NCBI GenBank assembly: GCA_951406725.2
Contig: OX597814.1
Coordinates: forward strand, 166,098,001-166,162,000
Origin: Octopus vulgaris
Lineage: Eukaryota
Length of the DNA: 64,000 nucleotides
Reading direction: 5' to 3'
The notes under the pieces are model-generated. The model searched no databases. It was not told the DNA's origin and saw only the letters and a list, made by a program, of their open reading frames with translations. Below are positions 1-64,000 of this stretch, piece by piece. Positions within the stretch are counted from its first letter, which is position 1, and every line of letters begins with the position of its first letter. The position numbers were made by a program, and so were the translations under genes.

Positions 1-137
1 TACTTATTTAATCGACCCCGAAAGGATGAAAGGCAAAGTCGACCTCGGCGGAATTTGAACTCAGAACGTAGTAGCAGACGAAATACCACTAAGCATTTCG
101 CCCGACGTGCTAACGATTCTGCCAGCTCACCGCCTTC
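1..137 (-). mobile_element. tRNA-derived SINE family A, partial
   Basis: Reverse complement of the aaggcggcgagctggcagaa..gagttcaaattccgccgaggtcgac head found more than ten times in the window. Confidence 0.85.
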
Positions 138-171
138 ATTTGGGCTATATACCTGTTGTAATTTAGTCATC

Positions 172-218
172 CATAGTCTGATAATATTTCGGAATAAAAT
201 TCCTTCTTCAGATATTCT
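172..218 (-). ncRNA. Minimal type I hammerhead-ribozyme-like motif
   Basis: Minus strand: CTGAAGA (211-205) A GGAAT-ttt-ATTCC GAAA tatta TC. Core intact, stem II perfect over 5 bp, stem III short, stem I poor. Confidence 0.55.
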
Positions 219-569
219 TAGATGGAGTCGCTGCTATAATCGGTTTTCCAACGGCTTTTTTTTTTTTCGGAAGCGTCTCAGCAGTGGTCTGACGAAGCTC
301 CTTCCGGAATTCCTCATGAGAAGTGCGTGGGGTCGGCCATGTCTCAATCTCGTGTGTGTTGGTACATCTGTAGCGCTGCTTCTAAGTTATGTATTATACG
401 TGCAGCTTCTTTTACCCCCCTTCTGTTTTTTTTTTTTTTGTTATAAACAATTTATGAGCATATTATCAAAAATGAACCTACACGCATCCAGATGTAGCTA
501 AATAATATATTGATTACCAACCTCTAGCCTGTTGTTAATTTGGGGCCCTAGCCTGTGTATTTCTAATGG

Positions 570-690
570 TTTTCCAACTGTTTTTGACAAGGCATCCAGA
601 ATATCAGTGGGACCTCTTTTTATTCGCTTGGGCATCACAATTTTCTGGGCATTACGTGACTTCTCCTTTGTTTGTGTTACCACCTGACAG
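570..690 (-). pseudogene. PTCD3/mS39-like N-terminal fragment (captured fragment or isolated exon)
   Basis: Reads KIVMPKRIKRGPTDILDALSKTVGK, resembling the invertebrate PTCD3 IPxRIxRxPTDxLxALxxTV motif. Similarity stops before the expected DP..HY..DDP. Confidence 0.55.
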
Positions 691-1055
691 CTGGAGATAA
701 CCATGACTGTTTGTTTTGATGATGAGAACATGATAAAAGTTTACTCAAAGATTTGAGACTTAGTATTGTAGACGAAATTGCAGGACACCAAGTTCGCCAT
801 ACAGGGATCAAATCTATGTATATATAAATATAATAAGATAAATTTTAATTTTCTTAGAAATTTTACATGTTTCGGTTCTTCTTGAAAAAACGAACCTTAT
901 CAAAAATATTTTAAAAAGTTAAGTGTAATAAAAGCTGCACGTATAATACATAATTGTTTCTTACTAGTCTTAACAGAGTCCACGTGTTGGTTTTTTGTGA
1001 GGGGGAGCATAATAGTTGTCTTGTGTGTTGACTAGATTCGTTGGCTAAAGTTGGG

Positions 1056-1090
<35 letters not shown>

Positions 1091-1149
1091 GAACAACAAA
1101 TCCACACGTTGGAAAAATTTAGAACAACTATCACAGTTTAACCCTAGAT

Positions 1150-1990
1150 CAACCTGACAGAACAGACCTAAGATCAAAAGTAATACAACTGAAGAAATCC
1201 CGTCTTTTTTCTGTGGGCAAGAAACCCAGGATCATATTCTCCAACGTGTTCCCCGCCCATCTTTTTTTTTCTTTAAAGCAGAATCTGTAGAAAATTTGAC
1301 TTGTTTCTAACAGATTGAGCGACCACATTGAAGTTACCTCGATGGTTAAAGAATGGTCGAAGAGTCTAGTTCGGGACCATATTGTTTTAGAATGATTTAA
1401 AGGCGAATTCTGGTTTAAGCACCCTATATAACCTGCCATAACCTTTTTTTTAATTTTTGGAATTTTCAGAAAGTTCCTGCACACGGGAAGTCATGCGATC
1501 ATGAAAAAAAAAAAAATTTTTTTTAAGTCTTTAATCCCCTTACCCCCATAAATCCTAAAAGTCCCCTTCTTTTTCGAATTTTTTTTTTAAACCAGAGATT
1601 ACAATGGGGACAGTCCGAATTGTTTGCTTAAATCACAGCAATGGACAACCTTTGGGTACATCATCATTCCGTTAAATGTTTTTATGGGGAGAAAAATATT
1701 GAGAAACATCAATACACGTCAGAGTGGCAAAACAAAAAATAATAAAAACGAGGAAGATATCAGGTGGTCGTGAGACGTGTTAAAACAAAGGCTAAATTGC
1801 TCTTAATCACTCACACGCGCGCGCGCACATACAAATTTCATAATCGAAAGAATTATCGCGTTTAGAATATAAATTTGCAAAATTTTTCTGAAAATTCCAA
1901 GACTTAAAAAATAATTGAGAGGAGTTACAAAGGGTGCTTAAACCAGAATTCCGCCGGTACCAGAAACATTGATCGGATTGGGCATTTTGA
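1150..1990. mobile_element. Decayed Penelope-like fragments in both orientations
   Basis: Minus: YIG..RTRLFDH..LLETSQ (GIY-YIG-like). Plus ~1645-1690: frameshifted TAMG-QPLG-..NVFM (PLE RT-like). Inverted repeat at ~1402-1425 / ~1931-1954. Confidence 0.4.
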
Positions 1991-2447
1991 TAAATCAAAG
2001 TGATCGAAAAAGAAAAAAAAAAGCAAACAAACTGGGTGTAAGGGGAAAAACTCAGTAAACGCGCGCCACTTTCATTTTGTCAAGCTACCTTGTATTTATT
2101 TGGTGGCCGTGGAAGATTTTAAAAAATTTTATTTTAGATACCACGTTGTGGTCAGCTTGTTTTTCTTAAGGGAATTTTGGCGGCGGGGTGATGGTGTGCA
2201 ATTAAGAATAGCATTTTGTGTTGTTGGATTTTGTTGATTTTAAAATTATTTTTGTATTGTTGGTGTTTTTGTGTTGCTGTTCATTTTCATGTTGTGTGTT
2301 AGATCGTTAAATATCTTTCGTTTATTAAGATAGAAGGCCGTGATTAAATGATGATTGAGCAATGGTTTCTAGCATGTCAAGTTACCGCATAAAGACTCCA
2401 TTGTGAGGGCAACAAAAAATAATTCTTCAACAAAAATAACAACATAC

Positions 2448-2495
<48 letters not shown>

Positions 2496-2856
2496 ACTGT
2501 ACCCGCAAAATATTTTTTATAACAAATAAACTAGCGGCAAAACAATCTGAAATTTTTTCCGTGATAGGTAAACAAACAGATACCAATTACAGCTTGAGCA
2601 AGTGAACGGTACACATAATAAATAATACAGGGTGCCCCGAACACATCGTTACTTTAGCCACTTTTTAATCATGCTCACCAAAACGAAAAAAATAAATGTA
2701 CTTTTTTAAAGGAAAAATACTGTTTCCGTGACTACAAGTATCTGCAATAATTTTATCTTAAACTTCAAATGCTGAAGTTTTAATATAATATGACTGTCCA
2801 GAGGTGGAATACTTTTCAATAGGTACATAGTTTACATAGATACCGAATTTATCAAC

Positions 2857-2933
2857 ATGCTTATTAACTGTAACACGAAAATCATCTCCGATCGTATAAT
2901 TTTAGTACCGTACGAAGCTGCTCATGTCCCAAA
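2857..2933 (+). CDS. NAT9: NAT9-like N-acetyltransferase (GNAT), coding exon 1
   Basis: ATG at 2857 reads MLINCNTKIISDRIILVPYEAAHVP(K), matching the NAT9 N-terminus (..LVPY...HVP). Donor GTAAGT at 2934, phase 2. Confidence 0.9.
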
Positions 2934-3560
2934 GTAAGTTCTGCTCAACCATACAAATCTATTTTTTAATTTTATTTAATGATTTTAAGTTTTGAAGTTA
3001 GCTCCTTATTTTGAAAAGAGCTACTTACCATGTCGATCTCCATTTATCTTGATAAATCTACGACGTTTGTCGCTATGACAATAACTTGTTTCTTTTATCA
3101 GTAAAACTGATTTTAGGCTGAATCAATAGAGCATCGAATAAATGCCTTGTATTCACGCTCCTTTACGTTCTGAGTTCGAATCCTGCTGAAGTTGACTCAG
3201 AATATTGACTTTTTGCGGTCCTATATATTAACCATTTCGGTTAATATAGGGCGTAACAAATATCAGAAAATCAAAAAAAAAATGTGTGTAATAGGTGTAA
3301 CCCAGATTAACCAGATAATAGGTTACACCTATTACAGATGTGTGTAATAGGTGTAACCCAGAATTAACCCAGATTTCTGCCCTACCGACTTTGGATGATC
3401 ATAACTCAGAAAAATGGATATTTTTTAATGAAAAATGTTCTACGATTATGTGTTATATCATGTAGATTCAGAATTTTAAAAACTTTTGGGGAGAAAGTGT
3501 TTTAGGAGGGGGTGGATGGGGAATTTCGGAAAATTCACCGGCGTCCACTTCAAGTCGTCT

Positions 3561-4047
3561 TAACTTTCAAGGAAATTGATATTTTTTAATGAAATTCTCT
3601 ACAAATGTACCTTGGACTATGTAGATTCCAAGAACACAGGAATTTTGGAGGAAAACAATTAGGGGTTATTTTTGAGGACCGTTCCCCACCCGAGATGTTT
3701 CCGAACAAGTCGTCCATATTTGTTTCATTTTCTCCGTTTTGTGCGTTTGTGCATCCGTAGATTTCTACTGTTATTTTTAGCATAACGAGTTTTCTGGTGA
3801 GGGCTTCATTTGCTTTCATGGCCCGTTTGTTGCTTCAGTAGAAATCTACGGATGCACAAACGCACAAAACAGAGAAAATGAAACGTATGGACGACATGTT
3901 CTGAAACACCCTCGATTGGGGAACGGTTCTCAAAAATAACCTCCAGTTGTTCCTCCCCATCAAATTTCCTATCTTCTCGGAATCTACATAGTCTGAGGTA
4001 TATTTGTAGAGGATTTCGTTAAAAAAATATTCATTTCTTGAAAGTTA
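3561..4047. repeat. Foldback inverted repeat (MITE-like), ~210 bp arms
   Basis: 3561-3770 is reverse-complementary to 3836-4047, with a 65 bp spacer and near-perfect inner arms. Confidence 0.85.
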
Positions 4048-4649
4048 GAAATTAGTATTTGGTAATGGCTAATGCAGTTTGACAAGGCATGAAGGACCCA
4101 CAATCTCGCTTGTTCATTTCAAATTCGTATCCATGCTTTAGGTATGGTTTACAATTGGCTTTGCAAAGTTGTTTTGATCTCCATCTGAAGTAGCTAATGA
4201 TTTTCAGAAAAGCATGAACACCAACAACTGTGACTCTTTTAAAGTATAAACCTTTTGTGCCTTGTCAGGAAAGAGAGAGAGAGAGAGAGATTATGGAAGT
4301 GTTGTGATCTTAAAAATCTCATTTCAGTATTCTTCACATGAACCCCATTTCCTTCAGAGAATGCTTATATATTGAATGTTGTGCCCCCAAACTAAAGGCT
4401 TACAGAATGAGGTCCCTATTTTAAAGGTGGGGTTTGCTGAAAAAAGATTATGCTTCTATATTGACCTGGACAAGCAGCAACACATCATTGCTCATTGTCT
4501 CAAAATATATTGAATTTTGTGTTACACTCAGTACAGATTTTGTTATGAGCTTATTGCAAGGCTTTTAATGTGATTCCTTTCAGTTTATCATTCTAACAAA
4601 TAACTGTTAATAAGTTGGTGTTAGGAAAGAACACTCCCAAAGAACTAAA

Positions 4650-5190
4650 ATAATAATAATGAAATTATTGTATACAGTGCTCAGGTGCACCACTGCTTGT
4701 CAAAAAGTGTGTATAAAGTATATGCAGTAATGTACAAATGTCTGGAAAGCGAACTGTGTATGAGTCAGATATATGCTTGCGTGTGTATGGAGGGGAGAAA
4801 ATCAGGTGTAGTGTTGGCGAATCTCAGGAAGCATGGAAGTTTTGAAGGATGCAGTGCTCCGACAACTAACAACTGATGCCGGCAGTCTGTTCCATGCTTC
4901 AGCAACTCTTAGCGTGGAAAAATGTTTCTGAAAGTCATGGGAGCTGTGCTGTTTTCTGACTTTATAAACATGTACATGGGTGTTAGACAGGTAGAGTTTG
5001 AAAAGGTGCTCAGAGTTATTGTTTGTACAATGGTTAATAATTTTATGGGTGTCTGCCAAGTCAGCTGCCAGACGTCGGAGTTTCAATGTGTCCATGCCCA
5101 GATGATTAATATCCAGACGATTAATATCCTGGGCAAGATAGGGGTTCCAGACCGGTGATGCAAATTCCAGGTGAGGTCATACCATAGCTT
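4650..5190 (-). mobile_element. CR1-type LINE 3' fragment
   Basis: RRLAADLADTHKII..RVAEAWNRLPASVV..SFK is the CR1 ORF2 C-terminal pattern. Short (TAT)n tail near 4650. Confidence 0.8.
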
Positions 5191-6475
5191 TGGAAAACAA
5201 GAGTATCATCCATTTGATATACAAAACTTAATGAGCACTGTTTCACCATCATTATTATCGTCATCATTTTATGTCTACTTTCCATGCTGGCATGAAATTG
5301 GATGGATCATCACAGTTGAGTCTGTTGGAAATTACTGTCCTGTTAGAAGGTTGGAGGACTGCCTTGCTTATATGTTTCATTTTCAGTTTAGTTTCTATGG
5401 CTGGATGCTCTTCCTATCACCAACCACTTTACAGAATGTACTAGTATTTTATTGTGCTACCAGCACTATGGAGTTGCTTTGTACTCCATAAGATTTAAAG
5501 AGTCCTCTCTACTTTATGATGTGTTCATTCACTCAAGGCAACATGACTGAAAGGTAAATAGCTGAATTAAAATGGTTGGGTGAAGGAAACCAAAGAATGT
5601 AAAAACAAATTGATGGGATGACAGGGTAGTAGATGGGATGAGAAAGTTATGGGTAGTAATAGATGTGGACAATCTATTGTTTCTAAAAACAAAATATTTT
5701 GAGTTATTACTTTGGAAAAATATCTGTTACATTGTTTATGTTTTCCTTTTCCATTTTTTCTTCCTTTTTTTTGTTGACATTTTGAAATGTTAAACTTGAA
5801 ACATTTGAAATTATATCAGATATAAAAAAAGAGTAGAATTTGGTCTGAAATAGATTTCTCATCTAAAATTTTGCAAAATGATGTACTTTAAATATTCTTT
5901 CCCTCTCTGAGAATCCAGTCAATGTGTCAACATATGACGCGAGTTCAATTCCTATAGGGCTCTCAATTTTTATTCACTTTCACATTTGCTTTGTGTATCT
6001 GTACAACACCAGTTACAAACCAATCTTAATTTATTCATCATTAAATGAAACAGTGTAGCTTCAACAACCTACAGTCATCACCCTAACAAACATTAACATC
6101 AGATAAATAAAATACTAGCCATATCCTTAAGAAACAACACAAAATGCTACCTAGCAAACAATCTGTGGTAATCTAACACATGTATATAACATCTAGAAAC
6201 TATATTTTCTTCAACTCTTTACCAAAAAGATATGTTCTCTTACCCATTCATTTTAACTTATAGTTACTTGTTTGTGTTTGCCCAACACCTCAGCAAAACA
6301 AACACACAGCCTTATATACAGGCTGTGTGCTTTATATTCCACAGACAGGATATGCGACTATTCTAAATCCATACCAACCACCCACAGACCTGGCTCTATA
6401 CAAATGAAGTAGCTTTTCCAAACTTTATCTCCCTTTTTAGCAGCAACACAGGAGAACTTCAGATATAACCTGTCA

Positions 6476-6692
6476 GAAACGTTAGCACGCTGGGTGAAAT
6501 GCTTAGCGGTACTTCGTCTCTCTTTACGTTCTGAGTTCAAATTCCGCCGAGGTCAACTTTGCCTTTCATCCTTTCGGGGTCGATAAATTAAGTATCAGTT
6601 TACGCACTGGGGTCGATGTAATCAACTTAATCCTTTTGTCTGTCCTTGTTTGTCCCTTCTATGTTTAGTCCATTGTGGGCAATAAAGAAATA
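6476..6692 (+). mobile_element. SINE family A with 15 bp TSD
   Basis: agatataacctgtca at 6461-6475 and 6693-6707. Confidence 0.9.
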
Positions 6693-7215
6693 AGATATAA
6701 CCTGTCACCCACACACATTCACACACCCATCGAGAAAACAAAATTGTTAAGAATTTTGTATGACCCTAACCCTAAAACAAAAGCAAAAAAACAAAAAGCA
6801 TGCAATGCACAAACATAACTAGAACACTCGCAGGTATCACATTCAACCATAATAATGAAACAATAACATTGTGAATACATTATGGACTATGTGACTTCTG
6901 CTTGGGTTCCAACGTGTCCTTAACAAATTGTAAATAACACAAAACAAGATCCTTCATGTTATCACAGTCTGCACAATGATCACACCCAAAATACTCAAAA
7001 TGAATGACAACTTGGATATATGAAAAGTAGAGTTTGGCTGACTTAATTCACATATCTCTCAATCCTTTCAACTACATGTGTAATTATCCATAAACAGGGT
7101 GGTTTTTTTGGGGTGGAGAACGGGCGGAAGTCTTGCCGTGGTTTTTTTTTTTTTTTTTGCAGAATCAGAATCTCCTTACTCGAAAATAGGGGGTTCTATA
7201 ATAAAAAAAAAAGAT

Positions 7216-7400
7216 GGATCTTTTCGCTTTGACCGGCAGATTTTTAAAATAATTTCTTTGTAACTAAACACTTTTAAACTTCGTATACTGGTAGAATGTG
7301 TTTATAAAACATCTTTTTCTCTTGGCTTTCTTGAGAAAATTCTGGGATCTTTTCGCTTTGACCGGCAAATTTTAAAAATAATTTCTTTGTGAAAAGATCC
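7216..7400. mobile_element. Deleted copy of the GGATC-terminated foldback MITE
   Basis: Starts ggatcttttc, repeats the left end at ~7345 and ends gaaaagatcc. Same family as 37332-38134. Confidence 0.75.
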
Positions 7401-7861
7401 AAAAAAAAGTGGAGTGCGGTTCACATTTTTTACGTCCGCCGACAAAAGCTGAATAGAAACTCATCTCTCTCTCTCTCTTTCTATCTCTCTCCTTCTTTCT
7501 CTCTCTCTTTCTCTCTATGCGTTTGTGTGTGTGTCACTTTGTTGATGTTAGTTGGCGAAGGATATAAATAACTAAGAAAATCGACTACCAAATGTTTTCC
7601 GAAGTTCCTTTTTTATATTTATTTTGTACTATTACAAAGACGCTCTTGTTTTTCTCACTGTCAGAAATATAATGAACCAGTAATTAACCTGCTGTAAATC
7701 TGTAACCAACGACGTTACTGTTCACTAATCACAATACAGCGCCTCAAAATTCTAATGAAAAAGAAATAAATGTCTAATTAGTACACGTAGCTATTTAAGA
7801 AAAAAATAAATAATGTAATTTGCATGACGGATTAACACTAGAGTTATGTCCCTTGCACCAG

Positions 7862-7963
7862 TTCTTAAATAAGAATATTCTGGACAGTGATTTCGAAGTT
7901 TCGATCACTTAAGCCATCGTCGGACTGTTCACAGTGATTGTCAATAATATTCTTGTTTAAGAA
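7862..7963 (-). ncRNA. Degenerate type I hammerhead-like motif with extended stem I
   Basis: Minus: acagt CCGACGA tggcttaagtgatc GAAA cttcgaaa TC actgt. Outer inverted repeat at 7862-7879 / 7946-7963. Confidence 0.5.
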
Positions 7964-8280
7964 TAATAAATTTGTACTCTATCGAAATATAGAGTAACCC
8001 AGCAGATTAACGTAAAATTGTTTTCATTATAACTGAACATAAAAAAAAAATATTAACATAATATAAATATGTGTGTGTGTATTACTTGTTTTAGCTATTG
8101 GATTGCGGACATGCTGGAGCACCACCCAGGAATTTTTAAACCAATGAATTGACCCCAGTACATTTTTTAAAGCCTAGTACTTACCCTATTTTGCCGAAGT
8201 GCTAAGTTAGGAGAACGTAAACACACCAATACCCACACACACACGTGCATTCACATCTCTCTGTCTCTCCTCCCTCTCTC

Positions 8281-8327
<47 letters not shown>

Positions 8328-8749
8328 ATATCATCAACCATCATCATTTAACGTCTGCTTTCCATGCTGGCACGGATTGGACGGTATGATAGGAGCTGGT
8401 AAGCTCCAGAGCTTTCTTTCTACTTTGTTACCCAAGTGAAATTCCTTACACACACGCACGCAGCGTGAGAAATATACAGAGAAAGAGTAAGCGACAGTAT
8501 ACTGAATTTAAAGTGGGGAAGTTCACAACGAGAAAAGCATTAAAGACAGTGAGACAGAGACAGATAGTGAAAGGCACATAGTCAGGTGCATGACTGACTT
8601 GTCTTGCATGTCATATCAAGAGAGCAGGAAGCAACATGCATGAGAGATATACCTGTACAGAGTGTGAGAGAGAGTGTGGTGAATATATATATAGAGAGGG
8701 GAAAGCGTAAAAGTCAGATAGAGAGAGGTAGATAGACAGTTATAAGATA

Positions 8750-10285
8750 CTAGCAGTATCGCCCGGCGTTGCTCGGGTTTGTAAGGGAAATAACTATATA
8801 AGCATTTTTAGAGAGTTATAGCCAAAAAATAGCAAAAAAATGCATTAAAAATTGAAAAAAAATTAAGGTAAATTTTTTTTTAAATCGTTGACACATCGTA
8901 GATATTTTTAGAGAGTTACTTCCCTTATATAAAAGCGAAAAAAATGCATTAAAATGGAAAAATATGTTGGTAAATTTTTTTAAAATCGTAGACTCATCGT
9001 AGACGCGCGCTAATACCCAGAAGGGCTCGATATGAATCACGACTATAAGATACCCGCTTTTGGTTAAACTGCACCGCAAAATGTGGGAGTAGTTACGAAT
9101 CTAAATCGTAGGAGACAGACACACAACTTCACTCTTATATAAAGATGCTTTTTTTTTTCAGTCATAGAGTTAGATTTATGAAGGTCTTCAGTAGAAAATC
9201 CTTCGAATTCTGACTCGCTGCTTGATATAATGAAATTCGTATCCATTTTTTGTCAGAATTACAAATTTTGAAAACACAATAGGAACAAATTTCGGAAAAA
9301 AATCTCCCATAATTCACGGAATTAAAATTACACTTCGATTTTTGTACAAAACTGTATTTGAAGTGTTTACGAAGTATAATACGTGTTTTCACGAATGTAC
9401 TAAAGAGATTTACTCTGATATTCTCATTTAAATATGAATAGGTAAATTCGGGCAGTTTGGTAACGAAAGGGTTTATATAAGTGTCGTCTGTTTATACATA
9501 AACACTGTTTCATACTTTCAGTTTAGTCTTCCTCAAATCACTTTGTCGCTATTTACTCTCTTCCAAGAACATTTTCACTCACTCTTATCTCTTAGCTTGC
9601 CATACATTTTACTCATGTATCTATCAGCGTGATAGACAGAAACAAATATTACATCTAGTTTCACTTTATTCGTTGCACACTGTGTGTGTGCGTTTGCGTG
9701 TGCTGTAAACCAGACTAAGAAAAGCATTTGACATACACACCAGAATGTGAGTTTTCTGTAAATTTTGCTTAATTGGAGTTTAAATTTTAAAAACTGGACC
9801 TGGCAAAACCCGATGCATTCTACTCTTAAAAATGCTAGGTAAATTGTAATTGAAGAAATCCTATATTGTAGATTTCTATAACTGACAAAGGGAGGCAGAT
9901 AAAATCTGCCTTTTATAATAAGAGACAAGCACTATGACCCGGCGTTGCCGGGTCATAGTGCTAGTGCATGCATATACAGCTGCGTGCGTGCGCACATACT
10001 CGTGAGTACTGTCCAGATCTCCAACCAATCACATACAGCTAGCTGGCATTCAATTGGCGTATCAAGTTTTGGGCATTTTGATTGGGTTTTGGATAGAAAA
10101 TTCACAAAAAAGTCACTTCCATTGATTTTTTAATGGCTTTGCAGGGTGACTGGGGAAATGTAAAGATGTGCACAACCACCCTTGGACGGTTTTGAATGAC
10201 CATAGAAAGTGCAAGCCCTCTAACTGAAAAATTGTGGATTTGTATAAAGGACACACATGCAGACATTTTACTGTTTATATATAGA
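8750..10285 (-). mobile_element. Stack of non-autonomous Helitron modules
   Basis: 3' hairpin cccgagcaacgccggg plus CTAG|T at 8750. 5' TC..TATA.AA ends at 9145, 9925 and ~10285. Second hairpin at 9929-9962. Confidence 0.7.
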
Positions 10286-10554
10286 GGTAACACACTCATA
10301 CACATATGCAAATGTATACACACTCAGGTAATAATGAGTTTAAGATAGTGGTTTCTAAAGACATTCTGTGTTGGCAATCAGGAAGTTGAGTTATTTCTTG
10401 TAGCAAATTATATTTCTAGATTACTAATAAACAAAAACCTTCTTGGGATGCAGATTTTGAAGATTAAATTCTGTTTTTGTCTAGGATGCATTGTTTTGGT
10501 GCCTTTCGGTGACATGCACATATACACATACACTCTCATTTATAAAGTATATAT

Positions 10555-10890
10555 ATATATGGAAATTGTAGTTGTGATACCTGTGCCGGTGGCACGTAAG
10601 AAGCACCATCTGAATGTGGCCGATGCTAGCGCTGGCTTCCGTGCCGGTGGCACGTAAAAAGCACCAACTGATCATGGCCGTTGCCAGCCTCCCCTGGCAC
10701 CTGTGCCAGTGGCACGTAAAAAGCACCCGCTACACTCACGGAGTGGTTGGTCTTAGGAAGGGCATCCAGCTATAGAAAACACTGCCAGGTCAGATTGGAG
10801 CCTGGTGCAACCTCCTGGCTTCCCAGACCCCGGTCGAACTGTCCAACCCATGCTAGCATGGGAAACGGACGTTAAACGATGATGATGATA
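10555..10890 (+). repeat. RTE-3'-tail repeat ending in (GAT)n
   Basis: ..ggaagggcatccagc..ccaacccatgctagcatgg..gttaaacgatgatg. Other copies at ~12820, 13740, 18782, 24938, 25432, 35680, 35865, 39125, 44862, 48695, 52864 and 60629. Confidence 0.85.
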
Positions 10891-11703
10891 TGTATATATA
10901 TGAAAAGTTCCAGGCTTTAGAGAAAAAATACAGGAGGATCAGTTAATTGTGATTTTATTAAACATATTCCCCTCTCAGAATCACACACTGCGGTTGTCCT
11001 TCAGTTTTCCTAAACCCTGTAAAAGAACTGGAAGGTTGGACCTCCAACCAGGCCTTTTGCAATACCCTTAAAACCGGGAACTTTTCAGTACCCCCCTCAT
11101 ATATATTTAAGTATAAATATATGTATACATATGTGTGTGTGTGTGTGTGTGCGTGCATGTATATTTGTTTGTTTGTATACACATATGTATGTATATTATA
11201 TTAAAGACACACGTGTGTCTATGGTTCTGTATTTTTGCTGCATTTTCATATTTGTCTCTTTTCTTTAGTTTAAAACTATAAAGTTCTTAGTTTCATCAAT
11301 AGTTGTGGACCTTAATCTTATTTTCTGTTTGAAGTGATTGTTAGTGGCATTTCTATAGTAAGTAGCAAGGATTGTTGAGAATGATGATGTTAATGTCATG
11401 GCAGAGTTTAAAAATTTTATACCTCGCTATTGCCAATATTGTAATTTCATTTTGGAAGGCTATATTAACTAATGACATGATTAACTAAACATTTTTGTTT
11501 CATGTTCAGTAAACACCTTGTTATAAATGCCTGATCAGTGAGTGAAGAAGTGTCATGCTTATATGCATGATGTAACAGTTTACATTAGGGAGTTAACTCA
11601 ACTTCCAAGCTTACACTAAAATTTTAATATTGCATTGGTATGCTCTGTTGCTTGTCAAATTGCTTTGTGTTTGATAAAGATATTTTTAGTTATGATGTTT
11701 GTC

Positions 11704-12581
11704 ATGAGGTACATTTCAGAAGTTTGCAGACTTTTTTAGGACATGCCATTATAAATATCTGAGATTGTAATTTTAGTTATATCATTACTATATATTTAAT
11801 AAGCTGACCTGTCAACTTTTGTTATTCCAGATCGAAGGAAACAGCTGTAACAGCACTTTGAAAACATCCTGCTTAAACACTGCTCATCACAGATGGCTAG
11901 TTTGCAGAAAGCAGTGGGGGTGCTTGGAAGCTTGTTGTGCAAAAACACTACAGAAATTTATGAAATGCACCAGACTTATTATAGATTGACTTTTTCTCTG
12001 ACACCAAAGGTTCATAGATGGCTGAAAGGAGGTGAGAGATGACGAGCAAATCGGGAGCAAGAGGGACATCAGAGCTGGTTGAGGCAATTTGCAATTTTCT
12101 GGATGAAGACAATTTGTGTCTATAAAGACAATAAGCACACAATTTAGAGTTGGTATGGCAACTGTACACAGAATTATTTGCGGAAATCTGGACATGCGCA
12201 AATTTTGTGCAAAGCTTGTTTCCAGGGTGCTCAGTGTTAAGCATCCTGGTAACCAATTACTTGACAGAGATTGGCATCAAAATTGTCTCTCGCCCTACCC
12301 ATAGTCCAGACCTTACTCCCTGTGACTTTTGGTTGTTCCCCAAGCTGAAGGAGAACCTCAGGAACAGTCATTTTGAAGATGAAGGAGGCTGTGACAAAGG
12401 TCCTGGAAACCTTCACTTTGGCGGACTTCCAAGGTGGCCTTCATGAACTGGCTGGAGTGCCACAACAAGTGCACTGAAGTCAGAGGATCCTACTTTGAAG
12501 GAGGTTGAGGTTTTGTACTTCCCTGAAATTAATAAGTGTCTCTCCTGAAAAAGTCTGAAAACTTCTGGCATGCACCTTGTA
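11704..12581 (+). mobile_element. Internally deleted mariner transposon
   Basis: Degenerate TIRs at both ends. Reads RKFCAKLVSRVL (WVPR-like) and HSPDLTPCDFWLFPKLK (YSPDLAP.D motif). Confidence 0.85.
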
Positions 12582-13151
12582 TATTTTTACAGATAGACAG
12601 TAGTTAAATGTAAGACTTGTGTTCTGTTTTATGATTTCTTTCTATTATAGGCTTAGCTATATGGTTAAGAAGCTCACTTTGCAACCATGTGGTTTGGGAT
12701 TCAGTTACATTGCATGGCACTTTAAGAAGTGTTTTCTATGATAGCCCCAGGCTGACCAATGCTTGGTGAGTTACTTCGGAGGACAGAAACTTTGTGCAAG
12801 CATGTTGTGTATGTTATCATCACCTTCATTTAGCATCTGCTTTTCATGCTGGCATGGGTTAGATGGTTTGACTGGAACCTGGTAAGCCGGAGAGCTGTAT
12901 CAAGTTCCAGTCTGATTTGGCTGGATGCCCTTCCTGATGCCAGCCACTTCAAGAGTGTAATGGATGCTTTTTTATGTGCCACCAGCACCAGTGCCAGTTA
13001 TGTGACACTGGTATTGGCCACAACTATGATTTCACTTGGCTTGATGAGTCCAGTGGAATCATAGCCATAGCCGATGCTGGTCTCATGTAACTGGTACCTG
13101 TGCCAATGGCATGTAAAAAGCACCCATTACACTATGTATATATATATATAT

Positions 13152-13381
13152 CAGCGAGTTGGCAGAAACGTTAGCGCGCTGGGTGAAATGCTTAGCAGTA
13201 TTTTGTCTGCCGTTACGTTCTGAGTTCAAATTCCACTGAGGTCGACTTTGCCTTTCATCCTTTCGGGGTTGATTAAATAAGTACCAGTTACACACTGGGG
13301 TCGATCTAATCGACTTAATCCCTTTATCTGTCCTTGTTTGTCGCCTCTATGTTTAGCCCCTTGTGGGCAATAAAGAAATAA
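13152..13381 (+). mobile_element. SINE family A
   Basis: Full head-to-tail match to the other family A copies. Confidence 0.85.
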
Positions 13382-13727
13382 GTTGAACTGGTTTTTGCAT
13401 TGTCCTTCTGTTTGGTTTACTAATTTGTTTGATACAAACCAAATATCTCTCACACTCCCATAATAATTGGAATGTAATCATTGATTGCTAAAACTAACTT
13501 GAGAAGCAATACTTACAATTTCAAATTCTTCATTGACAATGTTGTTTCCTCAGTCCTTCATAGCAGGCAAAGCATGAAAGATACAGGCACCCTGTATTTT
13601 TTTTTTTTTTTGTCTAATAAAATATCTAGACTCTACTTCTGTATTGAGTCCTTTTTCAGTGAACATTATCTGTTATTTTTTAATATAAATTTCACAACTC
13701 TTACTTCATATATGTGTGTAAACATGT

Positions 13728-13758
<31 letters not shown>

Positions 13759-15132
13759 CTCATTTAACATTTGTCTTTGATGCTGGCATGGGTTAGATTG
13801 GTTTGGCAGGTTGGAGAACTGCATCATGCTCCAGTGTCTACTTTGGAATGGTTTCTTGGGCTGGATGCCTTTCCTAACACCAGCCACTTTGCAGAGTGTG
13901 CTGAGTGCATTTTTCATGGCACCAGCACTAGTGATGCCACCATGAAACATGCATGACTAAAGAGCCTCATCAACTGAGTGGGAATATACTAAGTAGGGAG
14001 GCAGCTTTATGCTATGCGCTGAAACATTAAAGTATGATAGAAGGAACACATTGCTACTCCACATTGTATAAGGGTGAGAGTAATACACCTACTGTACATT
14101 CACCTATAAGAATGAGGTCATTTGTATATAGTAGTTATTTCCCATGTGTATCCAGTTTTAAATTCCTCTGTTATGGCCTGGAGGAGTATAATTATAGAAG
14201 GGGACTGAGAACGTAGCCCTGGTGAATCCCTGTCTGCTGTATTTGTTGCTAACTCTTGTACTGCTGACAACACCTCTTCTAGAAGAGATAAAGAAAAGAA
14301 TTTTATTGAGAAGCTTATAATAATTCTGAATAGACTATGATATGAACAAGAAGAATAATATCAATATTGATATAAATTTAGTTTTGTCTGGGGAGAGTTA
14401 TATTGTCTTAATGCCTATTGTCTAATACACTCACTGGTTCGATTTCCACTCTTTTATTATTTATATATTTCTTCTTCTAAAATTTTTGTTGCTTTTGCAA
14501 CCTTGTCAATGGATGTTGACCTGATACAAAAACGAAGATTCAAATTTAATTTTACTCAAAAACTGTAGTAATACTGACAGTATTACCAATCTGAATTTGC
14601 ATTTAATTTCATTTAATTATTTAATAAAATTATTTAAGGCAGGACTGTAGTTTGTAGTATCAGATGTTTCACAACATTTGACTGTAGCTAAATCCTCTTA
14701 TCTCTGATTGGTCCAAATGTTTTTATGAATAAGTCAATGTCAGCTATGTTTCCGTGTTCGTCAGCATGGCACCTAAGCCACACACTGATTGGTTAAAATA
14801 GTGTCTGCATGCTATAACCTATTGGGGTCTATTGAAAGGTATTTCAAGGGAAAATCCCATTGTTAAATGTGAAGTTTTGTTAATGCTACTACATAGACAT
14901 TTACCTGAAGTTTGTTATGAAACATGAAAGTATTTGTAACATTTTAATATGTAAAAATTATGAATAAACAATAAGAAATGTGAAAATCAGACTATATTCG
15001 AATTTGATTGACTAACACACACACACACACTCACACACATGCAAGCACAATAGTAAGACATGGAACTAAACTGCAAAATCCAACTTGTTGAAAGAAACAG
15101 CTCTCAGATAAGGCAACAATATCCATCATGTG

Positions 15133-15569
15133 TTCTTTTATTCTTGTACTCTTATTTGTTTCAATCATTTGGCTGTGGCCATGCTGGAGCATGACTTTAA
15201 GGGGTTTTAGTTGACAAATCAACTCCAGGACATACTTTTTAAAGTCTAGTACTTATTCTATGAGTCACTTTTGCTGAACTGCTAAGTTACAAGGATGTAA
15301 ATACACCAACACTTGTTGTCAAGTGGTGATGGGGTGACAAACACTGGCACTTAGACACATACACATAGATACACACACACACACACACACACATACATAC
15401 ATATACGATGGGCTTCTTTCAGTTTCTGTCTACTGAATCTACTCATGAGGCTTTGGTTGACCTGGGGCTATAGTAGAAGACACTTGCCCAAGGTACCATG
15501 TAGTAGGACTGAACCTGGAACCATGTGGTTGGGAAGCAAGCTTCTTATCACACGGCTATGCCTGTGCCT
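15133..15569 (-). mobile_element. tRNA-derived SINE family B (CORE-like), full length
   Basis: tRNA-like head, CORE-like accttgggcaagtgtc segment, internal microsatellite and 3' module. Also at 18553-19331, 26779-27167 and 40758-41166. Confidence 0.85.
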
Positions 15570-15949
15570 ATGTATGTAACAAATTCCATAGAAAGTAAAT
15601 CGGTTTTTCTTTTAGTAGATATCTCATTATCATTCCAGCTTCATACATTTCAAAAGCCATCTTGAAAATCAGAAATGGGTTCTTTGGCAGTCACTTGATG
15701 ACAACCTGAACTCACTACATTTCCTTAGATCCCCTGCTTGACCAAAACCATGCTCCAGTCTCACATGCCCATTTTTTTTTCTGTTTTAGAGTTATAGAAA
15801 CCTTTTCATAGTCATCTCATGCAAGTGAGTATGACTTGGTAGTGTGTACTATGCTTTCACCAATTGTGCTTATGTAGTCACAAGTAGATGTAGACAGTCT
15901 CTCAGTCATCCTATCTTTGACCCAGGGTAATGTGATTATTTTTTTGTTT

Positions 15950-17450
15950 CTAAATGAGTAGCAATTGTATCTTTTTGCCATTAATAGAGACAAGATTTGT
16001 GCATCCCTATTGGAGGATGATTCCAAGGTTTCTTTTCATGGAGTCAGTGTGTGTTTAGGTTGCAAATGGATAATGCATGGTTGTTGATTATATCAGCGAG
16101 GTCTAAAAGATAGTGTTGTCTGTGTAAGAATGAGTTTTGTTAAATGCAGTAGTAAGTCAGTCAGTGGCAAAACTGAACCTTGTGGCAGGTTGGAGTTGAT
16201 AGAATGAGGGACTAAAGAGCTTCATTAACACATATTAATAATATGATCTGATAGGGAGCTAACAGATAGGTAGAGCCCAGAGGCAGGAAGTTTAGATAGG
16301 AGATTTGCATATTAGGCACAGATGAGAGCTTTTCTGATGTTGAGGGCTACATTACTTTCAACAAATTCTTCCAAGGCAAGCACCCACTGGTGGGTGACAA
16401 AGAACAGTAAGGTCACCCGGTGGATCTGGCTTTACAAAAACTGAGGAGAGAAAAATATTCAATGTGTTGGAGGACAACACATTTTAAATGGCTGTCTCCA
16501 TTACCTTAGGATATTAGAAGTGAGTGTAATAGGAGTAATGGGATTGAAAGGGGTTTTTTTTTCCAAGGTGGGATACACTGTAGCATGCTTCAAAAGATAA
16601 GTGTAGATCCCTTGAGAGATGTAATGTTAGAGAATGATGGAAGGGACACCATCAGGACCTGTGACTTTGTTGGTTTGAAGTGATAAAAGGTATTTTCATA
16701 CTGGGCATGTACGTATGTAAGGTGACAGACCTGGAAAGGTGGGAAAAAAATAGAATTGGAGAAGATTTACCAGGTATGTACAATGTAGTGTTGATTGCAA
16801 AATAGGAAGCAAAGATGAAGGCTTTCTCTGTGGGAGCTGTTCATGGAACCATTGCTATTATGAAGTGGAAAGAAAAAGGATTCTGTAAAATTGGTAAAAA
16901 TTCAAAAGGACTGATTTTTGTTGAGAAGGTGGAATTGGTTGAGAGTTGTATGAGATACAATGTCATCTTTTGTTGTTCAGATAATGACCTTGTAAGGCAG
17001 CGAGCTGGCAGAAATGTTAGCACGCCGGGCAAAATGCTTAGTGGTATTTCGTCTGCCATTATGTTCTGAATTCAAATTCCGCCAAGGTCAACTTTGCCTT
17101 TCATCCTTTTGGGGTTGATAAATTAAGTACCAGTTACACACTGGGGTCGATATAATCGACTTAATCTCTTTGTCTGTCCTTGTTTGTCCCCTCTATGTTT
17201 AGCCCCTTCTCGGCAATAAAGGAATAAGATAATGACCTTGTAACTGTTGCATGGCTGGGTAAATGTCACATAGCTTTGGTGGATAGGTGAGTTTCTCCAG
17301 ACATTGTAAGCCTTGCGTTTTGCATTACTATGAGTGAATGACTAGTGGGGACTTGGAGTATAGGATTTTTACTGTGTGTGGGATATGAAGGGACAAGATG
17401 AGATGGATAGTTTCAATCAACTGCCCAATTGTTCCTGATTGGTCAAAAGT
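15950..17450 (-). mobile_element. Decayed CR1/L2-group LINE reverse transcriptase
   Basis: Minus-strand pieces read KARSTG.., VALNIRKA, NSNLPQGSVL and SYTDN (degenerate YADD). Interrupted by a SINE. Confidence 0.7.
16994..17226 (+). mobile_element. SINE family A with ~17 bp TSD, nested in a LINE
   Basis: agataatgaccttgtaa at 16979-16995 and 17227-17243. Confidence 0.9.
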
Positions 17451-17649
17451 AAAGCATATATTACTGTTTGGAATAGTATAAAACTGTTTCAACTAATCAA
17501 TTGACTTGAAATATCATAGGATGTAGAGAGTTATGATTGTTGTGTTGTATGTGGATGTGTGGTAGATAGTTTCATTGTGGAAGTGGTTGGATGGCCCAGA
17601 AGTGCAGAGACAGTTTTAGTTTGGTACAGATTAGGTTTGGAGGGGAAAA

Positions 17650-18545
17650 AAACACACACACAAGAAGGAAACCATTTCAACCAGCCAACATCAAGCGGAG
17701 AAAAGATCAGGCCAGTGAGATGGTGAGGAGGCCACTAGCATTTTGGGACACTGTCATATTCTCTAATGAGTTCAGAATTGCTGTATTTCCTGACAGTGGT
17801 TGAGTGAGGGTCTGGAGACTCTGTGCTCAAGAATTTGATGTGAAAAGATTGCAGCCAACAATGAAACACAGCAGCTATTCTGTGATGGTCTGGGGAGCAA
17901 TTTGGAGCAATGGTTGATCAGAGCTGGTGGAGTGTGAGGGAAACATAAACTCAGATAAATATGCATCCATATTGCAGAAAGGACCCCTTCCAATCAGTGT
18001 GAAATGTCCCAAAATGCTAGTGGCCTCCTCACCATCTCATTGGCCCAATCTTTTCTCCGGTTGAAGTGGATTCCTTCTTGCTGCTCTGCCATAGTAACCA
18101 AGTTTGTGGAGATACCTAACAGCAGTTCTGGGACTGACATCAGCTTGTTCTGCAATGTCAGAGGCATTTCATCAAGGATTATCCTCCACATTTCTCTTAG
18201 CAAAGAGAAGGGTCCTGTCAGAGGGTTCTGGTTGATCTGGGCAGGGTAATGTTGACTCCTTCCCCTCTCTGGTGAATTGCACAATCACTCTATTGTCAAA
18301 AGTAGGATCCCAAGGTTTTCTGCAATTTTTTGCTATGTCCACCTTCAAAATGACCCACAATACGGCCTCTTTGAAATTCAGACAGTTCCAAGGCTTCTTT
18401 TGTACATGGCATGATTAAACAATCACATATAGAACCTGAAGCATAAAAATGTCAATTAATAAAAAGTATAAACCTTTACAAGTTAGAATAAACATAAAAC
18501 TATGTTTTATGGGGCATTTATTTACTTCTTATCATGTCTGTGTAT
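17650..18545. mobile_element. Tc1-like transposase relic, rearranged by inversion
   Basis: Plus 17650-17993: RRKP..WDTVIFSNE..VMVWGAI..EGNINSDKY. Minus 17994-18545: N-terminal part ending again in RRKDWANEMVRRPLAFWD. Confidence 0.8.
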
Positions 18546-20209
18546 ATGTATGTTCTTTTATTCTGTTACTTGTTTCAGTCGTTTGACTGTGGCCATGCTG
18601 GAGCACCACCTTTAGGTGAACAAATCAACCCTAGGGCTTATTCTTTGTAAGCCTAGTACTTATTCTATTGGTTTCTTTTGCCAAACCACTAAGCTACGGG
18701 GATGTAAACACACCAACATTGGTTGTCAAGCGATGTTGGGGGGGGGACAAACACAGACAAACAAACATATACATGTCTATATCATCATCATCATCATCAT
18801 CATTGTTTAACATTTGTTTTCCATACTAGCATGGGTTGGATGGTTTGACCGGGGTCTGGGAAGCCAGGAGGCTGTACCAGGCTCCAGCCTGATCTGGCAG
18901 TGTTTCTACAGCTAGATGCCCTTCCTAATGCCAACCGCTCCATGAGAGTAGTGGGTGCTTTTTACGTGCCACCAGCACAGGTGCCAGGGGAGGCTGGCAA
19001 TGGCCACGATTGGTTGTTGCTTTTTAAGTGCCACCAGCATGGAAGCCAGTCAAGGTGGCGCTGGCATCGGCCACATTTGGATGGTGCTTTTTACATGCCA
19101 CCGGCATGGGTCTCATAACTACAATTTCCATTTGATTTTTATTTGATGTTGATATATATATATATATATATATACATACACGATGGGCTTCTTTCAGTTT
19201 CTGTCTACCAAATCTACTCACAAGGCTTTGGTCGGCTCAAGTAGAAGACACTTGCCCAAGGTGCTACGCAGTGAGACTGAACCCAGAACCATGTGGTTGG
19301 GAAGCAAGCTTCTTACTACACAGCCATGCCTGAGAATAGTATTGATAGTAACTTCAAAGTATATTGTAATTAAGTTATGCATGCATAAAATGACCCAGGA
19401 TCTTTGGCAGGTCATGGGAGCACTCCTAATGTTTCATCATACTGACAAAGCTGGTCTTTCTCCAGAGTATTGTGCAAAAATGAATTATCAAGTAATTGAA
19501 ATTCTATTCACTGAGAGGCTGACTGCTAATCTATGGAAGTTGTTCAAATTGGCAAATATTCATGTATTCTTTTATTGGTTTCAGTCTTTTGGACATTAGC
19601 CATACGAGTTTACCACCTTCAAGGATTTTTAGTTAATTATTTTCAGTTTCAGTTCTTACTTCAGTTCCTATTTTATTGATTTTTAGTTACCGAATGGCTA
19701 AGTTTATCTTTGATGTAAAGAGTCATAACTCAATAATTAACTACATAGGTTATTTTTGTTTGGTTCATTGATTTACACACACACACATGCATGTGCACAC
19801 ACATATACATTTATAGATACATACATATTTGTACATGAACACATGTCTGTAACTTTCTGTTGCTTCTTAATCAATCAAATATTTTTTTCTTCTCTTAGTA
19901 TCTTAGTTCTTTGAGAATTTATTCTTAATATCTTGAAATAACTATCTTTTCCTATTCAGAATCATTGACAATCACCACTAGGTTTTTTTTTACTTTCTCG
20001 GCATATGAAGAAAATTTTAACAAATTAAGGTGCAGCCATAGCTGTTTGGTTCAGAAGCTTGCTTCCCAACCATCTGGGTTCAGGTTCAGTTTCACTGTGC
20101 AGCACCCTGAGCAAGTGTCTTCTACTAAAGCCACAGGCTGACCAAAGCCTTGTAAGTGGATCTGATAGAAGGAAACTGAAAGAAGACTGTCTAAATATAT
20201 ATATATATA

Positions 20210-20507
20210 TATCTGTAAATGTAATATGCGACAATTATTCAGTAGCCATGATAAAACTCCAAGTTTCGGATGTCGGGGTGGAAATCCATGCCGCCATCTC
20301 TTCAGTTATCTGGCAGCGTGGATTTCCACCCAGACATCTGAAACTCGGAGTTTTATCATGGCTACCAAATAATTGTCACATATTACATTTACAGATAAAT
20401 TCCTCTATTTACATAATATCGAGGTCTCTTTCATTCTTTTGTTGTCTTACCATTTCTATCAATATATATATATATATATATATATATTGATAGAAATGGT
20501 AAGACAA
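20210..20507. mobile_element. Hammerhead-containing foldback element flanked by (TA)n (non-autonomous PLE/retrozyme-like)
   Basis: 87 bp arms at 20210-20296 / 20311-20397 with a 14 nt loop. Tail 20398-20460 is shared with 24710-24895. Confidence 0.75.
20250..20310 (-). ncRNA. Type I hammerhead-ribozyme-like motif
   Basis: Minus: gataa CTGAAGA gatggcgg..ccgacatc c GAAA cttggag TT ttatc. Stems I, II and a near-palindromic stem III are present, with one extra C before GAAA. Confidence 0.65.
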
Positions 20508-21157
20508 GAGAGAGAGAGAGCGAGCGACATATGTATGTGTGGGTGTTGTGTGGGCATTTGTGTGTACCTTTGCAAAATAGTGACTCATACCCAAAGAAAA
20601 ATCTATTTCCCATACATTTAATACTACTGAAGATTTAAAATTTAAATGCCAGTTGCATGAAGGTATTTTATCATTTCACTCCTCTCATATTCACATTGAA
20701 CATTTGTGGTCCATACAACACCCAGGCCACTGGCATACTCTCTTTGTTTTACCTTGTTTACAGTTACTATGACACAGTTTGTTTATCAAAACTTGTCAAA
20801 AGCATCCTATCTTTATTGGATACTATTAGTATCTATTAAAGGTAGGGTACATTTGACAAGGTCAGGTCATTTAACTACTCCCTGTTAATCATGCTGCATG
20901 TATGTGCATGTTTCTCATGCTCTAAGCTCTTCACTAAATATTTTATGTAATACTCTTTCCTGTGCAGGTGATCTCATAGAAGTGTCAACTTCTAACTTAT
21001 AACCCTTTTAATACCAACAACCCACCTAAGACTGTCCTTATTGTATGATATAGACTTGTTGTTTTTAAGTGATCTAAATTAAAACCTTCCATCAAAACTC
21101 CATATTTATTTGTGTTCCTAACTCCAGTTTCATAATAAAAAAAGTTATTTTACTAAA

Positions 21158-21595
21158 TCTATATATATAAAGCTGAAGTTGTCTGTGTGTGGCAGGTTTG
21201 GTAGCCTTCAACTAACACTATCTCCTCCGAGACCCTGCGGCGCAAGTTGTAGCCTTCAACTAACACTATCTTCTCCAAGACCCTGCAGCGCAAGTTGACC
21301 AAAATCGAGAGTATGATAGAAAAAGGCTTGCTCTTTATTCCGTAGAAGATAAAATTCAAATCAGACCATGTTAAGACCAAAAATTATTTACATCAAAAGG
21401 GTGCTTTTTTTCTATGAAAATCCCTATTTTTTACGATTTTTTGACTGCTGTGTCACCATTTATTGGTGTATTTCAACCAGAAAAATGTTCACTTAAAGAG
21501 AATAACAAGCTACATAATGCAAAATTTTTACTTTTCAAAAATTCCAATTCTAAAGGGTCAAAACAAACCTGAGCAACGCTGGACGATACTGCTAT
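21158..21595 (+). mobile_element. Non-autonomous Helitron nested in a TTAA MITE
   Basis: 5' TCtatatatataaag and 3' hairpin cctgagcaacgctgg plus ctat. It splits the MITE at ~21000-21671 at an A|T site. Confidence 0.75.
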
Positions 21596-22465
21596 TACTT
21601 TGATATAGTTTCCAAATTAACCGCAACAAAGGCAGAGTATTTTAAAAGAAATTTTGTAACAAAAGGGTTAAGCTCAATATTAACTATATCTTCCTCACAG
21701 ATCTCCCATGTATTCAGTCTCAAATGATGCTCACAGAGTATAGGTAGTGCTAGTTCTTCAGGTAATTGGTGACCCAACTTGTCTGAAGATCCTGTGTGCC
21801 TACAGGTGAAACTCCATGTACCAAATAACATATCGTTCATTTCTACTATGGTTGAATGCTCTTTTCTCTGACACTTAATACTAAAAGGATTTGTGTGTGT
21901 GGTATATATATATGTGTGTATGCATGCACCCCACCACACACACACAGGCACACACATAATCTCCAATTGTAATTCCTCCCTATTGGTTCTTACTTGCCAT
22001 TTTCCATTGAAACCTTTTACTATTCTAACACCTGCCCCACATATTTCATTGTCCCCAGTCAAAACACCCTTCTTTCCTGTTTCTTTTTCCTACCTTTCTT
22101 TTTCTAATTTTCTCTTTCTGTTTTTTATTTTTTTATTTCCCTCCTTTTTCCTCTTCACCATCATACCCTACAACAGGAATCCTAAATATAAATGTGTTTA
22201 TTCCATCATTTCTCCAGTTGAAGACCCTTTGCAACTACAGGCAAAACTCAAAATAGCAAGAGACTCACTCAACTGAAATGAACTATAATTAATCTCAATC
22301 TCTACTATGGTTTTGAGTACTCTTTTCTTTTCCACCCACATATCCATCCCTCTATATATATATGGACTCATGCACACTTCCTACACAATTCCTGCCAATA
22401 TTTGGCTAATAAAGTTCTAGGAATATTTTTAATGTCTTCACTGAATGTATTTCCTCATTCTCCAG

Positions 22466-22575
22466 GTATAACTGCTGGATGCAATCTGATGAGCTGTTAA
22501 GTTTAACTGCTTCAGAGAGACTCACTTTGGAAGAAGAATACGAGAACCAAATCAGCTGGCGGCAAGATGAAAAAA
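22466..22575 (+). CDS. NAT9: NAT9-like coding exon 2
   Basis: Acceptor ttctccag. Reads YNCWMQSDELLSLTASERLTLEEEYENQISWRQDEK with the NAT9 LTASE.LTLE.EY signature. Donor GTTGGT, phase 1. Confidence 0.95.
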
Positions 22576-22744
22576 GTTGGTGGACTGGTTTTCTTATTCA
22601 TCAATTTTATAAAAATTTCAAACATTTCACATTTCATTTTAATCCTAACATATTATACTAGTGTAATACAAGTTGAGAAATTTTGTAATATTGGATATAG
22701 CATTGATCTCAAAAGTATCCAATCAGGTGGTCTTGTTAGAACTC

Positions 22745-23170
22745 TTCATTCCATTGAAGGATTGCATTGAGGATACAAATAAGTGTAAGAGAAGGAAATA
22801 TACTGAGCTGTGGAGCTATGCCAAAGCCATGGGTAACAGGCAAGGTATGATCCCATTAAGGTTGATGTAGAGGGTTTGCAAGCCAATCCCACTGCAGAAT
22901 TTACAACATGCTTTGTATCACAGGGGCATGTAGGCAAAAGGCTATCAAATTGACTGTGGAGGCAGCAGAGCTGTTGCCCCAAGGTGGCTGTGGATCAGGA
23001 GGTATGAGCCCTGGAAGGGGCAGTGCTAACTGGACACTAGCTGGTGTTTAATCATCCCTCGTTGGGTTGCTGGGTGAGTTTATCTGAGGTTGAAACACCC
23101 AACATACCTCACGGCCCTTGGGAACACCACTGATGATATGTCAAGTTGCATCCCAGGATGATGTATGGGA
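22745..23170 (+). mobile_element. HERO-like RLE non-LTR retrotransposon 3' relic
   Basis: Frameshifted KRRKYTEL..PI.V..RGFASQS..WLWIRR followed by a short 3' UTR. Confidence 0.6.
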
Positions 23171-23552
23171 AAACACATTTTTATAAATTGAAAAATTGGT
23201 GTGATGCAAGTAGGTGACTTACTTATGTCAAGTATCATGCATCAAACAAGTTAGTACTGTTTCTGTATGAGCAAACTGTTGTAACAAAGATGTAACATGC
23301 CTTCTCTGCTGCACTGTACTCCATGCAACAAATCATTGCATGGAAAAGTTTCTAAAGTAGACTGCAGTGCAAGATATATCTGGGATATTGCATAATAAAT
23401 ATTAAAATGACCGCCTTTGACTGACAGTTCTTTTCAGTTAGAACTGATCAGTTAATTGACAACATCAAGAACAACAGCTGTGAACTAAGAATGATTCCTA
23501 TTTTCAAGTAAGAGATAGAAATAAACTGAGACATATAACTTAATTATGTTCA

Positions 23553-23772
23553 CCCTTTCGTTACCAACCTGGCTGAAACTGGCTTTGGCTCTGGGTACAA
23601 ATGTCTTGTTTTCATAAGTTTTGAATTAAAATCTTCCACCAAACCTTAGTCACAATTTAGGTTCCTAACACTAGCTGAATGATAACTAAGTTATTTTAGT
23701 AAATTCTTTGTTATATTTAAAGTAATTGAAAGAAACACAGAGCATCTCAAAATAAATACAGTAATGAAAGGG
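23553..23772. mobile_element. piggyBac-like MITE (CCCT..AGGG, TTAA site)
   Basis: TIR ccctttcgttac / gtaatgaaaggg followed by ttaa. Near-identical copy at 28328-28538 with TTAA on both sides. Related copies at ~21000, 38222 and 52230. Confidence 0.8.
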
Positions 23773-24663
23773 TTAAAGTACCTCTCTTATTCACTTCTCA
23801 TTTACTTGGTCCATCATTTGTTCAACCACTGGTCATCCCCATGACCATCTTTTTTTCAGGCTACATTACCTGATGTGCTTTGATTTGCAATACCAACTTC
23901 AGGAAGCCTGCCAGTCATTTGATTACTTATTAATCTCATGGGTACACCAGCCAGATTTACTACATTCTCACCAGAAACAGAAACAGGTAGATACTTGTGA
24001 ATGCAGAATCTTTCCCAGGTGAAGAATGCACAACTCAACATAAATTAGTGATTAGCGACTTCAGAGCCAGGGCTAGAAGAATCCAGATACACAAACCAAT
24101 AGGGAATTAGTTTGGATATCTCGCCCATCTATCAACATCTGTACATTAGATGGACACAGTAATCTGTGCTTCAATAGACAATTAATATCCTTCTTCACAT
24201 ATGATTGGCTATTGGCTTCTCTGAAAGAGGTCAACTGCCTTTTGATAGATTGTATTTGTAAACTTAGTGGGAGTTTGTATATCCTCTTCACTCAGTAAAC
24301 TAAGTTGAAGTGGGGGAGGCTTTACTCAATGACTACCCAACCATGTAGGTTAAACCAGGTATATTGTATAGAAAACATTTTTATAATGTATGTGTTTAGT
24401 ATGTATAGCTTTTTAAAATTATTAAGAATATGACAGGTGTTTAAATTTTTACTATTTTTTAAATGTATTTTTTGCATATATCTTTTTTAGTTCTTTACAG
24501 TTTGCATTGAATAGTAAGGTTATTGTTTGAAAAATATTGTGAAAAATTTAAGAGGAAATTTGTAAAGAAAGTATGTGCTTACAGACACACCTATATATAC
24601 TACCCCCGCACTTGCCTATATATACTACTTCCGCACATACATGAGTGTATCTAAGCATGTCTT

Positions 24664-24709
<46 letters not shown>

Positions 24710-24713
<4 letters not shown>

Positions 24714-24894
24714 AATATAATATGTGACAATTACTCAGTAGCCATGATAAAACTCCGAGTTTCAGATTTCAGGGCTGAAACTCAGAGTTTTATCATAGCT
24801 ACCAAATAATTGTCACATATATTTACAGATGAATTCCTCTATTTACATAATATCGAGGTCTCTTTCATTCTTTTGTTGTCTTGCCATTTCTATC

Positions 24895-24895
<1 letters not shown>
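24710..24895. mobile_element. Second copy of the (TA)n-flanked foldback family, centre missing
   Basis: Same arms and tail as 20210-20460 but lacks the CTGAAGA core and stem II. (TA)n on both sides. Confidence 0.8.
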
Positions 24896-24938
<43 letters not shown>

Positions 24939-25720
24939 TGTGCTGGTGGCATGTAAAAAGCACCGTCCGAATGTGTCCAATGCCAGCACCGCCTTGACTG
25001 GCTTCCATGCTGGTGGCACATAAAAAGCACCAACTGATCATGGCTGTTGCCAGCCTCCCCTGGCACCTGTTCCAGTGGCACGTAAAAAGCACCCACTACA
25101 CTCACGGAGTGGTTGGTGTTAGGAAGGGCATCCAGCTGTAGAAACACTGCCAGATCAGACTGGAGCCTGGTGCAGCCTCCTGGCTTCCCAGACCCTGGTT
25201 GAACTGTCCAACCCATGCTAGCATGGAAAACGGACGTTATAAGGTGATGATGATGGTGATGATATATATATATATAAAAAGACATGCTTAGATATGTATG
25301 AATACACACATATATTCATATGCTTTTATATCACTTATGCTCACACAAACCAACAATTATGCCAGAATATATGATGTACACAAGCATACTCACATAAACA
25401 TCTGCATACAGAGAAGTATATGCAAAGGTACATCATCATCATCATCATCATCATCGTTTAACGTCCGTTCTCCATGCTAGCATGGGTTGGACGGTTCGAC
25501 CGGGGTTCTGGGAAGCCAGAAGGCTGCACCAGGCTCCAGTCTAATCTGGCAATGTTTCTACAGCTGGATGCCCTTCCTAACGCCAACCACTCCGTGAGTG
25601 TAGTGGGTGCTTTTTACGTGCCACCTGCACAGGTGCCAGGCGAGGCTGGCAACGGCCACGGTCAGATTGGTGTATTTTATGTGCCACCGGCACGGAAGCC
25701 AGTCGAGGCGGTGCTGGCAT

Positions 25721-26160
25721 CGGCCACGAGTCGGATAGTGCTTTTTACGTACCACCAGACCAGGGATCCTGGCTGGTTCAATTCGATTTCGATTGCTTGC
25801 CCCAACATGTCTTCCAAGCAAGGGGGTTGGCATGGGTGCCTGTCACGGTCGCATTGGAGTATTTTACGTGCCACGGCCACGAGTCGGATAGTGCTTTTTA
25901 CGTACCACCAGACCAGGGATCCTGGCTGGTTCAATTCGATTTCAATTTCGATTTCGCTTGCCCCAACATGTCTTCACAAGCAAAGGGGGTTGGCATGGGT
26001 GCCTGTCGTACGGTCGCATTGGAGTATTTTACGTGCCACGGCCACGAGTCGGATAGTGCTTTTTACGTACCACCAGGCCAGGGATCCTGGCTGGTTCAAT
26101 TCGGTTTCGATTTCGATTTCGCTTGCCCCAACATGTCTTCGCAAGCATGGGGGGTTGGCA
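25721..26160. repeat. Tandem triplication inside an RTE-tail repeat
   Basis: Unit cggccacgagtcggatagtg.. starts at 25721, 25874 and 26039 (periods 153 and 165). Confidence 0.9.
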
Positions 26161-26778
26161 TACATATATTAATACATTAAGAATGAAAAACGTAAGATAC
26201 TAGTTGCAAAAGTTCCAGATGTAATGCAAAACACAAAAAATAGAGCATAACAAATAATAATCTGCACACATGCATTTACAGCATCCCAACATACGTGCAT
26301 ATCAATGCAAAGACATACTGGATATTTGCATGTAATAGAGGCCTATGATAATGATCTTGTAGTTTTAAGCTGACTCTTTGCTACCCATCTGCATATCAGC
26401 AGAAATATGGTTGTTTTTCTTATCCATTCACCTCATTGAAGGAAAGCAGAGATCTTTTTGTATGCATTATGTTATAGATTTTCAAGTTGGTGATTCTAAT
26501 GTAGTTCCTTGTAAAGATACATACTTTTGGGGGAAATTTGTATGAGTGATTTTTTTTTTATGCTTGCGATGAAATCTGTTAGTTAACAGACTTCAATCTT
26601 AGTGGAATTTAATAGCCTACAGATTGGCTATTAAAGTTGTGCCTATGATCTTTAGATGTTACATGAGGTCTGTGAAGTGTCAGGCATTCAATCATGTCTT
26701 TTATATTTAAATCTGTTGCTGAAGTTTGGTTTCTACAGTTATTGAGTTGAAAGTGTTGCAGTTTATTTTCTTGTATCT

Positions 26779-27167
26779 CTTTTACTCTTTTACTTGCTTC
26801 AGTCATTTGACTTTGGCCATGCTGGAGCACCGCCTTTAGTCGAGCAAATCGACCTCAAGACTTATTCTTTGTAAGCCTAGTACTTATTCTATCGGTCTCT
26901 TTTGCTGAACCACTAAGTTGCAGGGACGTAAACACATCAGCATCGGTTGTCAAGCGATGTTGTGGGGACAAACACAGACACACAAACACACACACACACA
27001 TACATATGTATATGCGACGGGCTTCTTTCAGTTTCCGTCTACCAAATCCACTCACAAGGCTTTGTTCGACCTGAGGCTATAGTAGGAGACACTTGCCCAA
27101 GGTGTCACGCAGTGGGACTGAACCCGGAACCATGTGGTTAGTAAGCAAGCTACTTACCACACAGCCT
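26779..27167 (-). mobile_element. SINE family B
   Basis: Colinear with 40758-41166. Confidence 0.88.
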
Positions 27168-28178
27168 ATCTGTTTATTATACTGTTGTACAGGAGTCTTT
27201 TATATGTGTGTGATTGTCTGTACTAGGTTGCTTCAATTCATATACTCCTTGTCTTCATATTTGTGACAATGTGAGAAATTTTCCTTATCATCACATCAAC
27301 AGAATCATTAGAGTCATACAAAATGCCTCACGATATTTCTTCCAGCCCTCTGTATTCTGGGTTCAAATCTTGCCAAGGTCAATTTCTTTGCTTTTCATCC
27401 TGCTAGGTTTGATAAAATAAAGTACCAGTCATGTATTGGGACTGATATAATTGACTCTTCCTCTTGCACTAATTCTAGGCCTTGTGCCCATGTTAGAAAT
27501 AAGTAAATGTTTGTGGCTGAGATTTTTAGTTGTAGTTATTTCAATTAGCTTAATGACGAAAAGAAAGGCATCAATATTACAAGTCATTATCTCCCTATTA
27601 GTGTTTGCTGTCATGACTATGAGGGTTAAAGTGAGTTGTATAATGTCATATAAGATCTAGGTTCCATAAGATAAGTATCAGTAAAATGCTGGAGTACATT
27701 TTATTCTTTTTTTTTTTTTTTGGTGCCATGTCTAGAAAGTAGGACATAGGCGTTAATGTCCTGTCACAATTCTCTGTTTGCTGTAATAGTTCCACTTCCT
27801 GATGTATAATGCTGTAATAGTTCCACTTCCTGATGTATAATGCCACTTTTTTTCAAACAAGTTTGTCAAGCTTAATATCTATATCATCCTTCTCCTTCCT
27901 CTGCTTCTTTTCCTGTCAATCTTTCCGGTCATCACTAAATTCTCCAGGCCCTCTTTCCTCATCACATGACCAAGAAATCTCAGTTGTTTGACCCTTATCT
28001 CATGAAGCAGTTTCCTATTTGCTGCAGCCCAAGTCATCACTTCTTCATAAGACACTTTGCCTGTCCATGCTGTCCCCCAATATTCTCCTTAAGAACTACA
28101 TTTCATGGTTCTTAAAGTACTTACTCATATCTGTACCAAAAGAAGTTCTCATATTTACATTATTTGCTTTGTTTTCAG

Positions 28179-28235
28179 AATGTACTTTCATTATACTGGA
28201 TCATGAGATGTACAAGAATAGTGGTGATGAAATAG
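28179..28235 (+). CDS. NAT9: NAT9-like coding exon 3
   Basis: Acceptor gttttcag. Reads (K)CTFIILDHEMYKNSGDEI. Donor GTAAGC, phase 1-1. Confidence 0.93.
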   Translation, partial: NVLSLYWIMRCTRIVVMK

Positions 28236-28829
28236 GTAAGCCTGGTATAAAATTGTTAGTGAATCCTATCAAACCAATGAGTCATAATGCTACCACTGAA
28301 GACCTTGTCTTCATGAAGTGTAATTAACCCTTTCATTACCAACCCGGCTCTGGCTCTGTAGTACAAATGTCTTGTTTTCAAAAGTTCTGAATTAAAATCT
28401 TTCACCAAACCTTAGTCACAATTTATGTTCCTGACACAAGCTGAATGATAACTAAGTTATTTTACTAAATTCTTTGTTATATTTAAAGTAATTGAAAGAA
28501 ACACAAAGCGTCTCAAAATAAATACAGTAACAAAAGGGTTAAAGTAAGATAGCTTATTCTTCTGTGAACAACACCTAAACAAATTAGTTGGTAGAGATCA
28601 GCTAGTGTCTTTACAAAGCTCAGGTGGGACTCATTTTGGAATACTTCTCCCATATTTGGGATGGAGCTATTACTATACACAGAAATATTTTTGACGGCAT
28701 CTAAATGAAAACTGACCGACTGCTTAGGAGAAGATTACAAACTCTGACAGGTTTGTATTCTTCTCCCACTGCTTATTCTGTTACTTCTATAATGGCCTCT
28801 GAGGACACATGGCCTAGTAGTTAGGGTGT

Positions 28830-29095
28830 TGTGGTGTATGCAGAAGATTTGAAATAAGGATACCTACCTTCTCTTCATCGACACAGACCTCTCCAGTGGT
28901 AATGCACCCTTCCACGTGGCCCAACCTGAACGCTAGAAATAGCAGCTGCTTTTCCCCTACCTTGACAAAGCGCTCACATGTCCAACTCTGTCGGCTACCT
29001 CGATCAAAAAGTCCCAATGCTCCCCTGCCTGCGTGTGCGTTACTCCTGCCCCTTCCTCTTCCGGTCAGCTCCCCAGCTGCTGACGTCATCCCACA
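28830..29095. mobile_element. Solo LTR (266 bp) inserted into a SINE-like head
   Basis: TGTGG..CCACA termini with 5 bp TSD ggtgt at 28825-28829 / 29096-29100. GC-rich interior. Confidence 0.8.
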
Positions 29096-30071
29096 GGTGT
29101 TGCAATTATGATCTTGAGATCATGATTTTCATTCCTGGACTAGGTGGTGCATTGTGTTTTTGAGCAAAATACTTCATTCCATGTTGCTTTGCAATCACTT
29201 CAATTCATTTTGATACCTGGTGTGAACCATCATGGTACAGGTAACTCTTTTCCAATATTCAGATAACTTCCAATCCTCCATGTCAGCTAACTTTTTCTCA
29301 ACTACAACTTTAATCTTTATGCTCTTTAATGCCACAGACTGTTCACTAATACACCATGCTGTTCCAGAAAAAAAGGAGACATAAAAAATATAAAATTTTG
29401 CCCGAACACCATGTATGTGTATACATGTATATATATAAACTGTAATGAGTACCATGGAACAGATGAATAGCTTGTAGTCACCTTCATCTGCCATCAGTCA
29501 ATTTTTAACTAGTCATTTCATTCACCTTCCCTTATAAACTAATGTTTTTCTGGTCTCATTTATTGTTTACAGTAAAAGCTGTCTTACCTTAATTACACTT
29601 GCAATGGTTAAGATGTAATATGTAGGGCTCACCAAACGAAACAATATAATTGTTACTGGTAGGTTGTGGCAGGTTGAGATGTGACATATGGAGATGTTGC
29701 AAGTTAGACAAGTGGCAGTGTGTTGCATAATTAAAGAAGCGACAAGTTGAAAAGTCCGACACATTGCAGACTTTACTGAACTGTTATTAAGTTTCATAAA
29801 ACCATCTGAATGATGGCAAAGTTTCATTCATTAACACACTACAACTTTTATCCGACGGACTTGCTGTCTTCTCTTACTGCCTATTCTGGACAAGGAAATG
29901 ATATACATCACTTCAATCTTATCTTTCCCCCTGACAGAATTATGCCATCTCTATCTGGAATTATAAGTTTTAAAAACAAATTAATATCTAATTCTGAATC
30001 CATTCTAAAAGTTATTCTGCCACTGATATATATTTTTCTGTCATATTTTCTTCCTTTCTTTGATTTCATAG

Positions 30072-30152
30072 AATCAATGATTGGAGATGTAAATTTGTTT
30101 TTTAATGATCCTTTTTTGGAAGATACTGCTGAAATTGAAGTTATGATAGCAG
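30072..30152 (+). CDS. NAT9: NAT9-like coding exon 4
   Basis: Acceptor ttcatag. Reads (E)SMIGDVNLFFNDPFLEDTAEIEVMIA with the GDVNLF and EIEVMIA motifs. Donor GTTAGT, phase 1-1. Confidence 0.95.
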
Positions 30153-30592
30153 GTTAGTAATATTGTAATATTTGTTTTACTTATTTTTATTATCTTTTGC
30201 TTTTATCTGACACTTCTTTTTTATTACTGCTACTTATCCTTGTAATATTTTTGTTCATAAAGTTGGCACAAGCAGTAAATATACTGATAATTCCATATCT
30301 TATCTATTTAGGTATTTCATTGCTTTTTTTAATGGCATTTTGGGCAGGAGTGGAGCAGATGTATACTGGGAATTCTTTTTAGTTTCTGTTTCTTTTTCCA
30401 AATAATCCTCCATTTTGCCATACGTTGTCTAGCTCACAACTCATGATTATTCTTCCTAAATGCCCCTCATCTAGATCTATCATAAAATGAAAAATTCTCA
30501 AGATTTTTTCTCTGACTGAATCTATAACCACGATCCATCAAAGTGCAATGGTTAACATACTTTAGTTCACACTTACTTCACCTTGCATATCT

Positions 30593-30824
30593 ATTTCTTT
30601 ACTACCCACAAGGGGCTAAACACAGGGAGGACAAACAAGGACAGACAGACGGATTAAGTCGATTACATTAACCCCAGTGCATAACTGGTACTTATTTAAT
30701 TGACCCCGAAAGGATGAAAGGCAAAGTCGACCTCAGCGGAATTTGAACTCAGAACATAATGGCAGACGAAATAGCTCTAAGCATTTCGCCTGGCATGCTA
30801 ACGATTTTGCCAGCTCGCCACCTT
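30593..30824 (-). mobile_element. SINE family A with 16 bp TSD
   Basis: ttcaccttg(c/t)atatct at 30577-30592 and 30824-30839. Confidence 0.9.
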
Positions 30825-31278
30825 TCACCTTGTATATCTTCAGTCACAGAATATTCAATCAGAAAGTTGGATAAGTATAATGATATTGATATTATATACC
30901 CTAACTACCACTCTAAACTTCACACAACCATACACTACTAGGTAGCAAGTGCAGCATAGTCCCAGTACTGACAACATACAGAAGATCAACAAACCTAGAG
31001 TAAAAGTCCAATGGGTTGTCACTAAATACTTGATAGACCTGTTTAAGTTGAGCTGAATCTATCTAACCGTAGCAACAAAATTCAGTGAATACAGCATAAG
31101 GTTTATACCCTTATCTCTTTGTCTGTCTGGTATTTATTTAATCTATCTCAGAAAGACGAAAGACTAACCTAAGAAAAAATGGAACTGTAGAATGTTAAGC
31201 TATAGGCATTTTTCTGACAAGAATCAGTTCTGGTCTGCTGCTCTAACATTATGCTGTTTTATTTTGGATGTTGATGTA

Positions 31279-31309
<31 letters not shown>

Positions 31310-31313
31310 GCAG

Positions 31314-31373
31314 AAATTTCTTCTAGAAGAAAGGGATTTGGAAAACAAGCCGTAATCTTGATGATGGTATACG
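31314..31373 (+). CDS. NAT9: NAT9-like coding exon 5 (acetyl-CoA-binding motif A)
   Basis: Poly-T tract plus gcag acceptor. Reads (E)ISSRRKGFGKQAVILMMVY with the GNAT RxxGxG motif. Donor GTAATA, phase 1-1. Confidence 0.93.
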
Positions 31374-31450
31374 GTAATAATGTTTGTTTAAAACAGTTTA
31401 ATTAATGATATTTATTTATGATGAATATAAGTGTTTGTGTGTGTATGTAC

Positions 31451-31484
<34 letters not shown>

Positions 31485-31942
31485 ATGTGTGTGAGTTTGT
31501 CTTATATATGTCTATGTATATCTGTGCGTGTGTGACTTTTATTGTTTAATGTCTATTTTTTCCATTCTTGTATAAGCTTGTTGGGCCTGCAGTACTCTAT
31601 CATTTCATGCATTTTGATAGTGTGTGACTCTGTCTGAAAAGTTCAACGTCCTAATTATTTCTTTGTAATGCTTATTTGATTAACAAAGTATTCTTTCTCT
31701 GTCTGTCTGTCCATCCGTTTGTCTGTCTGTCTCTCTCCTCCTCCTACCCCCACCATTTATAAATAAACATTTTATTTTACTGCAATGCTCCAAATTTTCC
31801 ATATATCATTTCATCTAGCTCTATGTACCAGATTATTCAAGGAATGTTACCTTTCATAGGTTGGTGTTCACAAGAAGAGATTTATTTTTCCCACCATTGA
31901 AACATTTTCTCACATTTAGTTTGTAAAAGTGTTCTTGAATGT

Positions 31943-31992
<50 letters not shown>

Positions 31993-32067
31993 ATATTTTT
32001 AAAGAAAATGTAGATTGACTTTTCCCCCACTTCTCTACTAAGTAGATTTAAAAACTATCTTTACAAC

Positions 32068-32490
32068 AGGTGTGGCTGTGTAGTTGAGAAGTTTGCATCC
32101 CAACATGGTTCCATGTTCAATCCCACTGCATGGCACTTTGAGCAAGTGTCTCCCCTAACATAACTCCAGGCCGAATAAAGTCTTGTGAATGGATTTGGTA
32201 GACAGAAACTGAAAGAAGTCTGTCATATATATCTGTGTGTATGTGTGTGTGTGTGTGTGTGTGTATCTCCTTGCCTTGACAATGTACGAGTGTTGTAAAT
32301 GAGTGTCATTGTTATACAAGCTGTGTCCTTTGTTTCTAATCTTCTGTGAAAACATGTCTAGCCATGGGGAACAATTACCTTGCTTGAAAACAGGTGTGGG
32401 TTGGCAACTAGAAGAGCATCCAGTTGTAGAAAGATTGCCTCAAACAAGTTCCATCCAACAACCCATGCAAACATGGAAAATGTTGATAAT
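32068..32490 (+). mobile_element. SINE family B head with RTE-type tail
   Basis: Family B tRNA/CORE-like head followed by ..agagcatccagttgtag..acccatgcaaacatggaaaatg. Confidence 0.7.
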
Positions 32491-32984
32491 GTAATAACAC
32501 TTCATGGTGCTCACAGGTGGGTTACTTTACAGGTGATGTCCAAAAGAATGAATCTAGCATTAGACATTCCAAAAAATAATACCTGGGGTTTTTTTTGGGG
32601 TTTTTTTCATCATAAAGGGTATGCATGTGACTGGATAATATTTCTGAAAATAGAGACACAATATCTGTTAAAAAGAAAGTCAATTAATGCTCTTTGATTA
32701 GCACAAATGGTGATGAAGTTTGTATTTATAATGGGCTCATAATGTCAGCTTCTGTATAAAGTACAGAATGCAACATGCAAGTAATTTACTATACTGTCAT
32801 ATGATTCTGTAAAGCTAGACAGTAAAGATGTAAGAAAAAGTCAATTTACATTTTCTTTAAGAATATCATAACTAACATATAAACAGATTAGTGTAACCCT
32901 TTAGCATTCAGAATATTCTGTTAAATGTAATGCTTATTTATTGGCATTGTTTTGAATTAGTCCTGAATTATCTTGTAGCTTCAA

Positions 32985-33218
32985 AAAGGCAGCGAGCTGG
33001 CAGAAACGTTAGCTCACCGAGCGAAATGCATAGCTGTATTTTGTCTGCCGTTACGTTCTGGGTTCAAATTCCGCCAAGGTCGACTTTACCTTTCATCCTT
33101 TTGGGGTTGATAAATTAAGTACCAGTTACGGACTGGGGTCGATGTAATCAACTTAATCTGTTTGTCTGTCCTTGTTTGTCCCCTCTGTGTTTAGCCCCTT
33201 GTGGGTAGTAAAGAAATA
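32985..33218 (+). mobile_element. SINE family A with 16 bp TSD, nested in a TTAA MITE
   Basis: tatcttgtagcttcaa at 32969-32984 and 33219-33234. Host MITE spans ~32895-33378. Confidence 0.9.
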
Positions 33219-33605
33219 TATCTTGTAGCTTCAAGAGTTCGATGATGGGGTAGTTTACTTTTAGAATGACATAGTAGTGTTGGTGTGTGTGTGTGTGGTG
33301 CATATTTGGCCAATTTGAACACAAAGCTGGATAGAATATTTTGGCCAGATATGGTCGGTTTAAATGCTAAATGTCTAAGGAAGGATTCATTTGTAAATCA
33401 ACCCTCTGCTGGTGAATAGTTATGAGCTTCAAATAAGAAATAAATCGTTTCTAATTAGATGTGGACCATAATATTAGTGACAGACAATAATAAAGGAATG
33501 TGCTGTATGAATGTTACTATATGTTTATAAACATTGAGGTTTGTCTTTACAATGGGTGAAATGAAGTTCAAAGATGAAAAGTTTATTGTCTTTACATCAT
33601 TGCAG

Positions 33606-33700
33606 GAGTTGAAATTCTGAAAATAACTAAGTTCACAGCTAAAATCGGAATGAGCAATTCTATAAGCCTGGGTTTATTCCTCAATATGGGCTTTATTGAG
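33606..33700 (+). CDS. NAT9: NAT9-like coding exon 6
   Basis: Acceptor ttgcag. Reads (G)VEILKITKFTAKIGMSNSISLGLFLNMGFIE. Donor GTAAGT, phase 0. Confidence 0.93.
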
Positions 33701-36652
33701 GTAAGTTACATATAAATTTTTTTCTTGACTTGCAGCATATTCTTCATTGCTTTCACGTTACTGATTAGCTAGAGTTTAGTTGTTTAATTGAACATTACTG
33801 AGCTTATTTGTTTCAAATTTATGCACAAGGCCAGCAGTTTTGGGGGAGGGGCCAAGTTGATTACACCAACCCCAGTTCTCAACTGATACTTATTTTATTG
33901 ACCTCAAAAGGATGAAAAGTATAGTCAACCTCAGTGAAATTCAATTAATTTTGTTTCATTGGTTATTAGTTCTTCTTCATAGTCTCTTGTTTTTTTGTAA
34001 TTTAATATCCATAGCTTTTTGTTTTTTATGACTTACTTTCACAAGTATGTTAATTCTGGTCTCAGCACATTAGTATTTTATCTCTGTAGGTGCAGAAATG
34101 ACTGTGTGGTTACAAAGTACACTTTGCAACATGGTTTCAGATTCAGTCCCACTGTGCAATCACCTTGGCCAATTGTCTTCTGTAGCTCCTGGCAAACCAA
34201 CACTTTGTGACTGAATTTGGTAGATGCAAACTGTAAGAAGCTAGTAACACTCACATGGATGGATGGATGGAAGGACGGACGAACGGACGGACGGACGGAT
34301 GGATTTATTTATCTATTTATTTATTTGTGTGTGTGTAAGTTGTCTAATGCCATAAGTCAGGAAAAAAATATATATGTGCGTAGAAACAGAGGGGTATACA
34401 GAAGTCATGACCTGGATGTGGCTGGGCCCCCTTACAATGTAAGAGATTAAGGGGCAAAACATTTGCATGGGGTCTCTGAAGACCTTCTGCTGTTTAGCTT
34501 GCCCTAGAGTTTCTTACTACTTTACCACCAAGAATGTAGTTAGGGCACATTATATATATATATGTATGTATATATGTGCACACACACACACACACATAAA
34601 ACACGACAGATTGTTTATAAAATATTTAGATATACCACCTAATTACAGCCTTAATATGTGTGTGTACTTGTGAAGGCAGCAAGCTGGCAAGATTGTTAGC
34701 AGGCCAGGCAAAATGCTTAGCAGTATTCCATCCATCTTTGTGTTCAGAGTTCAAATTCTACCAAGGTTGACTTTACCTTTCATCCTCTTGGGGTTGATAA
34801 AATAAATACCAGTTGAGTACTGGGGTTGATGTAAATGACTTATCCCCTCACCTGTAATCGCTGGCCTTGTGCCAAAATTTTAAACAATATGTGTGTGTGT
34901 TTATGTTTGTGTGTGTGTGTTCGTGTATGTGTGTGTGTGTGTGTGTTCGTGTTTGTGTTTGTGTGTGTGTGTATGTGTTTTCCCTAATTTGACATTTGTG
35001 TGTTGATTGTAAGCGAAATCATTGTTCATAAAAGTGGTACCATACATTTGCAAACTTCTATGGAAACTAATTGGCTATTGAGTTGTTCATTGTACAAAGA
35101 ACTAGGGTAAGTGTTACCTTGCTTAGAAACAGGTGTGGGAAGGTGACAGGAAGAGCTTCTCAACCATGGAAAAATTGTTTCAGTGTGTTTCATCTGAGTC
35201 ATGCAAGCATGAAAGTGTGGCCATTAAAATGATAATGATGATTACAAACACTAAATGTGTATGTACATATGAGTATATGTATATTATTTTCCACTTTACA
35301 TTGCATAAGTCTGTCACTGTCACTTCAGATTTCTAAACAATAACTGGTTATTTATAAATTCAATACAATATGATATGGTGGTAGAATTTTGAAGCATAAC
35401 AGTGATACACTCTGAGTCCTCTGCTTGAATGACTTAAAATAAACACTGCTATCAAAAGATTACTCCTGCTCTCAACATAGTAATCACTTTTTATTTCATA
35501 TATTAATATATAATATATAACTTAATTAGGTGCAGGTATGGCTGTGTGGTTAAAAAATCTTGCTTCCCGACCATGTGGTTTTGGATTCAGTTCTACTGTA
35601 CAGCACCTGTGTTTTCTATTATAGAAGTTGGGTTGACCTAAACCTTGTCAGTGGATTTGATAGATGGAAAATGAAAGATACACTCTTGGAGTGGTTGGCA
35701 TTAGGAAGGGCATCCAGCTGTAGAAACCATGCCAAATTAGACTGGAGCCTGGTACAGCTCTCTGGCTTACTAGTTTCAGTCAAATCATCTAACCCATGCC
35801 AGCTTGGAAAGCAGGTGCTGAATGAAGATGATGATGATGACAACGACAATGATGATATATATATATCATCATCATCATCATCGTTTAACGTCCATTTTCC
35901 ATGCTGGCATGGGTTGGACAGTTTGACTGAGGTCTGGAGAGCACCAGGCTCTAATCTAATCTGGCAATGTTTCTACAGCTGGATTCCCTTCCTAACGCCA
36001 ACCACTCTGAGAGTATAGTGGGTGCTTTTCACATGCCTCCGGCACAAGAGCCAGTCAGGTGGGCCTGGCATTGATCATGTTCAGATAGTGCTTTTTATGT
36101 ACCACCAGCATAGGGGCCAGTCAGAGGGTACTAGCATCAGCCATGTTTGGATGGTGCTTTTTACATGCCACCAGCACCATTGGAGCCAGTCAGTGAGTAC
36201 TGGCATTGGCCACATTCAGGCCTTTTTAGTTTGTGTAACAACTAACTAGGATAGAAACCCAACCAATATATATGTTTTTAGGCTCTTTTAGTCTAGGAAA
36301 TTAGGTTAACTAGATGTCTTGGCTAATTTTCAGTTTGAGGTTTTTAAAATTTGTATTTTATTTGGAATGAGGATAGATTTCCAAAGTTGTACAGCACTAG
36401 GCCAATAGAATTGGTATAGTGTTTTAAATAAGTTTAAATGAGTTGTTATATTGTTGGCACATTTGTTAAGCCAGTAGTAATGGTAAAAGAGAGGAATTTA
36501 AAGTTTGACTGTAGGACAGTAGAAGGAGAATTTTAATGAGTGTAAGTTGTTTTTAAGTTAAAACAACAAAATGATAAAAATATTATAATGTGAATCAAAA
36601 GTGCAATGTTTTTTCTCTGTCTCACAATTTTTTTTATTATTTTACTTTCCAG

Positions 36653-36772
36653 GAATCTCGCAGCAGTGTGTTTCAAGAAATAACTCTCGCTTTACCTGTA
36701 ACAGATGATGTCCTTCAGTATTTGAGGCAAGAATCCCAATCATTTGGAATGAGAATTAATCTCTCATCATAA
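36653..36772 (+). CDS. NAT9: NAT9-like terminal coding exon 7
   Basis: Acceptor tttccag. Reads ESRSSVFQEITLALPVTDDVLQYLRQESQSFGMRINLSS* with the S.VFQE.TL motif. The seven exons sum to 600 nt. Confidence 0.92.
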   Translation, partial: ESRSSVFQEITLALPVTDDVLQYLRQESQSFGMRINLSS

Positions 36773-37090
36773 ATATTGTGACTGTCAGAGAGAAAACTTT
36801 CCTGACAAAAAAAAACTTCAGATGCTAGTTGAAGCCATTTCACTTCATTTATATCAAAAATGCTTTTGAGAAAGGCATAAACATCACATATTCTTGTTTC
36901 TCTATCTTTATATGTCTGAGGCCTTGTACCTATGTAAAAAATCAATTTATCTATAATTGTTACTATTGTGTGTGAGTTGAGTCTCACAATATCTCCAATG
37001 ACTTTTATATGAAGATAAAGTTTTGCTAATGAAATTTCTGGTATATTTTCCATTCCACTCATAACATTTTACTATTACTTTTCGAAAGAA

Positions 37091-37108
37091 AATAAATACA
37101 GAAATAAA
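37091..37108 (+). terminator. Candidate NAT9 polyadenylation signals
   Basis: AATAAA at 37091 and 37103, about 320 nt after the stop, with a GT/T-rich tract near 37151-37170. Confidence 0.55.
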
Positions 37109-37331
37109 TAAAACATAAAAAGAGAAAATGTAATATTGCATTGAACTGTTGCAGTGTAGTTATTTCTTTTCATTTATCATCTGTTGATGCAGCATATATT
37201 TTCCCACAGCACTGTTCTCTGGAAATAAAGACATCTTTGGAGAAAAGTGTGTACAAAACAATAGTATCACACTTACTTTCATGGGCACCAAGAAGGAAAA
37301 GGAATGGATGGCATTGCTGAACGAGGAGAAT

Positions 37332-38134
37332 GGATCTTTTCCTTTTGAACGGCACTTTGTAACATAATTTCTAGGTCACTAAAAAGTTTTAAACTTCGTA
37401 TACTGGTAGAATGTGTTTATAAAACATCATTTTCTCTTGGTTTTATTGAGAAAATTCTATAGTTTGTAAGATATTTTGTCTAAAATTTCTAGCATTTCGG
37501 CAATTTTAACCAATCGATTACCTCCATTGAGCTAAAATCATTTGCTGCATCTAAAACTGAGACATCCTGTCACTAACCTTAAACCCCCCCTAACCCTAAC
37601 CCTAATTTTTTTTTTCTTAATTGTTAAATTAATTTAATTGTTACGTGTGTAAAAAAAACGAAAGCAATGGAAAATAATTTAAACAATTAACAAACAAAAT
37701 AATTCTATAATTTTATGCACACGCTTTCCATATGTATACAGAAAGCATGTGTTACGGAAAGTGTGTGTATAAAATTATAGAATTATTTTGTTTGTTAATT
37801 GTTTAAATTATTTTCCATTGCTTTCATTTTTTTTACACACGTAACAATTAAATTAATTTAACAATTAAGAAAAAAAAATTTAGGGTTAGGGGGAGGTTTA
37901 GGGTTAGTGACAGGATGTTATCTCAGTTTTAGATGCAGCAAATGATTTTAGCTCAATTAGAGGCGATTCATTGGTTAAAATTCGAAAAATTAAACCATGT
38001 TAAACAAACGAATTACAATTTTATCAAGAAAGCCAAGAGAAAAAATGTTTTATTTTGACACATTCTACCAGTATACGAAGTTTTAAAGTGTTTAGTTAAC
38101 TAGAAATTGTGTACCGTTCAAAAGGAAAAGATCC
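37332..38134. mobile_element. 803 bp foldback MITE with 8 bp TSD (Merlin-like)
   Basis: GGATCTTTTCC..GGAAAAGATCC termini, TSD aggagaat at 37324-37331 / 38135-38142, ~390 bp arms and internal CCCTAA/TTAGGG repeats. Confidence 0.9.
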
Positions 38135-38479
38135 AGGAGAATCTATGGAGAGGATCTATGCCAAGTAGATCCAATAGGGAAACAGCTACTGATGTTGACA
38201 GCTATATGGTCAAAGGTGCAATTAATCTTTTTGATACCAACCAATCTGAGACAGTCCTTGGTCTTATGACAAATTTTTTTGTTTAAAGTGATCTAAATGA
38301 AAATCTTCCATCAAAATTTCATGATAATTTTTGTTCTGAACACCACCTCAATTACTTAATTAAATCTTTCAAAATTTTCAAAATTAATTGAAACAAAGAC
38401 AGTGACTTCAACAGAAATATAGTAACAAAAGGCTTAAGGATATAAACACAAGGAAAGCAGCTGAACCATCAAAGAAAGC

Positions 38480-38990
38480 CACTTAGCTTATGAAAATATT
38501 TAGTGAAGTAGGACATATGTTAGTCATCCACATGGTTAATTAGCTGGTACTAGGAGATGTTATTCCCAATGGTTGATGTAGCAGTATTATCATCAATTGT
38601 GATAAAAGTAAAGGAGATGCTTTGGAAAGAAGCAACAACAGAAGTATCAAATTGAAGGCCCATGTTATGAAAGTAACAAAAACGTTAGAACACAACTAAT
38701 TAGGAAGAGCTTAGATGAGCTGTCAGTTCAAGTTTGTGTCTGGAGGGTGTACCACTGATGCCTTCTTTTTGGTGAGACCACCGTAGAAACTATGAGCCAA
38801 AGCTCTTCTTCAGTGACATGAAGAAGGCCTTTGAAGGGTACCGCATTAAGGTTTCTGGTAGTTGCTAAAAAAACTAGGTGGAGATGAATGGCTTTCAAAT
38901 GTCATGCAAGCCATGTGCTGAAATGCTGTAAGTAGGTAGAAATCAGCAATGAGATCAGTGATAAATTTAACATACACTTCAGTATATACA
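38480..38990 (+). mobile_element. Decayed RTE LINE RT fragment
   Basis: Reads ..IPNG..SIIINCDKSKGDALERSN.RSIKL..HVMKV, the RTE RT N-terminal pattern. Confidence 0.65.
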
Positions 38991-39962
38991 TCAGTATTCA
39001 ATGATGGAAACCAATTTCAAGAGAATGAATTTCTTCAAGGAAATGAAAAAGATCAGCCTCAAGCTCCCATCCAATACGTTTAAACTGGGAATTAAAAATA
39101 ATGGTGATTATCTATTCTTTTTATTGGTGGCACGTAAAAAGCACCCACTACACTCACGGAGTGGTTGGCGTTAGGAAGGGCATCCAGCCGTAGAAACACT
39201 GCCAGATTTGACTGGGCCTGATGAAGCCTTCTGGCTTCACAGACCCCAGTAGAACCGTCCAACCCATGCTAGCATGGAAAACGGACGCTAAACGATGATG
39301 ATGATGATGATGATGATTATCACTGTTGCATTGCTGAATACTGTGTATAAGGATCTGCTTAAGCTACACTTTAGGCCTTCCATTAATTGTCGTTTGACAT
39401 CATAGGTTAAAAAAAGTTATTTGATAAAATTTAGAATATGATGAAATTGTTGCAAGTAAGTAGGCAACTATCTCATCTTTACCTTTGTCTTATGATCCCT
39501 TTACAGTTAACAAATATTTGGACAATAAATTAAAAGATGACTTTGCTAGGAATGTAACACATGTGAATCTAGTGACTCCCTTTTAGTGACATAATATTAC
39601 TAATAAACTAATACAATTATACAATCATTCATTCATGGAAAAGTGACTTCAAAGAAGAGGAAACTACCAGCACAAAAGTATGCGGGTGAAATTTGTGCAC
39701 CTCTGCTCTCATACAACTATTATAAATAGAGAAGCTGAGGTAGTACTCTAGTTAAAAGTGTGATGGAAGGATGGATGTCAGGAAGATGGGTTCAGAAAAC
39801 AAAACAAAGCAGGGAAGCACTTGGTACCTGTATCTATGTGTCCTGTTTTGGGCATCTTGTAATAGAATTTGAGTTTCAAGAATTCTTAAAACTGGAAATG
39901 ATGACTTTTGAAGAAGATAAGCTATACTGTGCAGATGTTGGGTACAAACCGTTACATTAAAT

Positions 39963-40080
39963 TGACGACGATGGCAGCGGCGACGACGACGATGGCAGCG
40001 GCGACGACGATGATGGCAGCGGCGACGACGACGATGGCAGCGGCGATGACGGTTTTGGTGATGGTGGTGGCAGCGATGAG
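39963..40080. repeat. GC-rich minisatellite (gacgatggcagcggcgac-type units)
   Basis: Direct tandem units of about 21-24 bp. Confidence 0.85.
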
Positions 40081-40757
40081 TGAATTTATATTGGTCTTTT
40101 AGATAATTTTGTAACAAGTAATTTATTTATAGAAGACATTTGCAATATGGTATTTTTGTTAGTATTAAAGCAGATGCAAAACAAATCTCTCCTTTGCAAG
40201 AATGCTAGACCATCACATGTAACTTTTACTTGTAAATTCTGATACTGTTGAACCTAACAGTGCTTATGCATAATATCAAACTAGAGTGACTTATGACTGA
40301 TTTTTTAGTTATAGCATCTGTCAACTAAATAATTAAAAGAATGAATATGAACTAAATAGTTAGTTAATTAGTGTTAAAGATATGCGGATGTTAAATATCT
40401 CATCCAGCAATTTTGTTTTTATTTCCTTTTTTTTTTTATAACAGTCTGGATTTTATATGCAACCACTACAGCCAAAGTTGGATATTGATTTCTCTCAATT
40501 TGGCTAAAGTCCACAAATTTGTAGAGAAGCTGTATAGTTGATTAAAATGATTCCAACCTTTACTTGTTGTTTATTTTATCAATGTCAGAGGGATCAAAGA
40601 GGCAAGACTAAATACTGCAAAGCATTTATTTTGGCATCTGTATCTACCACTCCCCAATCTCCAGAAATGCGGTATATGAAAATAATGTTTAAAAATCAAA
40701 TGCGCAAATCTATATGTTGCTATATTGCTATTCAAGTAATGGGATAAGTGAAATAGT

Positions 40758-41166
40758 TCTTTTACTCTTTACTCTTTTACTATTTTACTTGTTTCAGTCA
40801 TTTGACTGTGGCCATGCTGGAACACTGCCTTTAGTCGAGCAAATCGACCCCAGGACTTATTCTTTGTAAGCCTAGTACTTATTCTATCAGTCTCTTTTGC
40901 CGAACTGCTAAGTTACGGGGATGCAAACACACCAGCATCGGTTGTCAAGCGATGTTGGGGGGACAAACAGACACACGAACACACACACACACACACATAT
41001 ATATGACGGGCTTCTTTCAGTTTCCGTCTACCAAATCCACTCACAAGACTTTGGTCGGCCCGAGGTTATAGTAGAAGACACTTGCCCAAGGTGTCACGCA
41101 GTGGGACTGAACCCAGAACCATGTGGTTAGCAAGCAAGCTACTTACCACACAGCCACTCCTGCGCC
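40758..41166 (-). mobile_element. SINE family B, well-preserved full copy
   Basis: Head ggcgcaggagtggctgtgtggtaag on minus, tail (aagagta)n. Confidence 0.9.
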
Positions 41167-42083
41167 TATTTAAGTATTTTAACAATAAACTGCATTAACA
41201 TTTGTACTACTATCTCAGTGTTGGTGCAGTATAGCTGAATTGCTAAGAAGTTTACTTAACAAGCAGTTTCAGTCCCACTGTCTGGCATCTTGGGTGAATG
41301 TCAAATTCCATAGCACTGGGTTGATTCAAACATTGTGAGTGGAATTTGACAGACAGAAACTGTAAAGAATCCCATAGGGTGAATTGTACCTGCAATTCAA
41401 AAAGATCAGCCTTTAACACACATTGTACCACACTGATTCTGCCTGAGAATTACATCAAGGGTGCACATGCCTGTGGGATGCTCAACTTCTTACATGTTAA
41501 TGTCAGGAGCAAGTAATTCAATTGACTGAACAACTTGATCTTCATCACTGAACCGTGAAGATTCCCCACTATCTCAGATATTAAGATTTTCTGACTGAAT
41601 TCTATGAACATAACTGATTACTTTAGCTCTGACTCAGTTATTTATAATTCATCATTATCATGTACGATACTCGTCTTACCTTAGTTCTGAATTCTTCAAC
41701 TGCAATGTAGTGGAAGTGTTTGTCTTGGAGGAAAGGATATTATGAGCAGTCTCTCATATCCTTCTCATAACACAGTGCAGGCAATTCTGAAAGAGACAGA
41801 GAGAGAGAGAGAGAGGAATGGGTGAATTGACCCCAATATTTGCAATATTTAGTCAGCTCATTATCTTTTGAGTTCATTTCCTGCAGAAGTTAACTTTGCC
41901 TTTTACTCCTTTGGGGCCAATAAAATAAAGTACTTATCAAGCACTGGGATTTAATTGACTAATTGACTAGTCAGGAATCAGCTAATTGACTAATCAGTGG
42001 TTGACTCATTGACTAATCAGTGATCCTCAATCAGTGATTAATTTAATTGACTAATCAGTGATCTTTCAATATTAGTAGACGAC

Positions 42084-42265
42084 AAGGCAGACAGCTGGCA
42101 GAAACGTTAGCACACCAGGTGAAATGCTTAGTGGTATTTTGTCTGTCTTTATGTTCTGAGTTCAAATTCCACCGAGGCCAACTTTGTCTTTCATCCTTCC
42201 AGGATCAACCAGTTGCATACTGGGATTGATCTAATTTCTGGCCTTGTGCCTAGAGTAGAAAAGAG
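42084..42265 (+). mobile_element. SINE family A with 15 bp TSD
   Basis: tattagtaga(c/t)gaca at 42070-42084 and 42266-42280. Confidence 0.85.
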
Positions 42266-44531
42266 TATTAGTAGATGACATTCACTCACATAACATCTCT
42301 TTGTGACATAGATATAGAGGCTAGGCTGAAAAACAAGGTAAATGATTTTGTCTAGTAATACTGAAAGATTGCCTACTAACTTCCTTTCTACCTTTTAGGC
42401 CTTGTGCCTATGTTAGAAGCAACTATTAAGTGTGGTGAACTGACTGAATTATTGAAGCATCAGATAAAATGCCTTGTGTTATTTGTTCTAATTTTTTTAC
42501 TTTTTGAGTCCAAATCCTGCTGGGTCAACTTTATCTTTTACCCTTTCAAGGCTGTTAAAATAAAGTTCCAATTAAATACTGGGGTGAATGCGATCAACTA
42601 ATCCCTCCCCACAAGGAAGCTAAACAACTATTGTGCCACTCTGTTGGGTCTGATGCATGTTTGCTTGCTGTTGTCTGCTTGGCTGAGAACAAGTGCAACC
42701 TTCATTTCATAGTTGAATAGTTAACTTCTATTGGTAAAAATACTACATTTGTGACAATTCATGAAAACATAGCTACCCACAAAAACTATTGTGAAAAAAT
42801 ACCCAACAGCACCAAAGATTGGTGACTTAAGATTGTAAAATGTACTTATCACCTACCAATATTGACATTTCAAACTGAATGCCAAGCATTCTTGTCTTTA
42901 TGATTCTAACCAATGTTAATATCAATTAATTATGCTCTTATCTTTATGGAGCAGAATTTTTCTTTATTATTATTGTTGTTGTTGTTTTTGTTATTATCTT
43001 TATTCAAATTCAAATGTTAACTTTAAAAATTTGTGAATGTATAGTGGGGATACTTAAGCTTTAAATGCATCTAATGATATAAGTTGACATTAAGTAGATG
43101 ATCCAATAGTTCAGTGCTTACAGCATGTGATTATATAATGAACGCCTTGAAATAAATACCAATTATATAATTTATTCCTTCAAAATAACCCTGGTTGTAT
43201 AATCATTATAAGAAACACGCCAGTTAGAATTACCTAGAAAAAATGAGTCATCATCATTTGATTATTAAAAATTTTTTATATTACTCACTTCACCATATTT
43301 TTTTCAGTAATTTCTTTCAGTAGTTTCTTTTAATAAACTTGCTACTGTAACATAACTATAGAACATCTATTGCAGCATGGAAGACAACAGACATGCAAAA
43401 CCATGCAAAGACTGTTAACTTCACTTGCACATTTATTATTTTTAAGCAGAGTTAACAGTTTTCGTGTTTATAAATGGCTAATGCATATCTTCCACACTGC
43501 AATTGTTTTACTTTTAACACATGGTCTCAGATCAAATCACTTGTCTCCCATGTACATCTCTAAAATATGATAAATTTGTCTTTATAAATCTAGAAAAGAA
43601 AGCCTCTGACACAGCTAAAGAATATCAAAAATGTAGATAAATCATCAATCAATCAATCAATCAGAAATCAACTTTATGCATGAGAAAAAGCTATAAGAAA
43701 GATCTTCATTAAGTGGGTATAGAAGCAGAAAAGACAGACAAATAATAACAGGTGTAAGAAATGTATTTATATGAAAAGCTTCATATCCAATTTCATCATC
43801 ATCATTATCATCTTTTAATGTCTGCCTTCCATGGGTGGGACAAATTTGTATGATATAATTAAGTCTTATCTTTACAGCTGCTTCAGATAATTGCTGACTG
43901 GTTGCTATAACCATGCATATTAATGCTATGAAGTTCAATACTGAATTAATATTGTGAGTGTAATAGCTAGCATGGATTTTTTTTTATAGAACCATGAGAA
44001 AAATAAGAAATTCTATGATATTAGAGTTCCAATTAATTATTTCTATACGATAGAGTAATTACTCTTTCTTTCACCATGTCATGGGGTGACTTGAAATATA
44101 CTGTATTTGATGGCGTATAAGATGCATGGGTATATATGATGCACCCCTATTTCAACAGGTAATATTCAGGAATAAAATGATTTAAGTGTGAGCATTTAAT
44201 GTTGATTGAAATGTGTATTGCATATAAAAAAGATTGAACAACCTGTTCAGCTAGGACAGTAGGAAAATCACCACCACCACCACCACCACCATCATAATGA
44301 TAATAATAATAATAATAATAATGGTTTCAAATTTTGCCACAAGGGCAAACCACAACACACATAAATCAGAGTTGGGCCCTTAGACCTTATGGGGACCATA
44401 AATAACTGCTCAGTGGTCGATGCCTTAAAATGACATTTTAATGATATTGCCTACAATGTCATTCTAAGACATGAAAATCTCTTAGCTACAAGATATTGGC
44501 ATGATTAATTCAAGACAACATAAATAAACTA

Positions 44532-44750
44532 GGTGCAGGAGTGGCTGTGTGGTAAGTAGCTTGCTTACCAACCATATGGTTCTGGGTTCATTCCCACTGC
44601 GTGGCACCTTGGGCAAGTGTCTTCTACTATTGCCTCAGGCTGACCAAAGCCTTGTGAGTGGATTTAGTAGACGGAAACTGAAAGAAGCCCGTTGTATATA
44701 TATATATATATATATATATTTGTGTGTGTGTTTGTGTGTCTGTGTTTGTC
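44532..44750 (+). mobile_element. SINE family B 5' half
   Basis: Pol III A/B-box-like head and CORE-like segment, truncated after the internal microsatellite. Confidence 0.85.
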
Positions 44751-45771
44751 AAACTCAACTGGACGGCCAGAATGAGGTGCATGTTTGAGGTCAAAATTTC
44801 CATTTTTGAACTTGGCATACCACTTTGATTGAAATATCTGGAGCAAAAACAGCAGTGAAATCATCATCATCATTATCATTTAGTGTCTGTTTATCATGCT
44901 GGCATGGGTTAGACTGTTTGACTGGAACTGATAAGCCAAAGAGCTGTACCAGGTTCCAGTCTGATTTGGCTTGGTTTTAGGGCTGGATGCCTTTCCTAAC
45001 ACCAACTACTCCAAGAATGTAGTGGGTGCTTTTTACATGTCACTGGCACAGGCCATGACTATGATTTCACTTGACTTGATGGGTGTTCTCAAGCACAGCA
45101 AATTGCCAAAGGTCATGATCATTTGTTATCATCTCTGTGAGATCCAACATTCAAAGATCATGTTTCACCACCATGTCCCATGTCTTCCTGGTCTACTGCT
45201 TCCACAGGTTCCTTCCACAGTTAAAGCATATCTTAAAATTGTACTGCTCTATAATAGTGTCAAATTTTGGTACAAGACCAGCAGTTTTATAGGGTGTGGG
45301 TTAATTGATTACATCAATCCCAATGCTCAACTGATGATTATTTTATTACTCCTGAAAGGCTGAGAGGCAAAGCTGACATCAGTGGAATTTGAACTCAGAA
45401 TGTAAAGAGCTGGAAGAAATGCTACTAAGTATTTTTTCCAATGCTCTAACGATTCTGCTAATAGAGAGCAATAGTAGAAAATTTTTGCAGACATGAATAA
45501 AATGAATGATCTGTTGCTGGGAAATTCTGGTATATAAAGAAGGAAGTTGGTTGTTAATAACATCATGAAATGAGAACATTAAGTAAGGACATGGCTTGAA
45601 ATAGTATCAGTTGGGGGAAAGGGGAACATTCAGGAATTAGGTTATTTGGACTGGCCTAACAGCATTATAGACTAACAGAGGAAATGACCAAGGAAAGAAG
45701 CAAATGGAACTGCGTTATTTTGGAGAACCACCTAGAATATGTCAAGAGGATGTTGAGGTGAGTGTGCATGG

Positions 45772-45806
<35 letters not shown>

Positions 45807-46125
45807 TAACATTTTATTTATAATTCTTCTGATATTATGTTGAGAGGAAGTGAATTTTATTTACTACACTCTCTATATGTTCAAATGGCTTCAGAGAAGT
45901 GATGCAGAAACTGAAGATGCTAAATTAAATTTCAAGTAATATTTGCTCTTCATTTATCTCATAATAATGCAGCCTATTGTAAAGTCTCAAAACATTTTTG
46001 GTGAAGCTGATCACTGGCACAATCCTCTTATAGTTTACCAGATCTCAGAAATGCAACAAAACTTTTTGACACTTCAAACATAAATGCAATGAAACATAAC
46101 AATCTATGTATTATCTTAAATATCT

Positions 46126-47078
46126 TGTAGCGTATCTGATATCCTTACTGTTTGCGAGACACAATAATAATCTCGTTTGAGATTACAACCAGCTTTGGCT
46201 AGTTTGACCCTGTTGTGTCCACTGCTCTGATCGGTAGGCATCTAGTGCGGTCTGTCTCTCTACTTATTTCGTGCCAGTGTGTAAGCCAACCAATCATGGC
46301 CTTTAGATAAGGTCTCGTGACACTGTGTTTCAGATGCCCTTTTTTGAGCCATTTTAACCCTTTAAATAGGCCAGTTTTCACTATTCTCTGTCTTTTGGCT
46401 TCAGACCTTTTAAGGTCTAGTCACTGACCACAGAGCTACTCAGCTGTGTTCCAGTTCCAGTGACAGACAACCAGCCAGCCAACCATGCTACTGCCCCAGC
46501 TATGAAGACGCTATTGTACACCCGCTATGCAGGATGATCTCCATCTCCTCCACCGTCATCACCATCGTCGTACTTCAACTTTACGTCGTCTCCACCATCG
46601 TCAACAGCATGTACACATCAACCTCGACCAGGTTTAACTCCATGCAGTTTGTGTGAATATTTCACCAAGAAAAACAGTCTACCTGAAAGAACTATCTGTA
46701 TCAAGAGACTTGTGCAAAGCATTGAGGCCACAACTTCTACACGTGTAGTAACCAGCCTCTGCCAACTGACAGCCAACATCTTGTTATAGAACTTGCTATC
46801 GTGTATCTCACGCATGAACTGGTAAACTAATTCCATTTTTACTCGATATGCTGAGACAACACTACACTAGCACTCACAACACTTTCACTTTGTACACTGT
46901 GTAAATAAAGTCTTCTTCTCTCTCAAACAGTAGAATGGCTTGTCGTCCTTCATTATACAATTTGGTACTGTATTTTATATCATGTATTTGGCTTCTTATT
47001 TTGTTAGGGACGACCGTGCAGCATACAAAAGGAGACATTTGTCACCAACTCCTTACATACGGTCGTATAATCTCTACA
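46126..47078 (+). mobile_element. Solo LTR (953 bp), Gypsy-like
   Basis: TGTAG..CTACA termini, 4 bp TSD atct at 46122-46125 / 47079-47082, AATAAA near 46904. Confidence 0.8.
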
Positions 47079-47474
47079 ATCTAATATGACTCTTCAATGA
47101 TGCAATTGTTCCAGTTTCAGCACAGTTTCATAGCAAGTTGCTAAATAAGTACAGCTCTGAAATAATTAGTCAATGTTGTTGTTATAACATTGCAGGTCTG
47201 TTATTGAAGACATTCCTGTTATGATCATACCATCATATTTAAATAGTGTAACCAACACTTTTCAAGTTCAGTCCCACAGCAATGTGGCACCTTGAGCAAG
47301 TGTCTTCTGCTATAGTTCTGGACTGACAAATGCCTTGTGAGTAAATTTGGTCGATGGAAATTGTGTGGAAGCCTGTCAAACCCTCACACATACACACACA
47401 CATATATGTATATGATATATATATATGTATGTATGTATATAATATACATACATACATACATACATACATACACA

Positions 47475-47507
<33 letters not shown>

Positions 47508-47831
47508 ATAACTACGAAAAAACTTACTTGCAAAAGGATGTGTGGTGTTTGATCATATAATAATATAAATAATATATAAATATATGCATATATACATACA
47601 TATATGTACATACCTACATATATATGTATATATACATGCATATATGGGTACAGGACATAAAAAAAAACGTTGAACACAATGAGAAACGAAAACATAAAAA
47701 CATTCTCATAGAAACAAACTTTTTTCAAACAACGAAAAGAAACAGAGAAATGCGTGTATATATACATATATATGTGAGTATGTACATATATGTATGTATA
47801 TATGCATATATTTATATTATTATATATATAA

Positions 47832-48423
47832 CTAGCCTTGAAGCCGCCCTTCAGGCAGCATTCAAAGTAGCCTCTACAGAGAGCATGTTTGAGACCTTTG
47901 GCCACTAACTACAAAATATATATAGCCACACTACTATACCTGAAATGTATCTGTTGTAACTCTTTATCTCAATTTGAATGTACTTGAAGGTATTTAGAAT
48001 GCCCAAGTTTATTTCTGCAAATGTGCTAAGCACTGATGCTGATCATAGTTTAATCAATAAATGTAGGAATGAGGTAAATGCAGTAAAAATGGTCGGTGGG
48101 GGGAGTAGGGCCCCATTTAAGCTGCCCTTTAGAAACTGAACCTCCTTACGATACTCTCTGGGAGTTCATGGTATGAAATTCATTGTCATTGCTCCGATTT
48201 GGTCACCAATGCCATGTATTTAGTTTAAAATGCAGTAAAAATGGTGTGTGTGTGTGTGTCGGGTGGGGTGGGGGGTAACCCTTAAAAAAATATACCCCTT
48301 TAGGTCATTCCCTGGGATTAGGGGAGTTACTGGTTTGAATTTCATTGTCCTTGCACCAACGGTCTAGGAGGAGTTAACAAACAAAAACTTAACAGAGAAA
48401 CATCACTCAAATTTATAATAGGA
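47832..48423 (-). mobile_element. Non-autonomous Helitron
   Basis: Minus 5' TCctattataaa. 3' hairpin (ttgaagccgccc..ggcagcattcaa) plus CTAG|T. Sits between TA tracts. Confidence 0.65.
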
Positions 48424-49102
48424 TATATATATATAATAATAACAATAATCCTTGGATGGAATTTATAAACATTTAATGCATCACTATGCATGTTTCCACA
48501 AATCACATGCCTCTGAAGATCACAGTCCCTATCTTTGGGATGATTACAGTGTAGTCCGTAGTATCCATAGGTATTGCATTGATCATCTTCATGTATTCAT
48601 TTCTTCAGGTGATATAACATTAACGGATGCTTACCAGAGGAATGTTTATCCCTTTTGACTTGTGCAAAGATTGGTTGAGTTATATATATATATATCATCA
48701 TCATTTAACATCTGCCTTTCATGCTGGCATGGGTGGGATGGTTTGACAAAAGTCAGCTAGGCAGAAGCCTGCACCAAACTTCTGTAACTGTTTTGGTAGG
48801 ATTTTTACAGCTGGATGCACTTCACAAACTGCTGTTGCCACTGTCAATGCAAAAGCCACCGAGACTGCTGAACAATGGGCAGTCTGTAATTCACAGAATG
48901 CTGCTGCCACTGGCAATGCAAGTGCCTCTGAGACTGCGGAACAAGGGCAGTCCGCAATTCACAAACTGCTGCTGTCACTACTCCTACATGATCTGCTGAA
49001 ACTCCTCTACAGAGATGTGGTAGGCTACAGGGGAATACTATGGGTTCTCATTCCTAAGGTATTTTTCATCGTCGTCGTCATCATCATCGTCATCATCGTT
49101 CA

Positions 49103-49175
49103 GGTCACTGCCTGGAATCAAACACGGACTCTTGTGGTTAGTAGCCTATGCTCTTAACCACTATGCCATATACCC
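49103..49175 (-). ncRNA. tRNA-like module (not a functional tRNA)
   Basis: Minus: A box TGGCATAGTGG, decayed B box GTTTGATTCC, about 73 nt, imperfect acceptor stem, followed by (GAT/GAC)n. Confidence 0.65.
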
Positions 49176-49213
49176 ATGGGCAATTATGGAGTGAATTTTT
49201 AGGGCTAATAAAT

Positions 49214-49375
49214 CTAATATTTTCCTATCCTCTTTAATACCAGTTTCCATATGCCATTCATATCTGCACTCAACCTGCTTAGGAGATTGTTGTGTCCTAG
49301 CATATGTGCTGCTTCTTTTAGTTTCTGTATTTTCCAGTGGTGTTCTCTGTCTATTATTTTAACTTCATCCCACAG
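49214..49375 (-). mobile_element. Penelope-like GIY-YIG endonuclease C-terminus
   Basis: WDEVKIIDREHHWKIQKLKEAAHM..NLL..IW matches the PLE WD.VKILDRE..W..RK.KEA.H motif. Confidence 0.8.
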
Positions 49376-49664
49376 TTCATATAAGTGATATCTACCATTA
49401 TATATAATTTGAACATTGATTTTCTTCTTACATTTCACTTCCACTAGATATATCTTTTTGATTTAATTCAAATATCACTCTATATTTCCCCTTTATTAGT
49501 TTTCTGCTTATTTCTTTCCTTTACCCCTCCCCTTTCTATAGGCTGCCTTTGACGTTATAAATTCTCTAACGGTTTTTTAATAAAACTTAATAGCATTCTG
49601 TTCATAATTATACACATCCATCACATTCTGTTAAAATGTCTTATTGATGAGTTTGGTTTCTTTC

Positions 49665-49763
49665 TTTCTTTTCCCGATGAGAAGATTACATTGTTTTACA
49701 CCATTTATTTCTTTGGAATAATACCAATGTTGTCTTCGAAATATATGTTGGAAGTAAAAGAAT
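49665..49763 (+). ncRNA. Degenerate type I hammerhead-like motif
   Basis: ttttc CCGATGA gaagattacattg..caatgttgtcttc GAAA tatatg TT ggaag. Stem II pairs 12 of 13 bp. U4 is absent. Confidence 0.6.
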
Positions 49764-49812
49764 TTGAATAACGCCTGCGTTTAACCGCATTAACAAAATA
49801 TATGTTGTACAG

Positions 49813-51837
49813 CAGGGGTGTGTAATTTATGGCCTGTGGGCTGCATGTGGCCCACCACAGAGTTTTCAGTGGCCCACAGAAGCATTCAGCAAGAAAAATT
49901 TTCCAAGTCTAAAATTTTCATAAATTGATCAGTTTTCTCTTTGCATCAATAAGATCTGTAATGTTCTGATCCGAGAAAACATGGGCCCTCTTAAAAAGCA
50001 CAAAATCGAAAAAGAATGCTGCGCATTCAATGAAGACTGGAAACACAAATATTTGTTCAATAATTCAGGGAATAAGGCAGAGTGTTTACTGTGTCATGAG
50101 ACAGTTGCCATATTCAAGGAATACAATTTGAAATGACACCACCAAACAAAACATGGTGAGTTTGGTAGTCAAATGTCCAAGAAAAAATGCAGGAAAAAAA
50201 GCTGCTGAGTGTGTTGTGAAGCTGAAGAAGCAACAGACCATATTTACGAAGCAATTGACATGTCAGGATAGTACTACAGAGGCAAGCTACATGGTTGCAT
50301 ACTACCTTGCTAAAAACAAGCCATTTTCTGATGGTGAATTTGTTAAGCAGTGCTTGGTTGTGCAAGTGTCCTGTGCCCTGACACAAGAAGCAAATTTGAA
50401 ACCTTTTCATTATCAAGGACTATGGTGCAACACATAGACTTAATTAGTGACGAACTAACAGAACAGCTGAACACTGGGAGTAAAAATTTTATTTGGTTTT
50501 CTTTGGCACTGGATGAGAGCAATGTTACTTATCTTTGAGGAATTGATGAAAATTTCATCATCACAGAGGAACTACTTAGTTTGGAATCAATGAAAAATAC
50601 AACCACTGTTTAAATGTGTTGTGGATTGTGTGGAGAAGAGTGCCTTATTATGGAATACAATGGCAAGCATTACAACAGATGGGGCCAGAGCATTTACTGG
50701 AAAAAATGTAGGTATGATTAAACTTTTAGAGAACAAGTTAAAATCAGAACATCCAGACAATGATATCTTGTCTTTTCAATTTATTTTGCATCAGGAAAGC
50801 TTCTGCAAAACCATATTGAATCTAAAGCATGTGGTGGATCCTGTTGTGAGCATGGTGAACACAATCAGAGCAAGAGCACTCTACCATCAACAATTTAAAT
50901 CTCTGCTAGTGGATAAGGAAGCAGAACATGGAGATGTGATTTACCACAACAGTGTTTGGTGGTTGAGCCTGGGCAAAATGGTAAAACAGGTTTCTGAATA
51001 ACAGAATGAAATCTTCCTCTTTCTGGACATGAAGGGGCCTTCATGTGATTTTGTAACCAAAATGGGATGTGAGGAGTGGAGATGTGAGATAATGTTTGCA
51101 GCTGATATGTTTGAGAAATTGAATGAATGGAATGTGACATTGCAGGGAAAGGGGTTGTTTGTACATGAAATGTTTAGGCATGTGAGATCATTCAAAACAA
51201 AAGTAGATTTATTTGCAAAGCAAGCTGGTGAGGGCAAGTTTTATCATTTCCTTTTATTAAGAAAACAAAGAAGTGTTTCTTCCAAGATTAGGGATCATTT
51301 TCTGAGTTTGGAGGATGAGATCAAAAGAAGGTTTCAGGGTTTTAAGAAAATTGAGCCTGATTTAAATTTGTTATCTTATCCTTTCACTGCTGATATTGAT
51401 ACAGCACATGAGGAGGTGCAGTTTGAACTAACAGACATGCAGTTAGATCACATGCTGAAAGTAATGTTTAACTCTGTGACATTGACAGAATTTTACAAAT
51501 CTCTATCTACTAACAAATTTCCATGTTTGAAGAAATTTGCTGGGAAAATGTTTTCTATTTTTGGATCCACATATGTTTGTGAGCAAAGATTTTCTTGCAT
51601 GCAAATCAACAAGAGTAAAAAATAGATCCTCTGTGAGTGACATAAACATGCAGGCAGTGATGAGTATCTCAACAAGCAACCTCACAACTGATTTCAAAAG
51701 ATTTGTGAATAAGTGTGACAGGTTACATTTGTCTCATTAAATTACTTATGCTGGCTGATGTGTAATTTGCACATAAATGAATTTAATGAAGCCTTTTCTG
51801 TGTACCACTATTGTTTTAGTTTCATTTATTGTTATTA

Positions 51838-51886
<49 letters not shown>

Positions 51887-52017
51887 GTAATTTACACTTC
51901 TCATTAAATGAAATGTAATGTTAACTAATGAATATGATCAGTTATAGAAGGTGCAGCCCTCTGCTAACCCCGACCCTCTCAAAGTGACCCCTGAGCCAAA
52001 ACAATTGCCCACCCCTG
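49813..52017 (+). mobile_element. Near full-length decayed hAT transposon (Buster/SPIN/Charlie-like)
   Basis: CAGGGGTG..CACCCCTG TIRs. Transposase pseudogene at ~49981-51740 with CLLC..KEYNL..H..KH, FSLALDES, ITTDGA, ILHQE, WLSLGK and FGSTYVCEQ.FS. Multiple stops and frameshifts, TSD not preserved. Confidence 0.92.
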
Positions 52018-55000
52018 CTGTTTAACATTTTCTGTTTAATAACCTCTGTTTAACACTCTTTGTGTCATTCAATAAATCATGTGATTTGTAAATACAGGTT
52101 TGAAATAGGACAGAACGTTCATAGACTATATCAATGACAGATAATATGTTTGGCTATGTTATATTAATGAAAAGATATCATGTTGTAAAATGTACATTTA
52201 TATTTTTTTTGCTTTACAAAGTCAATTGGTTAACCCTTTCATTACTATATTTCTGACCAAAATACACCCCTCATGAGTTTCAATTAAATTCTAAAATAAT
52301 CATGAATTTAGACTAGTTTCATTAAATAACTGTAACTTTTTTACTTATCAACATATTAATGTGATATTTGGAACATAATTAAAGAAAGGGTTCTTAATCA
52401 ATTCTATTGCATAACTTTTATCTCAAAGTGACTTTAATTACAGGTAAATCCAGGTAAACTTAGAAAAAGGTAAAAATATCAAAATTTTGTTTAATGCGTA
52501 TAGGAAAATGTTTATGACAACAATAATAATTTGTAGAGTCAAATGTGTGCAAGCAGATAAATGGTCATTAGTAACAAAATAAAAGTGAAATCAGCTAAAC
52601 ACACATGCATTTAAACTGGTGGAAATTACTCTGTTGATACTAGACCAAAGCTAGAAAAAAAATCAAGGGAGAATGAAATAAGATAGCTACCTGTCTCTAC
52701 TAAGACAGCTAATGAATAGTCTGCAAAGAATTTGATTTTTCTTTAAATAGCCAAAAGGTGGCTCAACAAACTATTAACTTCTTATTGGCCAAAATTTCTA
52801 AATGGTAACTTTAATACATGTATGTAACAAGACACTGAAACCAAAGTTGTTACTTACAATATGCATCATCATCATCATCATCATCATCCTTGTTTAATGT
52901 CCGCTTTCCATGCTAGCATGGGTTGGACGATTTGACTGAGGGCTGGTGAACCAGATGGCTGCACTAGGTTCCAATCTTGATCTGGCAGAGTTTCTACAGC
53001 TGGATGCTCTTCCTAACGCCAACCACTCCAAGAGTGTAGTGGGTGCTTTTACATGCCACTGGCACAGGGCCAGTCAGGTGGTACTAGCAATGACCTCGCA
53101 TGAATGTTTTTACGCATGCCACTGGCACAAGTGTCAGTAAGGTGACACGGGTAACGATCACGCTCGAATGGTGCCTTTTACATGCCACTGGCATGAAAGC
53201 CAGTTAGACGCTCTGGCAACGATCACGCTTGGATGGTGCTCTTAGCACCCTACTAGCATGGGGCACAAGTGCCAGTAAGGCGACACTGGTAACGATCACA
53301 CTCGAATGGTACCTTTTATGTCCCACTGGCATGGAAGCCAGTCATTGAATTTGATTTCAAACTGACAATCTTTAATCAGATGAAGAGGCATTCTTTGAGT
53401 CAATGAAAGAGTCTCTATGTATTGATTTGACTTGCTACAAATATCAGTTAATTATACCTTAAATCACATATTAGTGTCTTAGAAAAGAAAATACATGTTA
53501 AATAATATAGCTCTAGTTATACTATACATGAAAAAAAAAATAATAAAAGTCAATATAGTCATTGCTGGAACACTTTTGGTCATAAGTTTGCTCAGTCAGA
53601 GCTGATCTGGAGTTAAACAACTACAACAACAAATGATAATTTCTATCTTCCTACAAAAGTCCATCTGTTTAAATACAGTAGAACTTGAAATTGTCCTGAA
53701 TGAAGACTACAATATTTCTAATACTAAGTGAGTAAATGTCACTTCAAAGTGAGCTCTTTCTACTTCAAAGCGAGATTTCTGATTCAAATTAATTTATGTC
53801 ATTTTAAAGTGAGAACAATGATTTCAAAGTGAGATTAATACAAAAAGATTTACTTAACAGGAAATATAAAATCAAAATCAAAACATCAACTCTTTGTGGT
53901 AAATTTAATGTAATGTCATCATTTATCTTTCACAAGTTGAGTGATTGACTGTCATTTAATGCATGGTGCAAATAGGCATACATCCCATACATCACATCAC
54001 ATCTTTTGCCTTTGGGGAAAATTACTTGTTTTTTTTTAATTTTATATTGTCTAAAATTATAGTTTATTGTCCTTAAATTAATGCCTATATATGAACTAGG
54101 TCATTGTAATCTAATCCCCCCATTATAAAAATTTATGAACAGATCACAAGTGATGTTGGTCATAGGCATTTTTGACTGAGAGAAAACGAGTTATACAGTG
54201 GGAACTAACTCTCTTCATTGCCACAACTGTTAATTAAAAAATAGCAGTTTCTTTTATTTTGTTTTGTGTTTTATATCACAGCATTATATCATTATATTCT
54301 CTGATTGACAATCTTCTCTATTTCATCCTCTGTATGGAAAGATACGTTGTTTATTACCCGTTAAATTGAGTAAGTTTGTCTTGTTAAAGTAAAATATACA
54401 CATATTGAAATCACTATTTTCTCTTTATTCTCACTTTGAAGTGACATGTGTTCATTTAGAATCACAAATATTGTGGATATTTTTATTGTTTTTGATGGCA
54501 TGTGCATTAGGTATGCAAGCAAACACCATACTGTTTATTATGCAGAATTACTTAATTTCTGAACAAAATGTATGTTTATATACAAACAAATTTATTATTT
54601 CAGTATATTTACTTAGTGATTTGTTTACTACCACTTCAACATGCTGCATGAAGCTACAACTTGCTGATGATGGTCAGTAAGGTAGAAACATGTTAGGAGT
54701 TGTCTCCTATACACACTGGAAAAATATTAAAAAAATGTTATTCATCAATTAAATATTGCTTTTTCCCCCCATTACATATTTTACTCTGCCTCAAATTTTT
54801 CATGATAGCACATATTAGAAATGCTGACAACCATTTGTTTTCTTTTTATATTTTTATATCCCTCTATTCTGCATTCAAATTCTGCAAGGCTCTTCAATTA
54901 TTTTCTATCTCTCTAACTAGTTTCAATCTGGCTGCAGATTTGTTGGAGAAGTGCCTTCAGAGGTTTTTAATACCCAATACATTCTCTGATACTTATTTCC

Positions 55001-55780
55001 TTATTCTTGTAATACAGGAAATGTGAAACCAATGTGGTATAATGGAGATAATTCAATCAAACATTAAGGCCACAGGGCTGTCCCTGTTCAATGTACTAGT
55101 TCTTGCATTTTTTAGTGGCACCAGCACTAGTGACACTGCTTTTTAACTTGCATGATTTAAGGCCTAAGGAGAACCCTATAACTGAAGGAGGGAGAGGGAG
55201 AGACAGACAGACAGAGAACGGGTAAGAGAGAATGGGAGAGAGACAAACAGAGAGAGAGAGAAAGGGAGAGAGAGAGAGAGAGAGAGAGAGCAATGATTTT
55301 AGGCTTGGTGATGAGAGAGGGTGAAGTATAATGTGAGGAATGGATTTGTTGTTGTAGTAATGGTAGAGTTCTAGTATTAACAGTTACTATTAGGGGAGGG
55401 GCATGGAAGGAACAGGGAAAATGGAAGTATTAGTGTCAGTGATAACTGGGAAAGAGATAGTGATATCTGAGAAACAGAAGGTGGTTAGGATGATGAGGTG
55501 GTATGTATAGGGGGTGAGCAAGCTTATCCACATTTTAAGAGGGTGTTTTGGGTTGAAGGTGTTAGGGAAATATGGAAAAGAGAGAAAAGATGTGGATGGA
55601 AAGGATCCAGAGAGAGAGAGAGAAATAGAAGTGCAAAGGTCATTGGATGGGGTGTAGGCCAAAGAGATGAGAGGATGTTGAAGTGGCAATGATGTTATGA
55701 GGAGAGTGAGAGAAAAGGGGGCAGAGAAAGAGTTATTGATACCAGCTGGTGAGTAGAGCATTACTAGTGGTGAAATGAGA

Positions 55781-56340
55781 GAAATCGATTACTTCTACCT
55801 TTTCAGGACGACTAAAGACTAAATCAGGTATCAGTTTGGAACCTCCTATAATATAAGAAGGCTCCACACTGACACCTCAATTGTAGTCTACAGCTTCCTT
55901 CACTACCAGATTACAGATTTTATTGTGTCTGGCAAGCTGTGGCCCTATAAGAGAGCCACAAACTCCACTGACATGAAAGATCATCTCCACTCCTACTCTA
56001 CACCTTGGACACATGGAGTCCCCTTGGCCTCCACATGTCAAGGTCTCTCAGGTGGGAAAAACATTGGAGCGCATCTTGAGAAGACTCAAGAAGCACCTCT
56101 CTGTAATCTCACCCAGTCTACTTATTCAACTATTGCCAATTGCATCCCCACGAAATGCCGCCGCACACGCCCCATGCACCGGTTGGGCTGCCCATCTACG
56201 GGAGTGCACCAGCCGAAAGTCAGGGTCATATTCGGTAGCATCAGCAGGAGGCAACAGCAAATCAAAGGATGCTATCAATTGCTGATTCTGTTCGGCTAAT
56301 CCTGCAGAATCCGCAATCTTTTCAATGGAGGCGTAACTTG
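55781..56340 (-). mobile_element. R2-like retrotransposon C-terminal fragment
   Basis: My minus-strand translation: LKMRSNVFPT*ET..CPRC..EMIFHVSGVC..ARHNKI..V.VEP..LIPDLV..VIDF (CCHC, RHN, PD..D), with three TGA stops. Confidence 0.75.
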
Positions 56341-56344
56341 ACGT

Positions 56345-57170
56345 CAGTAGATGAAGATTATGGCAGATGACATACTTGGGGGATCAGCCTCACCATCTGG
56401 TGAAGACTTAACCTGCCATCACATTGGCTGCTATACAAGAAGCAAGAAGATGTGGTTTCTGGGAGATGAAGTATCCACCTAGCTCATACACGGATAACTG
56501 TGTCATTTGGAACTTGAAAAAAGTCTTGCATATTTTTATGATCCACTCATAGATTATATTTGTAATGTACGAATCAGCCGGTCAATTTCTCTTTTTGAAA
56601 ATCCCAGTTTATCCAGATTTTCCTTGAAGCATTTACTAACAAAACCTAGTGCTCCAATTATTATTGATATGAATATGAATTCATAGTCTGGATATAGAAG
56701 CTGGAGGTTTCGAAGCAGTTCTCCATAGATATCTTCTTTTTCTTTAATTTTCAAAGAGATAATTATATCTGCAGAACAGCTGACATCTATGATGGTACCC
56801 TCTTTTGCCCTTCTGTCCCAACCAGCAATATCTAGCCTGTTATAATTACATTTGACAGAAGTTTTGATGAGAATATTCAACCAGTATTCGTTGAGTTGGT
56901 GTTTATGAATGTATTCCATAACAGAGGGATTTTCTAAGTTTATTTCAGGACAGTCTTTTTTTTGAATGGCATTGTAAATTGTTTTAGCAACAACATTGTG
57001 CCACATAGAGAGGTAGTGCTGTAACAACATTTTAGGACAACTGCTAATCATATACATAATGTCATCACAGAAACATGACATAGCCTATATATGCGGATGC
57101 ACCTTGGGATTACAAGAATGTCACAGTCTCTCTTATTTACCAGGTACTTTGTGGCAATCTCCTGTTCTTG
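56345..57170 (-). mobile_element. R4/Dong-like RLE retrotransposon 3' fragment
   Basis: ORF 56554-57081 has a decayed zinc knuckle (ISSCPKM), HNVVAK, NRLDI, IIDVSC, EKEDIY and IIGALG. Confidence 0.8.
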
Positions 57171-58157
57171 GATTGCATGTATATGTATGTATGTATGTAT
57201 GTGTGCGTGCGTGCGTGTATGTATGTATGTATGTATGTATGTATGTATGTATGTATGTATGTATGCATGTATTGTTATTGGTTAGTCTGAAGCTATGGTA
57301 AAGGCACTTGCTCAAAGCACTCGCATAGTAACCAAAACCCAAAACTATATGGTTGTGAAGCAAACTTCTTAACTTCACAGACATATATATCCTCACGGAA
57401 CCATAAAATATTTGCCAATAATATACTGGAATTAATCATTCAATCAAACTACAACTTCTTTTATTTACAAAAATTTTAGAAATCAATATTCACTCACATA
57501 TTCTCTAAAAGACTAATACAACGATGGTTTGGGGAGTTATTGGTGATGTTAGATTTTCACCAGTTGTAATCGGTGTGAGTGCTTTATCTTAAATTCCATA
57601 ATGAAAATTCCTCAGTTGCTGGATTACCTCTGAATTTACTGCTCTTACCATTTTCCCCCTTTGTTTCACTCTGAATATAATATGAAATCTCACACATTTT
57701 TCCTCTTTTCATAGCTGAGCATTATTGCAAATATATATCTTTATATTTTATTTTATCTTTATTAATCATATAATGTGGTAAAGATTATCTAGTTATATGA
57801 TTTGTAACTGAAATCCCTTGAGGCTTTAATCTGAAACTGGTATATTTAATTAATTCGAACATGACAACTTAATATGATAAGAGCCGAACAAAGCTTAAAA
57901 ACAGATTTGATATAATATGATATTCTGAAAAGAACAAAATACGGAATAATGAACTAGAAACAATGCTGCTCCTGAGTTTGTGATAGACTGGGATTTTTGG
58001 AATCGATGCTAATAAATATAATACGTGTGTGTGTGTGTGTGTGTCTGCATGTGTGTGTGTTGTGTTATGTTTGAACATGTGTGCATGCTTGTGCGGTGTG
58101 TGTGTGTGTGTGTGTTTGTGTGGTATGTGGGTGTGTAAATGTATGAATATACAGATA

Positions 58158-58342
58158 TCATCATCATTGTCATCATCGTCATCGTCATGATCATCGTCAT
58201 GATCATCGTCATCATCATCATCGTCGTCATCATCATCATCATCATCATCATCACCATCATCATCACATCATCATTGTCATCATCATCGTCGTCATCATCA
58301 TCGTCATCGTCATCATCGTCGTCATCATCATCATCATCATCA
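58158..58342. repeat. Long (CAT/CGT)n microsatellite
   Basis: Direct reading. It explains the poly-D, poly-M and poly-S ORFs here. Confidence 0.95.
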
Positions 58343-58453
58343 TATGTATGCATGTCATTAACTGTAAGAGAGATTATGAATAAGTACGTAATGCAAAATA
58401 GAAGCTGTTAGAAATTCAAAAGGAGTAAATTTTCCTTTTTTATTTCTTTCTCT

Positions 58454-58491
<38 letters not shown>

Positions 58492-58859
58492 CTGGACTTT
58501 GTGGGTACTAAATCAGCTAAGCATGTAGCCTTACTAATGAAGCTGACCTTCAGGCAGTAAATTATGCCTTGTGGGTTTTGAGTTAGAGTTGCAGAGAAGT
58601 AGAGATGTTTGATTTTGACTACAAGCTGAAACATAGATGGTTTGTATATCCTGTTAATAATATTGCTGCATGCTTATCGATAAGACCAATTTAATTGTTA
58701 AATGACCTAACCTGACTAACTGTAAACACATACTACAATGCAGGAATGCAGTAGAGCTGATAAAAATTTTGCTAAATTGAAGCGATAGGTTTAGCTTCTC
58801 GAGAGATGATTTACATAAGAACAGGTCCATCAAATTAACCTGTCCCAGATGCTATATAT

Positions 58860-59510
58860 CATCATCATCATCGTCATCATTGTCATCGTCGTCGTCGTCG
58901 TCATCGTCATCATCAGCTGCAGCAGCAGCAGCATTTAACGTCCATTTTCAATGCTGGTATGGGTTGGACGGTTGACAGGAACTGGTAAGGCTAGGGACCA
59001 CACAAGGTTCCTTAGTCTGTTTTGGTTTGGTTTTTTTTTTAATGGTTGAATGCCCTTCCTAATGCCATCCACTCCACAGAGTGTACTGGGTGCTTTTTAT
59101 GTTGCACTATCATAGGTGCTTTTTAAGTGGCACCAGCACCAGTGCTTTTTATGTGGTATCTTGGTTTTACAATCTCAATTCTGTTGTGGTGGGTTGATCT
59201 TCTCAAGTACAGCAATGTTCCACATATCTCAGTCCTCTATCATCTCTTTTGTAAGGTTCAGTGTTTTGAGATTGGCCTTGAATACTTCATCCCATATCTT
59301 TCTGGGTCTCCATCTTCCACAACTTCCCTCCACTTTAAGTGATCTGTTCTTCTTTATGCAGCTGTTCTTATCCATGCACACCACAAGACCAAACCAGTGC
59401 AGTCTCCTCTCTTGTGTATTACATCTAATCTCTCTTATACCCAACTTCTCCCTCAACAATACTCTGTCACACATGCACACTAACATTGCACATCCAGCAG
59501 AGCGTACCAG
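58860..59510 (-). mobile_element. RTE LINE 3' end with its 3' UTR
   Basis: RRLHWFGLV..VEGSCGRWRPRKIW runs directly into the (GAT)n-tailed repeat. Confidence 0.8.
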
Positions 59511-59936
59511 CATACCTATATATTACGTCGGAAATAATCTTGCTCACTAAAGGTTCTGAAATTCTATAATAGGGTTAAGACTAGGAATTAAGTAGATTTA
59601 CAAATCAAAGCTTGAGAATGATGCTTGTTGCAACAATCTCCTAGACATCTCTGTCATTAGCAGTCCAATGAGATGACTGGGCACAGCTGTTCGTATGCTG
59701 ACATTTTGGCATGGATGACTGAACATTCATCCTGTTTTTAATGACTGTATGTTTTGGTGCTGGAGGCAAACGCACACACACACACACACAATGTATACAC
59801 ACAAGTGCATGCAGATATATACATATATAGATAGAGAGGAGAGAGAGAAGGAGAAAGATATTACACATACATAGAAACATACCTAGATGCTCACATATAT
59901 AAACAAGGAAATAAACTGATAGATAGATAGATAGAT

Positions 59937-59979
<43 letters not shown>

Positions 59980-59991
59980 GAGAAATATTAA

Positions 59992-60191
59992 CCCTTTAGC
60001 ATTCAGATTACTCTGTCAAATGTAATGTTTCTTTGTTCACGTTGTTTTGAATTATTCATGCATTATCTTGTAGCTTTGAGATTTCAATGATGTGATTGTT
60101 AATTTTTAGAATGACATTGCAAGGGAAGTGTGAGAGGTTAGACCTGGCCTGTTTGAACAGGTTAGACTTGGCCTGTTAAAATGCTAAAGGG
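59992..60191. mobile_element. piggyBac-like MITE, uninterrupted copy
   Basis: ttaa|ccctttagcatt..aatgctaaaggg|ttga. It shows the empty site of the SINE at 32985. Confidence 0.8.
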
Positions 60192-61589
60192 TTGAAATGT
60201 CTGATGTCTAATAAGTCTGCTTTGAATCAGTGATGCTCAATAGGCAGTGCCAAAGCAGTTGTGCCAAAACGTCAGATACCCCATCAGCAAAACCTCTTTG
60301 CACAAGAGTTGACTCTGATTTCATGAAGAAAATTTGAAAATTAACAACAAATTGTAAGGCTGAATTTAAGAATAGGTGAAAAAAGTTGAATTTTATAAAT
60401 TTACACTTGCTAAAGGGATTTCTAAATTTATAAACAAAATAAAGGTATTTCTAAACCCACTGTTAAATAATGGTATCTAAACTTATAGTCAAATAAAAGA
60501 GATTATGAATTTGAAATCAAATTGAGAGTAAAGAAAAGTTATGGGTGTAATAAGCTGTGGTTCTTAAATGGTGCATCCTGGTAAAGTGATACATTGTGAG
60601 TAACTAGGTATAATACAGTTTTTAAAAATCATCATCATCGTTTAATGTCCGCTTTCCATGCTAGCATGGGTTGGACGATTGACTGAGGGCTGGCGAACCA
60701 GATGGCTGCACCAGGCCTCAATCTTGATCTGGCAGAGTTTCTACAGCTGGATGCCCTTCCTAACACCAACCACTCCAAGAGTGTAGTGGGTGCTTTTACG
60801 TGCCAGTCAGGTGGTACTGGCAACGACCTCGCTCAAATCCTATACACATGCCACCGGCACAGGCGCCAGTAAGGCGATGCAGGTAATGATCACGCTTAAA
60901 TGGTGTCTTTTATGTGCCACCGGCACGGAGGCCAGAGAGCCACTCTGGCAATGGTCATGCTCGGATGGTGCTCTTAATACCCTACTAGCATGGGGCTCGA
61001 GTGCCTATAGTTTTAGGCTTTCAAAAATCTATACTAATGATTGAACATCATACACTATGTCTTCTTCCTATTTTTGTTACATATAATTATGATTAACAAA
61101 ACAAGGCAAGTAATTACATATATTTTTAAATTTTTTAACTTCAAAACATAGCCTTTTTTTTTAGTTTGTATGTATGCCAGCAATTATTTATTTGATCTTC
61201 AATGTGTCATGAAGTCAAAATAGTTGAGATCCGCAGGTATAAATAGAATAAAATCATTTGTTAAAAGTACTTGGATGTTGAAGGCTAGAATATAGTTATA
61301 TATAATTTTTCTGGTTTTAGTCATTAGACTTCAGTCTTACTGGGAGCACTACTTACAGTAGAGCTTAAAAATCTAGAAACTGGAGACTGAAATTTCTATA
61401 TAAGGTGTTGAGTAAGAGAAGTAACACACATTTATTTAAGATAGTGAAAATTGAAGTTTGATTAGAGATGGGTTAAAAAAAAAGTAGTTTGTATCTTGAG
61501 GAAAGGCTATGTTAATTGTTGGAGAAAGTGTGTGTTTGAATTATTTGAATTTTAAGAAATTAAAGATGTAATTAGTTAAGGTTGTTTAC

Positions 61590-61800
61590 TGGTTTTGAAT
61601 TCTGGCACAAGGCCAGCAATTCTGGGGGAGGACAAGTCGATTGCATTGGTCCCAGTGTTCAACTGGTAGTTATTTTATCAACCCTAAAAGGATGGAAGGC
61701 AAAGTCAATGTCAGTAGCATTTGAACTCAGAACATCAAGTCAGAAGAAATGCCGCTAAGCATTTTTACAATGTGAAAGTGATTCTGTCAGCATGCTATCT
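61590..61800 (-). mobile_element. SINE family A, older copy
   Basis: Degenerate match with a TSD-like gttaagg(t/c)tgttta on both sides. Confidence 0.7.
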
Positions 61801-62687
61801 TGTTAAGGCTGTTTATTGAAACTTAGGGAATTGAAGATGAATTTTTGAAGATTAGCAAAAATAAAGAAATAAATTACAATTTGAGAAGGTAAACATTTTT
61901 AAGGCTTATATGAAAAATGACTAGATACAAAATGCATAAATGAAAACATATTTAATCAAATATCATGTTTAGGGTACACATATAAAATAGAAAATAAAAA
62001 ATAAGTTGTAATATGAAATAGGGAGATATATTTATATGAAAATTGGTAAATGCAAATATTAAAGTTGCGTTATTGAACAGAAGTAGTTAAAAAATAGTTG
62101 TTAGAAATGTGTTTTTGAAACAGAAAATATATAAGTTCAATATTTGAGGATAACTCCTGAGAAAACGAAATGGTTAATTGTGTTCAGTATGTCCTTAGGC
62201 AGAGGAAAACTTGATAGTTGCACCTCCACATCACACCTATGTAGGTGTTCTCTTGTGACACAGGGCTGGGAGGACATGACATTGGTCAAGACTAACATAG
62301 CAAATATGCAAATGACCAGAGCAATATCAAGACTAGTTCTCAACATCTCCTTTTGAAAGGAATCTATGTTGGTTAGCCTGGGAACCATGAAACATCCCAG
62401 GAGTAGGAAACTGATTTTAACCTGAGCAGATGGATGTCTTGAGCATGGGAAGCGTTATGATCATCTGAAGGAAGGAACCCTGATAGGAAACCAACACCAT
62501 TTCAAGTTTTGAAGGTTGAGCATTGAAAAAATCACCCGATACAGGAAAGAATCTTCTGATTACAGACACTCAGAAGAATTTGCAACACATTGGCGAGGCA
62601 GTGGTTCCTAATTTGGAAACAGCAGGAAGCATGATATGCTTGAATGAATCTGGAATTAGGTGCAAGTCACAGCCATCGATGGGTAGT

Positions 62688-62739
<52 letters not shown>

Positions 62740-62885
62740 AGCCTCATGTGCTTCCTGACATGAAGTAGTAACTAGAAGAAATTATGCAAGAAGGTTTATA
62801 AATAGATAAAAACTACAGATGTTGGGTTTATATTTTTTTAAAGGAGGAAGATTTATGATCAGTAGTATTCGTAAATATAACAAAA

Positions 62886-63914
62886 TCTCTATATATATAA
62901 AACTGAGAATGTGTGTCTGTCTGTCTGTCTGCCTGTGTGTTTCCCTAAAACTTGAGAACTACACAACCAATTTCATTCAAATTTTACACATGCCTTACTT
63001 AGGGTCCAGGGAGTGTCATCGGCAAAAAAAAATGTTCAACTTCTTGCCTAGAGCGAGCCCATAGCAATATCATATCTTCTCCACTATTTCAGTATTACGT
63101 GTTAAAAGTGAAACAAAAACATTTCTCTATTTCATGTCAGATACTTTCACTTTAACAATAAAAATAATAATAGCAATTGAATTATATGTAGTAAGTAATA
63201 ATTAAAATCAAACTAAAGTATAATATAATCACAACATAACAAAAGTAAAAATAGCAATTGGTATAAAATTGCATCAATGACTTGAACTTGAATAAGTGGT
63301 TTCACATGAATGGGAATAAATTAAACCTAAAATTAGCGTGCAGAAATGGAATAGTCCAGATGGATAATAAAAAATTAAATTAAAGAAAAGACTATTGTTT
63401 ATAAAGTATACAAAGTAGAAAAAAAAGAAGATTTGAACGCCTGGAGGAAAGCACCTTTGAAAAGTGTCTTGGTGCGACTATGAAAGATATCTAACCAGAG
63501 GCAGTAAATTCGCCACAATAGAAGCAAGGTTCGAGTCAACAGAGCGTGCAAGGGAGTACTCGACTCAAACATGCAAAGTGGAAATATTTTATTTTTACCT
63601 TTATATCTGGGACATAGGACGTGCCGGATGAAAATTAAAAATACCCCCTCCCCCAGAAGTTGAGGTAGGCTGGATTGTAGCCACACTTCTATACAAGAGG
63701 GAGGCCAAGATACAATTGATCGAAATTGCACGAGACGGCCTTACAATTCCAGTCTGTTTTATATTTTGAGTATTGTTATCACTAGCGATATCAAGATATA
63801 ACTTTGTATTTTGTATTTTATGTGTGGATGTATATATATAGATGTACATGTAATATGTACACATATATACATGCACTAGCACTATGACCCGGCAACGACA
63901 GGTCATAATACTAG
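62886..63914 (+). mobile_element. Non-autonomous Helitron with internal filler
   Basis: A|TCtctatatatataaa 5' end. 3' hairpin tatgacccggcaacgacaggtcata plus CTAG|T. Confidence 0.75.
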
Positions 63915-64000
63915 TATTATATAAAAAGTGAGTTGAAGATATAACGGAAGGGCATAAACAATTGGTAAAGATTTATAAATAGTTTCAAGTTATGATGAGA

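Follow-up and report, generated by a model that had tools for sequence, protein, structure and literature searches.

A hammerhead-bearing hairpin in Octopus vulgaris as a probable scar of a head-to-head Penelope-like element insertion

How does the catalytic core of a hammerhead come to lie in the loop of a long hairpin? This question is raised by positions 20210-20464 of the 64,000-nt stretch of Octopus vulgaris DNA analysed here (the window), where the original prediction had placed two 87-bp inverted arms around a 14-nt loop reading GAUAA-CUGAAGA-GA on the minus strand. This description was accurate: the arms (20210-20296 and 20311-20397) paired at 79 of 87 positions, the loop between them measured 14 nt, and its minus strand read as given. 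The predicted fold of the minus strand over 20200-20410 reached -139.7 kcal/mol (z -21.9), a stability that none of 200 shuffles equalled. The differences between the arms had been described as mostly CpG transitions and, judged against the family majority, six of the eight mismatches were of this kind, with one transversion at a CpG and one non-CpG transition. Two features were absent from that description, namely a 67-nt tail at 20398-20464, borne by the right arm and lacking from the left, and a (TA)n tract on either flank. The features of the locus, including those of a second family copy in the window, are as follows.

20195-20211, no strand: (TA)n target tract on the left, closing a ~150-bp interspersed repeat
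20210-20314, minus strand: short-start arm, a 5'-truncated 3' end of a Penelope-like element (PLE) with the whole hammerhead inside, 92% identical to copy L072; spans -59 to +45 in element coordinates counted from the cut site, with its terminus in the left (TA)n
20297-20310, minus strand: hairpin loop, the stretch of the short-start arm reaching past the long-start arm
20311-20397, plus strand: body of the long-start arm, a sense 3' end truncated at -41, 93% identical to L072 including the tail
20398-20464, plus strand: PLE tail, 67 nt, between the short and long 3' ends, on the long-start arm only
20463-20487, no strand: right (TA)n target tract
20485-20507, minus strand: ~20-nt stub of the same PLE tail end, on the opposite side of the right TA tract
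24709-24905, no strand: second family copy, head-to-head with a one-sided tail, another junction and no catalytic core

The two arms meet in a 4-nt overlap, TGGC, at 20311-20314 (gap -4). The long-start arm lacks the 5' strand of stem I and the core, and within a minus-strand transcript it is antisense to the hammerhead. The stub at 20485-20507 is likely a separate, very short insertion; together with the tail end of the right arm it makes a second small, perfect hairpin (20442-20507). The arms of the second copy (24709-24905) are shorter than those of the hairpin at 20210-20464.

The surroundings are rich in other repeats. The PLE stump is inserted in the TA tail of an interspersed repeat that is ~150 bp long and terminates in (TA)n; we take this repeat to be SINE-like, and it occupies 20041-20192 and 10 other places in the window (including 44544-44687, 27016-27165 and 19188-19313), with 72-82% identity between copies. 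Broken frames at 50132-51625 (plus strand) presumably derive from a hAT/SPIN-type transposase, and the short frames at 12135-12446 (plus strand), 4802-5176 (minus strand) and 56554-57084 (minus strand) presumably represent a mariner transposase end and two non-LTR retrotransposon C-termini. An imperfect 34-bp inverted repeat with a 1-nt loop lies at 20792-20860.

To place the hairpin in a family, we searched the 2.8-Gb genome with the window element and obtained 3,901 first-look candidates, 40 of which were scored. Exact patterns matched the genome 412 times for the upstream-plus-core stretch, 991 times for the tail end and 1,792 times for the core, while their reversed controls gave no match. 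In two longer copies, L037 and L072, the sense strand extends upstream through a 3' UTR into a GIY-YIG frame. This frame gave 13,408 candidates genome-wide (150 scored), and 50 loci around its matches were examined. L072 is 92-93% identical to both window arms. A member of a younger sister family, L095, has an intact 708-aa ORF read from an ATG, with which the reverse transcriptase (RT) piece of L072 shares 81% identity over 254 aa. The L095 ORF is arranged in tandem with a unit of ~2.59 kb, the hammerhead and tail lying between units, and across hammerhead and tail the sister family is 79-84% identical to the window copy. From the window's own subfamily there were broken RT and endonuclease (EN) pieces, 81% identical to the sister-family ORF; none of the 50 loci held an intact ORF of this subfamily, the longest being 337 aa. 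The 708-aa ORF had no tblastn match in the 64-kb window.

The L095 unit, shorter than 3 kb, has a single ORF with an RT and, at its C terminus, a GIY-YIG endonuclease. It contains RWK at residue 37, DKT at 114 and CSCRNKELC at 557 (CxCX5C), with CGLCDME at 660 (CxxC) and N...CPH at 682 (CxH) around the E and N residues. By inspection, its endonuclease is without the CCHH motif, since no cysteine occurs between the IIY and YVG triplets (576-598). Pfam gave a weak GIY-YIG match on the full 708-aa ORF, below the cut-off (E=0.018), and nothing on an 80-aa EN piece, while a homologue search with the 708-aa ORF returned 1,009 hits, many of them full-length. RWK, DKT, CxCX5C, CxxC and CxH are the marks by which Craig et al. 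2021 (PMC8557442) define the Hydra clade. Copies of the family are flanked by (TA)n, as in the Hydra-clade insertion preference; their hammerhead lies in a pseudo-LTR, and insertions are tandem or inverted with a one-sided tail. By these motif tests, on which the clade label rests, the window hairpin would be a fragment of a Hydra-clade PLE. A PLE-type type I hammerhead with an inverted 5' segment had been anticipated, and the contiguity of the sense strand with RT/GIY-YIG coding sequence in longer copies bears this out. The proposal of a small non-autonomous element is not supported: what lies here is the 3' end of an element that codes for protein (L037, L072, L095).

We then surveyed the family copies. 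A tail-anchored sample was drawn from the first 100 listed tail matches, of which 90 were kept (the window itself, three other places on C1 and six on C2 were left out) and then trimmed to 87 by removing one copy without alignment and two duplicates; 26 raw inverted-arm hits to (TA)-like or upstream stretches were discarded. An adjacent inverted arm was present in 46 of the 87 copies, with none detected in the other 41. Loops of the 46 inverted copies ranged from 0 to 180 nt, and only two were window-like, with the core in a short loop. The complete hammerhead was found in both arms of 14 copies, in one arm of 16 and in neither arm of 16. The core was not enriched in the loop among these 46 copies, exactly one complete hammerhead being observed in 16 copies versus 23 expected under independence. 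No inverted arm carried a tail (0/46), in a sample that, being tail-anchored, cannot contain short-short copies. Near-symmetric arms were in excess, 15 of the 46 copies having arms within 11 nt of each other versus 6.4 expected (P=0.0007). For the sister family, we took 30 loci with two cores or ORFs facing apart, with short-gap cases included on purpose. Inverted pairs were present in 29 of them; their truncation points ranged from -58 to -2454, and the layout is the head-to-head one of the window copy at a scale of 0.1-4 kb. Overlaps of 1-5 nt occurred at 17 of these 29 junctions and at 7 of the 46 junctions of the older family, where divergence blurs the ends. The family has two sharp 3' ends, at +43/+45 and ~+110, each of which lies between ATA and AAT of the element sequence and continues into (TA)n. 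Fixed boundaries had been expected: the outer ends are indeed fixed, and the inner junction varies both in loop length and in sister-family truncation point, which is the outcome that had been named as refuting evidence.

Some copies showed junctions of other kinds. In three sister-family foldbacks on C1 (L222, L224 and L225), the arms meet at one and the same 6-nt palindrome, located immediately upstream of stem I; this is either a hot spot for junctions or a small unit that was copied in its entirety. At L043 (~1225-1490 of the sense-oriented locus) and L042, the loop between the arms holds a piece of the element's ORF start, suggesting extra template jumps during insertion.

The pairing of the two ends bears on how they were brought together. 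A long and a short 3' end were joined in 23 of 24 resolved sister-family pairs (six decayed, tandem or unresolved loci excluded); the exceptions to this pairing were L075 and L107 (long-long) and L216 (short-short). At all six sites tested, the two arms of one insertion had subfamily markers in common (Fisher p 4e-5 to 3e-3), and non-CpG identity was 0.937 between arms of the same insertion versus 0.921 between arms of different copies (31 pairs including the window, P=0.015). Because long-start and short-start ends from the same source are nearly always joined, twin priming on one RNA is suggested. With high confidence, we interpret the window hairpin as two 5'-truncated copies, placed head to head, of the 3' end of a protein-coding PLE with Hydra motifs; it sits in (TA)n, was likely formed by two-strand priming, and has a hammerhead that is predicted to be inactive. 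Both nicked target strands would have primed reverse transcription, one from each start site, and the two short cDNAs would then have been joined, likely through a few shared bases. The hammerhead is inherited from the parent PLE, and its core lies in the loop only because the two cDNAs ended at different points, one at -59 and its partner at -41. Family membership, contiguity with RT and endonuclease sequence, the (TA)n flanks, the two fixed 3' ends, the variable inner junction and the markers common to both arms are direct observations; two-strand priming, end joining and the lack of cleavage are inferred from them. A model of two primings, which may have used one RNA, followed by joining of the cDNA ends, appears to fit best, and later repair at hairpin tips could have further shaped the junctions. 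Several observations weigh against this explanation: the excess of near-symmetric arms, which two independent truncations leave unexplained; the junction common to L222, L224 and L225; the exceptions L075, L107 and L216; the absence of an intact ORF of the window's own subfamily among 50 loci; and the overlap at only 7 of 46 older-family junctions.

A different account, put forward for rotifer Penelopes (PMC3846280), has a single template strand fold back and prime itself to give the inverted arm; alternatively, the arm would come from later palindrome repair. The agreement of the arms of one insertion in subfamily markers (6/6 sites) and the enrichment of near-symmetric junctions, some junctions falling on palindromes, are what such a process could leave behind. 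However, a copy made by fold-back cannot contain sequence missing from its template arm. It needs the tailed arm to reach further 5', whereas among the 46 inverted copies the tail-less arm did so in 30 and the tailed arm in 14; the window copy, too, has its tail-less arm further 5'. Later hairpin-tip deletions could blur this pattern, and we consider an origin by fold-back or palindrome repair unlikely.

Two-strand priming, the preferred explanation, may be taken a step further, although on balance we lean against this extension and offer it tentatively: PLE inverted insertions might be made by ordered twin priming on a single RNA, and the family hammerhead might be a working natural variant. 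One nicked strand would start at the short site, and the other would start at the long site beyond the tail, displacing the first cDNA. This single rule, if correct, would account for the one-sided tail, the common subfamily markers and the near-equal truncation excess. The working variant would be the family's hammerhead with its extra nucleotide before GAAA and, in the youngest lineage, a fixed U4C core. Searches of an open-access collection gave no direct precedent for twin priming in Penelope, which does not imply its absence from print.

We also investigated the hammerhead itself, whose parts are as follows.

20250-20310, minus strand: predicted minimal type I hammerhead, a descriptor match, with the predicted cut between 20255 and 20254
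20310-20306 with 20254-20250, minus strand: stem I, 5 bp
20305-20299, minus strand: core CUGAAGA
20298-20269, minus strand: stem II, long and imperfect
20268, minus strand: extra C before GAAA
20267-20264, minus strand: GAAA
20264-20256, minus strand: stem III, near-palindromic
20255, minus strand: U17, in a GUU triplet

An exhaustive type I descriptor, tolerating one extra nucleotide beside stem II, matched the window at 20250-20310 alone, and a canonical-core match was obtained in 1 of 200 dinucleotide shuffles. The predicted cut falls where it had been expected, near 20254-20255. An Rfam scan included no hammerhead among its 79 hits at E<=1; these were microsatellite look-alikes of miRNA families. 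In the window copy, CUGANGA ... GAAA, the A15.1-U16.1 pair and H17 are all intact. Its core is the family-majority sequence, with every core position intact in 26 of 43 motif-covering copies. Among 13 hand-picked copies, position 7 varied while C3, G5, A6, G8 and A9 were fixed. With relatedness uncontrolled in these 13 copies, 89.6% of alignment cells were paired, both-sided changes occurred in three pairs, and the covariation score was equalled by 2 of 500 shuffles; one stem II pair was mismatched in 11 of the 13. Stem II does not close directly on G12 through a 10.1-11.1 pair next to the core and has instead an extra C or U before GAAA, which can also be drawn as a bulge one pair in. The extra C had been suspected of impairing activity in this copy. 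It proved to be a family trait, not damage to the window copy, with an extra nucleotide in 41 of 43 motif-covering copies (C in 32, T in 9) and in 13 of 13 aligned copies. A search of an open-access collection gave no direct precedent for an insertion before G12, which does not imply that none is in print.

Whether this motif could act depends on its context. For the isolated motif, the predicted hammerhead fold and the best fold differ by no more than 2.4 kcal/mol. Within the full minus transcript, the hammerhead fold is predicted to lie 62.5 kcal/mol above the hairpin, and in a nascent minus transcript ending at stem I, 50.4 kcal/mol above it, the hairpin being favoured even there because the antisense arm is transcribed first. 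The plus strand does not have the core in sense. The antisense arm would thus block ribozyme folding, as had been claimed, through a predicted bias of 50-62 kcal/mol; this bias fits a lock and not the switchable ribozyme that had also been claimed. These models predict that the hairpin keeps the window hammerhead inactive and leaves no second state accessible. Since the antisense arm is made first and has a predicted advantage of ~62 kcal/mol, the copy is likely silent rather than switchable. Genomic arm 5' ends showed no peak at the cut site, with 4 of 133 ends within -2 to +4 as compared with 15 within -20 to -3 and 13 within +5 to +22.

These results bear on the original prediction, which sees in the hairpin a discrete non-autonomous retroelement that is copied as one unit, with an antisense arm gating its ribozyme. 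Fixed outer ends (+45 and ~+110), enriched near-symmetric junctions, the junction recurring in three sister-family copies and a core that is the family majority (intact in 26/43) all speak for a unit. On the other hand, the inner junction varies, and an exact pattern for the window-like junction occurred at 7 places genome-wide versus 1,792 cores. Three of the seven have the same spacer and differ in subfamily markers, one being without a tail; for these reasons they appear to be independent events at a short GGC that they have in common. The second copy, at 24709-24905, is without a core, and the predicted bias of 62 kcal/mol towards the hairpin, with the antisense arm transcribed first, disfavours gating. 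We therefore regard a unit of this kind as very improbable. A MITE that targets TA and has a hammerhead-like loop by chance, to which the long inverted arms, TA flanks and high copy number might point, has practically no chance of being correct given the one-sided 67-nt tail, the variable centre, the 41 of 87 copies without a detected inverted arm and the hammerhead signature kept across subfamilies (position 7 free, rest of the core fixed), and, like any foldback DNA transposon, it is refuted by contiguity with the RT ORF and GIY-YIG sequence. Tail-end PLE stumps with an inherited hammerhead that is predicted to be locked shut make the hairpin likely an ordinary insertion scar, not a switch.

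Comparison with known systems, based on sections of the cited papers, adds the family to a known kind of PLE whose layout and tail are already published (PMC8557442, PMC3846280, PMC11167929). 'Tail' is used here in the sense of PMC11167929 and PMC8557442. Hydra-clade PLEs such as Hydra-1_Obim and Penelope-13_HM likewise have a single ~700-aa ORF with a C-terminal GIY-YIG, share RWK, DKT, CxCX5C and CxxC/CxH with the octopus family and target (TA)n, and several listed Hydra families also have a 3' hammerhead with a 4-bp + 1-nt stem III and U17 (PMC8557442). Penelope-13_HM is annotated with a 5'-truncated inverted copy, and the Hydra-clade tail is often on one end only (PMC8557442); head-to-head 5'-truncated PLE copies with a one-sided tail have thus been published (PMC8557442, PMC3846280). 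The octopus family differs in its longer stem II (~11-12 bp, with mismatches), its unpaired extra nucleotide before GAAA and a tail of 67 nt versus the 30-40 bp described (PMC8557442), and it was set apart from Hydra-1_Obim by eye from the published supplement (PMC8557442).

The minimal type I hammerheads of metazoan PLEs resemble that of the window in their 5-bp stem I, long stem II and weak palindromic stem III suited to dimers (PMC4209133). They are mostly single motifs from truncated PLEs, with some opposite-strand pairs; Cervera and de la Pena (2014) described no cleavage for a single minimal motif and low cleavage for dimers (PMC4209133). The extra nucleotide in that report lies between 9 and 10.1, whereas the octopus family has it ahead of G12, on the 3' side of stem II. 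For the anole Poseidon PAc, Frangieh et al. 2024 (PMC11167929) described an AT-rich target of which both strands undergo cutting and extension, a tail delimited by two internal RT start sites, and insertion in vitro for which hammerhead cleavage is dispensable. Poseidon PAc belongs to a different clade, and the relevant sections report its start site without a strand difference and do not address the long-short pairing of inverted insertions, a feature of the octopus family (PMC11167929). Non-LTR retrozymes (PMC7229834; bioRxiv 10.64898/2026.07.22.740005) also have a type I hammerhead of PLE origin. However, they form tandem arrays (PMC7229834), whereas the window copy is head-to-head with one complete hammerhead, and we rejected its assignment to the retrozymes since head-to-tail hammerhead monomers are absent.

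One locus elsewhere is retrozyme-like. L061 (C16:47252766-47257341) is a tandem array of ~41 units of 109 nt. Each unit is a hammerhead that terminates at the short 3' end, and after the array the orientation inverts to give two sense units; 41 units have the core on one strand and 24 pass the hammerhead descriptor. A dispersed retrozyme family was rejected, as a genome search found the array junction (41 hits) at this locus only. In the youngest, ORF-intact sister family (L094, L095 and others), a U4C core, CCGAAGA, is fixed and a U replaces the extra C. The CCGAAGA pattern had 3,335 exact genome matches, compared with 1,792 for the canonical-core pattern. U4C lowers activity in vitro and still supports viroid infectivity (PMC3088659).

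By itself, the window copy matters little, as it is one among thousands of insertion scars. The family, in contrast, is a useful test bed, with a young intact-ORF family, thousands of insertions and two sharp 3' ends. How PLEs produce inverted repeats and one-sided tails is an open question according to PMC8557442, and because the octopus genome holds such a family, the idea that twin priming occurs on one RNA is open to tests by counting as well as in vitro. Whether PLE hammerheads must cut is a question on which the U4C core, fixed in the family with the most recent activity, has a bearing.

What the first reader, a model, noticed from the sequence alone, without database searches (positions are those of the whole stretch)
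49067..49375. Penelope-like endonuclease 3' end followed by a tRNA-like Pol III module
Seen on the minus strand in order: GIY-YIG C-terminus and stop (49214), about 40 nt, a ~73 nt tRNA-like module with A/B boxes, then (GAT/GAC)n. No SINE body follows the module. Established: PLE terminal repeats usually carry hammerheads in this position. Inference: this family may use a tRNA mimic as a Pol III promoter or RNase P/Z processing signal instead, or may target sites upstream of tRNA-like sequences.
Basis: partly seen in the sequence, partly recalled or inferred. Interest (0 to 1): 0.7.

Follow-up and report, generated by a model that had tools for sequence, protein, structure and literature searches.

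The report
Penelope retrotransposon with tRNA-derived promoter module

Summary
Bases 49375-49229 (-) encode the last 49 residues of a Penelope/Poseidon-type RT-endonuclease (82% identical to an Octopus vulgaris protein). A 73-nt tRNA-like module follows (49175-49103), then (GAT/GAC)n.

Reads and contigs from four organisms show that the ORF-module junction is a fixed, multicopy family feature. It is therefore not a lone SINE head or a chance target site. Box A is perfect and most copies keep the box B core, while the T, D and anticodon stems are broken. That fits a Pol III promoter rather than an RNase P/Z mimic; promoter activity is untested.

The claim 'instead of a hammerhead' is not supported. 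This copy seems to end about 27 nt after the microsatellite, before the usual hammerhead position, and a relative encodes a hammerhead-compatible motif at its ORF start. I could not see what follows the microsatellite in other copies. The stop at 49214 is a frameshift in this copy; most copies stop 8 nt later.

Verdict: a new variant of a known kind, interest moderate.

The parts
49229..49375 (-). Last 49 in-frame codons of a Penelope/Poseidon-type RT + GIY-YIG ORF; this copy is 5'-truncated at about 49375
   Evidence: 88% and 82% identity to P0001 and P0002. Loose ends behind 49375 in all 4 runs continue the endonuclease frame seen in P0001 (table 7).
49206..49228 (-). End of the ORF: a one-base loss near 49230 gives this copy a stop at 49216-49214; most copies stop at 49208-49206
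   Evidence: insertion behind 49230 in 231 of 560 reads and behind 49231 in 91 of 574 reads of X23; at 49207 the other letter makes up 96-99.5% of depth in the 4 runs.
49176..49205 (-). 30-nt fixed spacer. Its end and the module start form a 12-nt palindrome (49171-49182; one mismatch in this copy), after which many copies carry an inverted module start
   Evidence: continuous depth; loose ends behind 49182 (49 contigs in X1, 452 reads in X23) read as the inverted module start.
49103..49175 (-). tRNA-derived module: box A 49168-49158, box B 49124-49114, loop CT-ACT-AA at the anticodon position, stems partly broken
   Evidence: not called by ARAGORN or Rfam.
49066..49097 (-). (GAT/GAC)n microsatellite
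49041..49067 (-). 27 nt after the microsatellite, single in the window, with an ATG; possibly the last surviving part of the pLTR before the copy breaks off (inferred, not shown)
   Evidence: the region was skipped.
49376..49572 (.). A different, less abundant repeat (B) joined to the 5' break; not part of the PLE frame
   Evidence: X23 depth falls from about 860 (49342-49362) to about 100 (49384-49404); loose ends before 49374 show B's own flank in X1 and X6, sharing a few bases with the PLE at the joint.

Best explanation
The stretch is a 5'-truncated remnant of a high-copy Penelope/Poseidon-type retrotransposon whose family carries a tRNA-derived box A/box B module 30 nt behind the stop codon, in its terminal repeat, where it likely serves or served as an internal RNA polymerase III promoter, probably alongside rather than instead of a hammerhead. 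SHOWN: identity of the ORF; a fixed multicopy ORF-spacer-module junction in four organisms; intact boxes with broken stems; 5' truncation; inverted 5' copies. INFERRED: (1) the module was captured once, likely as a tRNA-type SINE head, and has since been copied with the element by target-primed reverse transcription; (2) Pol III would make only short RNAs (module, microsatellite, predicted hammerhead, ORF start), since it is unlikely to read through a 2.5-kb ORF; (3) such RNAs would carry the ORF-start region that the Anolis Poseidon protein needs as template, so they could be mobilised in trans as SINE-like copies; (4) this copy lost its hammerhead by breaking off about 27 nt past the microsatellite.
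For:: depth is continuous over 49103-49375 in 4 of 4 runs (4 organisms, 4 studies; X1 may be the window's own source). Of 24 listed pieces (of 11,045), 4 have at least 31 letters in both the ORF and the module (X3 records 10-12, X6 record 17), with 18-27 other letters each, so they come from other loci. At 49207, 84-89 contigs per DNA run carry the family letter. Peak summed depth, module to endonuclease, is 0.95, 0.94 and 1.14 in the three DNA runs (not a copy number). Loose ends at 49199, 49231 and 49234 continue into the same junction from both sides. Box B position 49120 carries the canonical base in 62-88% of depth. T-stem pairs 51:63 and 52:62 are mismatched here, in the majority letters, and in an independent loose-end consensus of 178 X23 reads. 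Inverted 5' copies are a PLE hallmark (PMC8557442). The pLTR holds the promoter for the next tandem unit (PMC6765202). The Poseidon hammerhead lies at the ORF start, and the RT needs the first 172 nt of the ORF (PMC11167929); among 79 related proteins (31,975 residues, both readings) the only hammerhead-compatible window is residues 18-32 of the near-identical P0034 and P0059 (2 of 1000 shuffles). A precedent for SINE capture into a terminal repeat is Helenus/Cassandra (PMC10886601).
Against: No transcript start or end was seen: table 6 is empty and both strands are about equally covered in X23, so promoter activity is not shown. The family's own hammerhead was not seen: no convincing core in the window, the reads were cut at 49102, and a peptide search for antisense read-through of other copies gave nothing usable. 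P0034 is only 52-60% identical over the endonuclease and falls outside the 11-row clade (98/98) that holds the window piece. P0022, a closer relative with a core-like antisense peptide, failed the strict test. In the RNA run the module is about 1.8 times as deep as the endonuclease (1635 vs 910), so module-only copies probably exist and some could be an independent SINE. Kept boxes could also reflect recent capture rather than selection.
Confidence: 0.6

Rival explanations
1. Passenger: a tRNA-type SINE head inserted into the 3' region of a successful master element and has been carried along without function; transcription comes from a Pol II promoter.
For: 59-66% identity to local SINE heads; broken stems; no discrete RNA ends; the same junction data fit.
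Against: Box A, the box B core and the 33-nt spacing persist in four organisms while the stems decay; no SINE body follows; one loose-end row (131 X23 reads, agreement 0.46) suggests copies that begin at about the tRNA +1 position.
Confidence: 0.22
2. Replacement: the family has no hammerhead and the module has taken over its role in making unit-length RNA, as a Pol III start.
For: No convincing hammerhead core in the window; the family's downstream part is unseen; hammerhead cleavage is dispensable for PAc insertion in vitro (PMC11167929); unchecked earlier notes report ribozyme-free tRNA-bearing PLE-type elements elsewhere.
Against: The copy appears truncated before the expected site; hammerheads were reported in all PLEs of this type examined (PMC4209133); P0034 has one at its ORF start. 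I also recall, without a call to support it, that octopus repeats of this kind run on into a hammerhead core.
Confidence: 0.1
3. tRNA mimic: RNase P and RNase Z cut around the module to release unit-length RNA from tandem transcripts.
For: tRNA length and layout; a register shifted by one base gives 5 of 7 acceptor pairs.
Against: T stem 3 of 5 pairs in this copy and in the majority letters; standard acceptor register 2 of 7; no cloverleaf as the predicted fold; no ARAGORN or Rfam call; no pile-up of ends at 49175 (though a fragmented cDNA library is insensitive and the 3' end of the module lies at the cut edge).
Confidence: 0.05
4. Targeting or chance: the PLE inserts upstream of tRNA-like sequences, or a SINE head landed here once.
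For: Inserts of several repeat families are dense in the window.
Against: The same spacer and module follow the ORF across many contigs and four organisms, and the module is a decayed family sequence rather than varied host tRNAs.
Confidence: 0.03

Closest known systems
Penelope/Poseidon-clade EN+ PLEs, e.g. Poseidon of Anolis carolinensis (PMC11167929; PMC8557442)
   Same: Single ORF with RT then a C-terminal endonuclease and no Neptune/Nematis-type linker zinc finger (relatives P0015, P0034); 5' truncation; inverted 5' copies; hammerhead at the ORF start in a relative.
   Different: A tRNA-derived box A/B module and a triplet microsatellite directly behind the stop; not mentioned in the passages read.
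TRIMp3 elements Helenus, Ajax, Cassandra (PMC10886601)
   Same: Small-RNA-derived Pol III promoter inside a terminal repeat, not a functional tRNA, proposed to arise by SINE insertion.
   Different: Those are non-coding LTR elements with PBS and PPT; here the module rides on a coding PLE.
Schistosoma SINE-like hammerhead retroposons (reviewed in PMC6765202)
   Same: Pol III promoter followed by a hammerhead, working in tandem arrangement: what a Pol III transcript of this pLTR is predicted to look like.
   Different: They are non-coding and no link to a PLE ORF is given in the passages read; the hammerhead here is inferred.
Animal non-LTR retrozymes (PMC7229834; bioRxiv 10.64898/2026.07.22.740005)
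   Same: Non-autonomous derivatives of PLE pLTRs.
   Different: Defined by tandem hammerhead units; no tRNA promoter is mentioned in the passages read (0 hits for tRNA in the preprint).
Octopus tRNA-derived SINEs (Ohshima and Okada 1994, seen only as a citation in PMC4758252 and PMC10886601)
   Same: tRNA-type head with boxes A and B; 59-66% identity to one local family's head.
   Different: No shared body or tail follows; fixed to a PLE ORF. I could not test whether the module matches OK, OR1 or OR2.

Membership tests
EN+ PLE, Penelope/Poseidon clade | [quoted passage not shown] | tested here: met
   By homology: the window piece matches the C-terminus of RVT_1-bearing P0004, P0015 and P0034. 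Pfam GIY-YIG is only sub-threshold; the window holds just 49 aa.
EN+ PLE, Penelope/Poseidon clade | No extra zinc-finger motif in the RT-EN linker (present in Neptune/Nematis) | tested here: met
   Read by eye in P0015 and P0034; criterion from PMC8557442.
EN+ PLE, Penelope/Poseidon clade | 5' truncation and inverted 5' copies | tested here: met
   loose ends at 49375 and 49182.
EN+ PLE, Penelope/Poseidon clade | Partial tandems forming pLTRs; optional 30-40-nt tail | not testable with these tools
   No genome held; scans of other collections empty.
EN+ PLE, Penelope/Poseidon clade | Type I hammerhead in the pLTR | tested here: inconclusive
   No convincing core in the window; downstream region skipped; compatible motif in relatives P0034 and P0059 only.
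tRNA-derived SINE | Box A and box B 30-35 nt apart | tested here: met
tRNA-derived SINE | tRNA-unrelated body and LINE-type tail after the head | tested here: not met
   No match to local SINE bodies; other families not excluded.
tRNA-derived SINE | Head is the element's 5' end, with unrelated flanks upstream | tested here: not met
   A large share of copies continue into the PLE ORF. A subset may start at the head (loose ends at 49171 and 49182).
Functional tRNA gene | Cloverleaf recognised by tRNA finders | tested here: not met
   (window copy; majority letters assessed by hand).
RNase P/Z-cleaved tRNA mimic (mascRNA type; features recalled) | Intact acceptor stem and T arm | tested here: not met
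   T stem 3 of 5 pairs, acceptor 2 of 7 or 5 of 7 if shifted.
RNase P/Z-cleaved tRNA mimic (mascRNA type; features recalled) | Discrete RNA ends at the module borders | tested here: inconclusive
   None in X23 (table 6); library not suited.
TRIMp3 (Helenus) | Non-coding, two LTRs, PBS and PPT | tested here: not met
   The module is attached to a PLE coding frame; PBS and PPT were not searched for.

The most novel reading that the evidence does not exclude
A protein-coding Penelope element has built a tRNA-derived Pol III promoter into its terminal repeat and thereby spawns its own SINEs: short Pol III RNAs holding the RT-binding start of the ORF, copied in trans. It would be the autonomous parent type of tRNA-bearing Penelope hitchhikers and, in the boldest form, would have dropped the hammerhead (that last step about 0.1).
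Probability: 0.3. Interest if true: 0.72.

Novelty: new variant of a known kind. Interest (0 to 1): 0.5.

Why it matters
How PLE RNA is transcribed and cut to unit length is still open. The studied pLTR promoters are assumed to be Pol II (recalled), and the role of the hammerhead is unclear. A high-copy family with a tRNA-derived promoter at the pLTR position offers a direct test of Pol III use, and a route by which PLEs could give rise to SINEs. It also matters for annotation: many octopus 'SINE' or pseudo-tRNA calls may be pieces of this PLE (O. vulgaris: PLEs 6.83% of the genome in 190 families, supplement of PMC13282606). This particular copy is dead.

Tried and rejected
No genome was available. 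Pattern scans of metagenome, viral and prokaryote contigs found 0 matches. The search for related loci gave 314 and 10 pattern hits, none confirmed. Rfam gave only microsatellite-driven miRNA matches and two chance snoRNA matches. The hammerhead core pattern in the window gave 3 matches against 1.86 expected; a looser scan gave 11, none with more than 2 stem II pairs and none near the locus. An attempt to read the downstream part of other copies through spurious antisense proteins failed: no hit, and one low-complexity chance hit, P0048, rejected. P0022's core-like antisense peptide failed the strict descriptor and its shuffles pass at 48 of 1000, so it was not counted. PDB search gave only a weak RT match. 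Earlier-findings look-ups by sequence, place and a long word list were empty. Nine literature searches showed no paper describing a tRNA module in the pLTR of a coding PLE. The library lacks most subscription journals, and Repbase, Dfam and SINEBase could not be searched, so the consensus may already be deposited there. Supplements of the bioRxiv preprint and of PMC8557442 were not seen and may bear on this.

Full report
Setting. The window is animal DNA rich in SINEs and microsatellites. No genome is held. The nearest named protein is from Octopus vulgaris, so an octopus is likely; the source organism was not determined.

The ORF. The minus strand from 49375 encodes 49 residues that are 88% identical to P0001, 82% to P0002 (O. 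vulgaris) and 67% to the 806-aa P0015. P0004, P0015 and P0034 carry RVT_1 and end in a CxC...H...H endonuclease with no extra linker zinc finger (read by eye). This is the Penelope/Poseidon layout described in PMC8557442 (passages). Pfam itself scores GIY-YIG only at E=0.23 in P0034 and finds nothing in the window piece. In a 21-row tree the piece groups with P0001 and P0002 (99/98), though only 38% of its columns are filled. It is the only fragment of this ORF in the window.

The junction is a family feature. I laid four runs from four organisms and four studies on 48985-49585 at 80% likeness or more: three contig sets and one raw RNA run. X1 may be the window's own source. Between 2,691 and 4,800 records were laid per run, and depth is continuous from 49103 to 49375. 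Of 24 listed pieces (of 11,045), four have at least 31 letters in both ORF and module, each with 18-27 other letters, so they are other loci. At 49207, 84-89 contigs per DNA run share the family letter. Peak summed depth, module to endonuclease, is 0.95, 0.94 and 1.14. The tool warns that this is no copy number, and the module ratio may be underestimated because this copy is near the likeness cut-off. In raw RNA reads depth is about 1,600 on the module, 550-600 across the junction and 860-910 on the endonuclease. Among 24 listed loose-end rows (of 843), those at 49199, 49231 and 49234 continue the same junction, and none shows the ORF end running into something else. A one-off SINE head and site targeting are therefore rejected.

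Corrections. The reads show one more base near 49230 and a TAA at 49208-49206. The stop at 49214 is thus a frameshift of this copy and the family spacer is 30 nt; P0001 ends with the same number of residues. Upstream of 49375 other copies continue the endonuclease frame, while this one joins a different repeat that has its own flank elsewhere. It is 5'-truncated, and the other half of that repeat is not at its 3' side.

The module. It is 73 nt long. Box A matches the consensus in PMC8969392 (passages) exactly, the spacing is 33 nt, and box B has two mismatches here and one in the majority. Stems in this copy: T 3 of 5 pairs, D 3 of 4, anticodon 2 of 5 (3 of 5 with majority letters, by hand), acceptor 2 of 7 (5 of 7 if shifted). 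The same two T-stem mismatches appear in a separate loose-end consensus of 178 reads. A caveat: 95 difference rows were not shown. ARAGORN, Rfam and RNAfold do not see a tRNA. It is 59-66% identical to the heads of one local SINE family, but their body does not follow. Kept boxes with decayed stems is the signature of a promoter rather than of an RNase P/Z substrate (inference). Many copies have an inverted module start behind the palindrome at 49171-49182 (49 contigs in X1, 452 reads in X23), matching the inverted 5' copies of PLEs. One mixed row (131 reads) hints at copies that start near tRNA +1. No pile-up of RNA ends was found, and both strands are covered about equally.

The hammerhead question. 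The window has no convincing hammerhead core, but this says little. In the Anolis Poseidon the ribozyme overlaps the ORF start, at the far end of the pLTR, and the protein needs the first 172 nt of the ORF as template (PMC11167929, parts 1-2 of 4 read). PMC4209133 (passages) reports hammerheads in the pLTRs of all PLEs examined. After the microsatellite this copy has 27 nt that are single in the window, then unplaced DNA, and then a common SINE; I infer that it breaks off here. The laying tool skipped 48985-49102, so the family's continuation was not seen, and an indirect peptide route failed. A back-translation test of 79 relatives found one hammerhead-compatible site (core, stems I and II, short stem III) at residues 18-32 of the near-identical P0034 and P0059 (2 of 1000 shuffles). 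P0022 failed the test. P0034 is a sister lineage at 52-60% identity, not the family itself. I also recall octopus repeats of this kind continuing into a hammerhead; that comes from no call. I put the odds that complete copies have both elements at about 0.75.

Mechanism. Most likely a tRNA-type SINE head was captured behind the ORF and spread with the element, as proposed for Helenus and Cassandra in LTRs (PMC10886601, passages). It sits where tandem PLEs keep the promoter for the next unit (PMC6765202, passages). Pol III is unlikely to read a 2.5-kb ORF, so it would give short RNAs containing the predicted hammerhead and the RT-binding ORF start. These would resemble the Pol III-plus-hammerhead retroposons of Schistosoma and could be copied in trans. 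All of this is inferred. The main rival is a functionless passenger.

Novelty. Nine searches showed no description of a tRNA module in the pLTR of a coding PLE. Also consulted: the retrozyme preprint 10.64898/2026.07.22.740005 (part 1 of 5 and passages), PMC7229834 (passages), PMC4758252 (passages) and PMC13282606 (passages and a supplement search). Repbase, Dfam and SINEBase were not searchable. Unchecked notes of this scan describe non-coding tRNA-bearing PLE-type elements in other genomes (8 of 13 shown); I did not test them, and they are leads only. Verdict: a real new variant of a known kind, interest 0.5.

Noticed in passing
window 49810-52020 (+): Decayed hAT-type DNA transposon with short terminal inverted repeats and a frameshifted transposase; Pfam Dimer_Tnp_hAT E=0.0027, below cut-off. 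No clear 8-bp target duplication by eye.
   Followed up: partly
window 49376-49572: Unidentified AT-rich repeat family (B) present in all four runs at lower depth; no significant Pfam match for the neighbouring ORF 49553-49768.
   Followed up: partly
window 49374: In RNA run X23, 59 reads from 30 start places switch strand at exactly the 5' break point of this copy; unexplained (table 5).
   Followed up: no
window 55877-56047 (-): Short frame with a Cys/His pattern followed by RHN, resembling the zinc knuckle of R2/R4-type retrotransposons (motif recalled); no Pfam hit.
   Followed up: partly
window 48690-48980 (-) and about a dozen other places: Copy of an abundant SINE-like family with a 69-nt internal tandem repeat and an ATG-repeat tail; at least two other tRNA-headed SINE families occur in the window.
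   Followed up: no
window 37589-37896: Near-perfect 144-nt inverted repeat (95%) with a 20-nt loop.
   Followed up: no
proteins P0034/P0059 residues 18-32: Hammerhead-compatible sequence lying in frame inside the predicted N-terminus of a related PLE protein.
   Followed up: yes
run X23: A>G and T>C are the commonest change types in the RNA run (25 and 29 places, against 10-11 and 10-13 in the DNA runs); could be RNA editing of repeats or species difference, with no matched DNA.
   Followed up: no
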